From: a virus
Taxonomy: Duplodnaviria; Caudoviricetes
DNA: 45,523 nucleotides
IMG/VR virus record: IMGVR_UViG_3300044708_000233
Coordinates: 1-45,523 of that record
Reading direction: 5' to 3' (one strand)
This document shows, in pieces, positions 1-45,523 of this stretch. Every line of letters begins with the position of its first letter. Within the stretch, counting starts at the first letter, position 1. The notes below the pieces were generated by a model. It made no database searches, had not been told where the DNA came from, and saw only the letters and a program-made list of their open reading frames with translations. The position numbers and the translations under genes were made by a program.

Positions 1-142
1 GCGCGGCGGCGCAGGATGGCCCCGTTGCGGCGCTGACGCTGGACGCGGGCGGCACCGTGCGGCTCGTGCAACGTCAGGGCCCGGCGCTGGAGATGGCGCT
101 GCCGGACGTCCAGGCGCTCGTCGAGCATGCCGTCGACCACCG
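1..142. repeat. Terminal overlap, copy 1 (matches 45382-45523); circular-assembly redundancy
   Basis: 142 nt identical to the window end except A127 vs G45508; the junction lies inside a gene. Confidence 0.95.
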
Positions 143-746
143 GCTCGCCGCCGCGCGCGAGGCGCTCGAGACCGAGCTGCAGGCGCGCCTCGCGCGCACC
201 GCGGAGCTGTTCTTCAATCCGCCGGCCTGGAGCGCGGGCACGGTGTACATGGAGGGGCAGATTGTCACCACCGACGTCGGGCGCACCTACCGCGTGCGCG
301 CGGGCGTGCGCGCGGCCGCGGGGCGCGAACCCGCCGAGGATCCCGCGCGCTGGGAACGCCTGGGCACGGGGGGCTTCCGGGTCTTCAAGTCCAAGCCGTT
401 GGCGCTGCAGGCCGGCGACATGTTCGCCGAGCACGATGCGCGCTTCGTGCACGATGGGCAAACGACGACGCTGCTCGTGCCCAAGGTGCCGAAGACGAGC
501 GACATCGAGCGCGCCGGCAAGGCGGGGCACGGCCTGGCGCAGGCCGCCGAGGCACACAACCGCGATCAGGACCAGCAGATTGCCGCGCAGGGCGAGGCCA
601 TCGCCCGCACGCAGGCCGCGGCCAACGACGCGAGCGAATGCAGCGTCCAGGCGCTGGCCGCCACCGAGGAACTGCGCAACGCGCTCGAGGCCGTGCGCGA
701 GGTGGTCGAACGGCTGCAGGCGGCTGGCGGGAGCAAGACGTCATGA
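1..746 (+). CDS. 3' part of a ~315 aa hypothetical virion-associated protein starting at 45180 and crossing the junction
   Basis: ATG at 45180 is in frame with ORF 57..746 through the overlap; coiled-coil-like with a WSAGTVYMEGQIV (CBM-like) motif; lies between portal and head-tail connector. Confidence 0.7.
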   Translation, partial: AAAQDGPVAALTLDAGGTVRLVQRQGPALEMALPDVQALVEHAVDHRLAAAREALETELQARLARTAELFFNPPAWSAGTVYMEGQIVTTDVGRTYRVRAGVRAAAGREPAEDPARWERLGTGGFRVFKSKPLALQAGDMFAEHDARFVHDGQTTTLLVPKVPKTSDIERAGKAGHGLAQAAEAHNRDQDQQIAAQGEAIARTQAAANDASECSVQALAATEELRNALEAVREVVERLQAAGGSKTS

Positions 747-1321
747 CCATTACCCGCACCGCGGTCGATCACGACGTGCTGCCCGCGGCGCTGCTGCCGA
801 TGGTGAAAGAACACTTGCGCGTGCGCCACGACCGCGACGACACGCTCATCACGAGCTACATCGCGAGCGCGATCGGTCTCCTCGAGCGTCAGTGCAACAT
901 TGCCCTCGAGCCGGCCAGCTATGTGTGCACGGCTGACGAACTGAACCCTGGCGCGGTCGGTCCCCAACGCCCGCTCTTGAGCTACGCGCTGCCGCTGAAC
1001 AACGTCCGCGTGGCCACCCTCACCGACGAGGCAGCCGAGCCGCCGGCCGATCATTCCGACGAATTCGAACTGTGGAATCCGGACTTCGGCGGCAATGGCT
1101 CGAGCTACTTGGTGCAGGTCGCGCCCCCCGTGCCGCTGGCGCTGGGCTGGCTCGTTGAGCTCGACGTCGGCGTGCTCGACTCGGCCGACTTGGCGCCCGC
1201 CGTGGCGGTGCTCATCGCCCGCATGACGGGCGCCCTGTACGAAAACCGCGAGGCGAGCGCGGCGCTGTGGGCCGACACCTGGGCGGCCGAGGTGCAGGCG
1301 CTGTGGAGGCCTGCGGTATGA
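743..1321 (+). CDS. Head-tail connector (HK97 gp6/SPP1 gp15-like), 192 aa
   Basis: VKEHLRV..DDTLITSYIASA and LYENRE motifs; ATGA overlap with upstream stop. Confidence 0.85.
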   Translation: MTITRTAVDHDVLPAALLPMVKEHLRVRHDRDDTLITSYIASAIGLLERQCNIALEPASYVCTADELNPGAVGPQRPLLSYALPLNNVRVATLTDEAAEPPADHSDEFELWNPDFGGNGSSYLVQVAPPVPLALGWLVELDVGVLDSADLAPAVAVLIARMTGALYENREASAALWADTWAAEVQALWRPAV

Positions 1322-1659
1322 AAGCCGGACGCCTGCGCCACTGGCTGCGCCTGGAGCGGCCCCTCGTCACCGAGGACACCTTCGGCGGCGTGGTGAAGAC
1401 CTGGGAAACCGTCGCCGAAGTCGACGCGGCCATCGATGCCATCTCGGGCCGCGAATTCCTCGCCGCCGATCGGGAGCTCGCCGGCATCACCTGGCGCATC
1501 ACGATTCGCGAGACGCCCGGCATCACGGTCGAGCCGAATTGGCGCGGCATCGAAATCGACGGCGACGCGCCGCGGACGTTCGATTTCGTCGAGTTGCTGC
1601 CTTCGCATGAGCGGGCGGTCATCACCATCGCCGCGACGTGCGGCCAGTCGCAACCCTGA
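1318..1659 (+). CDS. Head closure/head-tail adaptor (SPP1 gp16-like), 113 aa
   Basis: MKAGRLRHWLRLERP..D.FGG...W..SGREF motif; ATGA overlap. Confidence 0.85.
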   Translation: MKAGRLRHWLRLERPLVTEDTFGGVVKTWETVAEVDAAIDAISGREFLAADRELAGITWRITIRETPGITVEPNWRGIEIDGDAPRTFDFVELLPSHERAVITIAATCGQSQP

Positions 1660-1683
1660 AGGAAACACAAGGAGGCCCGCACC

Positions 1684-2355
1684 ATGGCCAAGATCAAGTC
1701 CAACGCGCACCTGTGGCTCGGCGACGTGAGCGTCGGCATGACACCCACGCCGGTCGCGATCACCTCCATCACGAAAGCGACGCCTCCCGTCGTGACGCCG
1801 GCCACCATGCCGGTGGATCTCGCCAACGGCGACCTCGTCGCCTTCGAGGCGACGGGCGTGCCCTACCTCGATGGTCAGGCCTTTCGCATCGATGCGCTGG
1901 ACGCGACAACCTTCACGCTGCCCGATGCGGAGTCCTCCGACATTCCGGCGGCCGTGGCGACCGGCACGTTCACGCCCTACCTGAAGGCCGGCACCGAGGC
2001 TCTCCTTGAGGCCTGCATGGCGCAAATCACGGTCTCCGGCCAGGCGCCCGACTCCATCGCGCTGGACGACATGTGCTCGACGATGACCATCCTCGGCGAC
2101 AACAAACCGCCGACGTTCACGTTCAGCGGGTTCGTGGACCAGGATTCACCCGGGTTCGAAAACCTGGTCGAGGCCTCGATCGCGACACCGAAGCCGACTG
2201 TGCCGTTGCTGATCGACTTCAGTGCCGCGGGCGGCTACATCGCCGGGCCGGCGCAAATCGGGGAGATGACTATCACCGCCGGCGTCGGCCAGGGCCTGCA
2301 GTTCTCGGGGTCAGGGGTCTTCACCGAAGTTCCGACTTACAGCTGGGCGCTGTAA
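1684..2355 (+). CDS. Major tail tube protein, 223 aa
   Basis: AGGAGG RBS; AITSITKATPPVVT..LANGDLV..FRI...TFTL insert typical of Phage_tail_3-like tube proteins; position. Confidence 0.75.
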   Translation: MAKIKSNAHLWLGDVSVGMTPTPVAITSITKATPPVVTPATMPVDLANGDLVAFEATGVPYLDGQAFRIDALDATTFTLPDAESSDIPAAVATGTFTPYLKAGTEALLEACMAQITVSGQAPDSIALDDMCSTMTILGDNKPPTFTFSGFVDQDSPGFENLVEASIATPKPTVPLLIDFSAAGGYIAGPAQIGEMTITAGVGQGLQFSGSGVFTEVPTYSWAL

Positions 2356-2359
2356 CACT

Positions 2360-2710
2360 ATGACTGCGCCCTTGACCTTCGAGCTGCAGCGCGAACCCTG
2401 CCCCGGCCTGGCCGATTTGGGTGACGAGGTCGAACTGCGCGAGCTGTCCTACGGCGCGTTGCGCCGTGCCATGGCCCAGGCGAGCGAGACCAGTGGCGTC
2501 GGCGATGCGGTGCTCGCCGCCTCGCTGCATGTGGACGGCGAGCCGCTCGGCCTGGCCGGACTCGACGCACTGCCCGGACGCTTGTCGATGGCCATCGCGA
2601 ACGCGCTCACACGCTGCCTCGAGCTGCACGGCCTCACCTCGGCCAAGCCGCGCGCCGCGGATGATGCGCAGGACGAAGGCGTCGAGGAGACTGCGCCGGG
2701 GGAAGCATGA
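2360..2710 (+). CDS. Tail assembly chaperone (gpG-like)
   Basis: Follows the tube gene; EVELRELS motif; ends in the slippery GGGGGAA. Confidence 0.7.
   Translation: MTAPLTFELQREPCPGLADLGDEVELRELSYGALRRAMAQASETSGVGDAVLAASLHVDGEPLGLAGLDALPGRLSMAIANALTRCLELHGLTSAKPRAADDAQDEGVEETAPGEA
2698..2704 (+). other. Candidate -1 programmed frameshift site GGGGGAA
   Basis: Codons CCG GGG GAA GCA TGA; the -1 frame is open into ORF 2707..2916. Confidence 0.55.
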
Positions 2711-2916
2711 GCGCCGAGCGCCGCGTGGTCTTCGCGCTCGGCGCCCGCCTCGGGATGTCGGCGGCCGCCGTCGAGGCGCTGTCCGCGCGCGAGCTCGCCG
2801 GATGGCTGGAGTTCTTCAACGAGCAGCAGCGCGGCGCGGCCAATGACGGCGACGCCGTGCCGCTGGAACAGCTGACGCGCGCGCAGCGTCGCGCGATGTT
2901 CCACCATGGCCCCTGA
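2707..2916 (+). CDS. Tail assembly chaperone gpT-like segment
   Basis: FALGARLGMS...LSARELAGWLEFF motif typical of gpT; in the -1 frame of the upstream chaperone. Confidence 0.65.
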   Translation: MSAERRVVFALGARLGMSAAAVEALSARELAGWLEFFNEQQRGAANDGDAVPLEQLTRAQRRAMFHHGP

Positions 2917-3292
2917 CTACACGTCCGAACGCGAGCTCGTCGCCTTGCTCAAGGTGGCCCTCGCGCCGGTGCCGGTGCACTGGGGCTTCGCCCCGTTCGA
3001 ATCCAGCGGCGTGCCGCCGGCGCTCCCGATCGTGGTCATACAGCGGCTGTCCTATTCGACGGCCGGTTACGAGGACATGTGTGAGGGCGACTACGTCGGC
3101 GACACGGCCCTCGTCGTGCACGCCTGGGACCTGCACTACGAGGTCGGACGCCTGCTGTGCGACCAGGTGCGCGCGGCGATGCGCAATGCGACCGGCTGGC
3201 GGCTGCAGCAGGAGACGGACACCTACGAGCCGACGTTCCACGCGTGGTGTATCGCCGGGCAATGGATCGCCGGCGGCGTGTCGCCGCTCTAA
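2906..3292 (+). CDS. Tail terminator/completion protein (DUF3168-like), 128 aa
   Basis: Size; P.IVVIQR..S and VVHAW..Y...R.L...VRAAM pattern. Confidence 0.6.
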   Translation: MAPDYTSERELVALLKVALAPVPVHWGFAPFESSGVPPALPIVVIQRLSYSTAGYEDMCEGDYVGDTALVVHAWDLHYEVGRLLCDQVRAAMRNATGWRLQQETDTYEPTFHAWCIAGQWIAGGVSPL

Positions 3293-3308
3293 GGGGAGTG
3301 CCGCGGCC

Positions 3309-4061
3309 GTGCTCCTCGATTTCCCCACCGTCATCGCCCCGCGCCGTGCGGTCAAGCTCGGCGGCGTGCGCCTCGATCGCGAACGCCTGCTCGTCGAGAT
3401 GAACACGCAGAGTCTGTCCGACGTGCGCGCGATGGTGCGCAACATCACCGTGGCTGTCACCGCCGAACAGGTCGCCGCGGGCAATCCGCCCTCGGTGCTT
3501 GCCGTCGATGGCAAGAGCGACAAGCCGGTCGCCAATGTGCGGGCAAAAACGGAAGTGGTTTTCGGCACGGTGCTCGTGGCCGGCGCGATGCGCGAAGTCG
3601 AGGCGGCGCTGGCGGCGGCGATCACGCGCTCGACGCGTCCCCACTCTGGGCGCCTCGCGGACATCACCGGCGCCTGGCAGTGGCGGTATCTGCCCGCGGG
3701 CGGCAAGGCGTCGCAGGTCGTCACGGCCGCCACCGTGCTGCCCAGCTTCGGCCCCGGCGACCGCCTCGCGCTCGTGCCTGCGGGCGTGCCCTATGCGACG
3801 ATCGTTAACCGGAATGTCGCGAACTCGGGCCGCGCCAACATCGCGCCGCGCAAGGGCAAGGCGCCACCGGCGTCACGTCAAAACCGCGGCTTTCTGTTCC
3901 ATGCGGCCGACACCGTACGCCGCCGCGCCGCGTTCAAGCTGTTCCACGTCCGCGTGGTCTTCTCGAAGTCGCACATGGTGCCCGGCGAGGTGATGACCCG
4001 CCGGCAGGGCACCGGCATGATCGTGATTACCGCGCGCGTGCGCCGCGTCGTGCGGACCTGA
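3309..4061 (+). CDS. Hypothetical basic tail/neck protein (possibly HK97 gp10-like), ~250 aa
   Basis: GTG start after AAGGGGAG; TRPHSGRL and VPYA motifs; located in the tail module. Confidence 0.5.
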   Translation: MLLDFPTVIAPRRAVKLGGVRLDRERLLVEMNTQSLSDVRAMVRNITVAVTAEQVAAGNPPSVLAVDGKSDKPVANVRAKTEVVFGTVLVAGAMREVEAALAAAITRSTRPHSGRLADITGAWQWRYLPAGGKASQVVTAATVLPSFGPGDRLALVPAGVPYATIVNRNVANSGRANIAPRKGKAPPASRQNRGFLFHAADTVRRRAAFKLFHVRVVFSKSHMVPGEVMTRRQGTGMIVITARVRRVVRT

Positions 4062-4080
4062 CACAAAGGACAACCTCACC

Positions 4081-6147
4081 ATGGCCCTCGCCGGCACGGT
4101 CGAACGCCTGTACAAAGTGACGGTCGATGGCACCGAGGCCGTGCGGCAGCTCGAGAAAATCGCCGGGTCCACGTCGGCCGTCGACTCCAAGCTCGACGCC
4201 TTCGCCTCGACCATCAAGCGAGCCGGCGCGGCGCTGGCCGGTGCCTTCGTGGTTGACCGCCTCGTGAGCGGATTTCGCCAAGTTGTCGACTCGATGGATG
4301 ACATTGTGAAAGCTTCGCAGGAAATCGGCGTTGCCGCCGAACGCCTGCAAGCCTTGCGCTATGCGGCCGCGGCCTCCGGGGCCAACGCCGAAACGCTGGA
4401 CAAGGGAATTCAGAAGCTCTCCCAGAGCCTGCAAGACATCGAGGCCGGCACGACCGATGCGGCCAAGGCCTTGAAGGCGATGGGCGTGACGAGCACCGAC
4501 ACGGCCGACCAGGCGCTGGCCAAGATTGCCGACGCCTTCGCGAAGCTGCCCGATGGGGCGCAGAAGACGGCGCTGGCGCTCGACATTTTCGGCAAGGCCG
4601 GAGCGAAGCTCATCCCCACGTTGAACAACGGCCGCGCGGGCTTGCGCGAACTCACCGACGAGGCCCGCGGGCTGGGGCTCATCATGTCGGATGAGGCACT
4701 CAAGGCGGCTGAGCATTTCAACGATCAACTCGACATGCTGGGCAACATCGCGAAAGCGAACGCCCAGACCTTCGTCTCGGGCCTGCTGCCGGCGCTGCAG
4801 TCGATCGCCGCGGCGCTGATCGACGCGGAAAAAGGCGGCGAGGGATTCTCGAGTTGGGGCGAGGCAGTCGGTGCGGTGCTGCTCAAGGTCTCCAAGGCTG
4901 CGACGCTCGTGATCGGAGGATTTCGCAAGGTGGCCGCGGCCATCGGCGTCGTCGTGGCCGACATCGCGTCGGGCTTCGCCGCGGGACCAGTGTTCGCCGA
5001 GCGGTGGAAGCAGGCCATGGACGAGGCCGATAACAAGACCGCCGAGACCTTGCTGAGCCTCGAAAAGAGATTCAAGGAATTTCAGGACAAGCAGAAGGCC
5101 TTTGTCGGTCCACCGGTGCCCGAAGGATTGGCGGCGGACGCTCTGCGCAAGAGGCTCGAGGCCGAAGCTGCGGCGACCAAGGCGGTCGCCGAGGCCGCGC
5201 GCGAGGCGAACGACGAGTGGGACGCGTTCATCGCCCAACAGGACAAAATCGAGCAGGTGGGCCGCGAGGTCACACTCTCTCTCGAGGACGAGAAGCAGGC
5301 CCAGGTCGGCCTGAATGCCGCGCGCGAGGCCGCACTGGCGACCGATACCGAGCTCGCCGCCGCGCAGCAGCGCCAGCGCGAAGCGGGCCGGCAGGCGACC
5401 GACATCCTCGACGCCCAAATCAAGGCCCAGGAGGACGCCCAGCTTGTGATGCAGGGCATGATCGCGCTGACGCAGACGGGCACCGAGGAGCAGAAGAAGC
5501 TTGCCGGCGCCTGGCTCGCGCATGAGCTCGCGATCAAGCACGCGGCGCCTGTCATGGACGAGTGGGCCGCTGCCCAGGAGGCGTTCCAGGGTGGTTGGGA
5601 TCGCTTCGTGGACACGCTCTCGCAGGGCTCGGTCAGCGTGGCCGAGGCCTTCTCGGCGATGGTCAAATCCATCATTGCCGATTTGCTCAAAATCGCGGCG
5701 CAGAAGTTCATCATCGAAGCACTCTTCGGCAAGAGCAGCGGCGGGCAGGGCCTGGGCAGCGACAGCATCAGCGCGCTCGGCAATGTCTTCGCCGCCGGCC
5801 GGGTGACGGCCTTCGGACTCGGCACTGTGCTCACCTCGCCCGTGCGCCTGCCTATGGCGTTGATGGGCGAAGCAGGCCCCGAGGCCGTCATGCCCCTACG
5901 CCGCGGCGCCGATGGCCGGCTCGGTGTCGAGGCGGGCGGTCCGGCGGCCTCCGTGCTCAACGTCGCGATTCACAACCACACGGATGCGGCCATCAGCGCG
6001 CGCCGCAACGATCGCGGCGACCTCGAGGTGCTCGTCGAGGCGACGAAGAAATCGCTTGCCGCCGACGTGCGCCGCGGCGGGACAGACTTCTCGCGCGCAG
6101 CCGAATCCGCCTGGCGGCTTTCCCGCGGCGCGGCGGCGCAATTCTGA
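4081..6147 (+). CDS. Tape measure protein, 688 aa
   Basis: Ala-rich helical; IFGKAGAKLIPTLN and C-terminal MGEAGPEAVMPL motifs of lambda-type TMPs. Confidence 0.92.
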   Translation: MALAGTVERLYKVTVDGTEAVRQLEKIAGSTSAVDSKLDAFASTIKRAGAALAGAFVVDRLVSGFRQVVDSMDDIVKASQEIGVAAERLQALRYAAAASGANAETLDKGIQKLSQSLQDIEAGTTDAAKALKAMGVTSTDTADQALAKIADAFAKLPDGAQKTALALDIFGKAGAKLIPTLNNGRAGLRELTDEARGLGLIMSDEALKAAEHFNDQLDMLGNIAKANAQTFVSGLLPALQSIAAALIDAEKGGEGFSSWGEAVGAVLLKVSKAATLVIGGFRKVAAAIGVVVADIASGFAAGPVFAERWKQAMDEADNKTAETLLSLEKRFKEFQDKQKAFVGPPVPEGLAADALRKRLEAEAAATKAVAEAAREANDEWDAFIAQQDKIEQVGREVTLSLEDEKQAQVGLNAAREAALATDTELAAAQQRQREAGRQATDILDAQIKAQEDAQLVMQGMIALTQTGTEEQKKLAGAWLAHELAIKHAAPVMDEWAAAQEAFQGGWDRFVDTLSQGSVSVAEAFSAMVKSIIADLLKIAAQKFIIEALFGKSSGGQGLGSDSISALGNVFAAGRVTAFGLGTVLTSPVRLPMALMGEAGPEAVMPLRRGADGRLGVEAGGPAASVLNVAIHNHTDAAISARRNDRGDLEVLVEATKKSLAADVRRGGTDFSRAAESAWRLSRGAAAQF

Positions 6148-6161
6148 AAGAGGGCGATGTC

Positions 6162-6674
6162 ATGCCTACTACCAGTACCACCGCCGAACTCGCCCGCGCG
6201 CGCGCGAGCGCACCGGCGGGCGTGGACATCTGGGAGACGCTCACGCTCGAACACTCGGCCTGGGCCGCGCCCTATTACCTCACCAGCGCGCCGCAGGCCT
6301 TTACCGCGACGCTGGAGTCGGGCCCCGTCGTGACCTTCCTGCCGTTCCCGTTCGCTCTCGTGCTGCCCACCGTGGACGGCGCCGGGCAGCAGGACCTGCA
6401 GGTCACCTTGACGAATGCCGACCACGCCATCGCCGACGCCGTGCAGGCCGCGCACGCCACGCCGACCGAGCGCATCACGGCCACGTATCGGGTCTTCCTG
6501 TCGACGCTCGGCTCGACGCAGACGCCGCAATCGGCGCCGCTGCGCCTGAGTTTCGACGCGATCCAGATCACCGAGGAGGCGGTCACCGGCATCGCGGGGC
6601 GTTCGGACACTCTAAATAGACGATTCCCAGGCATCCATTACGACATCGCGCACTTTCCCGGTTTAGATAGGTAG
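6162..6674 (+). CDS. Tail tip protein, DUF1833-like, 170 aa
   Basis: ETLTLEHSAW, FPFALVLP, LNRRFPG..Y...FPGL motifs; follows the TMP. Confidence 0.75.
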   Translation: MPTTSTTAELARARASAPAGVDIWETLTLEHSAWAAPYYLTSAPQAFTATLESGPVVTFLPFPFALVLPTVDGAGQQDLQVTLTNADHAIADAVQAAHATPTERITATYRVFLSTLGSTQTPQSAPLRLSFDAIQITEEAVTGIAGRSDTLNRRFPGIHYDIAHFPGLDR

Positions 6675-6681
6675 AGGGATC

Positions 6682-7200
6682 ATGCTGTTGACATTCCATC
6701 GCTTGCGTGAACTTTTGAGTTATGACCCGCTATTGGGTCATTTCGCTTGGCGTGTGCGCCGCCATGGTAATGGTGGGCTGATCGAACCGGGTGATCGTGC
6801 GGGCTATGTCGGCGGGAGTGCTCAACGCCGGAGACGTTTCATCGGAATCGATGGCGTGATCTATCACGAACATCGGCTCGCATGGCTTTACATGACAGGC
6901 GCATGGCCTGAGCACGAGGTCGATCACATCGACCGAGACCCATGCAATACGCGATGGTCAAATCTCCGCGCAGCCACGCACAAGCAAAACGCGGAAAACA
7001 GCATTCAACCGCTCGGCGCTAGTCGGGTGCGTGGCGTGCGCTGGCAGCTCGGAGGCTGGAGCGCGCGCATCACGCACTATGGGCGCGAAATCCATCTTGG
7101 TAGATTCAATCGTCTCGACGACGCCGCAGAGTTTCGCGAGTTGGCGCGCGAGATGCTGTTCACACATCATCAGCCTGAAATTGAAGGGCTCGACCGATGA
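6682..7200 (+). CDS. Free-standing HNH homing endonuclease with AP2-like C-terminal domain
   Basis: RLRELLSYDP, HRLAWLYMTG.WP..VDHIDRD..N.RWSNLR, W.ARI...G..IHLGRF; lower GC than neighbours. Confidence 0.92.
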   Translation: MLLTFHRLRELLSYDPLLGHFAWRVRRHGNGGLIEPGDRAGYVGGSAQRRRRFIGIDGVIYHEHRLAWLYMTGAWPEHEVDHIDRDPCNTRWSNLRAATHKQNAENSIQPLGASRVRGVRWQLGGWSARITHYGREIHLGRFNRLDDAAEFRELAREMLFTHHQPEIEGLDR

Positions 7201-7601
7201 GGGCCACCATCATCAGCCTCGGCCTCGTCGACGAAGCACTCGAGGAGCTCATCGGGTTGCCCTTCGAACGCGGCGGGCGCGGCCCGGATGCCTACGATTG
7301 CTGGGGGCTCGTGCTCGCGCTGCGGCGCCGCCTGGGCCTGCGCGAGCCGCCGGACATTGCCACCGGTACGCTCACGCGCGAACAGGCGCACGCCCTGTTT
7401 GCCCTGCAAAGCTTGCCGCTCGGCTGGCGGCGCGTGCCACTGTCGCCTGGCGGCATCGTGTTCGCGCAGTGCGCCGCGCATGCGGGCGTGTACGTGGCCG
7501 GGCGCATCGTGCATGCACAAACTACGGCCGGCGTCGTCGCCTGGACGCTCGGGCGATGGATGACCGCTTTCGGTGTGCCCGAATGCTGGGAGGCCAGCTA
7601 G
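7197..7601 (+). CDS. NlpC/P60-like tail tip protein (gpK-like)
   Basis: GLPFERGGRGPDAYDCWGLV, HAGVY, IVHA catalytic Cys/His pattern. Confidence 0.85.
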   Translation: MRATIISLGLVDEALEELIGLPFERGGRGPDAYDCWGLVLALRRRLGLREPPDIATGTLTREQAHALFALQSLPLGWRRVPLSPGGIVFAQCAAHAGVYVAGRIVHAQTTAGVVAWTLGRWMTAFGVPECWEAS

Positions 7602-10124
7602 ATGGCCGAGGTCGTCGTCCTGCGCAACCCCCTTGACACGAGCCGGCGCCGCCGCTGCCGCCTGGCCGATGGTGTCATGTTGCTTGACTGGGTCGAACGC
7701 GAGGAGCCGGCCGGCGGGCACCTGATGCGCGCGGTCTATGTCAATGGCCACGTCTGCACGGACGTGACCTACCGCACGCAGCCCGGCGACGAGGTGCTCG
7801 TCGCGTTCGCGCCGGGCGAAATTGTGGGCATGGCGGTGGTGCAGGCGCTGGTCGCCTTCGTGATCGGCTTCTTCGTCAACGCGCTGTTCGGCCCGAAGCA
7901 GCCGACCGCGGCCGACACGCCCCAGGCCTCTCAGGTCTACGGTATCGCGCCTCCGCGCAACGCGGTGCGCCTCGGCCAGCCCATCCCGGCCATCTATGGC
8001 TCGGTCATTTGCCTGCCCGATTTCGCTGCGCAGCCCTACACGTTCTTTTTCGGCAATGAACAGTACCTGCACGCCATCCTCTGCGTGGGCCTGGGCGAAT
8101 TCGACGTGACCGAGATGCTTTTCGGACAGACTTCGGCCGGGCCAGCCGCAACGCCGACCATTCCCGCAAGCGTCGTGCAGTGGACGGTGTTTCTACCCGC
8201 GACGCACGGCTCGACGTTCGGCGTGATCGAAGGCAATCGCGGCGTGCGGGAAAACGTCGTGAGCTCGTCCGCCGTGGGCAATCAGGAACTCGTCGCGCTG
8301 AATGCCGGCGGTGCGCTCGTGCCCTCGACGTGGTATTGGGCGTTCGGCAGTACGTTCGGCTCCGAGTATCCGCTCGGTGTTCATCTGTATAACTACGGGT
8401 CGCCGGCCGCCAAGCTCAGCGCGCTGCCGCAAAATCCCGCGCTCGGCGTCACGGCGCTGGCAACGGTGGCCATCATCTATCAACCCAGCGGTCTACCCAA
8501 TCGATATACCTGCGGTACGTATACGGCTACCGCCTACGTACCCTCGCAGAAGACCGGCTACTACGACTTGGTCCCGCCACCGGGCTACAGCCAATCGGGA
8601 CAGGTGAAATGGATCGGACCCTTCGCGACGTGCAAGCCCGGACAGCGTGGCAGCCTCATCGAGCTCGACTTCGTGTTTCCGAACGGACTGTATGTCGGGG
8701 ACTCGTCGGGCAACCTGCAAAACTGCACTGTGCAAATCACCACCGAGGCGCAAGCCATCGACGATAAAGGCGTCGATATTCCAGGCGCGCCGCTGACGTT
8801 CGTCGACACCTTCGTCGCGAAGGACAACACGCCGCAGCGCCAGACCGTCAAGCACGACGTCCCATCCGGCCGCTACCGCGTGCGCGCCCAGCGCACGAGT
8901 AATTCCGATCTCAAGGCTACGACCGCCGACCATGTCATTTGGGCCGGCTTGAAGTTCCAGCTCGACCCGCCACCCGCGGGCACGCGGGTCTACGGGGACG
9001 TCACCCTCATCGCGGTCGTGCTCAAGGCCACGAACGGCATTGCGAGCGACGCTGCGTCGAGCATGCGCTTTCGCGTCACGCGACGCCTGCGACCGCTGGC
9101 CGATGCGTCGGCCGCTACCGCACCCACGGTCAATCCGGCCGATGCGTTCGCCGATATCCTCTGCGCTCCCTACGGCGGCGCGCGCCCGAGTACAGCCGAC
9201 AAGATCGGCGACGAGCTCGACATCCCCGAACTGACCATGAGCCGCAATGCCTGGGCGGCGCACGACGGCTTCAATGCGGTATTCGATCAGCCCTCGACAG
9301 TGTGGGAGGCGCTCGGTCTGTCGGTGCAGACGGTGCATGCCGCACCCCTGCCAGTAGGCTCGCGCATGTCGCTCATTCACGACCAGGTACAACCCGTGCG
9401 GGCGCAGCTGTTCACGGATGCCAACATCGTCGCCGGCTCACTCAAGGTGAACCAGACCTTCGACCGCGTGGGCACGCCCGAGGGCGTGCGTGTGAACTGG
9501 CGCGACCCGACCACGTTCGGAGTTGTCGCGCTCCTGGTGCCACCCGATGCCCCCGACTTTTCGACGATCGACCTGTTCGGCTGCACGTCGGGCACCGTGG
9601 CGCAGGAGCACGCCAACCTCGCGGCGGCCAAGCGTCAGAAGCAGCGCGCCTCCATCGAGTTCGAGTGCGAGCTCGAAGGGCTCAACGTCTTGCCCGGCGA
9701 CCGTATCGGCGTCGCAGCTGGGATGGTGAAGTGGGCCCAAGGCGCGCGCGTGGAGTCCGTCGATGGGCTGGTGCTGACGCTGTCGACGCCGCTCATATGG
9801 ACGTCCGGCGCGGTGCACGCGGTGCAATTGCGCGACCCGGCCGGCGCGCCGGTGCGAATGGTGGGCGTCACGCGGGGCGATGCTGACAACGTCGTCGTGT
9901 TGCCCTCGGTGCCGTCCTTCACCGTCACGGGCGCGAATGCCAATCAGGAGGCGACCTCGCTGTCCTTTGGAGTGCAGGACCAGGAGATTACCGATTGGAC
10001 GGTCACGAAGGTCACGCCCTCGGGTTCGACGGTGACGCTGGAGTGCCTGACTTACGATCCCTCGATCTATGCCGGCGCCGCAGCCTTCACGCGCGGCGCG
10101 ATCACCCTGGACGAGGAGGCTTGA
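7602..10124 (+). CDS. Tail tip/host-specificity protein (gpJ-like hub with N-terminal gpI-like part), 840 aa
   Basis: N.VRLGQPIPAIYG, YLHAILCVGLG, GRYRVRAQR, TVNPA.A..D, LFTDANIVAGS, C-terminal YDPSIY. Confidence 0.85.
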   Translation: MAEVVVLRNPLDTSRRRRCRLADGVMLLDWVEREEPAGGHLMRAVYVNGHVCTDVTYRTQPGDEVLVAFAPGEIVGMAVVQALVAFVIGFFVNALFGPKQPTAADTPQASQVYGIAPPRNAVRLGQPIPAIYGSVICLPDFAAQPYTFFFGNEQYLHAILCVGLGEFDVTEMLFGQTSAGPAATPTIPASVVQWTVFLPATHGSTFGVIEGNRGVRENVVSSSAVGNQELVALNAGGALVPSTWYWAFGSTFGSEYPLGVHLYNYGSPAAKLSALPQNPALGVTALATVAIIYQPSGLPNRYTCGTYTATAYVPSQKTGYYDLVPPPGYSQSGQVKWIGPFATCKPGQRGSLIELDFVFPNGLYVGDSSGNLQNCTVQITTEAQAIDDKGVDIPGAPLTFVDTFVAKDNTPQRQTVKHDVPSGRYRVRAQRTSNSDLKATTADHVIWAGLKFQLDPPPAGTRVYGDVTLIAVVLKATNGIASDAASSMRFRVTRRLRPLADASAATAPTVNPADAFADILCAPYGGARPSTADKIGDELDIPELTMSRNAWAAHDGFNAVFDQPSTVWEALGLSVQTVHAAPLPVGSRMSLIHDQVQPVRAQLFTDANIVAGSLKVNQTFDRVGTPEGVRVNWRDPTTFGVVALLVPPDAPDFSTIDLFGCTSGTVAQEHANLAAAKRQKQRASIEFECELEGLNVLPGDRIGVAAGMVKWAQGARVESVDGLVLTLSTPLIWTSGAVHAVQLRDPAGAPVRMVGVTRGDADNVVVLPSVPSFTVTGANANQEATSLSFGVQDQEITDWTVTKVTPSGSTVTLECLTYDPSIYAGAAAFTRGAITLDEEA

Positions 10125-10130
10125 GAACCC

Positions 10131-10661
10131 ATGCTCATTTACCCGACCCTCTTGCCCTGTGCATCTCGCATCGAAGGTCATTCGGCGAGCGCGTTCGCGG
10201 GCCTCGTGCGTACGCCCATGGAGTCGGGCAACATGCGCCAGCGGCGCGCGCAGCGGGTGCTGCCGCAGCAGGTCTCGCTGACCTTCGTCATCGACCAGAG
10301 CGCCTACAGTGACTGGCTTGCATGGGTCAACGAATATGCCTGGGACGAATGGATCCTGATGAACTTGCCCGGGCTGCGCGCGAGCACCAGCGGCACCGAT
10401 ACGGCGCCGACCGCCGTGCGGTTCATCTCCGAGCTGCAAAGCGAGCTCATCCCCATCGACCGCCGGTGGCTGTGGCGTGCCCGTGTCACGGCCGAATACG
10501 TGCCGGCCGCGGCCGATTTCCTCGCGACCCATGGCGTGTGGATTGTCCCGGGGCAGCCGGCCGTGCCCGAACCGGCCTGGGTCTTCGCGGGGTCGCCCGA
10601 GTCGCCTTCGCCGGTTTTCACCGACCCGGGCACGCCACAGCTGCCCACCGTTGGCGTTTGA
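10131..10661 (+). CDS. Distal-tail (Dit/gpM-like) protein, paralog 1
   Basis: YP..LP..LVRTPMESG..RQRR...V.L.F...W..W...W..M.LP motif; Pro/Gly repeat tail. Confidence 0.65.
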   Translation: MLIYPTLLPCASRIEGHSASAFAGLVRTPMESGNMRQRRAQRVLPQQVSLTFVIDQSAYSDWLAWVNEYAWDEWILMNLPGLRASTSGTDTAPTAVRFISELQSELIPIDRRWLWRARVTAEYVPAAADFLATHGVWIVPGQPAVPEPAWVFAGSPESPSPVFTDPGTPQLPTVGV

Positions 10662-10673
10662 GGAGTTCACCTC

Positions 10674-12584
10674 GTGGCTGATATTCCTGCGCGCACCCGG
10701 CTCCTCATCGGCTCGACGTCGGAATGGGCGGCCAGTGACTTGGTGCTGGGTTTGGGCGAGCTCGTCGTCGAGCGTGCGGATGCGGTGGTCAAGCTCAAGG
10801 CGGGCGACGGCGTGACGCGGTACTCGGGGTTGCCCTTCGTGACGGCTGTTCCCGACGTGCCGCTCGAGTACCTGACCCAGACCGAAGGCGACGCGCGCTA
10901 TCTGCAGCTCGCAGGCATTTCGGTGGCACCGGCCGCGAACGCCGTGCCGCGCCTGGATGCGATGGGACTGCTGGCTAGCGGGATGATCCCTCCGCTGGCA
11001 TACCTCACCCAGACCGGGGCGGATGCGCGTTACCTGCAACTCAGTGGGATTGCGACTACGCCGACCGCGAACGCCGTGCCGCGCCTGGGCGCCGGCGGCA
11101 TGCTCGCCGCGGGCATGATCCCGGCGCCTGCGGCGATCGATGTCTCCACGGGTGTGGCCGATGCGGGCAAGCTGGTCAAGACGGCATCGACCGGCAAGCT
11201 GGACCAATCGCTGATCGCCTTCGCCCAAGATGTGGCGCTGCCTGACGGCAAGCGGCTCGCATGGGGCGACGGCTCGGCCTACATCCAAGGCAGCGGCGCG
11301 ACCGATGCGCTCACTGTGGGCGGCGCGACCTTGCGGCTATTTGGGGCTGCCTCTGGCGTGCTGGGCGTGCGCGAGGGAGGTGCCTACGGAGGTGCCGCGG
11401 CGAATGCGGCCTACGACACGCTCGTACTCGAGTCCAACGGGCAATCGGGCATTTCGATCCTGAGTCCGAACAACGTGTCTACGGGCATCGCCTTCGGGGA
11501 TCCCGAGAGCGCGACGCAAGGCTGGTTGCAGTACGACCACGCCACCGATACGACTTATATCGGTGCGGCCGGGGCGTCGAGGCTTGCGGTCTACGCGGGC
11601 TCGGTTCGGCCGCTGGCCCAGGTGCAGACGCCGGACGGCACGGCAGCAGCACCGGCTTACGCGTGGCTGGGATCGAATGGGCTTGGGCTGTATCGGCCCG
11701 CGGCTGATACGTTGGGTTTCGCCACGGCAAGCGTGGAAAAAATGCGCCTCATGCCATCGACGGATGCGCAATTGCTGGTTGGGTTGACTGTCCCCCTCGC
11801 TTCTGTCGCAGGACGTGGTGACATCGAAATTAACGGCGCCACCGAATCGACTATGACATTTGGCGTCGGCGGAATGACGGCGGGTATTTTGTATGCCAAT
11901 GCAACGGAATTTAGAATTGGCGCGTCGACCGGTGGCGCAGTGCGCTTCATGACATTTCGTACTGGCGGCGCTGAAAAAGTACACATTACGGAATCCGCTG
12001 ATGCGCAATTGCTTGTCGGCATGACGGCGCCCATTAATTTTGCAACCGGACGCGGATACATCGGTGTGAATGGTGGCTCAAGTTCGATCATTGATTTTTG
12101 TGTCGGTGGAGCATTAAGGGCCTATTTATTCGAAGACACCACAAATTTTTCGATGATGCACAATGGAGCAGGCAGCATCTATCTGGGTATCGGTGGCGCA
12201 CAAAAATTACAAGTCTCCAGTACGCAGCTTCTCGACCAAATCAACGGCGGGGTGGAGCTCGGTTGGCGCGATATGCCTGTGTCCAGCGTGGGCGGTAGCA
12301 TCACGGTCGATCGTGGGCACCGCGGGCGGTTGTTGATCGTGACCGGCGCCGCGGCGGCGATCACGCTTCCCGGTGATAGCGTCTTCAACGCCGGCGAAGG
12401 GTTTACGATTTTCAACCTGTCAGGCGGCAGCATCACGGTCGTCGAGCGCGTCACCGGCAGCCGCGCCTATCTGCGGTGGAACGGCATCACCGCCGGAACG
12501 CGCACACTGGCCGCGAACGGGACAGGTCGAATCTTCAGCATCGGCGGCAACACGTTCGTGATGACAGGCGAGCTGATCTCGTGA
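10674..12584 (+). CDS. Tail fibre/receptor-binding protein 1, 636 aa
   Basis: N-terminal Mtd_N/hyaluronidase-like anchor (W...DLVL..GE...E..KLKAGDG..YSGLPFV); Gly-rich beta repeats; DGTAAAPAY motif. Confidence 0.8.
   Translation: MADIPARTRLLIGSTSEWAASDLVLGLGELVVERADAVVKLKAGDGVTRYSGLPFVTAVPDVPLEYLTQTEGDARYLQLAGISVAPAANAVPRLDAMGLLASGMIPPLAYLTQTGADARYLQLSGIATTPTANAVPRLGAGGMLAAGMIPAPAAIDVSTGVADAGKLVKTASTGKLDQSLIAFAQDVALPDGKRLAWGDGSAYIQGSGATDALTVGGATLRLFGAASGVLGVREGGAYGGAAANAAYDTLVLESNGQSGISILSPNNVSTGIAFGDPESATQGWLQYDHATDTTYIGAAGASRLAVYAGSVRPLAQVQTPDGTAAAPAYAWLGSNGLGLYRPAADTLGFATASVEKMRLMPSTDAQLLVGLTVPLASVAGRGDIEINGATESTMTFGVGGMTAGILYANATEFRIGASTGGAVRFMTFRTGGAEKVHITESADAQLLVGMTAPINFATGRGYIGVNGGSSSIIDFCVGGALRAYLFEDTTNFSMMHNGAGSIYLGIGGAQKLQVSSTQLLDQINGGVELGWRDMPVSSVGGSITVDRGHRGRLLIVTGAAAAITLPGDSVFNAGEGFTIFNLSGGSITVVERVTGSRAYLRWNGITAGTRTLAANGTGRIFSIGGNTFVMTGELIS
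10869..11125 (+). repeat. Two tandem 132-bp (44 aa) repeats in fibre 1
   Basis: YLTQT..DARYLQL.GI...P.ANAVPRL...G.LA.GMIP starts at 10869 and 11001. Confidence 0.9.
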
Positions 12585-12620
12585 CCGCATCACAGTTTCA
12601 ATCGCAAAGGAGTAAACGCC

Positions 12621-12887
12621 ATGGATCGCTATTCGTTCATCTTCACTGGCGCAGGCTACGCCTACACACGCCAGGTGCTCGGTCAACGCCCACACGACGA
12701 GGTGCGCCCGCTGATTGACAGCCTGGAGATGCAGAAGGCCGGGCAAGAGCAGCCGGCCAAGGCGTCGCCTGCACGAGTGTCGGCATCCTCGATGCCGCCG
12801 CGTCCGCGTCGCGGCCGGCCGCCCTCCGTCAAGCCAGCAGTCAGCAACGGCAACGGCGCGCCGCACGACGCCGGCGGTACTGTGTAG
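12621..12887 (+). CDS. Small hypothetical protein (possible fibre chaperone) with AT-hook-like RRGRPP tail
   Basis: AAGGAG RBS; VLGQRPHDEVRPLI motif resembles small post-fibre proteins. Confidence 0.6.
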   Translation: MDRYSFIFTGAGYAYTRQVLGQRPHDEVRPLIDSLEMQKAGQEQPAKASPARVSASSMPPRPRRGRPPSVKPAVSNGNGAPHDAGGTV

Positions 12888-12908
12888 CCTTCCGCCCGGC
12901 GTTTCGCG

Positions 12909-13433
12909 ATGCTGGCCTACCCGTCCACCCTGCCGTGCGTGTCTCGCATCGAGGGCCATTCGGCGACCGCTTTCGCTGGGCTGGTGCGTACGCCGATGGA
13001 AGCCGGCAGCGCGCGCCAGCGTCGCACGCACCGCGTGCTGCCGCACCAGATGACGCTCGTCTTTGTCATGGCCCAGGAGGTCTATGGAGACTGGCTGGCC
13101 TGGGTGAACGACAACGCGTTTGACCAATGGATCGCGCTGAAGCTGCCGGGCTTTCTCGCCTCGCGGGCAGGCACCGATACCGCAGCCGTTCCGGTGCGAT
13201 TTGTCTCCGATCTCACGATGGAGCTGATCCCCGCGCACCGCCTCTGGTACTGGCGCGCCCGCGTCAATGCCGAATGGCTGCCCTCAAGCGACGACCTGGC
13301 GTCGCGACCGTTCGGCCCGTGGGTTGTGTCGGGCGGCTCACATACCGACTGGGTCATCGCCGGCACGCCGGCGCAGCCTTCGCCCGACACGGTGACCAGC
13401 GGCACGCCTATCACGCCGAGCGCGGCCTATTGA
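12909..13433 (+). CDS. Distal-tail (Dit/gpM-like) protein, paralog 2
   Basis: 81 of the first 125 aa identical to 10131..10661 by manual alignment. Confidence 0.65.
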   Translation: MLAYPSTLPCVSRIEGHSATAFAGLVRTPMEAGSARQRRTHRVLPHQMTLVFVMAQEVYGDWLAWVNDNAFDQWIALKLPGFLASRAGTDTAAVPVRFVSDLTMELIPAHRLWYWRARVNAEWLPSSDDLASRPFGPWVVSGGSHTDWVIAGTPAQPSPDTVTSGTPITPSAAY

Positions 13434-13456
13434 ATTTGACTTGGGAGTTTTCCATC

Positions 13457-15124
13457 ATGACTGACCAGCTCGCGCGTCAGCGGCAATTGATCGGCACGGC
13501 GGCCGACTGGAGCCTGAACGATTTGAAGCTCGCCGACGGTGAAGTCGCCATCGAGCGGCCCACGACGGCCGGGCTCGTGCCGCGGTTCAAATTCGGCTTC
13601 GGTGGCAAGCGGTACAGCGAGCTCCCCTACGTGGGCGAGACCGTCGTCAGTGCCTCCAGCTACGGGCTGGACCCCACGGGCGGCGCGAGCAACGACCTGG
13701 CCTTTTCCAAGCTCGTGGCCGACGTGAACGCCGTCCCGCTATCGGCCCGCCCTGTGGCGGTTCGCTTCGAGAAGGGCGTCTACAAATACGGGATTACGCT
13801 CGATTTCAGGCGACCGGTCTGCCTCTATGCGGCAGGCGACGCGACGCTGAACTACACGGGCAACACCATCGCGCTTAAGCTCGGGCCCGATGACATCGCG
13901 AATTTCGACGTCTACCTGCAAGGCGAATACACCGTGGACGGCCTGCGCTTTACCGGCGGCGCGCTCGCGACGCATGCGATCTACATTAACGAGAAAGTCA
14001 TCGAGCCGCGCATTCGCAATTGCACTTTCGAAGACTTCGGCACGCCCACCAGTTACGACGTTTTCGGGCAGTACGAAAACTGGGATGTCCTTGTCGAAAA
14101 CTGCCGCAAGCTGACCTATTCAAGTCCGACCGCGGTCGGCCACTTCATCGCGTTCCCGGGCCGCAAACGCGATAACTCGGCCTACGATGGCGGCAATTCG
14201 CGGGTGACGATCCGCGATTGCTTCATGACGAGCTACTCGGGGCAGCACATGGGAATTTTTGCCTATGTGAATGCGGTCAAGTCGCGCATCATGGGCGGCG
14301 GCTTCCAGCACAGCTCGGGCGGCATCCAGCTGGGGGGGCTGGCAAGTGGCACGATCATTGACGGCGTCTATACCGAGCTCTCGACGCCGACCTCGCCCTA
14401 TTACATCCAGGCCTTCAGTATCGACGCGGGCGGCGGGCAGTTCCATCACCCGCAAAACGTCATCGTTCGGGGCGGCTACATCAACGCGCACCAGGAAGTC
14501 ATCGGCGGCGCGGGACGGCTGCTGAAAGCGGGCGACGCGAACGTCAAGATCACCGGCTGGTCGATCGAGGATTTGTCGGTCGCAAGCTTTCAGAATGGAC
14601 AGATCCTCATCGAGCAGAACGATATCGCCGGGCAGGGTCGAAACGTGTACAAGAATTTGCGTTCCTACTGGACGCCGCTCGAAACCGACCCGGGCGACCG
14701 CTTCGCCTTGCGCGGCACCTATGCAAACGCGGAAGCCTGGGGATCATTCGACGCATCGGACATTGCCTGGACACCATCGCTCGGCGGCTCGGCCACCTAC
14801 ACGGCCCGCTCAGGCCGCGAGGTGCTACAGGGCAAGACCGTCACGGCCACCTTCGACATGACCGTGAACGTACTCGGAACTGGCAGCACGTCCGTCATCA
14901 GCGGCCTACATTTCCCGTGCGGGCCGAACTCCGGGGCCGGGTCGGTGGGCTTTTACGTCGGCCTCGCGGTCGCGCCGGTCTCGCTCGCGCTGCGCGTCGA
15001 TGCGGGGACGTCGGCCATCACGGTGACCGGGCTCACGGCGGCGGCAGCGACGATGCCCGGCACGCTGGGTGTGTTCGCCAGCGGGGCGCGACTACAGGGC
15101 TCGGTGACGTATCAGACTGCCTGA
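13457..15124 (+). CDS. Tailspike/receptor-binding protein 2 (beta-helix, depolymerase-like), 555 aa
   Basis: Mtd_N-like N-terminus paralogous to fibre 1; YGLDPTG..SNDLAF...F.KGVY pectate-lyase-3-like motif; beta-helix repeats (IRNCTF, VENC, IRDC); GGGAG RBS. Confidence 0.8.
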   Translation: MTDQLARQRQLIGTAADWSLNDLKLADGEVAIERPTTAGLVPRFKFGFGGKRYSELPYVGETVVSASSYGLDPTGGASNDLAFSKLVADVNAVPLSARPVAVRFEKGVYKYGITLDFRRPVCLYAAGDATLNYTGNTIALKLGPDDIANFDVYLQGEYTVDGLRFTGGALATHAIYINEKVIEPRIRNCTFEDFGTPTSYDVFGQYENWDVLVENCRKLTYSSPTAVGHFIAFPGRKRDNSAYDGGNSRVTIRDCFMTSYSGQHMGIFAYVNAVKSRIMGGGFQHSSGGIQLGGLASGTIIDGVYTELSTPTSPYYIQAFSIDAGGGQFHHPQNVIVRGGYINAHQEVIGGAGRLLKAGDANVKITGWSIEDLSVASFQNGQILIEQNDIAGQGRNVYKNLRSYWTPLETDPGDRFALRGTYANAEAWGSFDASDIAWTPSLGGSATYTARSGREVLQGKTVTATFDMTVNVLGTGSTSVISGLHFPCGPNSGAGSVGFYVGLAVAPVSLALRVDAGTSAITVTGLTAAAATMPGTLGVFASGARLQGSVTYQTA

Positions 15125-15136
15125 AAGGGCGAGGCC

Positions 15137-15346
15137 ATGCTTCGGTCTGTTGCGCCCTGGGCTGCTGTGCTTGCCCTGTCGCTGCCCGGCTGCATGACGA
15201 TGGACGGCCCCTGCCAACTCGAGCGCGATGCCGGCGCCGAGCGCGCGCGACTGACGGTGCAGTGCGAGGCGGGCGGCGTCGTCACCATCATGGCGCCGGG
15301 CCGCCTGCTCGAGGCCGCGGGCCGCGCGGCGAGCGCCGCGCAGTAG
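15137..15346 (+). CDS. Small predicted lipoprotein, 69 aa
   Basis: Hydrophobic signal ending in a LSLPGC lipobox; GAGG RBS. Confidence 0.55.
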   Translation: MLRSVAPWAAVLALSLPGCMTMDGPCQLERDAGAERARLTVQCEAGGVVTIMAPGRLLEAAGRAASAAQ

Positions 15347-15356
15347 GGGGTGCTTT

Positions 15357-15623
15357 CTACTTCGGCGCGGGCGTGTCCGTCAGCTTGCGCAGGTAGACCT
15401 CGTGTGGGTGGCCGAAGGACATCGTCATCCCCCAGGGTTCGTCCATCTCTCGTTCGAGCCACGGACACGCGGTCTCACAGCACACGACGAGGCCTCCGAC
15501 GGTCTCATCGAGGATGACGCCGCCTGCCGACACCTTGCCGCAGTCGCCGAAACAGTGCTTCTCGATGAGCGATCGCTGCTGTGGGACGTCGATCAACAGG
15601 CCGAAGATTTTGGTCGGTGTCAT
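15357..15623 (-). CDS. Hypothetical Cys-rich protein, 88 aa
   Basis: ATGA overlap with the GH5 stop; GGAGG upstream. Confidence 0.55.
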   Translation of the reverse strand: MTPTKIFGLLIDVPQQRSLIEKHCFGDCGKVSAGGVILDETVGGLVVCCETACPWLEREMDEPWGMTMSFGHPHEVYLRKLTDTPAPK

Positions 15624-16657
15624 GCGCTCCACGCCTCCTCGAGCACGGCCATCTCGTCCGTCTTCTGCACCCAGCCCGTGCCGGTCTGGTTCTTGTAGTT
15701 GAGGCCGTAGTCGTCCTCGTTGTCGGTGTTTTGCTTCCACTGCCACCAGCAGTAGCCCGTGCCCGTATCCTCCATGGCCTGCAGCGCGCGACGCATGAGA
15801 TGGCGATCGGGGTCGTAGTTCGTCTTGCGCCCGAGCTGCTGCACGAACACGGGCACCCCGCGCGTGTCGCGCAAGTGCAGGAGCGCCGCGAGACCGTCAT
15901 CGAATCTCGATGGGTTCGAGACGTACGGATTCAACAGGTTGCCGGTATAGACGACGTCCGAGCGTTCCTCGAGGAACGCTTCCTCGCACAGCTCGATGGC
16001 GTAGCCGTCGCGCGCCCCGATGAGAAACGGCGTGTCCATGTCGATGTGCGGCTGCCGGATGGCCGCGATGCACTCGCGATAGAACTCGCGCACGGGCGCG
16101 GCATACTCGGGCCCGCGCTTGCCCGCGGGCTCGGGCAGGAGCTCGAGGAAGGCGATCTTCGCCACCGTGCGCAGGCGCGCGGAGGCCGCCGGCCAGACGA
16201 CCTGTGAGAAAACGCGCCGCATGGCTGGGTCGGTGAAGAAATTCCGCCCGCGCGCGCCCCATGATTGATAGGGGTCGCAATACGCCATCGTGCCGGCGTC
16301 CTGCGTGCCGCTCTGGCCGCAGTTGCTATCGATGAAGGGCACCACCCACATGCCCTCGGCAGCGACGGCGGCGATGAGGGCGAGCCATCGCTCGAAATGC
16401 GTGCGACGCAAGAACGCAAACGCGTCGTTGTCGCGCGAGTCGACCGTTGGGTCGCCGTGCTTGCCCCACCAGCGCAGGCACACGCGCACGATGTTCGCAC
16501 CCATGGCGGCGACCGGCGTCGCATCCACGGGATCGTCCTCGCCCCACGAGCCGAAGTTCAGGCCGCGCGGGACGAACTCCTGGCCGTTGGGCTTGAGCAG
16601 ACGCGCACCGTCCACGCGCAGGCGGGGCGGCAGGTCGGTATCGGTCTCGGTGGTCAT
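15620..16657 (-). CDS. Glycoside hydrolase family 5-like TIM-barrel protein, 345 aa
   Basis: LRVDG..L..PNG..F..RGLN, MGANIVRV, ELLPEP, PVFVQQLG, GYCWWQWK correspond to GH5 strands. Confidence 0.8.
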   Translation of the reverse strand: MTTETDTDLPPRLRVDGARLLKPNGQEFVPRGLNFGSWGEDDPVDATPVAAMGANIVRVCLRWWGKHGDPTVDSRDNDAFAFLRRTHFERWLALIAAVAAEGMWVVPFIDSNCGQSGTQDAGTMAYCDPYQSWGARGRNFFTDPAMRRVFSQVVWPAASARLRTVAKIAFLELLPEPAGKRGPEYAAPVREFYRECIAAIRQPHIDMDTPFLIGARDGYAIELCEEAFLEERSDVVYTGNLLNPYVSNPSRFDDGLAALLHLRDTRGVPVFVQQLGRKTNYDPDRHLMRRALQAMEDTGTGYCWWQWKQNTDNEDDYGLNYKNQTGTGWVQKTDEMAVLEEAWSA

Positions 16658-16854
16658 GGTCGCCTCGGCGCCTGGTGCGGCGGGATTTGCTCGACCGTCT
16701 GCTGCGCCGCGGGCAGCGCCGGCGGATCCAGGCACCAGCCGAGCGCGGTCGTCCGCACGAGCCGCACCGCATGCAACCACTGCTGCTGCAGGTACGGGTC
16801 GTCCGGGTACAGGATGCGCGCCTGCCGGTCGAGCTCGTTGTCGTCGCGGGTCAT
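16654..16854 (-). CDS. Hypothetical protein, 66 aa
   Basis: ATGA overlaps at both ends; ARILYPDDPYLQQQWL.AV.LVR.T..GW.L. Confidence 0.6.
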   Translation of the reverse strand: MTRDDNELDRQARILYPDDPYLQQQWLHAVRLVRTTALGWCLDPPALPAAQQTVEQIPPHQAPRRP

Positions 16855-17555
16855 TGTGGGGGCCCATCGTCTGGCGCCATCGTCGCACAGAACGCGCGCT
16901 CGAGCGAGTTCAGCGCATTTTTCATGTCGACGAATGCGGCACGCTGGCGCTCGCATGCATCGCGCGTAGGCCCCGGTTCCAGGCGGGCGATGAACGCCTG
17001 CCATCGTGCATCGACCTCTGCGAAGCACTTGCTGAAGGATTCCTTCTGCGACACCTGCGGCACTTGAGACGGTGGCCTGTAGAGCGGCGTGGCCGCCAGA
17101 GCTTCGGCCGCGGCATCGAGCAGCGTCCCGTCTACTTGTGGTCCGAGTTCCTCGGCCGCGTCGGCCACGTAGCAGGCCTCGAGCAGGTTGTGCAGCGCCC
17201 ACCAGAGCGACCTATTGGCATTGATGACGCGCTCGCGATCATCCAGGGACTCTGGTGTGCGGGCGGCGCTCATGCTGCGCTCCCCTGTGGCCTTGGTAAT
17301 GGCGGCGCAGGCGCGGCTGATGTGATGCTCGCACAAGGCCAACCCTTCGGCATCCCACTGCACGATCAGTTGCAACGCCTCGAGCAGCTCCGGCGCGGCG
17401 GTAATCAGGCGGGCGTTGGCGGCGCCCTCCTCGGCAAAATCTTCAGACCAGTCGAGATAGACGATGCCGAGCGCGACGCGCTCGCGGACGTCACCGGCCT
17501 GGATGGTCCCGGCGTTGACCTGCCACGGCCCCGGCGTGTGCTTCGCGGCGCTCAT
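16851..17555 (-). CDS. Hypothetical phage protein, in-frame fusion of two small genes (second ATG at 17273)
   Basis: KHTPGPW...ANARLITAAPELLEAL...AITKATGE is a common phage small-gene family; followed in frame by MSAART. Confidence 0.65.
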   Translation of the reverse strand: MSAAKHTPGPWQVNAGTIQAGDVRERVALGIVYLDWSEDFAEEGAANARLITAAPELLEALQLIVQWDAEGLALCEHHISRACAAITKATGERSMSAARTPESLDDRERVINANRSLWWALHNLLEACYVADAAEELGPQVDGTLLDAAAEALAATPLYRPPSQVPQVSQKESFSKCFAEVDARWQAFIARLEPGPTRDACERQRAAFVDMKNALNSLERAFCATMAPDDGPPQ

Positions 17556-17866
17556 GCTGCAGCGCCCTCGGCTGGGTTCTCGTGGCCGGTCCGCGCCTGG
17601 CCGATGATCTCGTCGCGGCGCTCGGTCATCGCGGCGAACAAGGCCGGCCCGAACTTGCCCGCATGCGCGAGCCAACGCCGGTTCGGCAGCTTGATCGCCG
17701 CGCCCGCGGCCACCAAGGCGGCGCCATAGTGCTGGCGTAGCCGGGTCGCGGCGAAGACGCTGCTGCCCAGTCCGAGCATCGGATTCGCATCGACGAATTC
17801 CGCGTACACCTCGTCGAAGGCGCGCCAATCGTTGCCGGCGTCGGCGAGTTTCATGGTCGTCGTCAT
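17552..17866 (-). CDS. Hypothetical protein, 104 aa
   Basis: ORF with ATGA coupling to the downstream gene. Confidence 0.55.
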   Translation of the reverse strand: MTTTMKLADAGNDWRAFDEVYAEFVDANPMLGLGSSVFAATRLRQHYGAALVAAGAAIKLPNRRWLAHAGKFGPALFAAMTERRDEIIGQARTGHENPAEGAAA

Positions 17867-18217
17867 GGTCTAGGGCCTTTCCTGGTCTCCTCAAGGATCC
17901 GCTGTCGCAAGATGCGACGGCAAAAAGCGGGGGAGCCGGGTCAAGGCAGCGACGCGGATGCTTGGGCGTAGGCATCGACTTCAGGTTCGGTGCCAACGCC
18001 CCCTCAAGAGTTCCGCGCATGTCGCGCCGGAGCCTTCGGCGGCTCCCCCTCCAACGGTTGCAGCACACAACCTGCCGGCAATGGTGCACCGATGTCTCCG
18101 GATGGTGCACGTCCGCCGCGCGGGGTCGTTAGTTCTTCGTCGGTGGTGTACACCCGAACCGAAGTTCGTTGCTACTTCCACGCCTTGCCGGCGCGACCGA
18201 TAGGGGTTTGAAAGTGA

Positions 18218-18706
18218 CTACTTGCCGTCGACGCGCATGGCGTCACGATGGCGTTGCGCCTCGGCGATGGCATCGCGTGCGGTCGCTGCGGGCATGATGC
18301 GCCGCGGCGGTGCACCGGCGGCCTCGAGCTCGCGCGCGAGCGCGGTGGCCGCGAGTCGGCATCGCTGAAGATGCGGCAGGCGCTCGGGTGTCGCTTCGTA
18401 AAGTTCGAGCAGCCGGTCGTTGCGGGCACGGTGCCCGGGGTGGCCGCCCTTGCGCTTCGGAGCCACGGGTGGCGCGGCGGCGGCGAGCGCGGCCTGCAGG
18501 CGCGCCAGGCGATGCTCACGCAGGGCCAGGCGCGTCTCGCGCGTGTGCAGGTCCGCGAGCGCGCGCGCGAGCGCGCGGGCGGGCGATGGTGCGCCGGGCG
18601 TGCCCGGGGCGAGCGCGAGGTCGTCGATGGGAACGTCGTCGCCGGCATCGTCCGGCGGCACGGCATGGGCGGCCGCGTCGTCGTCGGGTGCCGGCGTGCG
18701 ACTCAT
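18218..18706 (-). CDS. Hypothetical protein coupled to the integrase, 162 aa
   Basis: ATGA overlap with the integrase stop. Confidence 0.5.
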   Translation of the reverse strand: MSRTPAPDDDAAAHAVPPDDAGDDVPIDDLALAPGTPGAPSPARALARALADLHTRETRLALREHRLARLQAALAAAAPPVAPKRKGGHPGHRARNDRLLELYEATPERLPHLQRCRLAATALARELEAAGAPPRRIMPAATARDAIAEAQRHRDAMRVDGK

Positions 18707-19926
18707 GTTGCCCGGGGCGTGGCCGGCGTGCTCTGCATGGCCACGCGCATCGCGGCCTGCGCGGCGGCGAGCGCCGTGGCCGCGGCTTCGGCGGCCGCGG
18801 CGGCGTCCTGCGCGAGGAGGGCCATGCGATGCGCTTCGGCCATGGGCGCTGTAGCCGCGGCGGCTTGGGCAGCCGCATGGCGTTCGCGCGCCTCGCGAAC
18901 AGGTTCGAACTCGAACTCGGGCGCCGGCGGCGTGTCAAGCCCCAGCCGTTCGGATTGGATGTCGCGAATCGCCTTGTCGTCCAGGTGCCCATAGCGGCGG
19001 TGCAGGATGAGGCTGGAATGCCCGAGCAGACTGGCCACGGGGCTCAACCCCTTGCCCGCCTTCAGCAGGTCAGCGGCCAGCAAGTGGCGCACGTCATGCA
19101 GGTGCAGCCCTTCCCGGCCGACCAGCTTGATAAGACGCGCCCAGGACTTGCGATACAGGTTCGGCGCCACGCCGCGCGGGCTTTTGAAAATGAGCTGGTC
19201 GCGCTGCGTCTCGGCGCGTGGCCGAAGCCGCTTCAGCAGGGCCGCCGTCTCGCGGCTGAAGTACAGCCGGCGCGGGTTCTCGGTCTTGGTCTGGTCGTGC
19301 CAAAGCACGATGTTCGGCCCTTCGGCGTCGTCCAGATGCAGGTGCGTCCAATGCCGGTTGGAGATTTCCCCGCGCCGGGCTCCAGTGTCCATGACGAGCC
19401 AGACGAAGGCAGTGAACAATGGATCCTTGAAGCCGCGCGCGAGGAGGCGGATGCGCTCCCATTCGCCGGGCTTCGGGGGCTCCACCTTGCGCAGCTTCTC
19501 CTTCACACGTCCCGAGGCGCCGAGCGTGGGCGAGACGAACCCCTCGGGCGAGCCCTTTACCTCCTCGATCATCCATTTGTAGACGCTGCCCAACTGGCTC
19601 AACTCGCGGTTGACGGTGGACGGCGCGAACTTCTTTACCTCGCGCAGGTACTTGGCGCCGGCCGCCAGCCGTTCGGGCGTGACCTCCCAGGCGCTCAACG
19701 TGTCGAGCTGGAACCATTGGCGCCACTTCTTGAACGAGCCCGACGAGCGCGCAGTCGGGTGCGCGGCGTAGTAGGTGTCGAGGAGCTCGCCGAAGGACAG
19801 CGGCAGCACGACACGCGCAGGTGCCGTGCGCAAGTCAGGCGGAGGCGCGTCAATGGCAAGCGAGGCGCGATGCGGCGCGCGCAGTGGCGCCGAGCGGGCG
19901 GCGCGCGGAGTGGGCACAGGGGACAT
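18703..19926 (-). CDS. int: Tyrosine recombinase/integrase, 407 aa
   Basis: Catalytic set R (TGARRGEI), K (TKT), HxxR (HDVRH), H (LLGH), Y (RRYGH); GGAG RBS before ATG at 19926. Confidence 0.93.
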   Translation of the reverse strand: MSPVPTPRAARSAPLRAPHRASLAIDAPPPDLRTAPARVVLPLSFGELLDTYYAAHPTARSSGSFKKWRQWFQLDTLSAWEVTPERLAAGAKYLREVKKFAPSTVNRELSQLGSVYKWMIEEVKGSPEGFVSPTLGASGRVKEKLRKVEPPKPGEWERIRLLARGFKDPLFTAFVWLVMDTGARRGEISNRHWTHLHLDDAEGPNIVLWHDQTKTENPRRLYFSRETAALLKRLRPRAETQRDQLIFKSPRGVAPNLYRKSWARLIKLVGREGLHLHDVRHLLAADLLKAGKGLSPVASLLGHSSLILHRRYGHLDDKAIRDIQSERLGLDTPPAPEFEFEPVREARERHAAAQAAAATAPMAEAHRMALLAQDAAAAAEAAATALAAAQAAMRVAMQSTPATPRAT

Positions 19927-20055
19927 GGAAACATTTCTCCGTACAAGGCAGTGTTCCGTTTTGGGGGATACCCTAGGAACACTGCCGTGAATCGCTCCCA
20001 ACCGGGGAGCCTCGGAGTGCTGCAAGCCGCATGAAACCTAGCTTTTCTCGCTTTT

Positions 20056-20104
20056 TGGTGGGTGGTACAGGGATTGAACCTGTGACCCCTGCCGTGTGAA
20101 GGCA
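20056..20104 (-). other. attP core: 49-nt 3' portion of a tRNA-Val(CAC) gene
   Basis: Minus strand TGCCTTCACACGGCAGGGGTCACAGGTTCAATCCCTGTACCACCCACCA has the anticodon arm, T-arm and CCA but no 5' half; 130 nt upstream of int. Confidence 0.9.
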
Positions 20105-20288
20105 AACAAAATCGCATGGGTTTGCGAGCACTATCAGCAATTCTAGCAATAGAATGCGTCAGACTTGCAGGTGATTGTGGAGAGGTTGCGGCAGGGCGGC
20201 GGGCGGGGGGCTCGTGCGACCCTTGCCCATTGACACTCCCGTCGCTCTGTGGGGGCGCCGGCCCCCCCTTTGTTTGGAGTCGCCTGGA

Positions 20289-20534
20289 ATGAACATCACG
20301 CTCGACTATCGCAACCCAACCCCGGCGCACTGTGACGTCGCGGTATTCCTCGACCATGCGCTCGTGGGCGTGCTCACGCTGCGGCAGGAAGACCTCGTCA
20401 CGTTTCAGCACATCATCCTGCATGGCGTGCAGGAGAATCGTGATACGTTCCTCGGCACTGGCGACCCGAACCCCAAGGGAGCGCAGTGGAAATTTGGCAG
20501 TGCTGCGCTTCATGGCCGATCAGATCGATCGTGA
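20289..20534 (+). CDS. Hypothetical protein, 81 aa
   Basis: GGAG RBS; protein-like composition. Confidence 0.5.
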   Translation: MNITLDYRNPTPAHCDVAVFLDHALVGVLTLRQEDLVTFQHIILHGVQENRDTFLGTGDPNPKGAQWKFGSAALHGRSDRS

Positions 20535-20564
20535 CCTCGCACAAGGGAGCGCCGGAGGCGATTC

Positions 20565-20930
20565 GTGAACCTCGACTCGGCTAGCGACGGCTGGACGCGC
20601 GAGATACTTGAGACATCCATCGTGACTCAGGAGCAGTTGATCGCAGAGGACCGGGCGCTCGTACGCCGGCAACGATGCTTCATCCTCCTTGCCGTGTTCC
20701 TCACGCCCGCGAATGCCCTCCTCGGCTGGCATGGGCTCGGAAATTGGTGGGTCTCGCGCAATGCCTGGGAGGGCACGTGGGCCACACTCGATTTGCTTTC
20801 GGGGGCTTGGCTGGCCTATATCGCGCTGATAAAAGGAGTGCCCCTGTACCTGAAAACGCTCTCGCATATGCGCCGTAGCCAGGCATACATGCAATGGCTA
20901 CGCGCACTCCTTGCCAGAGACGACTCGTGA
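20565..20930 (+). CDS. Two-TM membrane protein
   Basis: GGAGG RBS with GTG start; two hydrophobic segments. Confidence 0.6.
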   Translation: MNLDSASDGWTREILETSIVTQEQLIAEDRALVRRQRCFILLAVFLTPANALLGWHGLGNWWVSRNAWEGTWATLDLLSGAWLAYIALIKGVPLYLKTLSHMRRSQAYMQWLRALLARDDS

Positions 20931-21319
20931 AACCCGTCGACGAGCTGGACGCCCTCAGTGCCGAGATGACCGCGCTGCTCGCGGAACCTGAGGTGTCACC
21001 GAGCAAGCGTGCTGACCTGATAGCGCGCCTTCTCGCCCTGCAGATGCGTCATCGTCGCCGCTGGGTCGTTGAGTACGCTGTTTGGCTTGGCGTGGACATA
21101 GTGATCGGTGTCACGTACGCCTGGCTTGCCGCAAAGTCCTCGGGTGGATTCCGCCTCTTCTATCTCGTGTTCATATTGATGGAAGCCGCGATTCTGACGC
21201 GCTCGATCTTTAACGCGCTGCAGGTCTGGCAGTCCATGAAGATCTGCATTATCAACAGCCGACTCCTCCTCGCGACGCTGCTATCCGCCGTACCCGACGA
21301 AGTCAAGCCACCGAATTAG
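20927..21319 (+). CDS. Two-TM membrane protein, 130 aa
   Basis: GTGA overlap; two hydrophobic segments. Confidence 0.6.
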   Translation: MKPVDELDALSAEMTALLAEPEVSPSKRADLIARLLALQMRHRRRWVVEYAVWLGVDIVIGVTYAWLAAKSSGGFRLFYLVFILMEAAILTRSIFNALQVWQSMKICIINSRLLLATLLSAVPDEVKPPN

Positions 21320-21355
21320 GGTAATTCCCCAAATTGGCAGACTTCGAAAAGCGAG

Positions 21356-21571
21356 TTATCCACAGGTGTAGACAACCTGTTAACAAGTCGAAATTCACCT
21401 ATGGCGCGAGCTGGGGATAGATTGTGAATAGCCGCAGGTTCGCGGGATAACTTTTTTAGATACCGGCATCGCATCGGCCTGCCTAAATCGCACACGCGCC
21501 GTTCTGGCGCGAATGCGGGGCAGTGGAATTAATTCACGGTCGGCGTGCGCGTTTTCTGATTTTGGGGAAAA
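21356..21571. promoter_or_regulatory. Cluster of DnaA-box-like 9-mers in an AT-rich intergenic region
   Basis: Perfect TTATCCACA at 21356; reverse-oriented near-matches at 21367, 21378, 21412, 21423 and 21563. Confidence 0.6.
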
Positions 21572-21611
21572 CTGTGGTAGGCAAGCAGGCCGACAACCGG
21601 AGGAACGCATC

Positions 21612-22172
21612 ATGACCGAGACCCCGCTGAGCTGGCGCGCGCTTGAGACAGTGCATGACCAATTTTTTGAGATGGCCGCGCAAATTTGTAAGCGGGAGCC
21701 GCACCGGCCGATGTTGTTAGCAGTGATCGCTGACGAGTCCGGTATTCAACGCTCCGAGATATTCCCTCCAGATATCATCGGAAAGTTTTTCAAAGACGAA
21801 TCCGGCAAGCAGGCTTTCTCCCGGCTGCTGCTCGCACTCTTCACCGATACGTCGATCCGCTGGGCGACGGCAGCCAGGATGGGCGCGGAACCGACGCTGT
21901 ACGTGCAGATTACCGAGGCATGGTTCGTCCGGCGCACGAAAGAAGAAATGGAACACTATCGCGGCGGTGCATCAGATCAGCCCGACCGCCGCGAATCGCT
22001 GTGCATCGTGCTGCACACGGCGGCCGGCAGCATCATGTGCAATCACGAAATCGTCAACGAGCCGACTCGTCACGTCGAGCGTGCGCCGTTTCCATCGCCT
22101 GACTGCCTCGACGATGGCACGTATGGCAGATTCACGGTGCAGAGCGTCATGACGTCACCGCCCGAGCGGTAG
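21612..22172 (+). CDS. Hypothetical protein, 186 aa
   Basis: GGAGGA RBS; ITEAW..S..PDRRE motif. Confidence 0.7.
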   Translation: MTETPLSWRALETVHDQFFEMAAQICKREPHRPMLLAVIADESGIQRSEIFPPDIIGKFFKDESGKQAFSRLLLALFTDTSIRWATAARMGAEPTLYVQITEAWFVRRTKEEMEHYRGGASDQPDRRESLCIVLHTAAGSIMCNHEIVNEPTRHVERAPFPSPDCLDDGTYGRFTVQSVMTSPPER

Positions 22173-22190
22173 CCAGGGAGTCAATCGGAC

Positions 22191-22220
22191 TTGACGGTGT
22201 CACCTTTCTTGCCGTACATT
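22191..22220 (+). promoter_or_regulatory. Sigma70-like promoter
   Basis: TTGACG-N18-TACATT upstream of 22273. Confidence 0.55.
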
Positions 22221-22272
22221 AATTGCGTGGACGACATCGGTTGTCGTCCTGCAAATTGGGAACGCAACTACG

Positions 22273-22509
22273 ATGACAACGACCACTATCGAGAACGCCT
22301 GCACGATGCTCGACGCCGAACTGCGTCGCATCCTCGGCGAAGGAATCGACGACGAGCAGCGCGCTTGCCTCCTTGATCCGAACCGCCACGAAGAGGCTGT
22401 CGACATGATCGACGACATGGAATGCCGTCTCGGCATATCCGCAGACGTGTGCGGCATGGTCGCCGACGCCTTGACGCAGCGCGTCCAGCGTCTGGAGTTC
22501 AATCGATGA
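22273..22509 (+). CDS. Acidic hypothetical protein, 78 aa
   Basis: ORF downstream of the promoter; ATGA-coupled to the next gene. Confidence 0.6.
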   Translation: MTTTTIENACTMLDAELRRILGEGIDDEQRACLLDPNRHEEAVDMIDDMECRLGISADVCGMVADALTQRVQRLEFNR

Positions 22510-22673
22510 CCAGCGAACCGAAGCGTCGGGGGCGCCCGCCCGCTGCTCCGGGCGACGCGAAGGACGAGCGCATCGAATTGCGCCTGACGCGCGCACAGCG
22601 CGAGAAATTCGACCGGCTCGGCGGCGCGCAGTGGGTGCGCGATCGCATCGACGCGGCGCGCCTAGTCAGATAG
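22506..22673 (+). CDS. Small ribbon-helix-helix-type DNA-binding protein, 55 aa
   Basis: RRGRPP...RIELRLT..QREKFDRLGG.QWVR..ID pattern. Confidence 0.7.
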   Translation: MTSEPKRRGRPPAAPGDAKDERIELRLTRAQREKFDRLGGAQWVRDRIDAARLVR

Positions 22674-22840
22674 TGGTTGAATCGGTGGCAGGACTTCGGC
22701 CATTCGATACGCACCGGCGAAGTGCACACGATAGAGCAGACGGCACCCGCGCGCGTGTACCCAGACCCAGCAGCCGACGGGATGCCGCTGCGAGAACCAC
22801 GGAAACCACGCGAAAGTCGGGCACGTCATGGGGAGTCGCT

Positions 22841-23809
22841 TCAGGTTTCGTCAGGTAGTGGCGCGGATGAAGACCGCGGCGAGCGGCGGGACGATCGCAT
22901 TGCCGTAGGCGCGCACGCTTCCGATTCGGCATCCCTTGGCGCGTCTAAGGCTTGCAGCATCAAGTCCTGCCACGCCTGCCACGCCTGCCAATCGGCGTTG
23001 GATGGCGCGCAGTCGTCCCATTCCGGCGGGAAGCCCTGCAGCCAACGGGAATGTGCCTGATTCAATTGGCCGGCGCTTGCCGTCTTGGCAGTCGATCCAG
23101 TCGCATGGCGTCCAGAAATCAACGTGAACACCTGTTCCGACAGCGGTTTGCCCCGCGTCATTTCCGCCCGCGCCGCCAGGAATTCCAGGAAACCCGAGGC
23201 ACTGTGCCAATCCCTCGTCGCCGGCGTCGCCCAGGAGGCCAGCCGTGTCGCATCCGTCAGGGTCGTGCCGCTGTGCCGTCCGCTCGCCGTCGAATAGTCG
23301 CGCGCGCCCGAGCTCTTCGCATCCGTCGTCGTCGTCGTCGGCCAGCCAGCAAGCTGGGCCACGTTGGGCAACTCTGCCTTGCCCATCCCAGCCGACCCTC
23401 GTGCGTCCGCTGCCATAGTCGTCGGCCAGCCAGTACAGCCGCTGCCGGATGTGCGGCGCGCCGACGCCCGCAGCGCACAAATCGGCCGCCGCGCAGGCGT
23501 ATCGCGCGTGCTCCAGGTCAGCGCGAACAGCGTCCCACCACCGCAGGGCAGTAGCGTCTGCAACCTGCTCGCCATAGAGACGGCCAGGGCGACACTCGCC
23601 GATGAGACGGAACCACGCGGGCCACAGGTGCCGCTCGTCGGCAAAACCTCGGCGCTGGCCGGCGGCGCTGAAGGGCTGGCAGGGGCAGCTTCCGGTCCAA
23701 ACAGGTCGAGCGTCGGGCCAGCCTGCCAGTCGCAGCGCGAGGCTCCATCCCCCGATCCCGGCGAAGAAATGGCACTGCACGAAGCCGGCGAGTTCGTCGG
23801 CTCGCACAT
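22841..23809 (-). CDS. Overlapping alternative-frame ORF, putative methyltransferase beta polypeptide (start uncertain: 23809 or 23575)
   Basis: Three WPT/WAT repeats and LNQAHSRWLQGFPPEW (motif IX-like), which is missing from the alpha frame. Confidence 0.65.
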   Translation of the reverse strand: MCEPTNSPASCSAISSPGSGDGASRCDWQAGPTLDLFGPEAAPASPSAPPASAEVLPTSGTCGPRGSVSSASVALAVSMASRLQTLLPCGGGTLFALTWSTRDTPARRPICALRASARRTSGSGCTGWPTTMAADARGSAGMGKAELPNVAQLAGWPTTTTTDAKSSGARDYSTASGRHSGTTLTDATRLASWATPATRDWHSASGFLEFLAARAEMTRGKPLSEQVFTLISGRHATGSTAKTASAGQLNQAHSRWLQGFPPEWDDCAPSNADWQAWQAWQDLMLQALDAPRDAESEACAPTAMRSSRRSPRSSSAPLPDET

Positions 23810-23924
23810 CGATGATGCTTCGCTCGTCGACGACGCCCGGGGCAATGTGTCCGGCGTCGATGAGGTTGCGCAGCCACTGGGCGGCATAAGGGTCGATCTC
23901 GTTGTACCAAGCACCGCCGGTCAC
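22851..23924 (-). CDS. DNA cytosine-C5 methyltransferase, alpha polypeptide
   Basis: FFAGIGG (motif I), GSCPCQPFS (IV), GEQV (VI), PHIRQRLYW (VIII), AYGNAIVP (X). Confidence 0.9.
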   Translation of the reverse strand: MTGGAWYNEIDPYAAQWLRNLIDAGHIAPGVVDERSIIDVRADELAGFVQCHFFAGIGGWSLALRLAGWPDARPVWTGSCPCQPFSAAGQRRGFADERHLWPAWFRLIGECRPGRLYGEQVADATALRWWDAVRADLEHARYACAAADLCAAGVGAPHIRQRLYWLADDYGSGRTRVGWDGQGRVAQRGPACWLADDDDDGCEELGRARLFDGERTAQRHDPDGCDTAGLLGDAGDEGLAQCLGFPGIPGGAGGNDAGQTAVGTGVHVDFWTPCDWIDCQDGKRRPIESGTFPLAAGLPAGMGRLRAIQRRLAGVAGVAGLDAASLRRAKGCRIGSVRAYGNAIVPPLAAVFIRATT

Positions 23925-24964
23925 GGTTGCCCGTCCTCCTTCGGCTGTTCGCCGATGCCGCGATCGAAATAGCGCAGCAATTCGCGGATGCGGCTGACGT
24001 TCAGGCGTCCATCGCTGGTCTTGACGGCATCATCACATTCGGAGAGCAGTGACGCGACCACTTCACAGGAAACGTCGAGCTGGTCCTTACGGCCCTCCGC
24101 ATATGCCTCCGTGAGCATGCGTTCACAGTCTTCCTGCGAGATTTTTCCGATGTAGCCGCGCTCCTTCGGCTCGGCCGGCTGCGCTGCTAGTGGCGCTGCG
24201 GAGGGAGCGGCGAGGGAAACACCCGTGGCGAGATACTTGAGCGCGTCCAACGCTTCCAATTCAGCTAGCGTGTCAGGAATCTTGTTCACGCGAATCCAGC
24301 GGATGACGCCTGCGACGGGCCTATCAACGCTCCAGCGTTCGAGCATGTAGCCGTCAGAAATCTTGAAACCCTGCTTGGTGAGCGCGTCTTCCTCGAATTC
24401 GCATAGCACCAGTTCTCCGTCTTCGGGCAAGCCATCTTCGACGCACTTCCATGCCACCGGCTCGGCCGGCTGCGCCGAGGGATGCGGGGCGGCCGCGAGC
24501 ATCAGCCCCCAAGCATGCTCGGCCCATCCGCTCTTCCATCGGAAGTCGTGCTGCGCAGCATCGACCATCCCGGGCGTCGGCTCGATGGGCACCAGCTTCC
24601 ATTTTTCGGGCACTGCCGAGGGTTCATGCGTGGCGACGAGCGTCATCACCGCGCAGACGAGCCAATCAGCTGGCAGTGGTGGCTCGAAATCTGGATCGCC
24701 TGCTGCCTCGGCCGCGTCCTTGTGACGTGCACGTATCCAGGCTTCAGCCTGTTCCCAGGTCATCGTCACCGCCGATGGTTCACGCGTAGCGGCTGCGGCA
24801 AGGGCATCGATGGCGGCGTGCAGCGCCATGCGTGCGTAGTGCTGGTCGTAGGCGTCGAATGAGGTCTGCACGTCCTTGCTGGCGTTGTCGTAGATCACGC
24901 GGGCGAACTGGACGGCCAGCCGCTTCGCTTCCGCGGCCAAGCGTGCGGGAGTAGGGACGCTCAT
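23921..24964 (-). CDS. Mosaic Ea22/Eaa-like protein with DUF551-like segment, 347 aa
   Basis: WKLVPIEPTPGM..AA, MLAAAP, W.CVEDGLPEDGELVL motifs; ATGA overlap. Confidence 0.65.
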   Translation of the reverse strand: MSVPTPARLAAEAKRLAVQFARVIYDNASKDVQTSFDAYDQHYARMALHAAIDALAAAATREPSAVTMTWEQAEAWIRARHKDAAEAAGDPDFEPPLPADWLVCAVMTLVATHEPSAVPEKWKLVPIEPTPGMVDAAQHDFRWKSGWAEHAWGLMLAAAPHPSAQPAEPVAWKCVEDGLPEDGELVLCEFEEDALTKQGFKISDGYMLERWSVDRPVAGVIRWIRVNKIPDTLAELEALDALKYLATGVSLAAPSAAPLAAQPAEPKERGYIGKISQEDCERMLTEAYAEGRKDQLDVSCEVVASLLSECDDAVKTSDGRLNVSRIRELLRYFDRGIGEQPKEDGQP

Positions 24965-25389
24965 GATGATTCGTCCTCGTCCATGTCGCAGTCGGTCAGC
25001 GGCCCCATCGGCTTGCCGATCGCTGGACCTGTCGGGAATCCGTCTCCCGATTGCCCGCCCTGAACCATGGCGGTGTCGATCTCGGCGTCGAGTTGCTCGC
25101 GCGAGAATGTCAGCGCCCCGAGACGTAGCGCGGCCGGTTTGGTCACCACCAGTGCGCGAACGCCCTCCGACCAGTGCTGAGCACGCAGCCACCGATACCG
25201 CGCCGCATCTCGTGCATGCTCTTCGACAGACGGCTCGAACGTGGCCAGAGCGGCAAGATAACCAACACGAAAGCCTGAACGGCGAAGCCCGATCGACGGG
25301 TCTCGCTTGCCGGGCGGTGCATCGGGGAAAGCAATCTCCGCGGCACGCGCGGCGGCAGCCAGGTCTGCGGAGCTGGGGGCACTGCTCAT
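24961..25389 (-). CDS. Hypothetical phage protein (Ead-like DAARYRWLR motif)
   Basis: RDAARYRWLR...LDAEIDTAM. Confidence 0.65.
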   Translation of the reverse strand: MSSAPSSADLAAAARAAEIAFPDAPPGKRDPSIGLRRSGFRVGYLAALATFEPSVEEHARDAARYRWLRAQHWSEGVRALVVTKPAALRLGALTFSREQLDAEIDTAMVQGGQSGDGFPTGPAIGKPMGPLTDCDMDEDESS

Positions 25390-25391
25390 CG

Positions 25392-25658
25392 TCAGACCTC
25401 GTCATTGAATCGGCGCACGAGGTCCTGTGCTCGCAGCAGAGCCTGCCGCGCCTCCTCGGGCAGCGCCGCAACATCGCGATCCGATAGCCGGGCCAGCGTC
25501 AAGTCTTTTCGGAATTCCAGCAATTCGGCGCAGTACATGCAAACGCTCAGGTCGCCGGGGTTCGGCAAGGCTTTACGGTCGGTGACCGAGGTCGCGCCGC
25601 TGAGCTCGTTCCCACAATTGGGGCAACGGCCCTCCCGGGTTGTGAAACTGCTCTTCAT
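25392..25658 (-). CDS. Small zinc-finger protein
   Basis: CPNC..CMYC. Confidence 0.65.
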   Translation of the reverse strand: MKSSFTTREGRCPNCGNELSGATSVTDRKALPNPGDLSVCMYCAELLEFRKDLTLARLSDRDVAALPEEARQALLRAQDLVRRFNDEV

Positions 25659-26317
25659 GGTTTGGCCTTCTCAAGAATTGCGCGCAGCGCCTGCGCGAGC
25701 GGTCGCCAGCCCCAGACGCTCAACGCTGCACTCGTGATGATTTCGGCCATGGCCGAGGCGAGTATCGCGACCACCTCGCCCGGGTGCTGGTCGGTGTTGC
25801 ACAGTTCGGGCGCCGAGACAACCATGTACTTGCGGCATGAGCTCGGGCGGTACTCGTAAATGCCGCATTCCTCGCCGCGCAGGAACACGCAGGCGCGATC
25901 CTCATACGGCAACCGGCCCCATTCCTCCTTGGTGGTCGCCGCAGCCTGGCGCTCGAGTCGCTCGCGATCGATCGTAAGGCCGACATCCTCGGCGGCCAGC
26001 AACGCTAGCACGGCCTCGTCGTCCAGCACCGAGACCAGAAGACGACAGCAATGTGCGCAGCCGCGCTTGCATTGCACCGCAGCACCGGCGGGTGGATGCT
26101 CGATGGCCTGCGCGATCCAAACGGCCATGGCGTCGTGCGCGCCCGCTGCGCGCCCGCCGGGGCTCGGGTGCTGTTTGCGCTCGGCTTGCCGGAACTCGCG
26201 CACATTGTGCTCGAGCGTGTCGAGCATCAATGCGCGGTCCGGCGCCTTGGCCTGGCGCAGCTGCTCGGCGAGCTGCTCGGTGATCTTGACACCACGCAGG
26301 CGTTTCTCGAGGTTCAT
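25655..26317 (-). CDS. YkgJ-like cysteine-cluster (Fe-S/Zn) protein
   Basis: CKRGCAHCC, CVFL...CGIYEYRPSSCR. Confidence 0.85.
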   Translation of the reverse strand: MNLEKRLRGVKITEQLAEQLRQAKAPDRALMLDTLEHNVREFRQAERKQHPSPGGRAAGAHDAMAVWIAQAIEHPPAGAAVQCKRGCAHCCRLLVSVLDDEAVLALLAAEDVGLTIDRERLERQAAATTKEEWGRLPYEDRACVFLRGEECGIYEYRPSSCRKYMVVSAPELCNTDQHPGEVVAILASAMAEIITSAALSVWGWRPLAQALRAILEKAKP

Positions 26318-26739
26318 GACGTGCCGCCGTTGGCCGGATCGTCGCGCGGGTCATCCTTGCGCAACGGGATGTGTTCAGCGCCGGTGCGCTTGTCGAAAAA
26401 TTGGGCCACGCTGAGCCAGGCCAGGGAGGTGCGCGCCATCGTTTCGGCCAGGCCGTGCACGATGCCAACGCTCCATTCCTGCTCGCGTTTCTGGCGCGCG
26501 ATGTCGCCGGCGTAGTCCGCGAGTTTGGAACGCAGGCGCAAGCCCTGGTGTCCATCGGGCAAGTCCTCCATATGCAACACCGACCAGGAGGGATCGACGC
26601 GCTGGAATGTCTCCAAGCGCCCCCGCCCGACCAGGAAGACGCTGGCCGCGACATCAAACTCGCGCAGGATGTCCTCGATGAGCGCGCGCACTTGGCGCAG
26701 CTTCTCGGCCTCGGCCTGTTCGTCGAATGCTGTGGACAT
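26314..26739 (-). CDS. Hypothetical protein, 141 aa
   Basis: GGAG RBS; ATGA coupling. Confidence 0.6.
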   Translation of the reverse strand: MSTAFDEQAEAEKLRQVRALIEDILREFDVAASVFLVGRGRLETFQRVDPSWSVLHMEDLPDGHQGLRLRSKLADYAGDIARQKREQEWSVGIVHGLAETMARTSLAWLSVAQFFDKRTGAEHIPLRKDDPRDDPANGGTS

Positions 26740-26796
26740 CGTGACTCCGGGAATGGATTGGCGCATTCTGAAGACGTGACTTCGTCGTGTCAAACA

Positions 26797-27879
26797 TCAC
26801 ACTCCATCGCGCATTCTTGATGCCAAAAAACACCACCAACGGTGTCGGAAATCCTTCAGGCCACCGACCCCGGTGATGCGGTGGCCGGGCATGGCGGCAC
26901 GCCCGCGGCCGTCGAGATAGTGGAGGGCCCGCTTGGCCGTGTAGCCCCCGCGCACGCAGCCGCCGGACAAGATCACGTCTTCGTTGACGCCCGCAAATTC
27001 GAACGCATGCCTCGGAGAGACGATGCCCGAGCCGTCATCGTCGGCGCCGGCCCACATGAGCACGCCCGTCGGCGTGATGACCGAGGAATCCTCGCAGTAG
27101 AAATGCGTCGATTCACCGGGCCCGGTCAGCCCGGCACGGCCTGGCCGTTCGCTCGCGACGCTGCCGCCGAACTGGATGTGATGACAGTGCCGCATGAAGA
27201 CGGAGCACGTTGCCGCGCGATCCATCTGCACGCCGTCGAACGTCCAGTCCCTCACCGGCGCTGAGCTATCACCCGCGAGCCGGAAGTGCTCGCCTAACTT
27301 CGACCATTCGACTCGACCCCCGCGCCACCTATTGTGATTCGCGCCAGGGTGCGCGTAGACCGAGGTACCGCAGTCCGCGATGATGCAGCCGTCGAATTCG
27401 CTATCGATCGGCGAGATGACGCCCACATGCGTGCAGCGCATGAAGCGACAGTGGAGCGCGGTAACGACGCAGCTATAGGTCGAGCTTCCATTGACGGCGC
27501 CACCCAGGCCGTCCAGGCAGTCCACGATATACAACCCATCGATCGTTAGGTGATCCGATCCGCCCGAGATCGCAGTGCAGGCGCCGTCGCCAACGATAGT
27601 GAAGTCCCGAAGTACGACGCCTCGCCCACGCGTCGCGTCGCTGAAATCGAAGATCGCCTTGGTACCCGGGAGAGGTACGAGTCGAGGGGAGTTCCAGGGC
27701 GCCTCGTCGACATAGTTCGGCGCGCCCCAGCCGTACAGCACCGAGCCGTTACCGTTGGACAGAGGCCTGACCGAGTACGTACAGCCGCGAATCATCTCGG
27801 CCGTATTACCGTCCTGCGCGAAGGCCGCGTTAAAGGCAGGCGTGTCGTCGCTGCCCGAGGGCTCCAAAATAGTGTGCAC
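26797..27879 (-). CDS. Right-handed beta-helix (pectin-lyase-like) protein, 360 aa
   Basis: GSDDTPAFNAA motif; repeats LRDFTI, IDGLYIVDC, FDGCII, FDGVQMD. Confidence 0.7.
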   Translation of the reverse strand: MHTILEPSGSDDTPAFNAAFAQDGNTAEMIRGCTYSVRPLSNGNGSVLYGWGAPNYVDEAPWNSPRLVPLPGTKAIFDFSDATRGRGVVLRDFTIVGDGACTAISGGSDHLTIDGLYIVDCLDGLGGAVNGSSTYSCVVTALHCRFMRCTHVGVISPIDSEFDGCIIADCGTSVYAHPGANHNRWRGGRVEWSKLGEHFRLAGDSSAPVRDWTFDGVQMDRAATCSVFMRHCHHIQFGGSVASERPGRAGLTGPGESTHFYCEDSSVITPTGVLMWAGADDDGSGIVSPRHAFEFAGVNEDVILSGGCVRGGYTAKRALHYLDGRGRAAMPGHRITGVGGLKDFRHRWWCFLASRMRDGV

Positions 27880-27893
27880 GGGGCACCGCGCTT

Positions 27894-28484
27894 TCAGGGG
27901 CTGCGCTGCGTCCTGGCGGCCGGTGTCTTCACGGCCCGCGTCAACGCGGCCTCGGGCGAGTCAGCCGGCGCGGCGTCGACGCGCTTTTGTCCGGCCGCCT
28001 CTTGCGCGCGCTGCTGCTGCATCGCCTTGTGCTGCGCCAGGCTGTTCGTTTGCATCGCGACCTTCGGCGCCGTGATGGTGATGATGACCTCCTGCTGTAC
28101 TTTCATCCCGATCAGGCCGAGCGTCATCGGCACAAGATCGTGCGAGCCGACGCGAAGGCGCAGTTCCACCATGCCGTCGTTCAGGGGCAGCACCCGGAAG
28201 CTATCCAGCTTGCAGCCGCCCAGCACGATGGCCGACTCGTCGTCGATGCCGTGCTCGAGGTGTACGACCCAGCCTTCGCAGATGGTGGCCAGGGCGACCA
28301 GCTCGATCCCCGGCACGCCGAGCACGGGGCGCAGCTGCGGGCACAGCATGTCGACGACAGTGTCGCTCGTCTTGATGGTGAACCCGAGTGAGACGGCCGG
28401 GACATGGTCCTCGCCGTGATGCTCGCTGCGGTTGGTCACGCTGGCCAGCAGCGCCGTCGTGGGCTTCTTGAGTTCGAACACCAT
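27894..28484 (-). CDS. Hypothetical phage protein
   Basis: NRSEHHGEDHVPAVSL...LD.F...DG.VEL..RV family pattern. Confidence 0.65.
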   Translation of the reverse strand: MVFELKKPTTALLASVTNRSEHHGEDHVPAVSLGFTIKTSDTVVDMLCPQLRPVLGVPGIELVALATICEGWVVHLEHGIDDESAIVLGGCKLDSFRVLPLNDGMVELRLRVGSHDLVPMTLGLIGMKVQQEVIITITAPKVAMQTNSLAQHKAMQQQRAQEAAGQKRVDAAPADSPEAALTRAVKTPAARTQRSP

Positions 28485-28508
28485 GGTGCACCTCGGTTTC
28501 AAGGGGGT

Positions 28509-28733
28509 TCATTTGACGGCAGGCCCGGCGGCGCGTGGGATGTAGTCCACGCTCACGAGCACCGCCTTGCCCACTTCGAATGTCACGCAAAAGCGCCGGG
28601 CGTTCCGGGGAATTTGCAGTGCTTCCTCGAGGAAAACGCGCAGCTCGGCGCCCTCGCCACTGCCGCACGTCATGGGCAGTGCGAACTGATGCGGCGACCC
28701 GTCGTCGCGCGTGTCGGTCGTGTCGTCGTTCAT
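28509..28733 (-). CDS. Hypothetical protein, 74 aa
   Basis: GGAGG RBS; ATGA overlap. Confidence 0.55.
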   Translation of the reverse strand: MNDDTTDTRDDGSPHQFALPMTCGSGEGAELRVFLEEALQIPRNARRFCVTFEVGKAVLVSVDYIPRAAGPAVK

Positions 28734-28936
28734 GGCGTTGGTCCTCCGGAACCGCCGGCGGTGATGCGCAGCCGCGCGAGCTCGGCGCGCAATTGTTCGA
28801 CCTGCGCGCGCGCCTCGTCGCGTTCGTCGGCCACGGTGGCGAGCATGTGGCGTAGTCGCATGATTTCCTGCCCACGCAGCGTGAGCAGTTCGGAGAGCTC
28901 ACGCTCGCCCAGACTAAACCGCGTGCCGTATCTCAT
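28730..28936 (-). CDS. Small coiled-coil protein, 68 aa
   Basis: ERDEARAQVEQLRAEL; ATGA overlap. Confidence 0.55.
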   Translation of the reverse strand: MRYGTRFSLGERELSELLTLRGQEIMRLRHMLATVADERDEARAQVEQLRAELARLRITAGGSGGPTP

Positions 28937-29163
28937 GGCGCCCGCCTACGGCGCGTGCGCGGCGGATGCGTGATGCTCGTGCTCTCGATGACCACGCCCG
29001 CGGCCAGCAGCCGCTCGACGTCGCTGGCCGTGGCCACGCGCGCCGTCACGGCGCCCTTCATGGCGCGTGATTTGTTCGGTGCGCGCATCAAACGTTCGCT
29101 TGCACCGTCGGATGTGCTCGTGCTCGCGAGCACATACAGGCGCGTGTCGCGAATGGTGGTCAT
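28933..29163 (-). CDS. Hypothetical protein, 76 aa
   Basis: AGGAGG RBS; RLMRA.N...ARVAT..DV..LL.AGV.IE pattern. Confidence 0.6.
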   Translation of the reverse strand: MTTIRDTRLYVLASTSTSDGASERLMRAPNKSRAMKGAVTARVATASDVERLLAAGVVIESTSITHPPRTRRRRAP

Positions 29164-30239
29164 GATTCACCTCCTTGCCATTTCTCGCTGTAGGCCGCGC
29201 TGAGCTGGGCGAGCTCGTCGGGCTCGAGCGCGCTGCGCGCCGCGTCCAGCACCAGCAGCGCCCCGTCGCTGTCTGTCGTGCCGGCCATGGCGACCAGGTA
29301 CTGCGCCAGCGACAGCGGCACCGGCGTGCCGTCGATTTCGCCCGCGTCGTTGGCGGGCGGCTCGACCGCGGTACGTGTGCGCGATGCGCGGCGCTTGCCG
29401 ATGACCTCCTTCGCCGAGGTCGGTGGCGCGCTGCTACCGGCCGCGTCGCTGCCTTCGCCCGGGGGCGTCAGCTCGAACCAATCGCCCGGCGTGCTGATGC
29501 CATCGCGCAAGCTCGCGAAGATGCGCTTCAGCTGCACAACCTGCGCCGGCTGAATGGCATCAAGTCGGCGCTGGATGCGTTTTTCGATGTGTGCCTTCGT
29601 GACGTCGTACGGCGCGAACGCCTCGAGCATCCTCGCCATGCCCTCCGGGCTCGTATCGGCGCGCGTGCGCAGCGTGGCGGTGGCTTGATCCATGGCCATT
29701 GCGATGACGTCGCCAGGGATCAGCGCGAGGATGCAGGCCCGCTTGCGGCGTTGCGCTTGTGATGCGCAAGTTTCAAAAATATCTCTTTCGTCCTTCAGCG
29801 GATAACCGCCCTTTTTCGTGTCGCGCCAGTGGCGCACATGGAATTTGATCGCCTCGCGGTTAACCGTCTCGTAGTCGACCGCGAAGGCCTCAATTTCCGA
29901 CACGCCCACGCCATCGGCACCGACAAAGCGTGAAAGTTCCGACCAACCCGTCGCCATGTTGCCCCAGGCCAAGCGAATCGCTTCGGCCGAACGGATGCTC
30001 GGCCCGGCGATGTCGGTGCCGCCACGCTGAAAGCTGTATTGAGATTCCTCTGCTAAGCCGGCGCGTTGGAAAGCATCCCGAATACGGTCACAGGCATGCA
30101 GCTCGTTGCGCGGATTCTGCCGCGCGCTGTAGATCATTGCGAGAACTTCAGTCGACTCGCGAGCCTGCTGCACGCGACCGGCAGCGGTATCGGCGAGCGC
30201 GCGCCGGGCTTCGAATGGATTCGTCGTGATGTCGTTCAT
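29160..30239 (-). CDS. Putative recombination/single-strand annealing protein, 359 aa
   Basis: PRNE..A.DRI, YSFQRGG.DI.GPSIR.AE...WGN, RRKRACIL.LIP family usually paired with phage exonucleases (function inferred). Confidence 0.55.
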   Translation of the reverse strand: MNDITTNPFEARRALADTAAGRVQQARESTEVLAMIYSARQNPRNELHACDRIRDAFQRAGLAEESQYSFQRGGTDIAGPSIRSAEAIRLAWGNMATGWSELSRFVGADGVGVSEIEAFAVDYETVNREAIKFHVRHWRDTKKGGYPLKDERDIFETCASQAQRRKRACILALIPGDVIAMAMDQATATLRTRADTSPEGMARMLEAFAPYDVTKAHIEKRIQRRLDAIQPAQVVQLKRIFASLRDGISTPGDWFELTPPGEGSDAAGSSAPPTSAKEVIGKRRASRTRTAVEPPANDAGEIDGTPVPLSLAQYLVAMAGTTDSDGALLVLDAARSALEPDELAQLSAAYSEKWQGGES

Positions 30240-30255
30240 TGATTAATTCCCCTTT

Positions 30256-31398
30256 CCTGCCTATCCGGTCCACGCCTTGAGCGCCCTCGCCAGACCTCGC
30301 CGACCCATACCCGTACCTGGCCCAGCCATGTCCTTGCCTGCCTTGCCCCGCCACGCCATAGCATTTCGTGGCCTTGCCTGTACGTGCCTGCCTGGCCCGG
30401 CCTGACCTTGGGCAGCCAGTCCTCGATCACGCCTGCCTTACCTCCCCGTATCCAGTCACGTCCCGTCTCGCCGCACCTAGCCGTGCCTGCCGTGGGCTAC
30501 CCTGGCCTTGTCGTGCGCAGCCAGTCCTCGCCTATCCACGCGTCGCACGGGCTCGCGTCGCCTGCCCCACCTCGCCTCACTAGGCCAAGCCCAGCCTCAC
30601 CAATGCCGTGCCTGCCTTGCCACATCCTTCCAATCCCGACCTATACGCTCGCGTCTCGCCTGCCTTGCCAATCCAGGCCACGATGCGCTCGCGCCTCGCC
30701 TGCCTCGCCAATCCAGGCCGTAACGAGCCGCGCGAATCCTCACTGCGCCGCGCCCTACCCGGCCCTGCCTGCCAAAGCCAAACCACGCTCCGCCGCGCCT
30801 CACCGCGCGCAACCATTCCACGCCGTACCTGCCACGCCATGCCTCGCCTCATCCGCTACCGCGCCTTACCTCGCCTTCATCCACCCCTCCGCGCCTGCCT
30901 CGCCACGCCATACCGTGCAATCGGAACCCGCCAGCCCAGACCCGTCCTCGTCACGTCATTTCACGCCTCTCTAGACCGAACCGCGCCGCGCCTGCCGCGC
31001 ACCGCCCCGCCGTGCCGTACCGGCCCAAACCCGTTCCCCGCCCCGCCTCGACGCCGCCATGCCCAACCTGCCTCGCCGGGCCTGTCACTGCCTGTCCCAA
31101 CATCGCCCCACCAACCCTAGCCTGCCTGTCCGCGCCTGCCTCTCCGTGCCTGTTCCAGCCCACACCAGCGCCCGGCCGTACCTCGCCGTGAGCGACCACT
31201 CCAACCGTCGCCTGCCTCGCCGGTCCGAGCCGTGCGTACCCCTCGTCACCCGACCAGCCCTCGCCTGCACCTCGCCTGCCTTCCGCGCCTGCCGTACCAA
31301 GCCTCGCCGTGCCGCGCCCAACCCCGCCACTCTGAGACGAGCCGAACCTCGTCGCGCCATGCCTGCCTCACCACTTCAGTCCGTGCCATTGCCTGTCC
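30256..31398 (-). repeat. ~1.15 kb non-coding array of GGY-NN pentamers with GGCAGG delimiters; putative guide-RNA array
   Basis: 5-nt periodicity (+ strand RCC-NN); 21 copies of CCTGCC spaced mostly 40-100 nt; fills the gap between two co-oriented genes. Confidence 0.85.
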
Positions 31399-31400
31399 AA

Positions 31401-31922
31401 TCAGGCTGCATTGCGGTCATCGAACCAAGTCCGAAGACCGACAATACGCTCAATCAACCCATCGATTTCCGAAGCCAGCCCGAGGGTCAATGCATAACCG
31501 CGCGCACGGTCGAGTGCTGAACGTGCGCGACTGAGTTCCGCATCCACATGGGCGCGTTTGAGGTCTTCATCGGTGCGCAGTTCGTCGACCGTCACATAGC
31601 CTTGTTGGTCGGCCGGCGCCTTTGGATTGCGCACGTAGTACGGCACCTTGTAGGTCGTCGTTGTCGTGATCGTCTTCACCCGATAGGTGCAGATGATTTC
31701 GCGCGCCTGCACGACCCAATGCTGATACGCCGCGCGCTGCAGATCCCAGTCGATCAGCGCATGCAACGGGCTTTTGGCGTCGCGCGCCGCTTCGACCACC
31801 GCTTCGGCGGTCAGTCCGTATTCGCCGCGTTCGATTTGGGCGAGCGCATCCTGGATGCGCTGCTTGGCATCGGCGTCGCCGGCCTTGCGCCGCGGAGGTT
31901 GAATCGGCGCGCGTTTCATCAT
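31401..31922 (-). CDS. Accessory protein of the RAMP-array locus, 173 aa
   Basis: LTAEAVVEAARDAKSPLH..IDWD...AA.QH...QAR.II motif; ATGA-coupled to the RAMP gene. Confidence 0.75.
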   Translation of the reverse strand: MMKRAPIQPPRRKAGDADAKQRIQDALAQIERGEYGLTAEAVVEAARDAKSPLHALIDWDLQRAAYQHWVVQAREIICTYRVKTITTTTTYKVPYYVRNPKAPADQQGYVTVDELRTDEDLKRAHVDAELSRARSALDRARGYALTLGLASEIDGLIERIVGLRTWFDDRNAA

Positions 31923-32803
31923 GCGCTCCCTTCAGCGGCCGCGCCATTGCCGCGGTAGCCGCCCTTGGTCGCACCTACAGGGGGCGGAATGCCATCATCG
32001 CCACTGATGTCGCGCGACTGGCGTACCGTCGCCTTGCGACCCCGCTTGCCGATGACCTCATCCTCAAACCAGTCGAGCGCCTCTTCGGCCTCCTCGTCGA
32101 ACGGCTCGGCGTCCTCCATGGCCTGGAGCTGTGCGGACCTTCCCCAGTGCGCTTTCACATCCAGATACTCGGGATCGTCCGCAGCGCATACCCGAAAGCC
32201 GCCGAATGACCCCGACCCCTTGCCCTGGCGCCATTCGCCCACACCCGAGGAAATGCCGGCCGTGTGCAACAGGTTGGCCAGCCCCTGCGGGCGAACGAGC
32301 AGCGGCGGGTAATGCAATGTCAGCTCGGTTGCCCACGCGGGCAGGATGCAGCGCGTACGGACGTCGGGCGTATGGTTGATGTCCGAATTGCGCGTGATGG
32401 CCATGTGCAAGAACGGATGACCCCAGACCGCGATGCGATCCCAGTCGACCCGCAGCAAACGAAGGATCTTGCTCTTCGCCATCCCCGGCGTGTCGAGCGC
32501 CGCGGTGCCCATCGCCTGCTTGAACATCGTCGGCAGCAGGGCCAGCAGTGTCGGCGCGTCATCGACGCGCAGTCGGTACGGAGAGCTGCGGAATTCGGCT
32601 ACCGGGTCATGTTTCAGGCTCGTCGCCTTGTCGGCCGCCGTCTTTCGGCCGCTGGGGCCGAGCAGCTGCTGCCACACCTTCGACGTCATGCGGTTGAGAA
32701 TCAACGGCGTCGTGCCGACGATGTGGAACGTGATCGATGCTTCCTCGATCTTGAGGAAGTCGACGATTTCTTCAGACTTCTTCGCGCTTGCCTTGGTTGT
32801 CAT
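31919..32803 (-). CDS. Solo Cas7-like RAMP-fold protein, 294 aa
   Basis: N-terminal strand ITFHIVGTTPLILN, LPTMFKQAM helix, C-terminal G-rich loop AGISSGVGEWRQGKGSGSFGGF. Confidence 0.75.
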   Translation of the reverse strand: MTTKASAKKSEEIVDFLKIEEASITFHIVGTTPLILNRMTSKVWQQLLGPSGRKTAADKATSLKHDPVAEFRSSPYRLRVDDAPTLLALLPTMFKQAMGTAALDTPGMAKSKILRLLRVDWDRIAVWGHPFLHMAITRNSDINHTPDVRTRCILPAWATELTLHYPPLLVRPQGLANLLHTAGISSGVGEWRQGKGSGSFGGFRVCAADDPEYLDVKAHWGRSAQLQAMEDAEPFDEEAEEALDWFEDEVIGKRGRKATVRQSRDISGDDGIPPPVGATKGGYRGNGAAAEGSA

Positions 32804-32984
32804 GATTGTTCCAATGTGCCCGGTTGTTGATTAATTCGACGATCCGTGCCGGGCTTTCACGGCATGCGTCAAATTCTTTGATCGCTTGGCGAAATGCGAT
32901 GCTTGCAAAGAAGGACCAGTTCAGCGGCATCGTGTCCATTGCGGCCTTCAAATCCTTGGTAACGTAAATGTTCACGCGTGCCAT
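32772..32984 (-). CDS. Small RHH-type regulator/antitoxin-like protein, 70 aa
   Basis: MARVNIYVTKDLKAAMD...NWS..A..AF; GAGG RBS. Confidence 0.6.
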   Translation of the reverse strand: MARVNIYVTKDLKAAMDTMPLNWSFFASIAFRQAIKEFDACRESPARIVELINNRAHWNNHDNQGKREEV

Positions 32985-32993
32985 GCTGACACC

Positions 32994-33911
32994 TCAGACA
33001 TACGTTTCAGAGCCGCCCGCCCACCGTGGCAAGCCGACGTTTTCGACCTCGGACGAATACCCGGGCCACTCCCCGCGCTGCCGGCAGCGCGCCAGCGACT
33101 CGAGCGCCTCGCGGTTTTCGCGCGCCGCGATGTCCCAGGCCTCGGCGTCGAGCTCGACAACCCTTGCGGCGAACGGGTACTTGCTCTCGACGAACGCGAA
33201 GATGAATCCCGCCACGCTGATGTGCGAGGCGAGCGCATACCCGGTGCTGTACCAGACGCACTGGTGGTGGTACCCGTAGCGGGCGATGGCCGCCTGCACG
33301 CCGCGCCGGCTCGCGTCTTGGGTTGACTTGAGATCCAGGATCATCGCCAGCGGCTGGTGCGGCGTGCCGAACTCGCGGTTGACGCAGTCCGTGCGGCATC
33401 GGCAGCCCAAGCCCGTGGCCGGGTCGGTCCAGAAGGCCGACACCTCGCAGGCGCCGCCCTCGAGGATTTCGGCCACGGCGTCCAGGCGGCGAAGCGAGGC
33501 GGCCTGTCCGAGCGCGGTAGCGTACTGCTTCGGGGTGATGGCAACACGCCCCGGGTTCGCCTCGACGAACTCCTTCCAGGCCTTTGCCGCGCGGGTCTTC
33601 ACCGCCGGCCCGACCACATAGCGCCGGTCGAACTGGTCCGGCTCGAGCGTCGCGCAGTGGCACAGGGTGCCGGCGAACAGCGCCCCGGTCGGGTCGTCCC
33701 CATCGTCGTCGGTCAGGAACACCTCGGGCACCGGCTGAACGCAACGCGCGAAGTAGTGGAAGGCTGACTTCCGGTACCACGTCAGGTCACTGTTCGAGAC
33801 CTCCGGCAGGCTCTGGTACACGGCGTTCGGCAGGCCATAGACGAGCCCTTGCCGGGGCAGCTCCGCCCATGCGCGGGGCGTCATCGATGCAGGAAAAGGA
33901 ATCGCGGCCAT
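32994..33911 (-). CDS. PD-(D/E)XK exonuclease (RecE/exonuclease VIII, DUF3799-like), 305 aa
   Basis: VSNSDL, GTLCH...LEP, EVSAFW.D..TG..CRCRTD, DLKST, YGYHHQ..WY. Confidence 0.88.
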   Translation of the reverse strand: MAAIPFPASMTPRAWAELPRQGLVYGLPNAVYQSLPEVSNSDLTWYRKSAFHYFARCVQPVPEVFLTDDDGDDPTGALFAGTLCHCATLEPDQFDRRYVVGPAVKTRAAKAWKEFVEANPGRVAITPKQYATALGQAASLRRLDAVAEILEGGACEVSAFWTDPATGLGCRCRTDCVNREFGTPHQPLAMILDLKSTQDASRRGVQAAIARYGYHHQCVWYSTGYALASHISVAGFIFAFVESKYPFAARVVELDAEAWDIAARENREALESLARCRQRGEWPGYSSEVENVGLPRWAGGSETYV

Positions 33912-33956
33912 GATGGATTCGCTTTTTGTTTGCTTGCAATGGCTTCCGGGGTTGCC

Positions 33957-33985
33957 GTTGTACGACCGCGAAGTCACATTGTCAA
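33957..33985 (-). promoter_or_regulatory. Sigma70 promoter of the leftward early operon
   Basis: Minus strand TTGACA-N17-TACAAC. Confidence 0.65.
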
Positions 33986-34292
33986 CGCAATGGAATTGCA
34001 ATTCGCAATTCGACTTCGGGTAATGCTGCGGTGCGTCATGGATGGCGCTTCGGCGCGTGGAGGCATCACTGACAGTGATGTGATTTGCACTCGAGAACGC
34101 GCAGGCGCTTAATGGTCGTTCCGGCTGAAGACCCCCCGTGGGGCAATGCAACCCCCTCGGTGCGCTTGTCGGCGCGGCATTGGTCAATTAAAAACACACA
34201 AGACCGCTAATTAATTAACTACGGCGCGCGTCTACTTGCATGATTGCTGCAGCAATGTCGCACGAAGTCGCAGGCTGGCACGGGCTCTGACC

Positions 34293-35165
34293 ATGCGCGC
34301 CCGCAGCCTCAAGCCCGGATTCTTCGAAAACGAGGAACTCGCCGAGTGCAGCGCCTGGGCGCGCCTGTGCTTTGCGGGCCTGTGGATGCTCGCCGATCGC
34401 GAAGGCCGGCTCGAGGACCGACCGCGGCGCATCAAGGGCGCCCTGTTCCGCTTCGACGCGCTGGAAATCGAGCCGCTGCTCGATGAGCTCGAAGTGCACG
34501 GCTTCATCCTGCGCTACGCCAATGAAGACGGCCGATTCATCGAAATCCTCGCCTTCAAGAAGCACCAGGCACCGCACTACTCCGAGAAACCGAGCACCAT
34601 CAAGCCGCCGATGGTCGCGAAAACAGACGCCATCATGCCGGCCCAACTCCCGGAGTCAGCCGGTCATGATGACGATGAATTCCGGAGAACTCCGGAGAAC
34701 TCCGGAGTCGACCCGCCATTAAGAGGGGGTCACAACCCCCTGACTCCTGACTCCGGACTCCTGACTCCTGACTCCGGGTCCTCCTCCTCCCTTCGGTCGG
34801 AGGTAGCGGTTTCGCGCTCGGCGCGAAGCCCGCCACCCACAACGGTCGAGCAAAAACGACCCCCGAAACCCCCGCCGCTGCCGCCCTTCGACGGCAGCAA
34901 TGCCGAGGCGCTCAACGGCCGCGCGGTCGTGCGCCTCGCCGAGGCCTGGGAGCTGCCCGAGCAGTGGGGCGTCGACGCCGAGGCGCTCGGCTGGCGACCG
35001 GCCGACGTGCTGCGACAAGCCGAGCTCTTCCGGCAGTACTGGACGCGGGGACGAGGACGCGACACCCGGCGCAGCGTCAAGGGCTGGTCGCAAAGCTGGT
35101 CGAACTGGCTCGCGAAGGCCAGCCGCAGCAGTGGCAGCAGCAGCAACGAAAGACCCCGGCCATGA
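34293..35165 (+). CDS. Replication initiator protein, 290 aa
   Basis: RARSLKPGFF.NE.L...RL.F.GLW..ADREGRLEDRP.RIK N-domain; DnaT-like C-domain (F..YW...W...W.NW). Confidence 0.85.
   Translation: MRARSLKPGFFENEELAECSAWARLCFAGLWMLADREGRLEDRPRRIKGALFRFDALEIEPLLDELEVHGFILRYANEDGRFIEILAFKKHQAPHYSEKPSTIKPPMVAKTDAIMPAQLPESAGHDDDEFRRTPENSGVDPPLRGGHNPLTPDSGLLTPDSGSSSSLRSEVAVSRSARSPPPTTVEQKRPPKPPPLPPFDGSNAEALNGRAVVRLAEAWELPEQWGVDAEALGWRPADVLRQAELFRQYWTRGRGRDTRRSVKGWSQSWSNWLAKASRSSGSSSNERPRP
34681..34775 (+). repeat. Iteron-like repeats in the initiator linker (probable replication origin)
   Basis: TCCGGAGAAC x2 plus TCCGGAG at 34681; (T/G)GACTCC x5 at 34741-34775. Confidence 0.65.
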
Positions 35166-35626
35166 CGAGCTACAAAGACCGTGCCCGCGACGAGGCCATC
35201 GTCGATGAGGTCAACGTCGACCGCGCGCTGCGGTGCCCGGCTGCGGGTTGTCCGAACCGCTGGAGCGTCGAGGGCGACCGCGGCCGCGGCTGCTCGGCGC
35301 ACTACTGGGCCGATCCGCGCGACTGGCCACGCATCACGCAGGAGTTCCTCGAGGCGGAAACCCGGCGCGCGCTGTACGCGGCGGCCTCCCGGCCAGTGCC
35401 CGACGCCGTGCCCGCGACGCCGCCGCGCCAGGCCGCCATCATCGCGCTGCGGGCTTTCGCCGCCTGGATCCGCAGTCCCGCGCAACGCGGCGACGGTCGC
35501 GACTGGGCGCGCGCGCTGCAATGCAGCGACCAGTCCGGCGAGCGGCTGACGCGGTTCCAGGTAAACGCCTACCGGCAGGCCTTGCGGCTGGAGGCGGCAG
35601 TGAGCGACAAGGTCGTCGCCGATTGA
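35162..35626 (+). CDS. Hypothetical Zn-binding replication-associated protein, 154 aa
   Basis: CPAAGCP..CSAH; DWARAL...GERLT.FQ...YR.AL; ATGA overlap. Confidence 0.6.
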   Translation: MTSYKDRARDEAIVDEVNVDRALRCPAAGCPNRWSVEGDRGRGCSAHYWADPRDWPRITQEFLEAETRRALYAAASRPVPDAVPATPPRQAAIIALRAFAAWIRSPAQRGDGRDWARALQCSDQSGERLTRFQVNAYRQALRLEAAVSDKVVAD

Positions 35627-35659
35627 CATTTCCACAGAAATCGAAAGGAAAAAAGCACC

Positions 35660-36118
35660 ATGTACGTCAACGTCAAGAACCTCGGCACCATCGCCACGCC
35701 CTTGACATCGATGCAGGCGGGAGGTATCGCCATCGATGTCGACCCAGGCGAGACCGCCACCATCGACAACCCCGCGATGACGCTGGCCACCTTCGGCGAC
35801 GATCCGGGCTTTGCCGAGGAATTCGCCGAGGATTTGAGCGAGCTCGCGGACACCATCCGCGATGTCATCGAGCAGTATCGCGATCGCGTCGATGCGCAAG
35901 GCGAAGGCGACGACGAGGACGCCGCCGAAGCCGGCGAGGTCTATTGCAGCATCGAGAACATCGGCCCGCATACCGTGCGCTTCATCCTGGGTGCCGACAA
36001 CACGAACGAGCGGCACCTCGGCGCCGGCGAAACCTTTGAGGGGAACGCACCCGGCTACATCACCATCCGCGAACTCGAGGTGGGCAGCGAGCCGACGTTC
36101 CGCGAAGGCGGCGCTTGA
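35660..36118 (+). CDS. Acidic hypothetical protein, 152 aa
   Basis: AAGGA RBS; phage-typical codon use. Confidence 0.7.
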   Translation: MYVNVKNLGTIATPLTSMQAGGIAIDVDPGETATIDNPAMTLATFGDDPGFAEEFAEDLSELADTIRDVIEQYRDRVDAQGEGDDEDAAEAGEVYCSIENIGPHTVRFILGADNTNERHLGAGETFEGNAPGYITIRELEVGSEPTFREGGA

Positions 36119-36586
36119 ATGCCGGCCGGGAGTGGTGTCGTGACCCTCATCCGCTTTACCCTCCTCGGCCAGCCCGCATCGAAGGCGAATTCACGTCAGC
36201 TCGTGACGATCAAGGGTCGCCCGGCGTTCATCAAGTCGCCCCAGGCACGCACGTTCGAGCGCGATGCGCTGCGCCAGATTCCAAGCACCGCCCGCCAGCG
36301 TTTGACGGGCCCCGTGCGCGTCACCTTGCGCCTGTACTACGCGAGCGAGCGGCCCGACCTCGACGAGGCCGTGGTGCTGGATGTGCTGCAGGATCGCTAC
36401 CACGGACACGGCGAGGCACGCGTCCTCGTGCAGCCCGGTGTCTATCGCAACGATAGGCAGGTCCGCGAAAAGCACGTGTACCACGCCATCGATCGCGTGA
36501 ACCCACGCTGCGAGGTCGAAGTCGAGCCGGTGCACGCACAGCAGGTGGTGCTCGAGCTCGAGGATCTCGACGCACTGCCGTTCTGA
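36119..36586 (+). CDS. RusA-like Holliday junction resolvase (alternative GTG start at 36140)
   Basis: G.PASKANSR, RPDLD...LD.LQ, VYRNDRQV, PRCEVEV. Confidence 0.8.
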   Translation: MPAGSGVVTLIRFTLLGQPASKANSRQLVTIKGRPAFIKSPQARTFERDALRQIPSTARQRLTGPVRVTLRLYYASERPDLDEAVVLDVLQDRYHGHGEARVLVQPGVYRNDRQVREKHVYHAIDRVNPRCEVEVEPVHAQQVVLELEDLDALPF

Positions 36587-36596
36587 GCAATCGGCT

Positions 36597-37439
36597 ATGC
36601 ACGATCCCTTCAAGATCGACGGCCCGACCTGCCTGAGTTTCAGCGGCGGACGCACGAGCGCGTACATGCTTTGGCGCGTGCTGCAGTCCAACGATGGCCT
36701 GCCGCCCGAGGCCGTCGTGTGCTTCGCGAACACGGGCAAAGAAGACGAAAAGTCGTTGATCTTTGTTCGTGACTGCGCCGAAGAATGGGGTGTTCGCATC
36801 TTGTGGCTGGAGTACCGCGACGGCGATCCTCGCTTTGCCGTCGTCTCGTTCAACACCGCAAGCCGCGAAGGCGAGCCGTTCGCGGCATTGATCCGCAAGC
36901 GCAACTATCTGCCGAACCCAGTCGCACGTTTCTGCACTACTGAGCTCAAGGTGTTGACGATCGAACGGTATTTGAAAGCGCAAGGATGGATGGAATGGGA
37001 CAGCATGATCGGTGTCCGTGCAGACGAGCCGCGACGAGTCGCCAAGATGCGCATCGATCCCAGCGGTGGCCGTTCCGGTGTTACTCGCCTTGTTCCGCTT
37101 GCCGATGCGGGCATCAGGGCGGCCGATGTTGGGGCGTTCTGGCGTGCGCACTGCTTCGACCTTGGGCTGCCGAATAACGGCGGCACAACGATGCACGGCA
37201 ACTGCGACCTGTGCTTCCTTAAGCCGGCCGCGCAGGTGCTCTCGCTCATCACCGAAAACCCCGGCCGGGCGATTTGGTGGGCCAGCATGGAGGGAAGCAT
37301 CACGAACCCCGGTATCACGAACGGCGGCACATTCAGAAATGACCGGCCGAGCTACGCGCAGATGGCACGCTTCGCCAATGAGCAGCGCGACTTGTTCGAT
37401 CCCAACGAGGAAGCCATCGTGTGCTTCTGCGGAGATTGA
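36597..37439 (+). CDS. PAPS-reductase-family (adenine nucleotide alpha hydrolase) protein
   Basis: SFSGGRTS, FANTGKE, RFCT.ELK, IGVRADEPRR, GNCDLCF, CFCGD. Confidence 0.85.
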   Translation: MHDPFKIDGPTCLSFSGGRTSAYMLWRVLQSNDGLPPEAVVCFANTGKEDEKSLIFVRDCAEEWGVRILWLEYRDGDPRFAVVSFNTASREGEPFAALIRKRNYLPNPVARFCTTELKVLTIERYLKAQGWMEWDSMIGVRADEPRRVAKMRIDPSGGRSGVTRLVPLADAGIRAADVGAFWRAHCFDLGLPNNGGTTMHGNCDLCFLKPAAQVLSLITENPGRAIWWASMEGSITNPGITNGGTFRNDRPSYAQMARFANEQRDLFDPNEEAIVCFCGD

Positions 37440-37523
37440 TCCGGCCACATGTCCGAATCGGAGTACACCGCATGACGAATCGTGACATCCTCACGCACCA
37501 ATGCGAACGTTTCTCAATTACAG

Positions 37524-37583
37524 CGGGGGATGGGAGGGGGGATATGTGTGATTTTTCGCACACTTTCGGGGAGCGACGTCCCC
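37524..37583. other. Candidate cos/packaging region
   Basis: Intergenic before terS; G-runs, then inverted repeats TGTGTGA/TCGCACA and GGGGA/TCCCC; positional inference. Confidence 0.3.
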
Positions 37584-37593
37584 AGTCAATCAA

Positions 37594-38082
37594 ATGAACC
37601 ACAGTAAAAGGCGGCCTGCTGCGGGTACCGCGCGCGCAGCACACGAGGCACTGCGCCAGGCTGCGGCCGGCTGGCCAGCGCCGCCCGCATGCTTGCGAGC
37701 GAGCGAAAGGCCGTTTTGGGAGGCCGTGATGGTGTCGCGGCTGCCACAGCAATGGGCCTCGATCGACCTGCAACATGCGACCAACCTCGCGCGATGCCTA
37801 GCCGACATCGAGGTGAACCGGGCCGCAATCCTGCGCGAAGGCACCCTGATGGGCAAAGGCTCGGAGGCGCGCCTGAACCCCCGGTTGTCGTTGATCGACA
37901 CGCTCAACCGGCGGGCGATGTCGCTGACGCGCATCCTGCAGCTGCACGCGGTGGCCACCATCGGCCACACGCAGCACCAGGAGGGCACGAAGGCCGAGGC
38001 GGCCACGGCGGCCGCAGTGCTGAAGGAGGCCGCCGCACATGAGGCGGACACGCTGCTGGCGCGGCCCCGCCTCGCGGCGTGA
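37594..38082 (+). CDS. Terminase small subunit
   Basis: PPACL..ERPFW...R...W...DL..A..LAR...EG...NP; directly upstream of TerL. Confidence 0.8.
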   Translation: MNHSKRRPAAGTARAAHEALRQAAAGWPAPPACLRASERPFWEAVMVSRLPQQWASIDLQHATNLARCLADIEVNRAAILREGTLMGKGSEARLNPRLSLIDTLNRRAMSLTRILQLHAVATIGHTQHQEGTKAEAATAAAVLKEAAAHEADTLLARPRLAA

Positions 38083-39620
38083 CGAAACTGGTGGCGGACA
38101 TGACCCGCGGCGAGCGGGTCTGTGCCTTCATCGAGACGTACTGCGTCGCGCCCGAGGGCGACCTCGTGGGCCGGCCGCTCAAGCTCGAGGACTTCCAGCG
38201 CGCGTGGATCATGGCGGTCTACGACAACCCCGCGGGCACCCGGCTGGCCATCCTGTCCATCGCAAAGAAGAACGGCAAAACGCCACTGATCGCGGCGCTG
38301 ATGCTTGCGCACCTGGCCGGGCCCGAGGCGCGGACGAATTCGCAAATCGTCTCGGGCGCGATGAGCCAGCAGCAGGCCGCGGTCGTCTTCAAATACGCCT
38401 GGAAGATGGTGCAGGCCTCGCCGAAGTTGTCCGCGCTCGTGCGCGTGCGGCCGAGTCTGAAAACGCTGCACGGGCTGGCGGCGAATGTCGAGTATCGGGC
38501 CATCAGCCGGCAGAAGAAGACCGCGCATGGCATCGCGCCGGTGCTGGCCATCGTCGACGAGCTCGGCCAGGTGCGCGGGCCGCAGGATGATTTCGTCGAG
38601 GCGCTCGAGACCGCGCTCGGTGCCTACGAGGACTCGATGCTCGTCGTCATCTCGACGCAGGCAGCGAGCGACGCCGACCTGCTCTCGACGTGGATTGATG
38701 ACCAGATTCGCAGCCCGAGCCCGACGACGGTCTGCCATGTGCACGCAGCGCCCGCGGACTGCGACGTGCTCGACGAGGCCGCGTGGCGCCAGGCCAACCC
38801 CGCGCTCGGCATCTTCCGCAGCGAGTCCGACCTGCGCACGCTCGCGCTGAAGGCGAGCCGCATGCCGGCGTTCGAGAACGCGTTCCGAAACCTCAATCTC
38901 AACCAGCGCGTCGCGCAGCAACGGCTCGCCTTCGCGGCGTCGGTCTGGCGACGCGGCGCGGGCGCGGTAGACCGAAGCATCTTCTTCGACGGCCGGCCCG
39001 TGCATCTTGGGCTGGATCTATCACAGCGCGCCGACCTGACCGCCGCAGTAGCCTCGGCCCAGGACGACGACGGCGACGTGCATTTGCTGCCCTTCTGCTA
39101 CACCCCGCTCGAGGGGCTCGAGGACCGGGCGCGCGCCGACCGCGCGCCCTATGACGTGTGGGTCAAACAGGGCGTTCTCATCGCCGTGCCGGGTGCCACT
39201 ATCGATTACGACTACGTGTGCGGCGACCTGATGCGCCGCACGCAGGGAATGAACATCGCATCGGTGCAGTTCGACCGCTGGCGCATGGATGTGCTGCGGG
39301 CCGCCGCTGAGCGCACGCGTTTCGCGTTGCTCGTGCGCAAGTGGGAGGAGGTCGGCCAGGGATACCGCGACTTTGCGCCGCGCCTCGAGGCATTCGAATC
39401 GGCGCTGCTGGCCGGACGCCTTCGGCATGGCGCTCACCCACTGCTAGCCATGGGTGCCACAAACGCCATCGCCGTGTCGGACCCGGCCGGGGGGCGCAAG
39501 CTCGACAAGAGCAAGTCAACGCAACGCATCGACCCGCTCGTCGCCGCTATCATGTCGGCATTCCCCGCGCTGCCCGAGGGCCAGATGCAGGCGCTCGACG
39601 TCGGCGCGCTGATCGCCTGA
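38079..39620 (+). CDS. terL: Terminase large subunit (Terminase_1/HK97-type)
   Basis: Walker A IAKKNGKT, Walker B IVDELG, ISTQ, W..ANP.LG, GLDLS..DLTA, RIDPLVA. Confidence 0.95.
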   Translation: MTKLVADMTRGERVCAFIETYCVAPEGDLVGRPLKLEDFQRAWIMAVYDNPAGTRLAILSIAKKNGKTPLIAALMLAHLAGPEARTNSQIVSGAMSQQQAAVVFKYAWKMVQASPKLSALVRVRPSLKTLHGLAANVEYRAISRQKKTAHGIAPVLAIVDELGQVRGPQDDFVEALETALGAYEDSMLVVISTQAASDADLLSTWIDDQIRSPSPTTVCHVHAAPADCDVLDEAAWRQANPALGIFRSESDLRTLALKASRMPAFENAFRNLNLNQRVAQQRLAFAASVWRRGAGAVDRSIFFDGRPVHLGLDLSQRADLTAAVASAQDDDGDVHLLPFCYTPLEGLEDRARADRAPYDVWVKQGVLIAVPGATIDYDYVCGDLMRRTQGMNIASVQFDRWRMDVLRAAAERTRFALLVRKWEEVGQGYRDFAPRLEAFESALLAGRLRHGAHPLLAMGATNAIAVSDPAGGRKLDKSKSTQRIDPLVAAIMSAFPALPEGQMQALDVGALIA

Positions 39621-39621
39621 G

Positions 39622-39927
39622 ATGCCCGGCTTCTACTCCACCCCGCAATGGCGCGCGCTGCGCCTGAAGGCGCTGCAGCGCGCGGGCTGGTGCTGTGAGG
39701 AGTGTGGCGCCTCGGTGCGCGCGAAAGGCGCCTCGCGCGTCGACCACCGGCTGCCGCTGCGTCGCCGCCCCGAGCTCGCGCTGGCGCTGGACAACCTCAC
39801 GGTGAAATGTGCGCGCTGCGACAACCGGGGCGCGGTCTGGAAAGGCGAGCGATCGCAGAAGGCTCGCTTCGAAGCGGTTGGGGTCGACGGGCTGCCCGCA
39901 GCGTGGCGGGAAGACCCGGTGCGCTAG
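39622..39927 (+). CDS. Packaging-associated HNH endonuclease (gp74-like)
   Basis: FYSTPQWRALR...CEECG..VDH..P...L.LDNL...CARCD...DGLP. Confidence 0.8.
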   Translation: MPGFYSTPQWRALRLKALQRAGWCCEECGASVRAKGASRVDHRLPLRRRPELALALDNLTVKCARCDNRGAVWKGERSQKARFEAVGVDGLPAAWREDPVR

Positions 39928-40142
39928 ACGCGTTTCGGGCTGCGCTCCATGCACCGGCGCAGGCCAAACACGAGGCCGGCCAGCGCGCCGCCGAGGAGGC
40001 CGATTTGCGTGGCGGACATCGCCGCCGCTGCGCCGTTCTGGCCGACGCCGACCATGGCGCCGGCGATGGTGCCTGCGAAGAGTCCGGCAACGACGTAGCC
40101 GAGGACGATCAAGGTATTCGAGAGGTAGCGAAGGAAGTTCAT
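39924..40142 (-). CDS. Small two-TM membrane protein (moron-like), 72 aa
   Basis: Two Gly-rich hydrophobic helices; antisense within the late region. Confidence 0.5.
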   Translation of the reverse strand: MNFLRYLSNTLIVLGYVVAGLFAGTIAGAMVGVGQNGAAAAMSATQIGLLGGALAGLVFGLRRCMERSPKRV

Positions 40143-40371
40143 GGAGTGCCTATCGGGCAGTCCTGGGGCAACCTTGAGCGGCACCGTCGGCGCAGCGTGC
40201 CGTTTTGCACAAACGGGCCGGCCATTTGCACAATCGTCCGCCGCGGTTCACAATTTGCCGCCATGACGAACCGCGTCCGCCCGCCTCCGGGCGTGCGCCG
40301 GTCGCTCACCCCGCCCCCCGAGCAACGGCCCACCGGCTCGGCACTCCCAGCGGCTCGCGTGCCGCCCCAGG

Positions 40372-42507
40372 ATGCCGGTCGTGAGCGGCCCGCGCACCAC
40401 CACCGCTGATTCGCCGCTCGCCGGCGATGTGGAGCACGTCGAACGACGTGGCGGTGCCCCCGTCCTGGCCTCCCCGGGCCAAGCAGTGGACAGCGATGCG
40501 ATTCGATTTCGCGTCAGCACCGAGGACCGCAACGATGACGGCGTCGTCGTCGTGCAATCGGGCCTGGAGTTTCCCGACGTTCTGCCGGCGGTGGCCGACC
40601 ATTCGCATGACTTGCAGTCGGCGATCGGCGATTGGCGCAACGTCGAGCGGGGACAGCGCGAAACCTTCGCCACCCTGCGGCTACTGCCGCGCGGGGTCTC
40701 GCGGGCCGCCGACCTCGTGCGCGCGCTGCACACGGGCGGCTATCCACTGGCCAGTTCGGTCTACTTCACCACCCGGCGCGGCGACGTCGAACCGATTTTC
40801 ACCACCGGCCGCGACGGTCGGCCTGTACGGACGGGCACGCGCTACCTGCGCGGGCAGGTCCATGAAATCAGCCTCACACAATTCCCGATGAACCCGGCGG
40901 CCGTGGCCGTCGCGCGTTCGCTGGGGTTCTCGGACGCCGAGCTGGCCGCGCTGTCGCGCCCCGAGCCTGCTCCCCGCGTCACCCCTTCCCGCACCACCGA
41001 GGCGGTCGCCCGTGCGGATGCCTCACGAGGCACCATCATGACCATCGCAGAAATGATCGCGGCCGCGCAACAGGCGCACGAGGCCGCCCAGGCTTCTCTC
41101 GGCACGGCCACCCAGGCGCTCGAGTCGGACCAGTCCGAGGCGAATCTGGCCACCGTCGCGCGCGCGACCACCGAAGTCGACGCGCTGTTCGCGAGGCTGT
41201 CCACGCTGCGCCAAGCCGAAACGGCCGCCGCGCGCCGTGCGGCCACCGCGCCCGCCCCCGCTCCTGCCCCGACCGTCGTATCGCGCACGGTCGCGCCCCT
41301 GACCACCGATTCCCGCGGCGCCCCGGGCATCCTCACGCGGCGCACGGATACCAAGGACCTGCCGCCCGGTACGCGCTTGGCGCAAGTCGTCATGGCCGCC
41401 TCGGTGGCACGTTCGCGCCGCCTGGGCCTGGACCAGGTTGCGACCGAACTCTTTGCCGACAACGCCGAGGTGCTCGCCATCGCGCGCGCGGCCGTGGGCG
41501 TGGCAGACGCGACAACCGCCGGTTGGGCGAGCGAACTCGTGCGTTACGAAACGCGCGCGATGCTGGACCAGACGATCAACCCCACCGCCATGTGGCCCCG
41601 GCTGGCCGCGCAGGGCATCTCGCTGAACTTCAACGGGGCGCAATCGGTCGTCGTGCCGGGGCTGAGTGTCGGCACCGCCACGGGCGGCGCCTGGGTCGGC
41701 GAGGGCGGCGTCATTCCGCTCGTGAAAGGCGCTTTCACCGCAAAGCGGCTGAGCCGCTACAAACTCGCCGGCATCATCCCGATCACCAAGGAGCTCCAGC
41801 GCGTGAGCGACCCCTCGGCGGTCGATGCGATGACCAAGCTGCTGCAGCAGTTCATCTCGAACTTGCTGGACTCGTGCCTCATCGATGCCCTGCCCGAGGT
41901 GCCAGGCGTGCGGCCCGCGGGGCTGTTGAATGGCGTGACGCCCATCACGGGTGCGGCGGGCGGTGGCTATGAGGCCTTCCGGGCCGACCTCGAGGCCATC
42001 ACGACGGCCTTCACGGCCGCGGGTGTGGGGACGAATCCAGTGCTGCTGGTCAATACCGCGAAAGCCTTCCGGCTTGCGACGATGGTGAACGCACTCGGAC
42101 AGCTCGTTTTCTCCGATCCGAGCAAGCCGCTGAACTTCCCAATCATCCCCAGCCAATTCGTGCCACCGACGGCGGCCATCGCCGTGGCCGCCGAGAAATT
42201 CGTCTCCGCGCTCGACACGCCGGAAATCGACACGAGCGAGGAAGCCACCTTGACGATGGCCGATGCCGGCCCCGTGGCACCCACGCAGGCCGGCGACGCG
42301 GTCGGGGGTGGCGCGCTGGGCACGCCCGGTCAGGTCATCCCGGACGGGGGCATTCCCGTCGCGGGCTCGGCCGGGGCATCCACCGTGGGGGCCATCGCCA
42401 TCTCGCTGTGGCAGACCTGGTCGCTCGGCGTGCGCATGGTCTTCCCGGCGTCGTACGGACTGACCCGGCCCGGTTCCGTGCAGGAAGTGACGGGGATCAC
42501 ATGGTGA
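40372..42507 (+). CDS. Prohead protease-major capsid fusion protein (HK97 fold), 711 aa
   Basis: Protease motifs DH...IG.W, SSVYF, EISL..FPMNPAA, followed by capsid motifs AWVGEG..IP, KLAGIIPITKEL, RPAGLLNG. Confidence 0.9.
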   Translation: MPVVSGPRTTTADSPLAGDVEHVERRGGAPVLASPGQAVDSDAIRFRVSTEDRNDDGVVVVQSGLEFPDVLPAVADHSHDLQSAIGDWRNVERGQRETFATLRLLPRGVSRAADLVRALHTGGYPLASSVYFTTRRGDVEPIFTTGRDGRPVRTGTRYLRGQVHEISLTQFPMNPAAVAVARSLGFSDAELAALSRPEPAPRVTPSRTTEAVARADASRGTIMTIAEMIAAAQQAHEAAQASLGTATQALESDQSEANLATVARATTEVDALFARLSTLRQAETAAARRAATAPAPAPAPTVVSRTVAPLTTDSRGAPGILTRRTDTKDLPPGTRLAQVVMAASVARSRRLGLDQVATELFADNAEVLAIARAAVGVADATTAGWASELVRYETRAMLDQTINPTAMWPRLAAQGISLNFNGAQSVVVPGLSVGTATGGAWVGEGGVIPLVKGAFTAKRLSRYKLAGIIPITKELQRVSDPSAVDAMTKLLQQFISNLLDSCLIDALPEVPGVRPAGLLNGVTPITGAAGGGYEAFRADLEAITTAFTAAGVGTNPVLLVNTAKAFRLATMVNALGQLVFSDPSKPLNFPIIPSQFVPPTAAIAVAAEKFVSALDTPEIDTSEEATLTMADAGPVAPTQAGDAVGGGALGTPGQVIPDGGIPVAGSAGASTVGAIAISLWQTWSLGVRMVFPASYGLTRPGSVQEVTGITW

Positions 42508-42656
42508 CCACCATTACCGTGTTGGTGCTGCTCGTGGTCGCGCTCGTGCTGTTTGTGCTCGCGGCGGCGGGCATCGTCCATGCACGGCTGCAGCTCGTCC
42601 CGCTCGGTCTGGCCGCGGCCACGCTGGCCGAGCTCGTGCGATGGTGGCCGCCGTGA
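42501..42656 (+). CDS. Small two-TM membrane protein (holin-like candidate), ~51 aa
   Basis: Very hydrophobic; overlaps the capsid stop. Confidence 0.55.
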   Translation: MVTTITVLVLLVVALVLFVLAAAGIVHARLQLVPLGLAAATLAELVRWWPP

Positions 42657-42746
42657 TTTCGTTTTTGCAAAGTGTGAACGCGCTCCCCTGAAGGTCTGCT
42701 CGCGACGGGGGTTGCCTGAAGAAGCAGTTGCCGCTTGAGCAGTTCA

Positions 42747-42774
42747 GCCCCGGCCATCCGGTCGGGGTCTCTTT
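42747..42774 (+). terminator. Probable intrinsic terminator/attenuator after the capsid gene
   Basis: GCCCCGGCC-ATCC-GGTCGGGGT stem followed by CTCTTT. Confidence 0.5.
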
Positions 42775-42801
42775 CCTCCTACCGGCCAAGAGGCGCACAC
42801 G

Positions 42802-43392
42802 ATGGGACAGCCGATCTACATCACCGACCCCGCCGTTGCGGTCGCCTACCACGCCGACATCGGCACGTGGATCACCGTCGCCGACGAGGCGGAAACGCAG
42901 TGGTTGCTCGACAATCATCACGGCTATCACCTCGACGTCCAGCGCGGGCTGCCCGCGGCCGGTTTCGTCGACCCGCGGGCGCCCCTGCCCTTCGTGCCCT
43001 ACAGCCCGACGCCGCCCGGGCCTGAGCCGGCCAGGATGACCGCGACCATCGCCGACGCGGGCGCCGGCGTCTTCACCGTCACCTTCGGCGGCCTGCTCGA
43101 CACGCTCGACGCAAGCGGCCATTTCACCGTGGTCGATGCGGCGGCTGCGACGCTGGCCGATGTCACCTACCCGCAATCGGCCGGCACCACCTTCACGGGC
43201 GCGGCCGGCCTGCTGAAAACCGCGCTCACGCCACACGCCCCGCCGCTGGCGCTCGTTCAGACAGGCGCCGTGCTCGAGATTCGCGGCGTCGACCCCGTCA
43301 TCGTGAACGCGGTCACGGGCGCGCTCACACTCACGGGCCCGGCACGTCGCAAGCGCCTGGGCATCCGCGCGGAGGCACGCCGTGCCGCATGA
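42802..43392 (+). CDS. Hypothetical virion protein, 196 aa
   Basis: GAGG RBS; Thr/Ala/Gly-rich beta-type sequence in the head module. Confidence 0.6.
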   Translation: MGQPIYITDPAVAVAYHADIGTWITVADEAETQWLLDNHHGYHLDVQRGLPAAGFVDPRAPLPFVPYSPTPPGPEPARMTATIADAGAGVFTVTFGGLLDTLDASGHFTVVDAAAATLADVTYPQSAGTTFTGAAGLLKTALTPHAPPLALVQTGAVLEIRGVDPVIVNAVTGALTLTGPARRKRLGIRAEARRAA

Positions 43393-43669
43393 CATCGGGG
43401 TCGTCCTCGTCTGCGCCTTCGACCCGGTGGCCGAGCTCGGCAACGCGAAGGGCCTGCTGGCCCTGTCCACCGAACTGGCCGCGCGGCTCATCGCCGAGCG
43501 CCGCGTCGAGGCCACGGCCGACCACGCCAGCGAACCGCTGCGCTACGTGAGCGGCTCGCGCGCGTACGCGGCCGCGCGCCAGGCGCTGCGCGATGCGCGC
43601 GCCAGCGCGATGCCATCGCACCGCGGCCCCGGGCGGCCGCGCAAGGTCCCCCGCCTTGAGGAGGGCTGA
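43382..43669 (+). CDS. Hypothetical protein with basic GPGRPRK tail, 95 aa
   Basis: GGAGG RBS; position in the head module. Confidence 0.55.
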   Translation: MPHDIGVVLVCAFDPVAELGNAKGLLALSTELAARLIAERRVEATADHASEPLRYVSGSRAYAAARQALRDARASAMPSHRGPGRPRKVPRLEEG

Positions 43670-43676
43670 CCTCACC

Positions 43677-45179
43677 ATGGGCGCCCTCGCCGTTGCGCGC
43701 AGCTGGTTTGGTGGCCTCGGGTTTGGCGTGCTGGGCAATGTGCAGCCCGCCATGGGCCCCTTGTTCACCGCGCTCGGATTTGATCGCACGCTCGGCGGCA
43801 GCGCACACGCGCTCGACCCGCTGGATGGCACCGGCTGGCAGCGCAATCTCGCCAAGCTGGGCTGCGGCGCGCTGCCGGTCATCGAGGCCATCTACACGCT
43901 CTACACCAACGCCTTCGCGCAGCTGCGCCCGCATCACCGCCGGGTCGACCTCGTCACCGGCGCCGTCGAGGAAGTGACCTCGTCGCCCGCGGCCATCTTG
44001 CTGGTGCAGCCGAACCTGTACGAGAGCGGCGCGACGCTTTTCGGGCGCCTCGTGTGCGACTGGCTCGCCGGCGAGGCGCTCCTCGTCGCGCAGGTCAACG
44101 GGCGCACCGATCCCGCGGCGCTGCATCTTGTTTCCCGTGGAACATGGTCACCGCGCATCGATCCCGAGAGCCGCGAGGTCTTCTACTTCGTCAGCAACGA
44201 CCCGGCGTTGCTGTTCGGCCCACAGGCGCAGATCGCCGACGTCGACGAATCGCGTCTGATGGTGTTTCCGGCGCGCAATGTGATGCACTTGCGCTGGCGC
44301 ACGCCGCGGCATCCCTTGATCGGCGAGAGTCCCTTCGCGGCCGCGGCGCTGGCTGCCGGCATCAATGTCGCACTGAACCGCACGCAGATGCTGTTCGTCG
44401 AGAACATGCGCAGGGTGAGCACGGTCCTCTCGACCGACCTCATCCTCGACCGTAAGCAAATGGCCGATTTGCGCGAGGCCTATGACCAGCAGGCCGCCAA
44501 GTGGGCCACCGGCGGGCTTCCCATCCTGGCCGGCGGCCTGAAGATGTCGAGCGCGAACCTGGCCGCGATCGATGAAAGCATCATCACCTCGCTGCGCTTC
44601 TCGAATGAGGAAATCGCGCGCACCGCCGGCGTGCCGCCCCCGATGTACGGCGACTTGAGCGCCGGCGGATCCCTCACCTCGAGCGAAACGCTCGTGTTGC
44701 ACTGGCTCTCGGTGTCGCTCGGCGGCCTGATCGAACGGTTTGAACGCGAGCTCGATCGCCTCTTCCGCATGGATGGGCGCCACGACTACGTGGAGATGTC
44801 CACCGAGGCGTTGCTGCGCTCGGATCTCGCAGCGCAGGCACAGGCCATGTCGCAACTCGTGCAGGGCGGCTGCATGACGCCGGACGAAACGCGCAACCGG
44901 CTCGGCCTTGGGCCGGCACCGGGCGGCGACCAGCTCTTCCTTCAGAAGCAGATGGTGCCCGTCACGCTGGCGGCCGAGCTCGCGCAGGCCGAGCTCGACA
45001 AGCTCGCCGCGCCACCTCCGCCCCCGCCCGAGTTGTTGCCCGATGTGCCGCCCGATGTGCCGCCGGACGACATCGCGCCGCCCCCCGCTCCCACGGCCGA
45101 AGACGTGGCGGCCGCGCGCGCGCTTGATGCGAGCACGTTCCGGCACGCGCTGCGGGCGCTGCAGAAGGAGGTCGTCTAG
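43677..45179 (+). CDS. Portal protein (HK97-type), 500 aa
   Basis: QPN.YES, VMHLR...HPLIGESP, EEIAR..GVPP.M.G, LLRSD...GCMTPDE.R; Pro-rich tail; GAGGAGG RBS. Confidence 0.92.
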   Translation: MGALAVARSWFGGLGFGVLGNVQPAMGPLFTALGFDRTLGGSAHALDPLDGTGWQRNLAKLGCGALPVIEAIYTLYTNAFAQLRPHHRRVDLVTGAVEEVTSSPAAILLVQPNLYESGATLFGRLVCDWLAGEALLVAQVNGRTDPAALHLVSRGTWSPRIDPESREVFYFVSNDPALLFGPQAQIADVDESRLMVFPARNVMHLRWRTPRHPLIGESPFAAAALAAGINVALNRTQMLFVENMRRVSTVLSTDLILDRKQMADLREAYDQQAAKWATGGLPILAGGLKMSSANLAAIDESIITSLRFSNEEIARTAGVPPPMYGDLSAGGSLTSSETLVLHWLSVSLGGLIERFERELDRLFRMDGRHDYVEMSTEALLRSDLAAQAQAMSQLVQGGCMTPDETRNRLGLGPAPGGDQLFLQKQMVPVTLAAELAQAELDKLAAPPPPPPELLPDVPPDVPPDDIAPPPAPTAEDVAAARALDASTFRHALRALQKEVV

Positions 45180-45523
45180 ATGGACGCCGAACTGCTCCAG
45201 GCGCTGGCTGCCGAGGTGGCCGACCAGATGAACACGCTACGCGCGGACATGCGCCGCGAGCGTGCGGCAGAGACGGAAGTGATGCGGCGCAGTGTCGAGG
45301 TGGACAACGCCGCCTTGTGTGAGCGCCAGGCCGATACCGCGCATCGGCTCGAGCTCGCGCAGGCTGAACTCGCCGTGTTGCGCGCGGCGGCGCAGGATGG
45401 CCCCGTTGCGGCGCTGACGCTGGACGCGGGCGGCACCGTGCGGCTCGTGCAACGTCAGGGCCCGGCGCTGGAGATGGCGCTGCCGGACGTCCAGGCGCTC
45501 GTCGAGCGTGCCGTCGACCACCG
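45180..45523 (+). CDS. 5' part of the junction-spanning hypothetical protein (continues at 1..746)
   Basis: AAGGAGG RBS, ATG at 45180, open frame to the window end. Confidence 0.7.
   Translation, partial: MDAELLQALAAEVADQMNTLRADMRRERAAETEVMRRSVEVDNAALCERQADTAHRLELAQAELAVLRAAAQDGPVAALTLDAGGTVRLVQRQGPALEMALPDVQALVERAVDH
45382..45523. repeat. Terminal overlap, copy 2
   Basis: Matches nt 1-142 with one mismatch. Confidence 0.95.

Follow-up and report, generated by a model that had tools for sequence, protein, structure and literature searches.

The systems named VIPR, for Viral Interference Programmable Repeat, were introduced in 2026 preprints (10.64898/2026.04.26.720920). As defined in the accessible parts of four reports (10.64898/2026.04.26.720920; 10.64898/2026.04.26.720927; 10.64898/2026.10.15.759431; 10.64898/2026.10.21.760802), they combine a Vipr protein and a vap gene with 9-16 repeats of the form GGY/NN, one protomer binding each repeat; a 1-nt skip, which usually falls on the wobble base of the target, separates the dinucleotides as they are read, and competing phages are silenced. 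One variant, the 'staggered arrays', has vrRNAs at positions that overlap by 1 nt, and is not counted among the forms confirmed by sRNA-seq (10.64898/2026.04.26.720920). The locus analysed here has in common with this variant (Fig. S18 legend, as accessible) its occurrence in a phage, a vipr gene, a probable vap gene and GGY/NN repeats with 1-nt unit overlaps; the main text gives no junction sequence, targets or RNA data for the variant. Within the accessible text of the supplement to 10.64898/2026.04.26.720920, of 10.64898/2026.10.15.759431 and of 10.64898/2026.10.21.760802 (figures and Data S1-S4 being outside this scope), the string GGCAG was not found, and literature searches found no further VIPR papers.

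The DNA analysed here, referred to as the window, corresponds to an entire virus record (45,523 bases). It contains what is very probably a VIPR locus, in which vipr and a probable vap gene are accompanied by a staggered array whose units are likely to become guide RNAs that would silence core genes of kin phages. Both the system and the staggered layout have already been published, and the initial annotation of this DNA, which made no mention of the neighbouring vipr and vap genes, had, in effect, rediscovered VIPR; what the locus adds, for the least studied form of array, is a junction motif, a rule for unit size, and guide-target pairs with own-gene controls.

Also close are the Type II VIPR systems of SUSP1 and a P. 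fulva prophage (accessible text of 10.64898/2026.04.26.720927 and 10.64898/2026.10.15.759431), with which the window locus shares a homologous Vipr, a 1-nt skip at the wobble base and, apparently, inter-phage targets. According to the same text, the four separate RNAs of SUSP1, of ~100 nt, carry a structured 3' tail and are directed at a satellite, whereas the window units are tail-less and abut one another, and the targets found for them are homologous core genes of kin phages. Moreover, the window Vipr is longer (294 aa, as against 195 aa in SUSP1) and its accessory gene belongs to another PHROG family. Class 1 CRISPR-Cas systems, in which a Cas7/Csm3 backbone assembles on crRNA, have in common with the locus the RAMP fold and a guide array split at repeated boundaries; unlike them, the window has no repeat-spacer array and no cas genes among the ORFs scanned, and its pairing is gapped rather than contiguous.

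The vipr gene and its neighbour

31919..32803, minus strand: vipr gene (P0001, 294 aa), predicted to encode a RAMP-fold guide-binding protein (PHROG 4652, fold model)
31401..31922, minus strand: candidate accessory gene, vap (P0002; product of 173 aa, largely helical; PHROG 15946, position)

The P0001 protein matches PHROG 4652 (E 1.5e-8), the family to which the Vipr of SUSP1, whose accession is named in 10.64898/2026.10.15.759431, also belongs (E 1.4e-96), and a profile built from 120 sequences has a match in the G-loop of SUSP1 (E 1e-6). In an alignment of low identity (43/169), which retains the main RNA-binding residues, K33, R138, W178 and R179 of SUSP1 are aligned with K54, R151, W191 and R192 of P0001, respectively, and D177 with E190; in this same low-identity alignment, K82 and R39 of SUSP1 have no basic residue opposite them. 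The structure model of P0001 (pLDDT 84) finds its best folds in Csm3, Cmr and Cas7: the top Foldseek match is Csm3 (E 8.6e-5), and the VIA matches are Cmr/Csm subunits (Z 8.6, rmsd 3.4, 152 aligned). Neither a Pfam family nor a PDB sequence match was found for P0001. Taking the sequence comparisons and the predicted fold together, we conclude that P0001 is Vipr, a RAMP homolog encoded outside a CRISPR locus, with a predicted RRM core, thumb and G-loop. No nuclease was identified in the VIPR locus. Hypothetical proteins of cultured Mycobacterium and Gordonia phages (H1-H30) are distantly related to P0001, at 26-30% identity, and one kin phage carries a distant Vipr of another clade (G310:C1:9896-10468; E 2e-12).

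The neighbouring gene, P0002, overlaps the vipr stop codon by 4 nt, and the closest relative of the locus, L001, has a 67% identical homolog at the same place. It gave no alignment with SUSP1 vap1, the sole vap compared; Foldseek returned no match to its fold at E 0.001, VIA returned generic helical matches only, and in the Atlas it falls into unnamed viral clusters. From its position, P0002 is the probable vap gene.

The pentamer array

30256..31398, minus strand: staggered vrRNA array of ~230 GGY/NN pentamers, with 21 GGCA/GG junctions (the stroke marks the slip) and 17 units of 40-97 nt

Most of what the initial annotation had described in this region was borne out. All 21 CCTGCC sites lie exactly where it had listed them; they represent 21 of the 47 copies in the window, concentrated within the 1.15 kb of the array, where the other strand has none. 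The proposed period of five is evident from a base autocorrelation of 0.465 at lag 5 (z 11.1 against 500 mononucleotide shuffles), with peaks at lags 5, 10, 15 and on, and, among the 600-nt intervals scanned, the period-5 cut is exceeded over 30001-31500 and nowhere else. The run of 14 pentamers said to be in exact register does read as stated on the minus strand at 31363-31290, and the estimate of about 17 units agrees with the 17 units of 40-97 nt into which the junctions split the minus-strand array, the 21 segments being made up of these, a 24-nt leading piece and three mini-pieces (4, 13 and 14 nt). The contrast drawn between a constant triplet and a variable dinucleotide is also seen, as the five pentamer positions carry 1.23, 1.30, 0.42, 0.12 and 0.03 bits on the minus strand. 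Each unit contains 7-19 pentamers; in the parse of the window, the 207 steps between junctions comprise 187 of 5 nt, 14 of 6 nt, five of 4 nt and one of 7 nt, and the scaffold triplet is GGY in 125/207 and GGN in 158/207.

The further claim, that a period of five is incompatible with codons, stands only in part: no codons are read from the array itself, yet its NN content has the shape of codons and matches codon positions 1-2 of the targets. NN composition is best fitted by sense codon positions 1-2 (r 0.69 for the window and 0.66 for relatives), although this fit is confounded by avoidance of AG and CC, and for interior NN antisense positions 2-3 are close to sense positions 1-2 (0.77 against 0.72). 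The order of the NN, assessed by a dicodon test, gave best z values of 3.25 and 2.6 among 72 tests.

There is no Rfam match in the window, and no folding beyond that of shuffles in 12 units and the 3' flank (z -1.3 to +1.6). Hammerhead ribozymes are lacking between units, there being no Rfam match and zero sequence between them; the invariant structured 3' tail that follows each repeat tract in Type II VIPR is absent, the units abutting directly. Neither a sigma-70 promoter nor a fitting terminator was found. With 232 pentamers, the array is the second longest of 148 that were parsed (median 75.5), and it may be partly decayed, because 12 of the 89 six-nt steps recorded in the clade-wide parse of these 148 arrays fall within it. 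Neighbouring units at 30613-30765 and 30389-30562 share partly duplicated sequence, which suggests that the array has grown by internal duplication or recombination.

Junctions and guide boundaries

Of 160 loci that encode a relative of P0001, 139 have a period-5 GG tract, which invariably lies on the same strand as vipr; some of these loci are redundant, and some of the negatives end too early. To characterize the junctions, 148 de-duplicated arrays from 206 loci were parsed in such a way that 4- and 6-nt steps were penalized equally; 4-nt steps outnumber 6-nt steps by 1161 to 89, and GGCA/GG or GGCA/GT accounts for 718 of the 1161. The spacing between slips peaks at 9-12 pentamers (579/1013 gaps), similar to the size of known vrRNAs, which have 9-16 repeats, and 72% of the gaps measure 7-14 pentamers, as against 30% for random slips. 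Across the 133 loci with a dominant junction type, this is GGCA in 100, GGCG in 17, GGCT in 13 and GGCC in three. The GGCA/GG junction fits the 1-nt overlaps of the published 'staggered' layout, since GGCAG and GGYNN share one G.

The initial annotation had interpreted the delimiters as processing or boundary sites, and the seven guide-target pairs available, three of them from the window, agree with the latter. Matching to the target is at chance for the four NN upstream of the junction (16/56), whereas the first four NN past it match in 50/56; the latter figure is partly circular, as matches were selected by those NN, and the former is not. The junctions therefore act as guide boundaries. 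At the other end, the final one to three NN of the unit are mismatched in four of the seven pairs, and the match of a guide from the relative L229 ends after ten NN. Junction dialects occur in L231, L240, L251, L252 and L254, with GGCA/CG, GGCG/GT or GGCG/GG, or a GGA-scaffold array; the GGA-scaffold array was found in a Sphingomonas genome.

Apparent targets of the window units

Kin phages were collected through capsid, tail and PHROG 3657 homology (612 kb, both strands), and the 16 of the 17 units with at least 8 NN were scanned against them. The gapped search that the initial annotation had proposed, with 0-3 nt gaps and shuffled controls, is successful for three units when the gap is 1 nt, all in kin-phage genes; 3/16 units thus match kin genes, 3/16 give weaker leads, and 10/16 have no target above chance. 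All three matches are on the sense strand and use codon positions 1-2, the third codon base being skipped. Units were additionally compared with proteins through the first two bases of each codon; this is a best-case score, and the protein sets (47 capsid proteins and 150 PHROG 3657 proteins) were picked after DNA hints. The protein sequences added in this way fit better at the positions that the DNA hint had missed.

31137..31212, minus strand: unit 31212, matching kin major capsid genes (peptide ELVRTETRA); DNA 20/22, protein 21/22
31290..31363, minus strand: unit 31363, matching kin major capsid at a site just upstream of that of unit 31212; protein 21/26
40372..42507, plus strand: own major capsid gene, with near-self sites at 41500-41565
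30488..30562, minus strand: unit 30562, with matches in kin homologs of the gene just downstream, of PHROG 3657 (peptide DERDVYELCANQ); protein 23/24
29160..30239, minus strand: downstream gene, PHROG 3657; kin homologs are the apparent targets, own site at 29757-29792 mismatched

Unit 31212 matches the capsid genes of L314 and L324 at 20/22 and the phage's own gene at 18/22; skips of 0, 2 and 3 reach 17, and the DNA score was attained by 0/40 and 4/150 shuffles. At the protein level it scores 21/22 (0/5000 shuffles; 47 capsid proteins). The capsid site of unit 31363 is adjacent to, and overlaps, that of unit 31212; this unit scores 21/26 at the protein level (11/5000 shuffles; 47 capsid proteins), and its DNA match to the own capsid gene, 19/26, equals that to the kin DNA compared. 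Unit 30562 matches the PHROG 3657 gene of L324 at 20/24 and the own gene at 16/24. Its DNA match was reached by 1/40 shuffles for an 11-NN window and by 84/150 for a 10-NN window, the latter not significant, and its protein-level score is 23/24 (0/5000 shuffles; 150 PHROG 3657 proteins). At the DNA level, therefore, kin are matched better than self by two units (20/22 vs 18/22; 20/24 vs 16/24) and equally by one. Antisense readings of units 31212, 30562 and 31363 reach only 15, 15 and 18, respectively, and codon positions 2-3 are at chance. Guides of relatives match the same kinds of genes as the window units; those of L001 match the same PHROG 3657 site at 22/22 and capsid at 20/22. The phage likely silences competing relatives, since the core genes of such phages contain matches to three units in a code in which two bases are read and one is skipped. 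In the two target phages no vipr was found, their records being 73% and 83% complete.

30258..30338, minus strand: unit 30338, possible target in a distant PHROG 3657 homolog (19/22 in L315)
30613..30660, minus strand: unit 30660, possible kin vipr target (15/18, DAPYRL stretch of P0005)

The match of unit 30338 to L315 (19/22) was reached by 0/40 and 5/150 shuffles. In a variant reading, this unit has an exact ungapped 18/18 match in L323 (G311; minus strand 7227), in a region homologous to window 15950-16640; the 18-mer overlies an in-frame ATG of an ORF and does not extend, and we treat it as a chance match, for which we have no explanation. Unit 30660 matches P0005 at 15/18 (5/200 shuffles), where the own vipr reads SSPYRL and gives 11 matches; this is suggestive only, and the unit is possibly aimed at the vipr of close kin phages. 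Unit 31122 has one isolated match, 17/20 (0/200 shuffles).

None of the window guides matches DNA perfectly. Compared with 1.9 Mb of sequence on either side of vipr genes, 379 guides of relatives did not rise above shuffles at any skip length; three gapped scans of viral contigs for exact matches of 8 NN returned 4, 25 and 23 stretches, in all of which the remaining NN were at chance; and window and L001 guides showed no excess of matches to their own genomes or to each other, the near-self sites lying below the noise of this test.

Guides of Bradyrhizobium prophages

Bradyrhizobium prophages carry further staggered VIPR arrays, located upstream of a tail-fibre gene (L229:11421-11597, L243:11375-11492 and L233:10739-10930). 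A guide from L229 has three matches, vs one control match, in 301 genomes of the genus of its host; in the best of these, the first ten NN match at 20/20 on the sense strand of a prophage tail gene, with the wobble base skipped. Among 30 tail-gene copies selected by likeness to this match, the L229 guide scores 18-20/20 in 15, and a guide from L243, another prophage, scores 16-17/18 in eight, where skips of 0 and 2 reach 13 and shuffles 14. Both prophages have their own, more mismatched, copy of the tail gene downstream of the array: the L229 guide scores 16/20 and the L243 guide at most 13/18 against these, as against 20/20 and 17/18 in kin. These matches pointed to kin phages as targets. In the 30 tail loci, three of six Bradyrhizobium units scored no better than shuffles. 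Another unit of L229 appears to spell out the N-terminus of the tail protein with one pentamer missing (16/22, not above shuffles), and an L233 guide has a near-self match of 18/20 in its own prophage (L233:5590), a score reached by 1/20 shuffles in the tail-locus set.

Proposed mechanism and alternative interpretations

The array would be co-transcribed with vipr and vap. By analogy with SUSP1, one Vipr per pentamer would grip GGY and present NN, the NN pairs would read double-stranded DNA at two bases in three, and a Vipr complex seated on a kin gene at codon positions 1-2 would block its transcription. The 4-nt slip at GGCA/GG would break the 5-nt register, ending one filament where the next begins, and the exposed junction is the probable site of transcript cleavage, whether by Vipr itself or by an RNase of the host. 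The phage is probably spared because the guides are mismatched to its own gene copies.

The cutting step is where an alternative reading departs most from this scheme. In that reading, which we consider rather unlikely, VIPR operates with one long unprocessed RNA, the junctions merely resetting the register between separate filaments on a single transcript. The lack of a structured tail, hammerhead or Rfam family, and of any nuclease identified in the locus, is in keeping with it, as is the fact that the staggered form is not among the sRNA-seq-confirmed forms in the text of 10.64898/2026.04.26.720920. It is countered by the sequence preference of the junctions, GGCA dominating in 100/133 loci, since a mere frameshift needs no set sequence, and by the mention of individual processed vrRNAs in the Fig. 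S18 legend, as accessible, of the same preprint. It is improbable that the guides instead regulate the capsid and early genes of the phage itself (near-self silencing) rather than those of competitors: the own genes do match at 18/22, 19/26 and 16/24, and the L233 guide matches its own prophage at 18/20, but for two of the three units kin match better exactly where the own gene differs, and the own tail genes of L229 (16/20) and L243 (<=13/18) fall short of those of kin (20/20 and 17/18). Least credible, to the point of being very improbable, is a decayed or structural G-rich repeat (G-quadruplex or satellite), or coding sequence of low complexity, that does not serve as guides. The strand is G-rich, with 35 G-runs and one canonical quadruplex motif, the plus strand is stop-free over 243 codons, and there are extra 6-nt steps; set against this, an intact vipr is linked to the array in 139/160 loci, the unit size is regular, and the matches to kin genes are codon-phased.

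Returning to the guide-RNA interpretation, we tentatively propose, as a possibility short of an even chance, that staggered arrays are a tail-less, self-punctuating memory of kin: the slip would both end the filament and serve as the cut site; units would be copied from codon bases 1-2 of kin genes and tuned to the differences between kin and self; and the overlapping capsid guides and convergent guides would be traces of the acquisition mechanism. The junction motif, the unit-size rule and the guide-target pairs make two questions testable, namely, in what way vrRNAs that lack a tail are cut and loaded, and how near-identical relatives can be targeted by a phage that does not silence itself. 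Seventeen guides in one tail-less array would, moreover, offer a compact format for multiplexed gene silencing.

The phage and its setting

The window has a 142-nt terminal repeat with one mismatch. Because it encodes an integrase, a terminase, a portal, a major capsid protein, tail proteins, a replication initiator and exonuclease VIII, it is likely to represent a temperate phage in full. Its protein matches lean toward proteobacterial phages. The one run listed as containing the record is a soil metagenome, which may be its source; no array variants were found in this run. The major capsid gene lies between those for the terminase and the portal, an unusual order (40372-45179), and two paralogous virion proteins of PHROG 384 are encoded at 10131-10661 and 12909-13433. 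Finally, the replication initiator gene holds short tandem repeats with 10- and 7-nt units (34677-34775), which are possibly origin iterons.

Follow-up and report, generated by a model that had tools for sequence, protein, structure and literature searches.

The window analysed here, a stretch of 45,523 nucleotides covering positions 1 to 45,523 of IMG/VR record IMGVR_UViG_3300044708_000233, is a complete, integrase-bearing temperate phage: it has a 142-base repeat at both ends and a completeness of 100, and it carries head, tail and terminase genes together with an integrase gene. The public run that matches it best is a soil metagenome, which may be its source. A leftward gene run leads from an exonuclease VIII-like gene through a 70-aa ORF to vipr, a 173-aa partner gene, an array stretch and a phrog_3657 gene (Table 1). 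vipr and its partner overlap by 4 bases (31919-31922), and the 1.16 kb between the partner and the phrog_3657 gene contain no gene-like frame. A first-pass annotation of this DNA had described the product of vipr as a "stand-alone" Cas7-like protein; given the overlap with a conserved partner gene and the GGY-NN array behind it, vipr is not stand-alone.

Table 1. Positions of the vipr locus, its context and the features compared in other phages (L-numbers denote fetched loci)
Feature	Position	Strand
vipr: 294-aa protein with predicted RAMP fold, thumb and G-loop, helical extension (211-253), low-confidence tail	31919..32803	-
vap-type accessory gene, 173 aa, phrog_15946, mostly helical	31401..31922	-
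vrRNA-type array, putatively staggered, ~233 units	30257..31398	-
70-aa ORF overlapping vipr start, upstream (context)	32772..32984	-
Exonuclease VIII-like gene, upstream of vipr (context)	32994..33911	-
phrog_3657 gene directly after array (context)	29160..30239	-
Staggered array, Gordonia phage Pipp	L284:3629-3860	
Staggered array, Gordonia phage UmaThurman	L385:2129-2440	
Staggered array, Gordonia phage ODay	L383:1164-1360	
Staggered array, mycobacteriophage ByChance	L384:2117-2280	
Sibling guide match	L003:4900 / L233:4266	
Sibling guide match	L004:2971 / L005:6598	

All motifs claimed at first pass are present in the translation of 32803-31919 (minus strand, 294 aa): a first strand followed by GTTPL (G30-L34), the helix motif P91..F94K95.A97M98, the thumb-like segment RNSDINHTPDVRTR (residues 138-151), the G-loop (G187-G201) and a charged C-tail, where model pLDDT lies below 60 in ten-residue blocks from residue 261. 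A search yielded 288 homologues among 1947 candidates; in the 120 of these that were aligned, R151, G187, R192, G196 and G201 are invariant, W191 is kept in 112, and position 190 is Asp in 113 and Glu in 7. The window protein carries Glu, as part of a sub-clade (P0001-P0006 and P0034) in which Glu190 replaces the G-loop Asp with which SUSP1 Vipr reads the first G; in the two arrays available for this sub-clade, first-position conservation is not clearly altered.

The AlphaFold model (mean pLDDT 84.1) matches type III RAMPs among solved structures (Foldseek, best E 8.6e-5, 10-15% identity to Cas RAMP chains; best VIA match to RAMPs with Z 8.6, rmsd 3.4 and 152 aligned), and its best viral fold match is closer (E 8.8e-11). 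As the model matches RAMPs, the proposed Cas7/RAMP-like fold is borne out at the level of structure prediction, and the outcome named beforehand as speaking against it, a fold unrelated to RRM/RAMP, did not occur. A helical extension at residues 211-253 is found in 120/120 homologues and is missing from SUSP1 Vipr and Pipp Vipr. A role of this C-terminal extension in the processing of staggered arrays was considered and dropped, because the 207-aa Pipp Vipr lacks the extension and yet has such an array.

The profile of the 120 homologues has SUSP1 Vipr as its sole match among PDB sequences at E<=1 (E 1.1e-4); hhalign against the SUSP1 gene gives a probability of 91% (E 1e-6, 51 columns); and phrog_4652 is common to both proteins (1.5e-8 for the window protein, 1.4e-96 for SUSP1 Vipr). 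Overall identity is 22%, with the similarity confined to the C-terminal core. SUSP1 Vipr binds GGY through H17, R138, D177, W178 and R179, as given in the accessible text of 10.64898/2026.04.26.720927; R138, W178 and R179 align with R151, W191 and R192 of the window protein, whereas D177 and H17 correspond to E190 and N37, two substitutions among the five GGY-reading positions. Around the DNA-clamp residues of SUSP1 Vipr (K33, R39, K82 and K88) the alignment is poor, and K82, which SUSP1 Vipr requires for silencing, falls on a gap.

We identify the ORF at 32803-31919 as vipr, the RAMP gene of a VIPR system (Yoon et al. 2026). The RRM core, thumb and G-loop that define a VIPR RAMP homologue are present in the predicted structure, and the locus combines vipr and vap in a viral genome, where neither cas genes nor a CRISPR array was detected. 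It resembles SUSP1 VIPR (type II; Yoon et al., 10.64898/2026.04.26.720920) in being phage-borne, in joining vipr to one accessory gene and a one-strand GGY-NN array, and in sharing phrog_4652, the thumb Arg and the G-loop Trp-Arg, likewise with no cas genes or CRISPR array detected. The two differ in Vipr length (294 aa with the helical C-terminal extension vs. 195 aa), in the G-loop acid (Glu190 vs. Asp177), in the accessory gene (phrog_15946 vs. phrog_5926) and in the guide-bearing part, which in the window is a single unbroken array of 1.14 kb, jointed by GGCA, and in SUSP1 four separate RNAs with structured tails. Because the accessory protein is not detectably related to SUSP1 Vap1 (hhalign 0.2%) and belongs to a different PHROG, and because the array is continuous, with no separate tailed vrRNAs, the window VIPR, a member of the published system, is not type II.

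On the vipr strand, positions 31400-30241 hold 70 GGYNNGGY motifs, compared with 8.2 +/- 2.9 by chance and a maximum of 18 in 1000 shuffles; every other kilobase, on either strand, has at most 8. The parsed array comprises 233 units (199 five-base, 22 four-base, 17 of them GGCA, 11 six-base and one seven-base), with entropies of 0.82, 0.75, 1.63, 1.90 and 1.97 bits at unit positions 1-5, and it shows no codon-position bias in any frame. The array is non-coding, with a conserved GGY and a variable NN, and matches what Yoon et al. (10.64898/2026.04.26.720920) define as vrRNA. Five folded array pieces were no more stable than shuffles, Rfam gave no match, and no sigma-70 promoter was found. The window array and that of the closest relative, L001, have no 20-mer in common, though their Vipr proteins are 72% identical. 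Two segments between joints are very short (13-14 bases), near-duplicate guide pieces lie around 30640-30720, and a 159-base contig from another study's run (X2) is identical to the array part at 30338-30496.

Four-base GGCA units shift the register by one base. In the relatives, 244 of 350 GGCAGGY spacings are 4 mod 5, the commonest being 49, 59 and 54 bases, and 216 distinct in-phase segments of 7-15 units are found. The legend of fig. S18 in 10.64898/2026.04.26.720920 describes staggered vrRNA arrays as guides with a 1-base overlap, which matches the GGCAGGY joints here; the likeness is to the text of the legend only, and the window array has extra six-base units. Given the four-base GGCA joints, we infer that the window array is of the published "staggered" form, with the same joint motif.

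The three-part layout of vipr, accessory gene and array is conserved. In the viral homologue loci examined (the best 80 of 406 confirmed), the accessory gene is present in 80/80, and the array lies on the vipr strand in 74/80 and on the opposite strand in 0/80; in GTDB loci the accessory gene is found in 33/45, with the array on the gene's strand in 38/45 and on the other strand in 1/45. Among the homologue loci, L276 alone carries a second dense GGY-NN stretch on the other strand (~10832, minus). No close relatives were confirmed in metagenome_contigs. A tblastn search returned 30 cultured-phage records (25 Mycobacterium, 5 Gordonia), and in all four examined (Gordonia phages Pipp, UmaThurman and ODay and mycobacteriophage ByChance) vipr, the accessory gene and a GGCA-jointed array occur together; the annotations of Pipp, UmaThurman and ByChance place a hypothetical protein over the array. 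The accessory protein of the window gave generic helical hairpins only in a fold search and no PDB sequence match, its Atlas clusters are unnamed, and no nuclease family was detected in it with Pfam, NCBIfam or PADLOC. It likely strengthens silencing.

We consider it very probable that the gene encodes Vipr and that, together with the accessory gene and the GGY-NN array of this temperate phage, Vipr forms polymers on array RNAs, by which DNA of rival phages is bound and silenced. The array would be transcribed together with vipr and the accessory gene as an early-region transcript; the transcript would be cut at the joints into ~17-21 tail-less guides of ~45-70 bases, as we infer here; Vipr subunits, each covering five bases, would coat the guides; double-stranded DNA would be read by the NN pairs, with every third base skipped; and the bound filament would, aided by the accessory protein, block transcription of the competing phage. 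The evidence from the window consists of the RAMP fold model, the homology to SUSP1 Vipr, the 5-base-period array, the GGCA joints and the conserved three-part layout. That RNA is produced, that a filament forms and that DNA is bound and silenced is taken from work on SUSP1 and P. fulva (10.64898/2026.04.26.720920, 10.64898/2026.04.26.720927 and 10.64898/2026.10.15.759431). The earlier suggestions of a minimal RNA-guided effector and of a 5-nt filament step are in keeping with the VIPR architecture.

A further proposal is made tentatively, as a possibility to which we lean rather less than against it: these loci may form a large, widespread branch of VIPR, whose tail-less staggered arrays of up to ~20 guides would serve a reciprocal war between sibling temperate phages, in which a guide would fit the rival's copy of a gene common to both phages and miss the copy of the phage that carries it. 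The one-base slip at GGCA would here be the processing signal, so that no ribozyme or structured tail would be needed, and six-base units would extend the code, not break it.

Guides of the fetched loci were searched against the same loci with arrays masked, and skips of 0-3 bases were compared. Perfect 8-unit matches for skips 0-3 numbered 0, 8, 0 and 1 of 472 guides (shuffled mean 1.38, maximum 5 in 200), and in a smaller set inside the 472 they numbered 0, 4, 0 and 0 of 360 (shuffled mean 0.32, maximum 2 in 60). Three of the four matches in the smaller set are in codon phase in long reading frames; among the eight in the larger set, one is out of codon phase and two come from near-identical low-complexity guides. 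A full-length test with <=2 mismatches gave no excess (5 for the 1-base skip vs. 4, 1 and 1 of 294; shuffles 1-6), and a 7-unit test was not significant (11 vs. 8, 5 and 7 of 360; 7/60 shuffles reach 11). This sequence signal, though thin, suggests that the relatives' guide matches follow the 1-base skip code. The matches lie mainly in phage genes of other contigs, and those of two pairs of sibling phages, L003/L233 and L004/L005 (82-94% identical), are reciprocal: a guide of L004/L005 matches the methyltransferase-like gene of L003/L233 at 16/16 and its own copy at 12/16, and a guide carried by L003/L233 fits the neck-like gene at 16/18 in L004, L005 and L234, at 14/18 in L003 and also at 16/18 in L233's own copy (both gene labels were read from the sequences).

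Guides of the window itself had no target above chance in any search. Five patterns were used in six scans of viral_contigs (4, 120 of about 420, 17, 3, 11 and 21 loci) and one pattern in a scan of metagenome_contigs (66 loci), and the best extensions (20/28, 19/26, 19/22, 17/22, 20/24, 19/22 and 22/26) were no better than chance. A 26-base guide pattern with <=3 mismatches was found in 0/401 genomes of one order, chosen by host guess; no excess was seen in 138 fetched loci including related phage records; and a codon-phase test likewise gave no excess (lowest p 0.026 among 28 tests). Two candidates were rejected: a match of 19/20, obtained when the joint unit was left out, lies in a contig of 31% GC and has a score likely among 17 seeds, and a 12/14 match of a guide half to the vipr gene itself is reached by 8/60 shuffles. 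Nine in-phase guides of the four actinophages, with six off-phase or short segments left out, had no target in those four genomes.

This lack of targets bears on a second explanation, namely that the window holds a VIPR locus whose array is partly decayed, so that many guides no longer target anything. Six-base units are in excess (10/221 in this comparison vs. 0/233 in L001 and 37/7283 in other loci), and few GGCAGG spacings are 4 mod 5 (6/20 vs. 11/18 in L001), below the share in the relatives given above. Still, we find decay doubtful: both genes are intact and keep the invariant residues of the family; GG conservation of the array (0.86, 0.87) is near the relatives' median (0.89, 0.82); the array piece in X2, from another study, is identical; and the cleaner guides of L001 likewise had no target in the same 138-locus search. 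The irregular units are also not confined to a single assembly: a contig of sequencing run X1 covers 30000-31900 without difference, although the sample may be the same.

Distinctly less probable is an array-guided system that acts on RNA, host genes or genes of its own phage instead of rival phage DNA. SUSP1 Vipr pairs with RNA in vitro, according to the accessible text of 10.64898/2026.04.26.720927, the L233 guide matches the neck gene of its own contig, and no target was found for the window guides; against this, 14 window guides gave no self match above shuffles (lowest p 0.11), the relatives' matches are mainly in phage genes of other contigs, and the partner protein has no detected nuclease family.

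To the last alternative, a Cas7 decoy that would poison class 1 complexes of the host, whether or not the repeat RNA takes part, we give almost no credence. The protein has a predicted RAMP fold close to Csm3/Cmr subunits, with the RRM core, thumb and G-loop of the Csm3/Cas7-group RAMPs of type III CRISPR, and it lies in a phage, where Cas-mimic anti-CRISPRs exist (AcrIB3, AcrIB4 and AcrIF25 are likewise phage proteins linked to class 1 subunits). But its identity to Cas RAMPs is just 10-15%; it has no Cas family match in Pfam, NCBIfam or PADLOC, and neither 41 proteins (NCBIfam) nor 15 (PADLOC) included a Cas family; no CRISPR-like repeat family, crRNA array or other Cas genes were detected in the window; its best fold match is viral; its own array and partner gene are near-obligate companions; and the 5-base period is at odds with the 6-base step of class 1 crRNA (10.64898/2026.04.26.720920). 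According to PMC13131331, AcrIB3 and AcrIB4 share 38% identity with their Cas models; AcrIF25, which the first-pass annotation had called Cas7-like, is described there as an 18-kDa mimic of the Cas7-Cas7 interface, not a RAMP homologue; the window protein, in contrast, has its own repeat array. An anti-CRISPR role, as had been suggested, is therefore unlikely, the gene showing so little identity to Cas RAMPs and travelling with its own array and partner.

With the gene read as vipr, a system published in 2026 accounts for it; 99 VIPR-like array clusters have been recovered in 10.64898/2026.10.21.760802. The architectures confirmed by RNA sequencing in the discovery paper (10.64898/2026.04.26.720920) are ribozyme arrays and single-RNA systems; staggered arrays are listed there and are not among them, and the word "staggered" is absent from the accessible text of the competition paper (10.64898/2026.10.15.759431). 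Our analysis adds a large array of putatively staggered form, sequence evidence, though thin, that sibling phages are targeted in this branch with the skip code already described, and staggered arrays with vipr and the accessory gene in four actinophages in culture (Pipp, UmaThurman, ODay and ByChance), thereby making testable the cutting of a tail-less array into guides and the acquisition of new guides. Compact multi-guide arrays could also serve multiplexed gene silencing.

Several further observations concern the surrounding genome. Integrase matches are at best 34% identical, and the host was not identified from them. The 70-aa ORF upstream of vipr has a homologue in L001 alone among the fetched loci, and because this homologue has a weak CcdA match, below cut-off (E 0.007), the ORF may encode a small DNA-binding regulator. 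The gene after the array is of different families in the window (phrog_3657) and in L001 (RecT-family, 7608-8444), yet the last 27 residues of the two proteins are 56% identical, which points to an apparent domain swap. A seven-base tandem repeat of 5.3 copies at 34739-34775, inside the replication-initiator gene, is possibly part of an origin. The tail gene region contains a 251-base duplication (73%; 10131-10381 / 12909-13159) and a 132-base tandem duplication (71%; 10860-11123). Finally, a DNA methyltransferase gene (22851-23924, minus strand) and a PAPS-reductase-like gene (36597-37439, plus strand) with a weak SspD match (E 3.1e-12) have possible DNA-modification functions.
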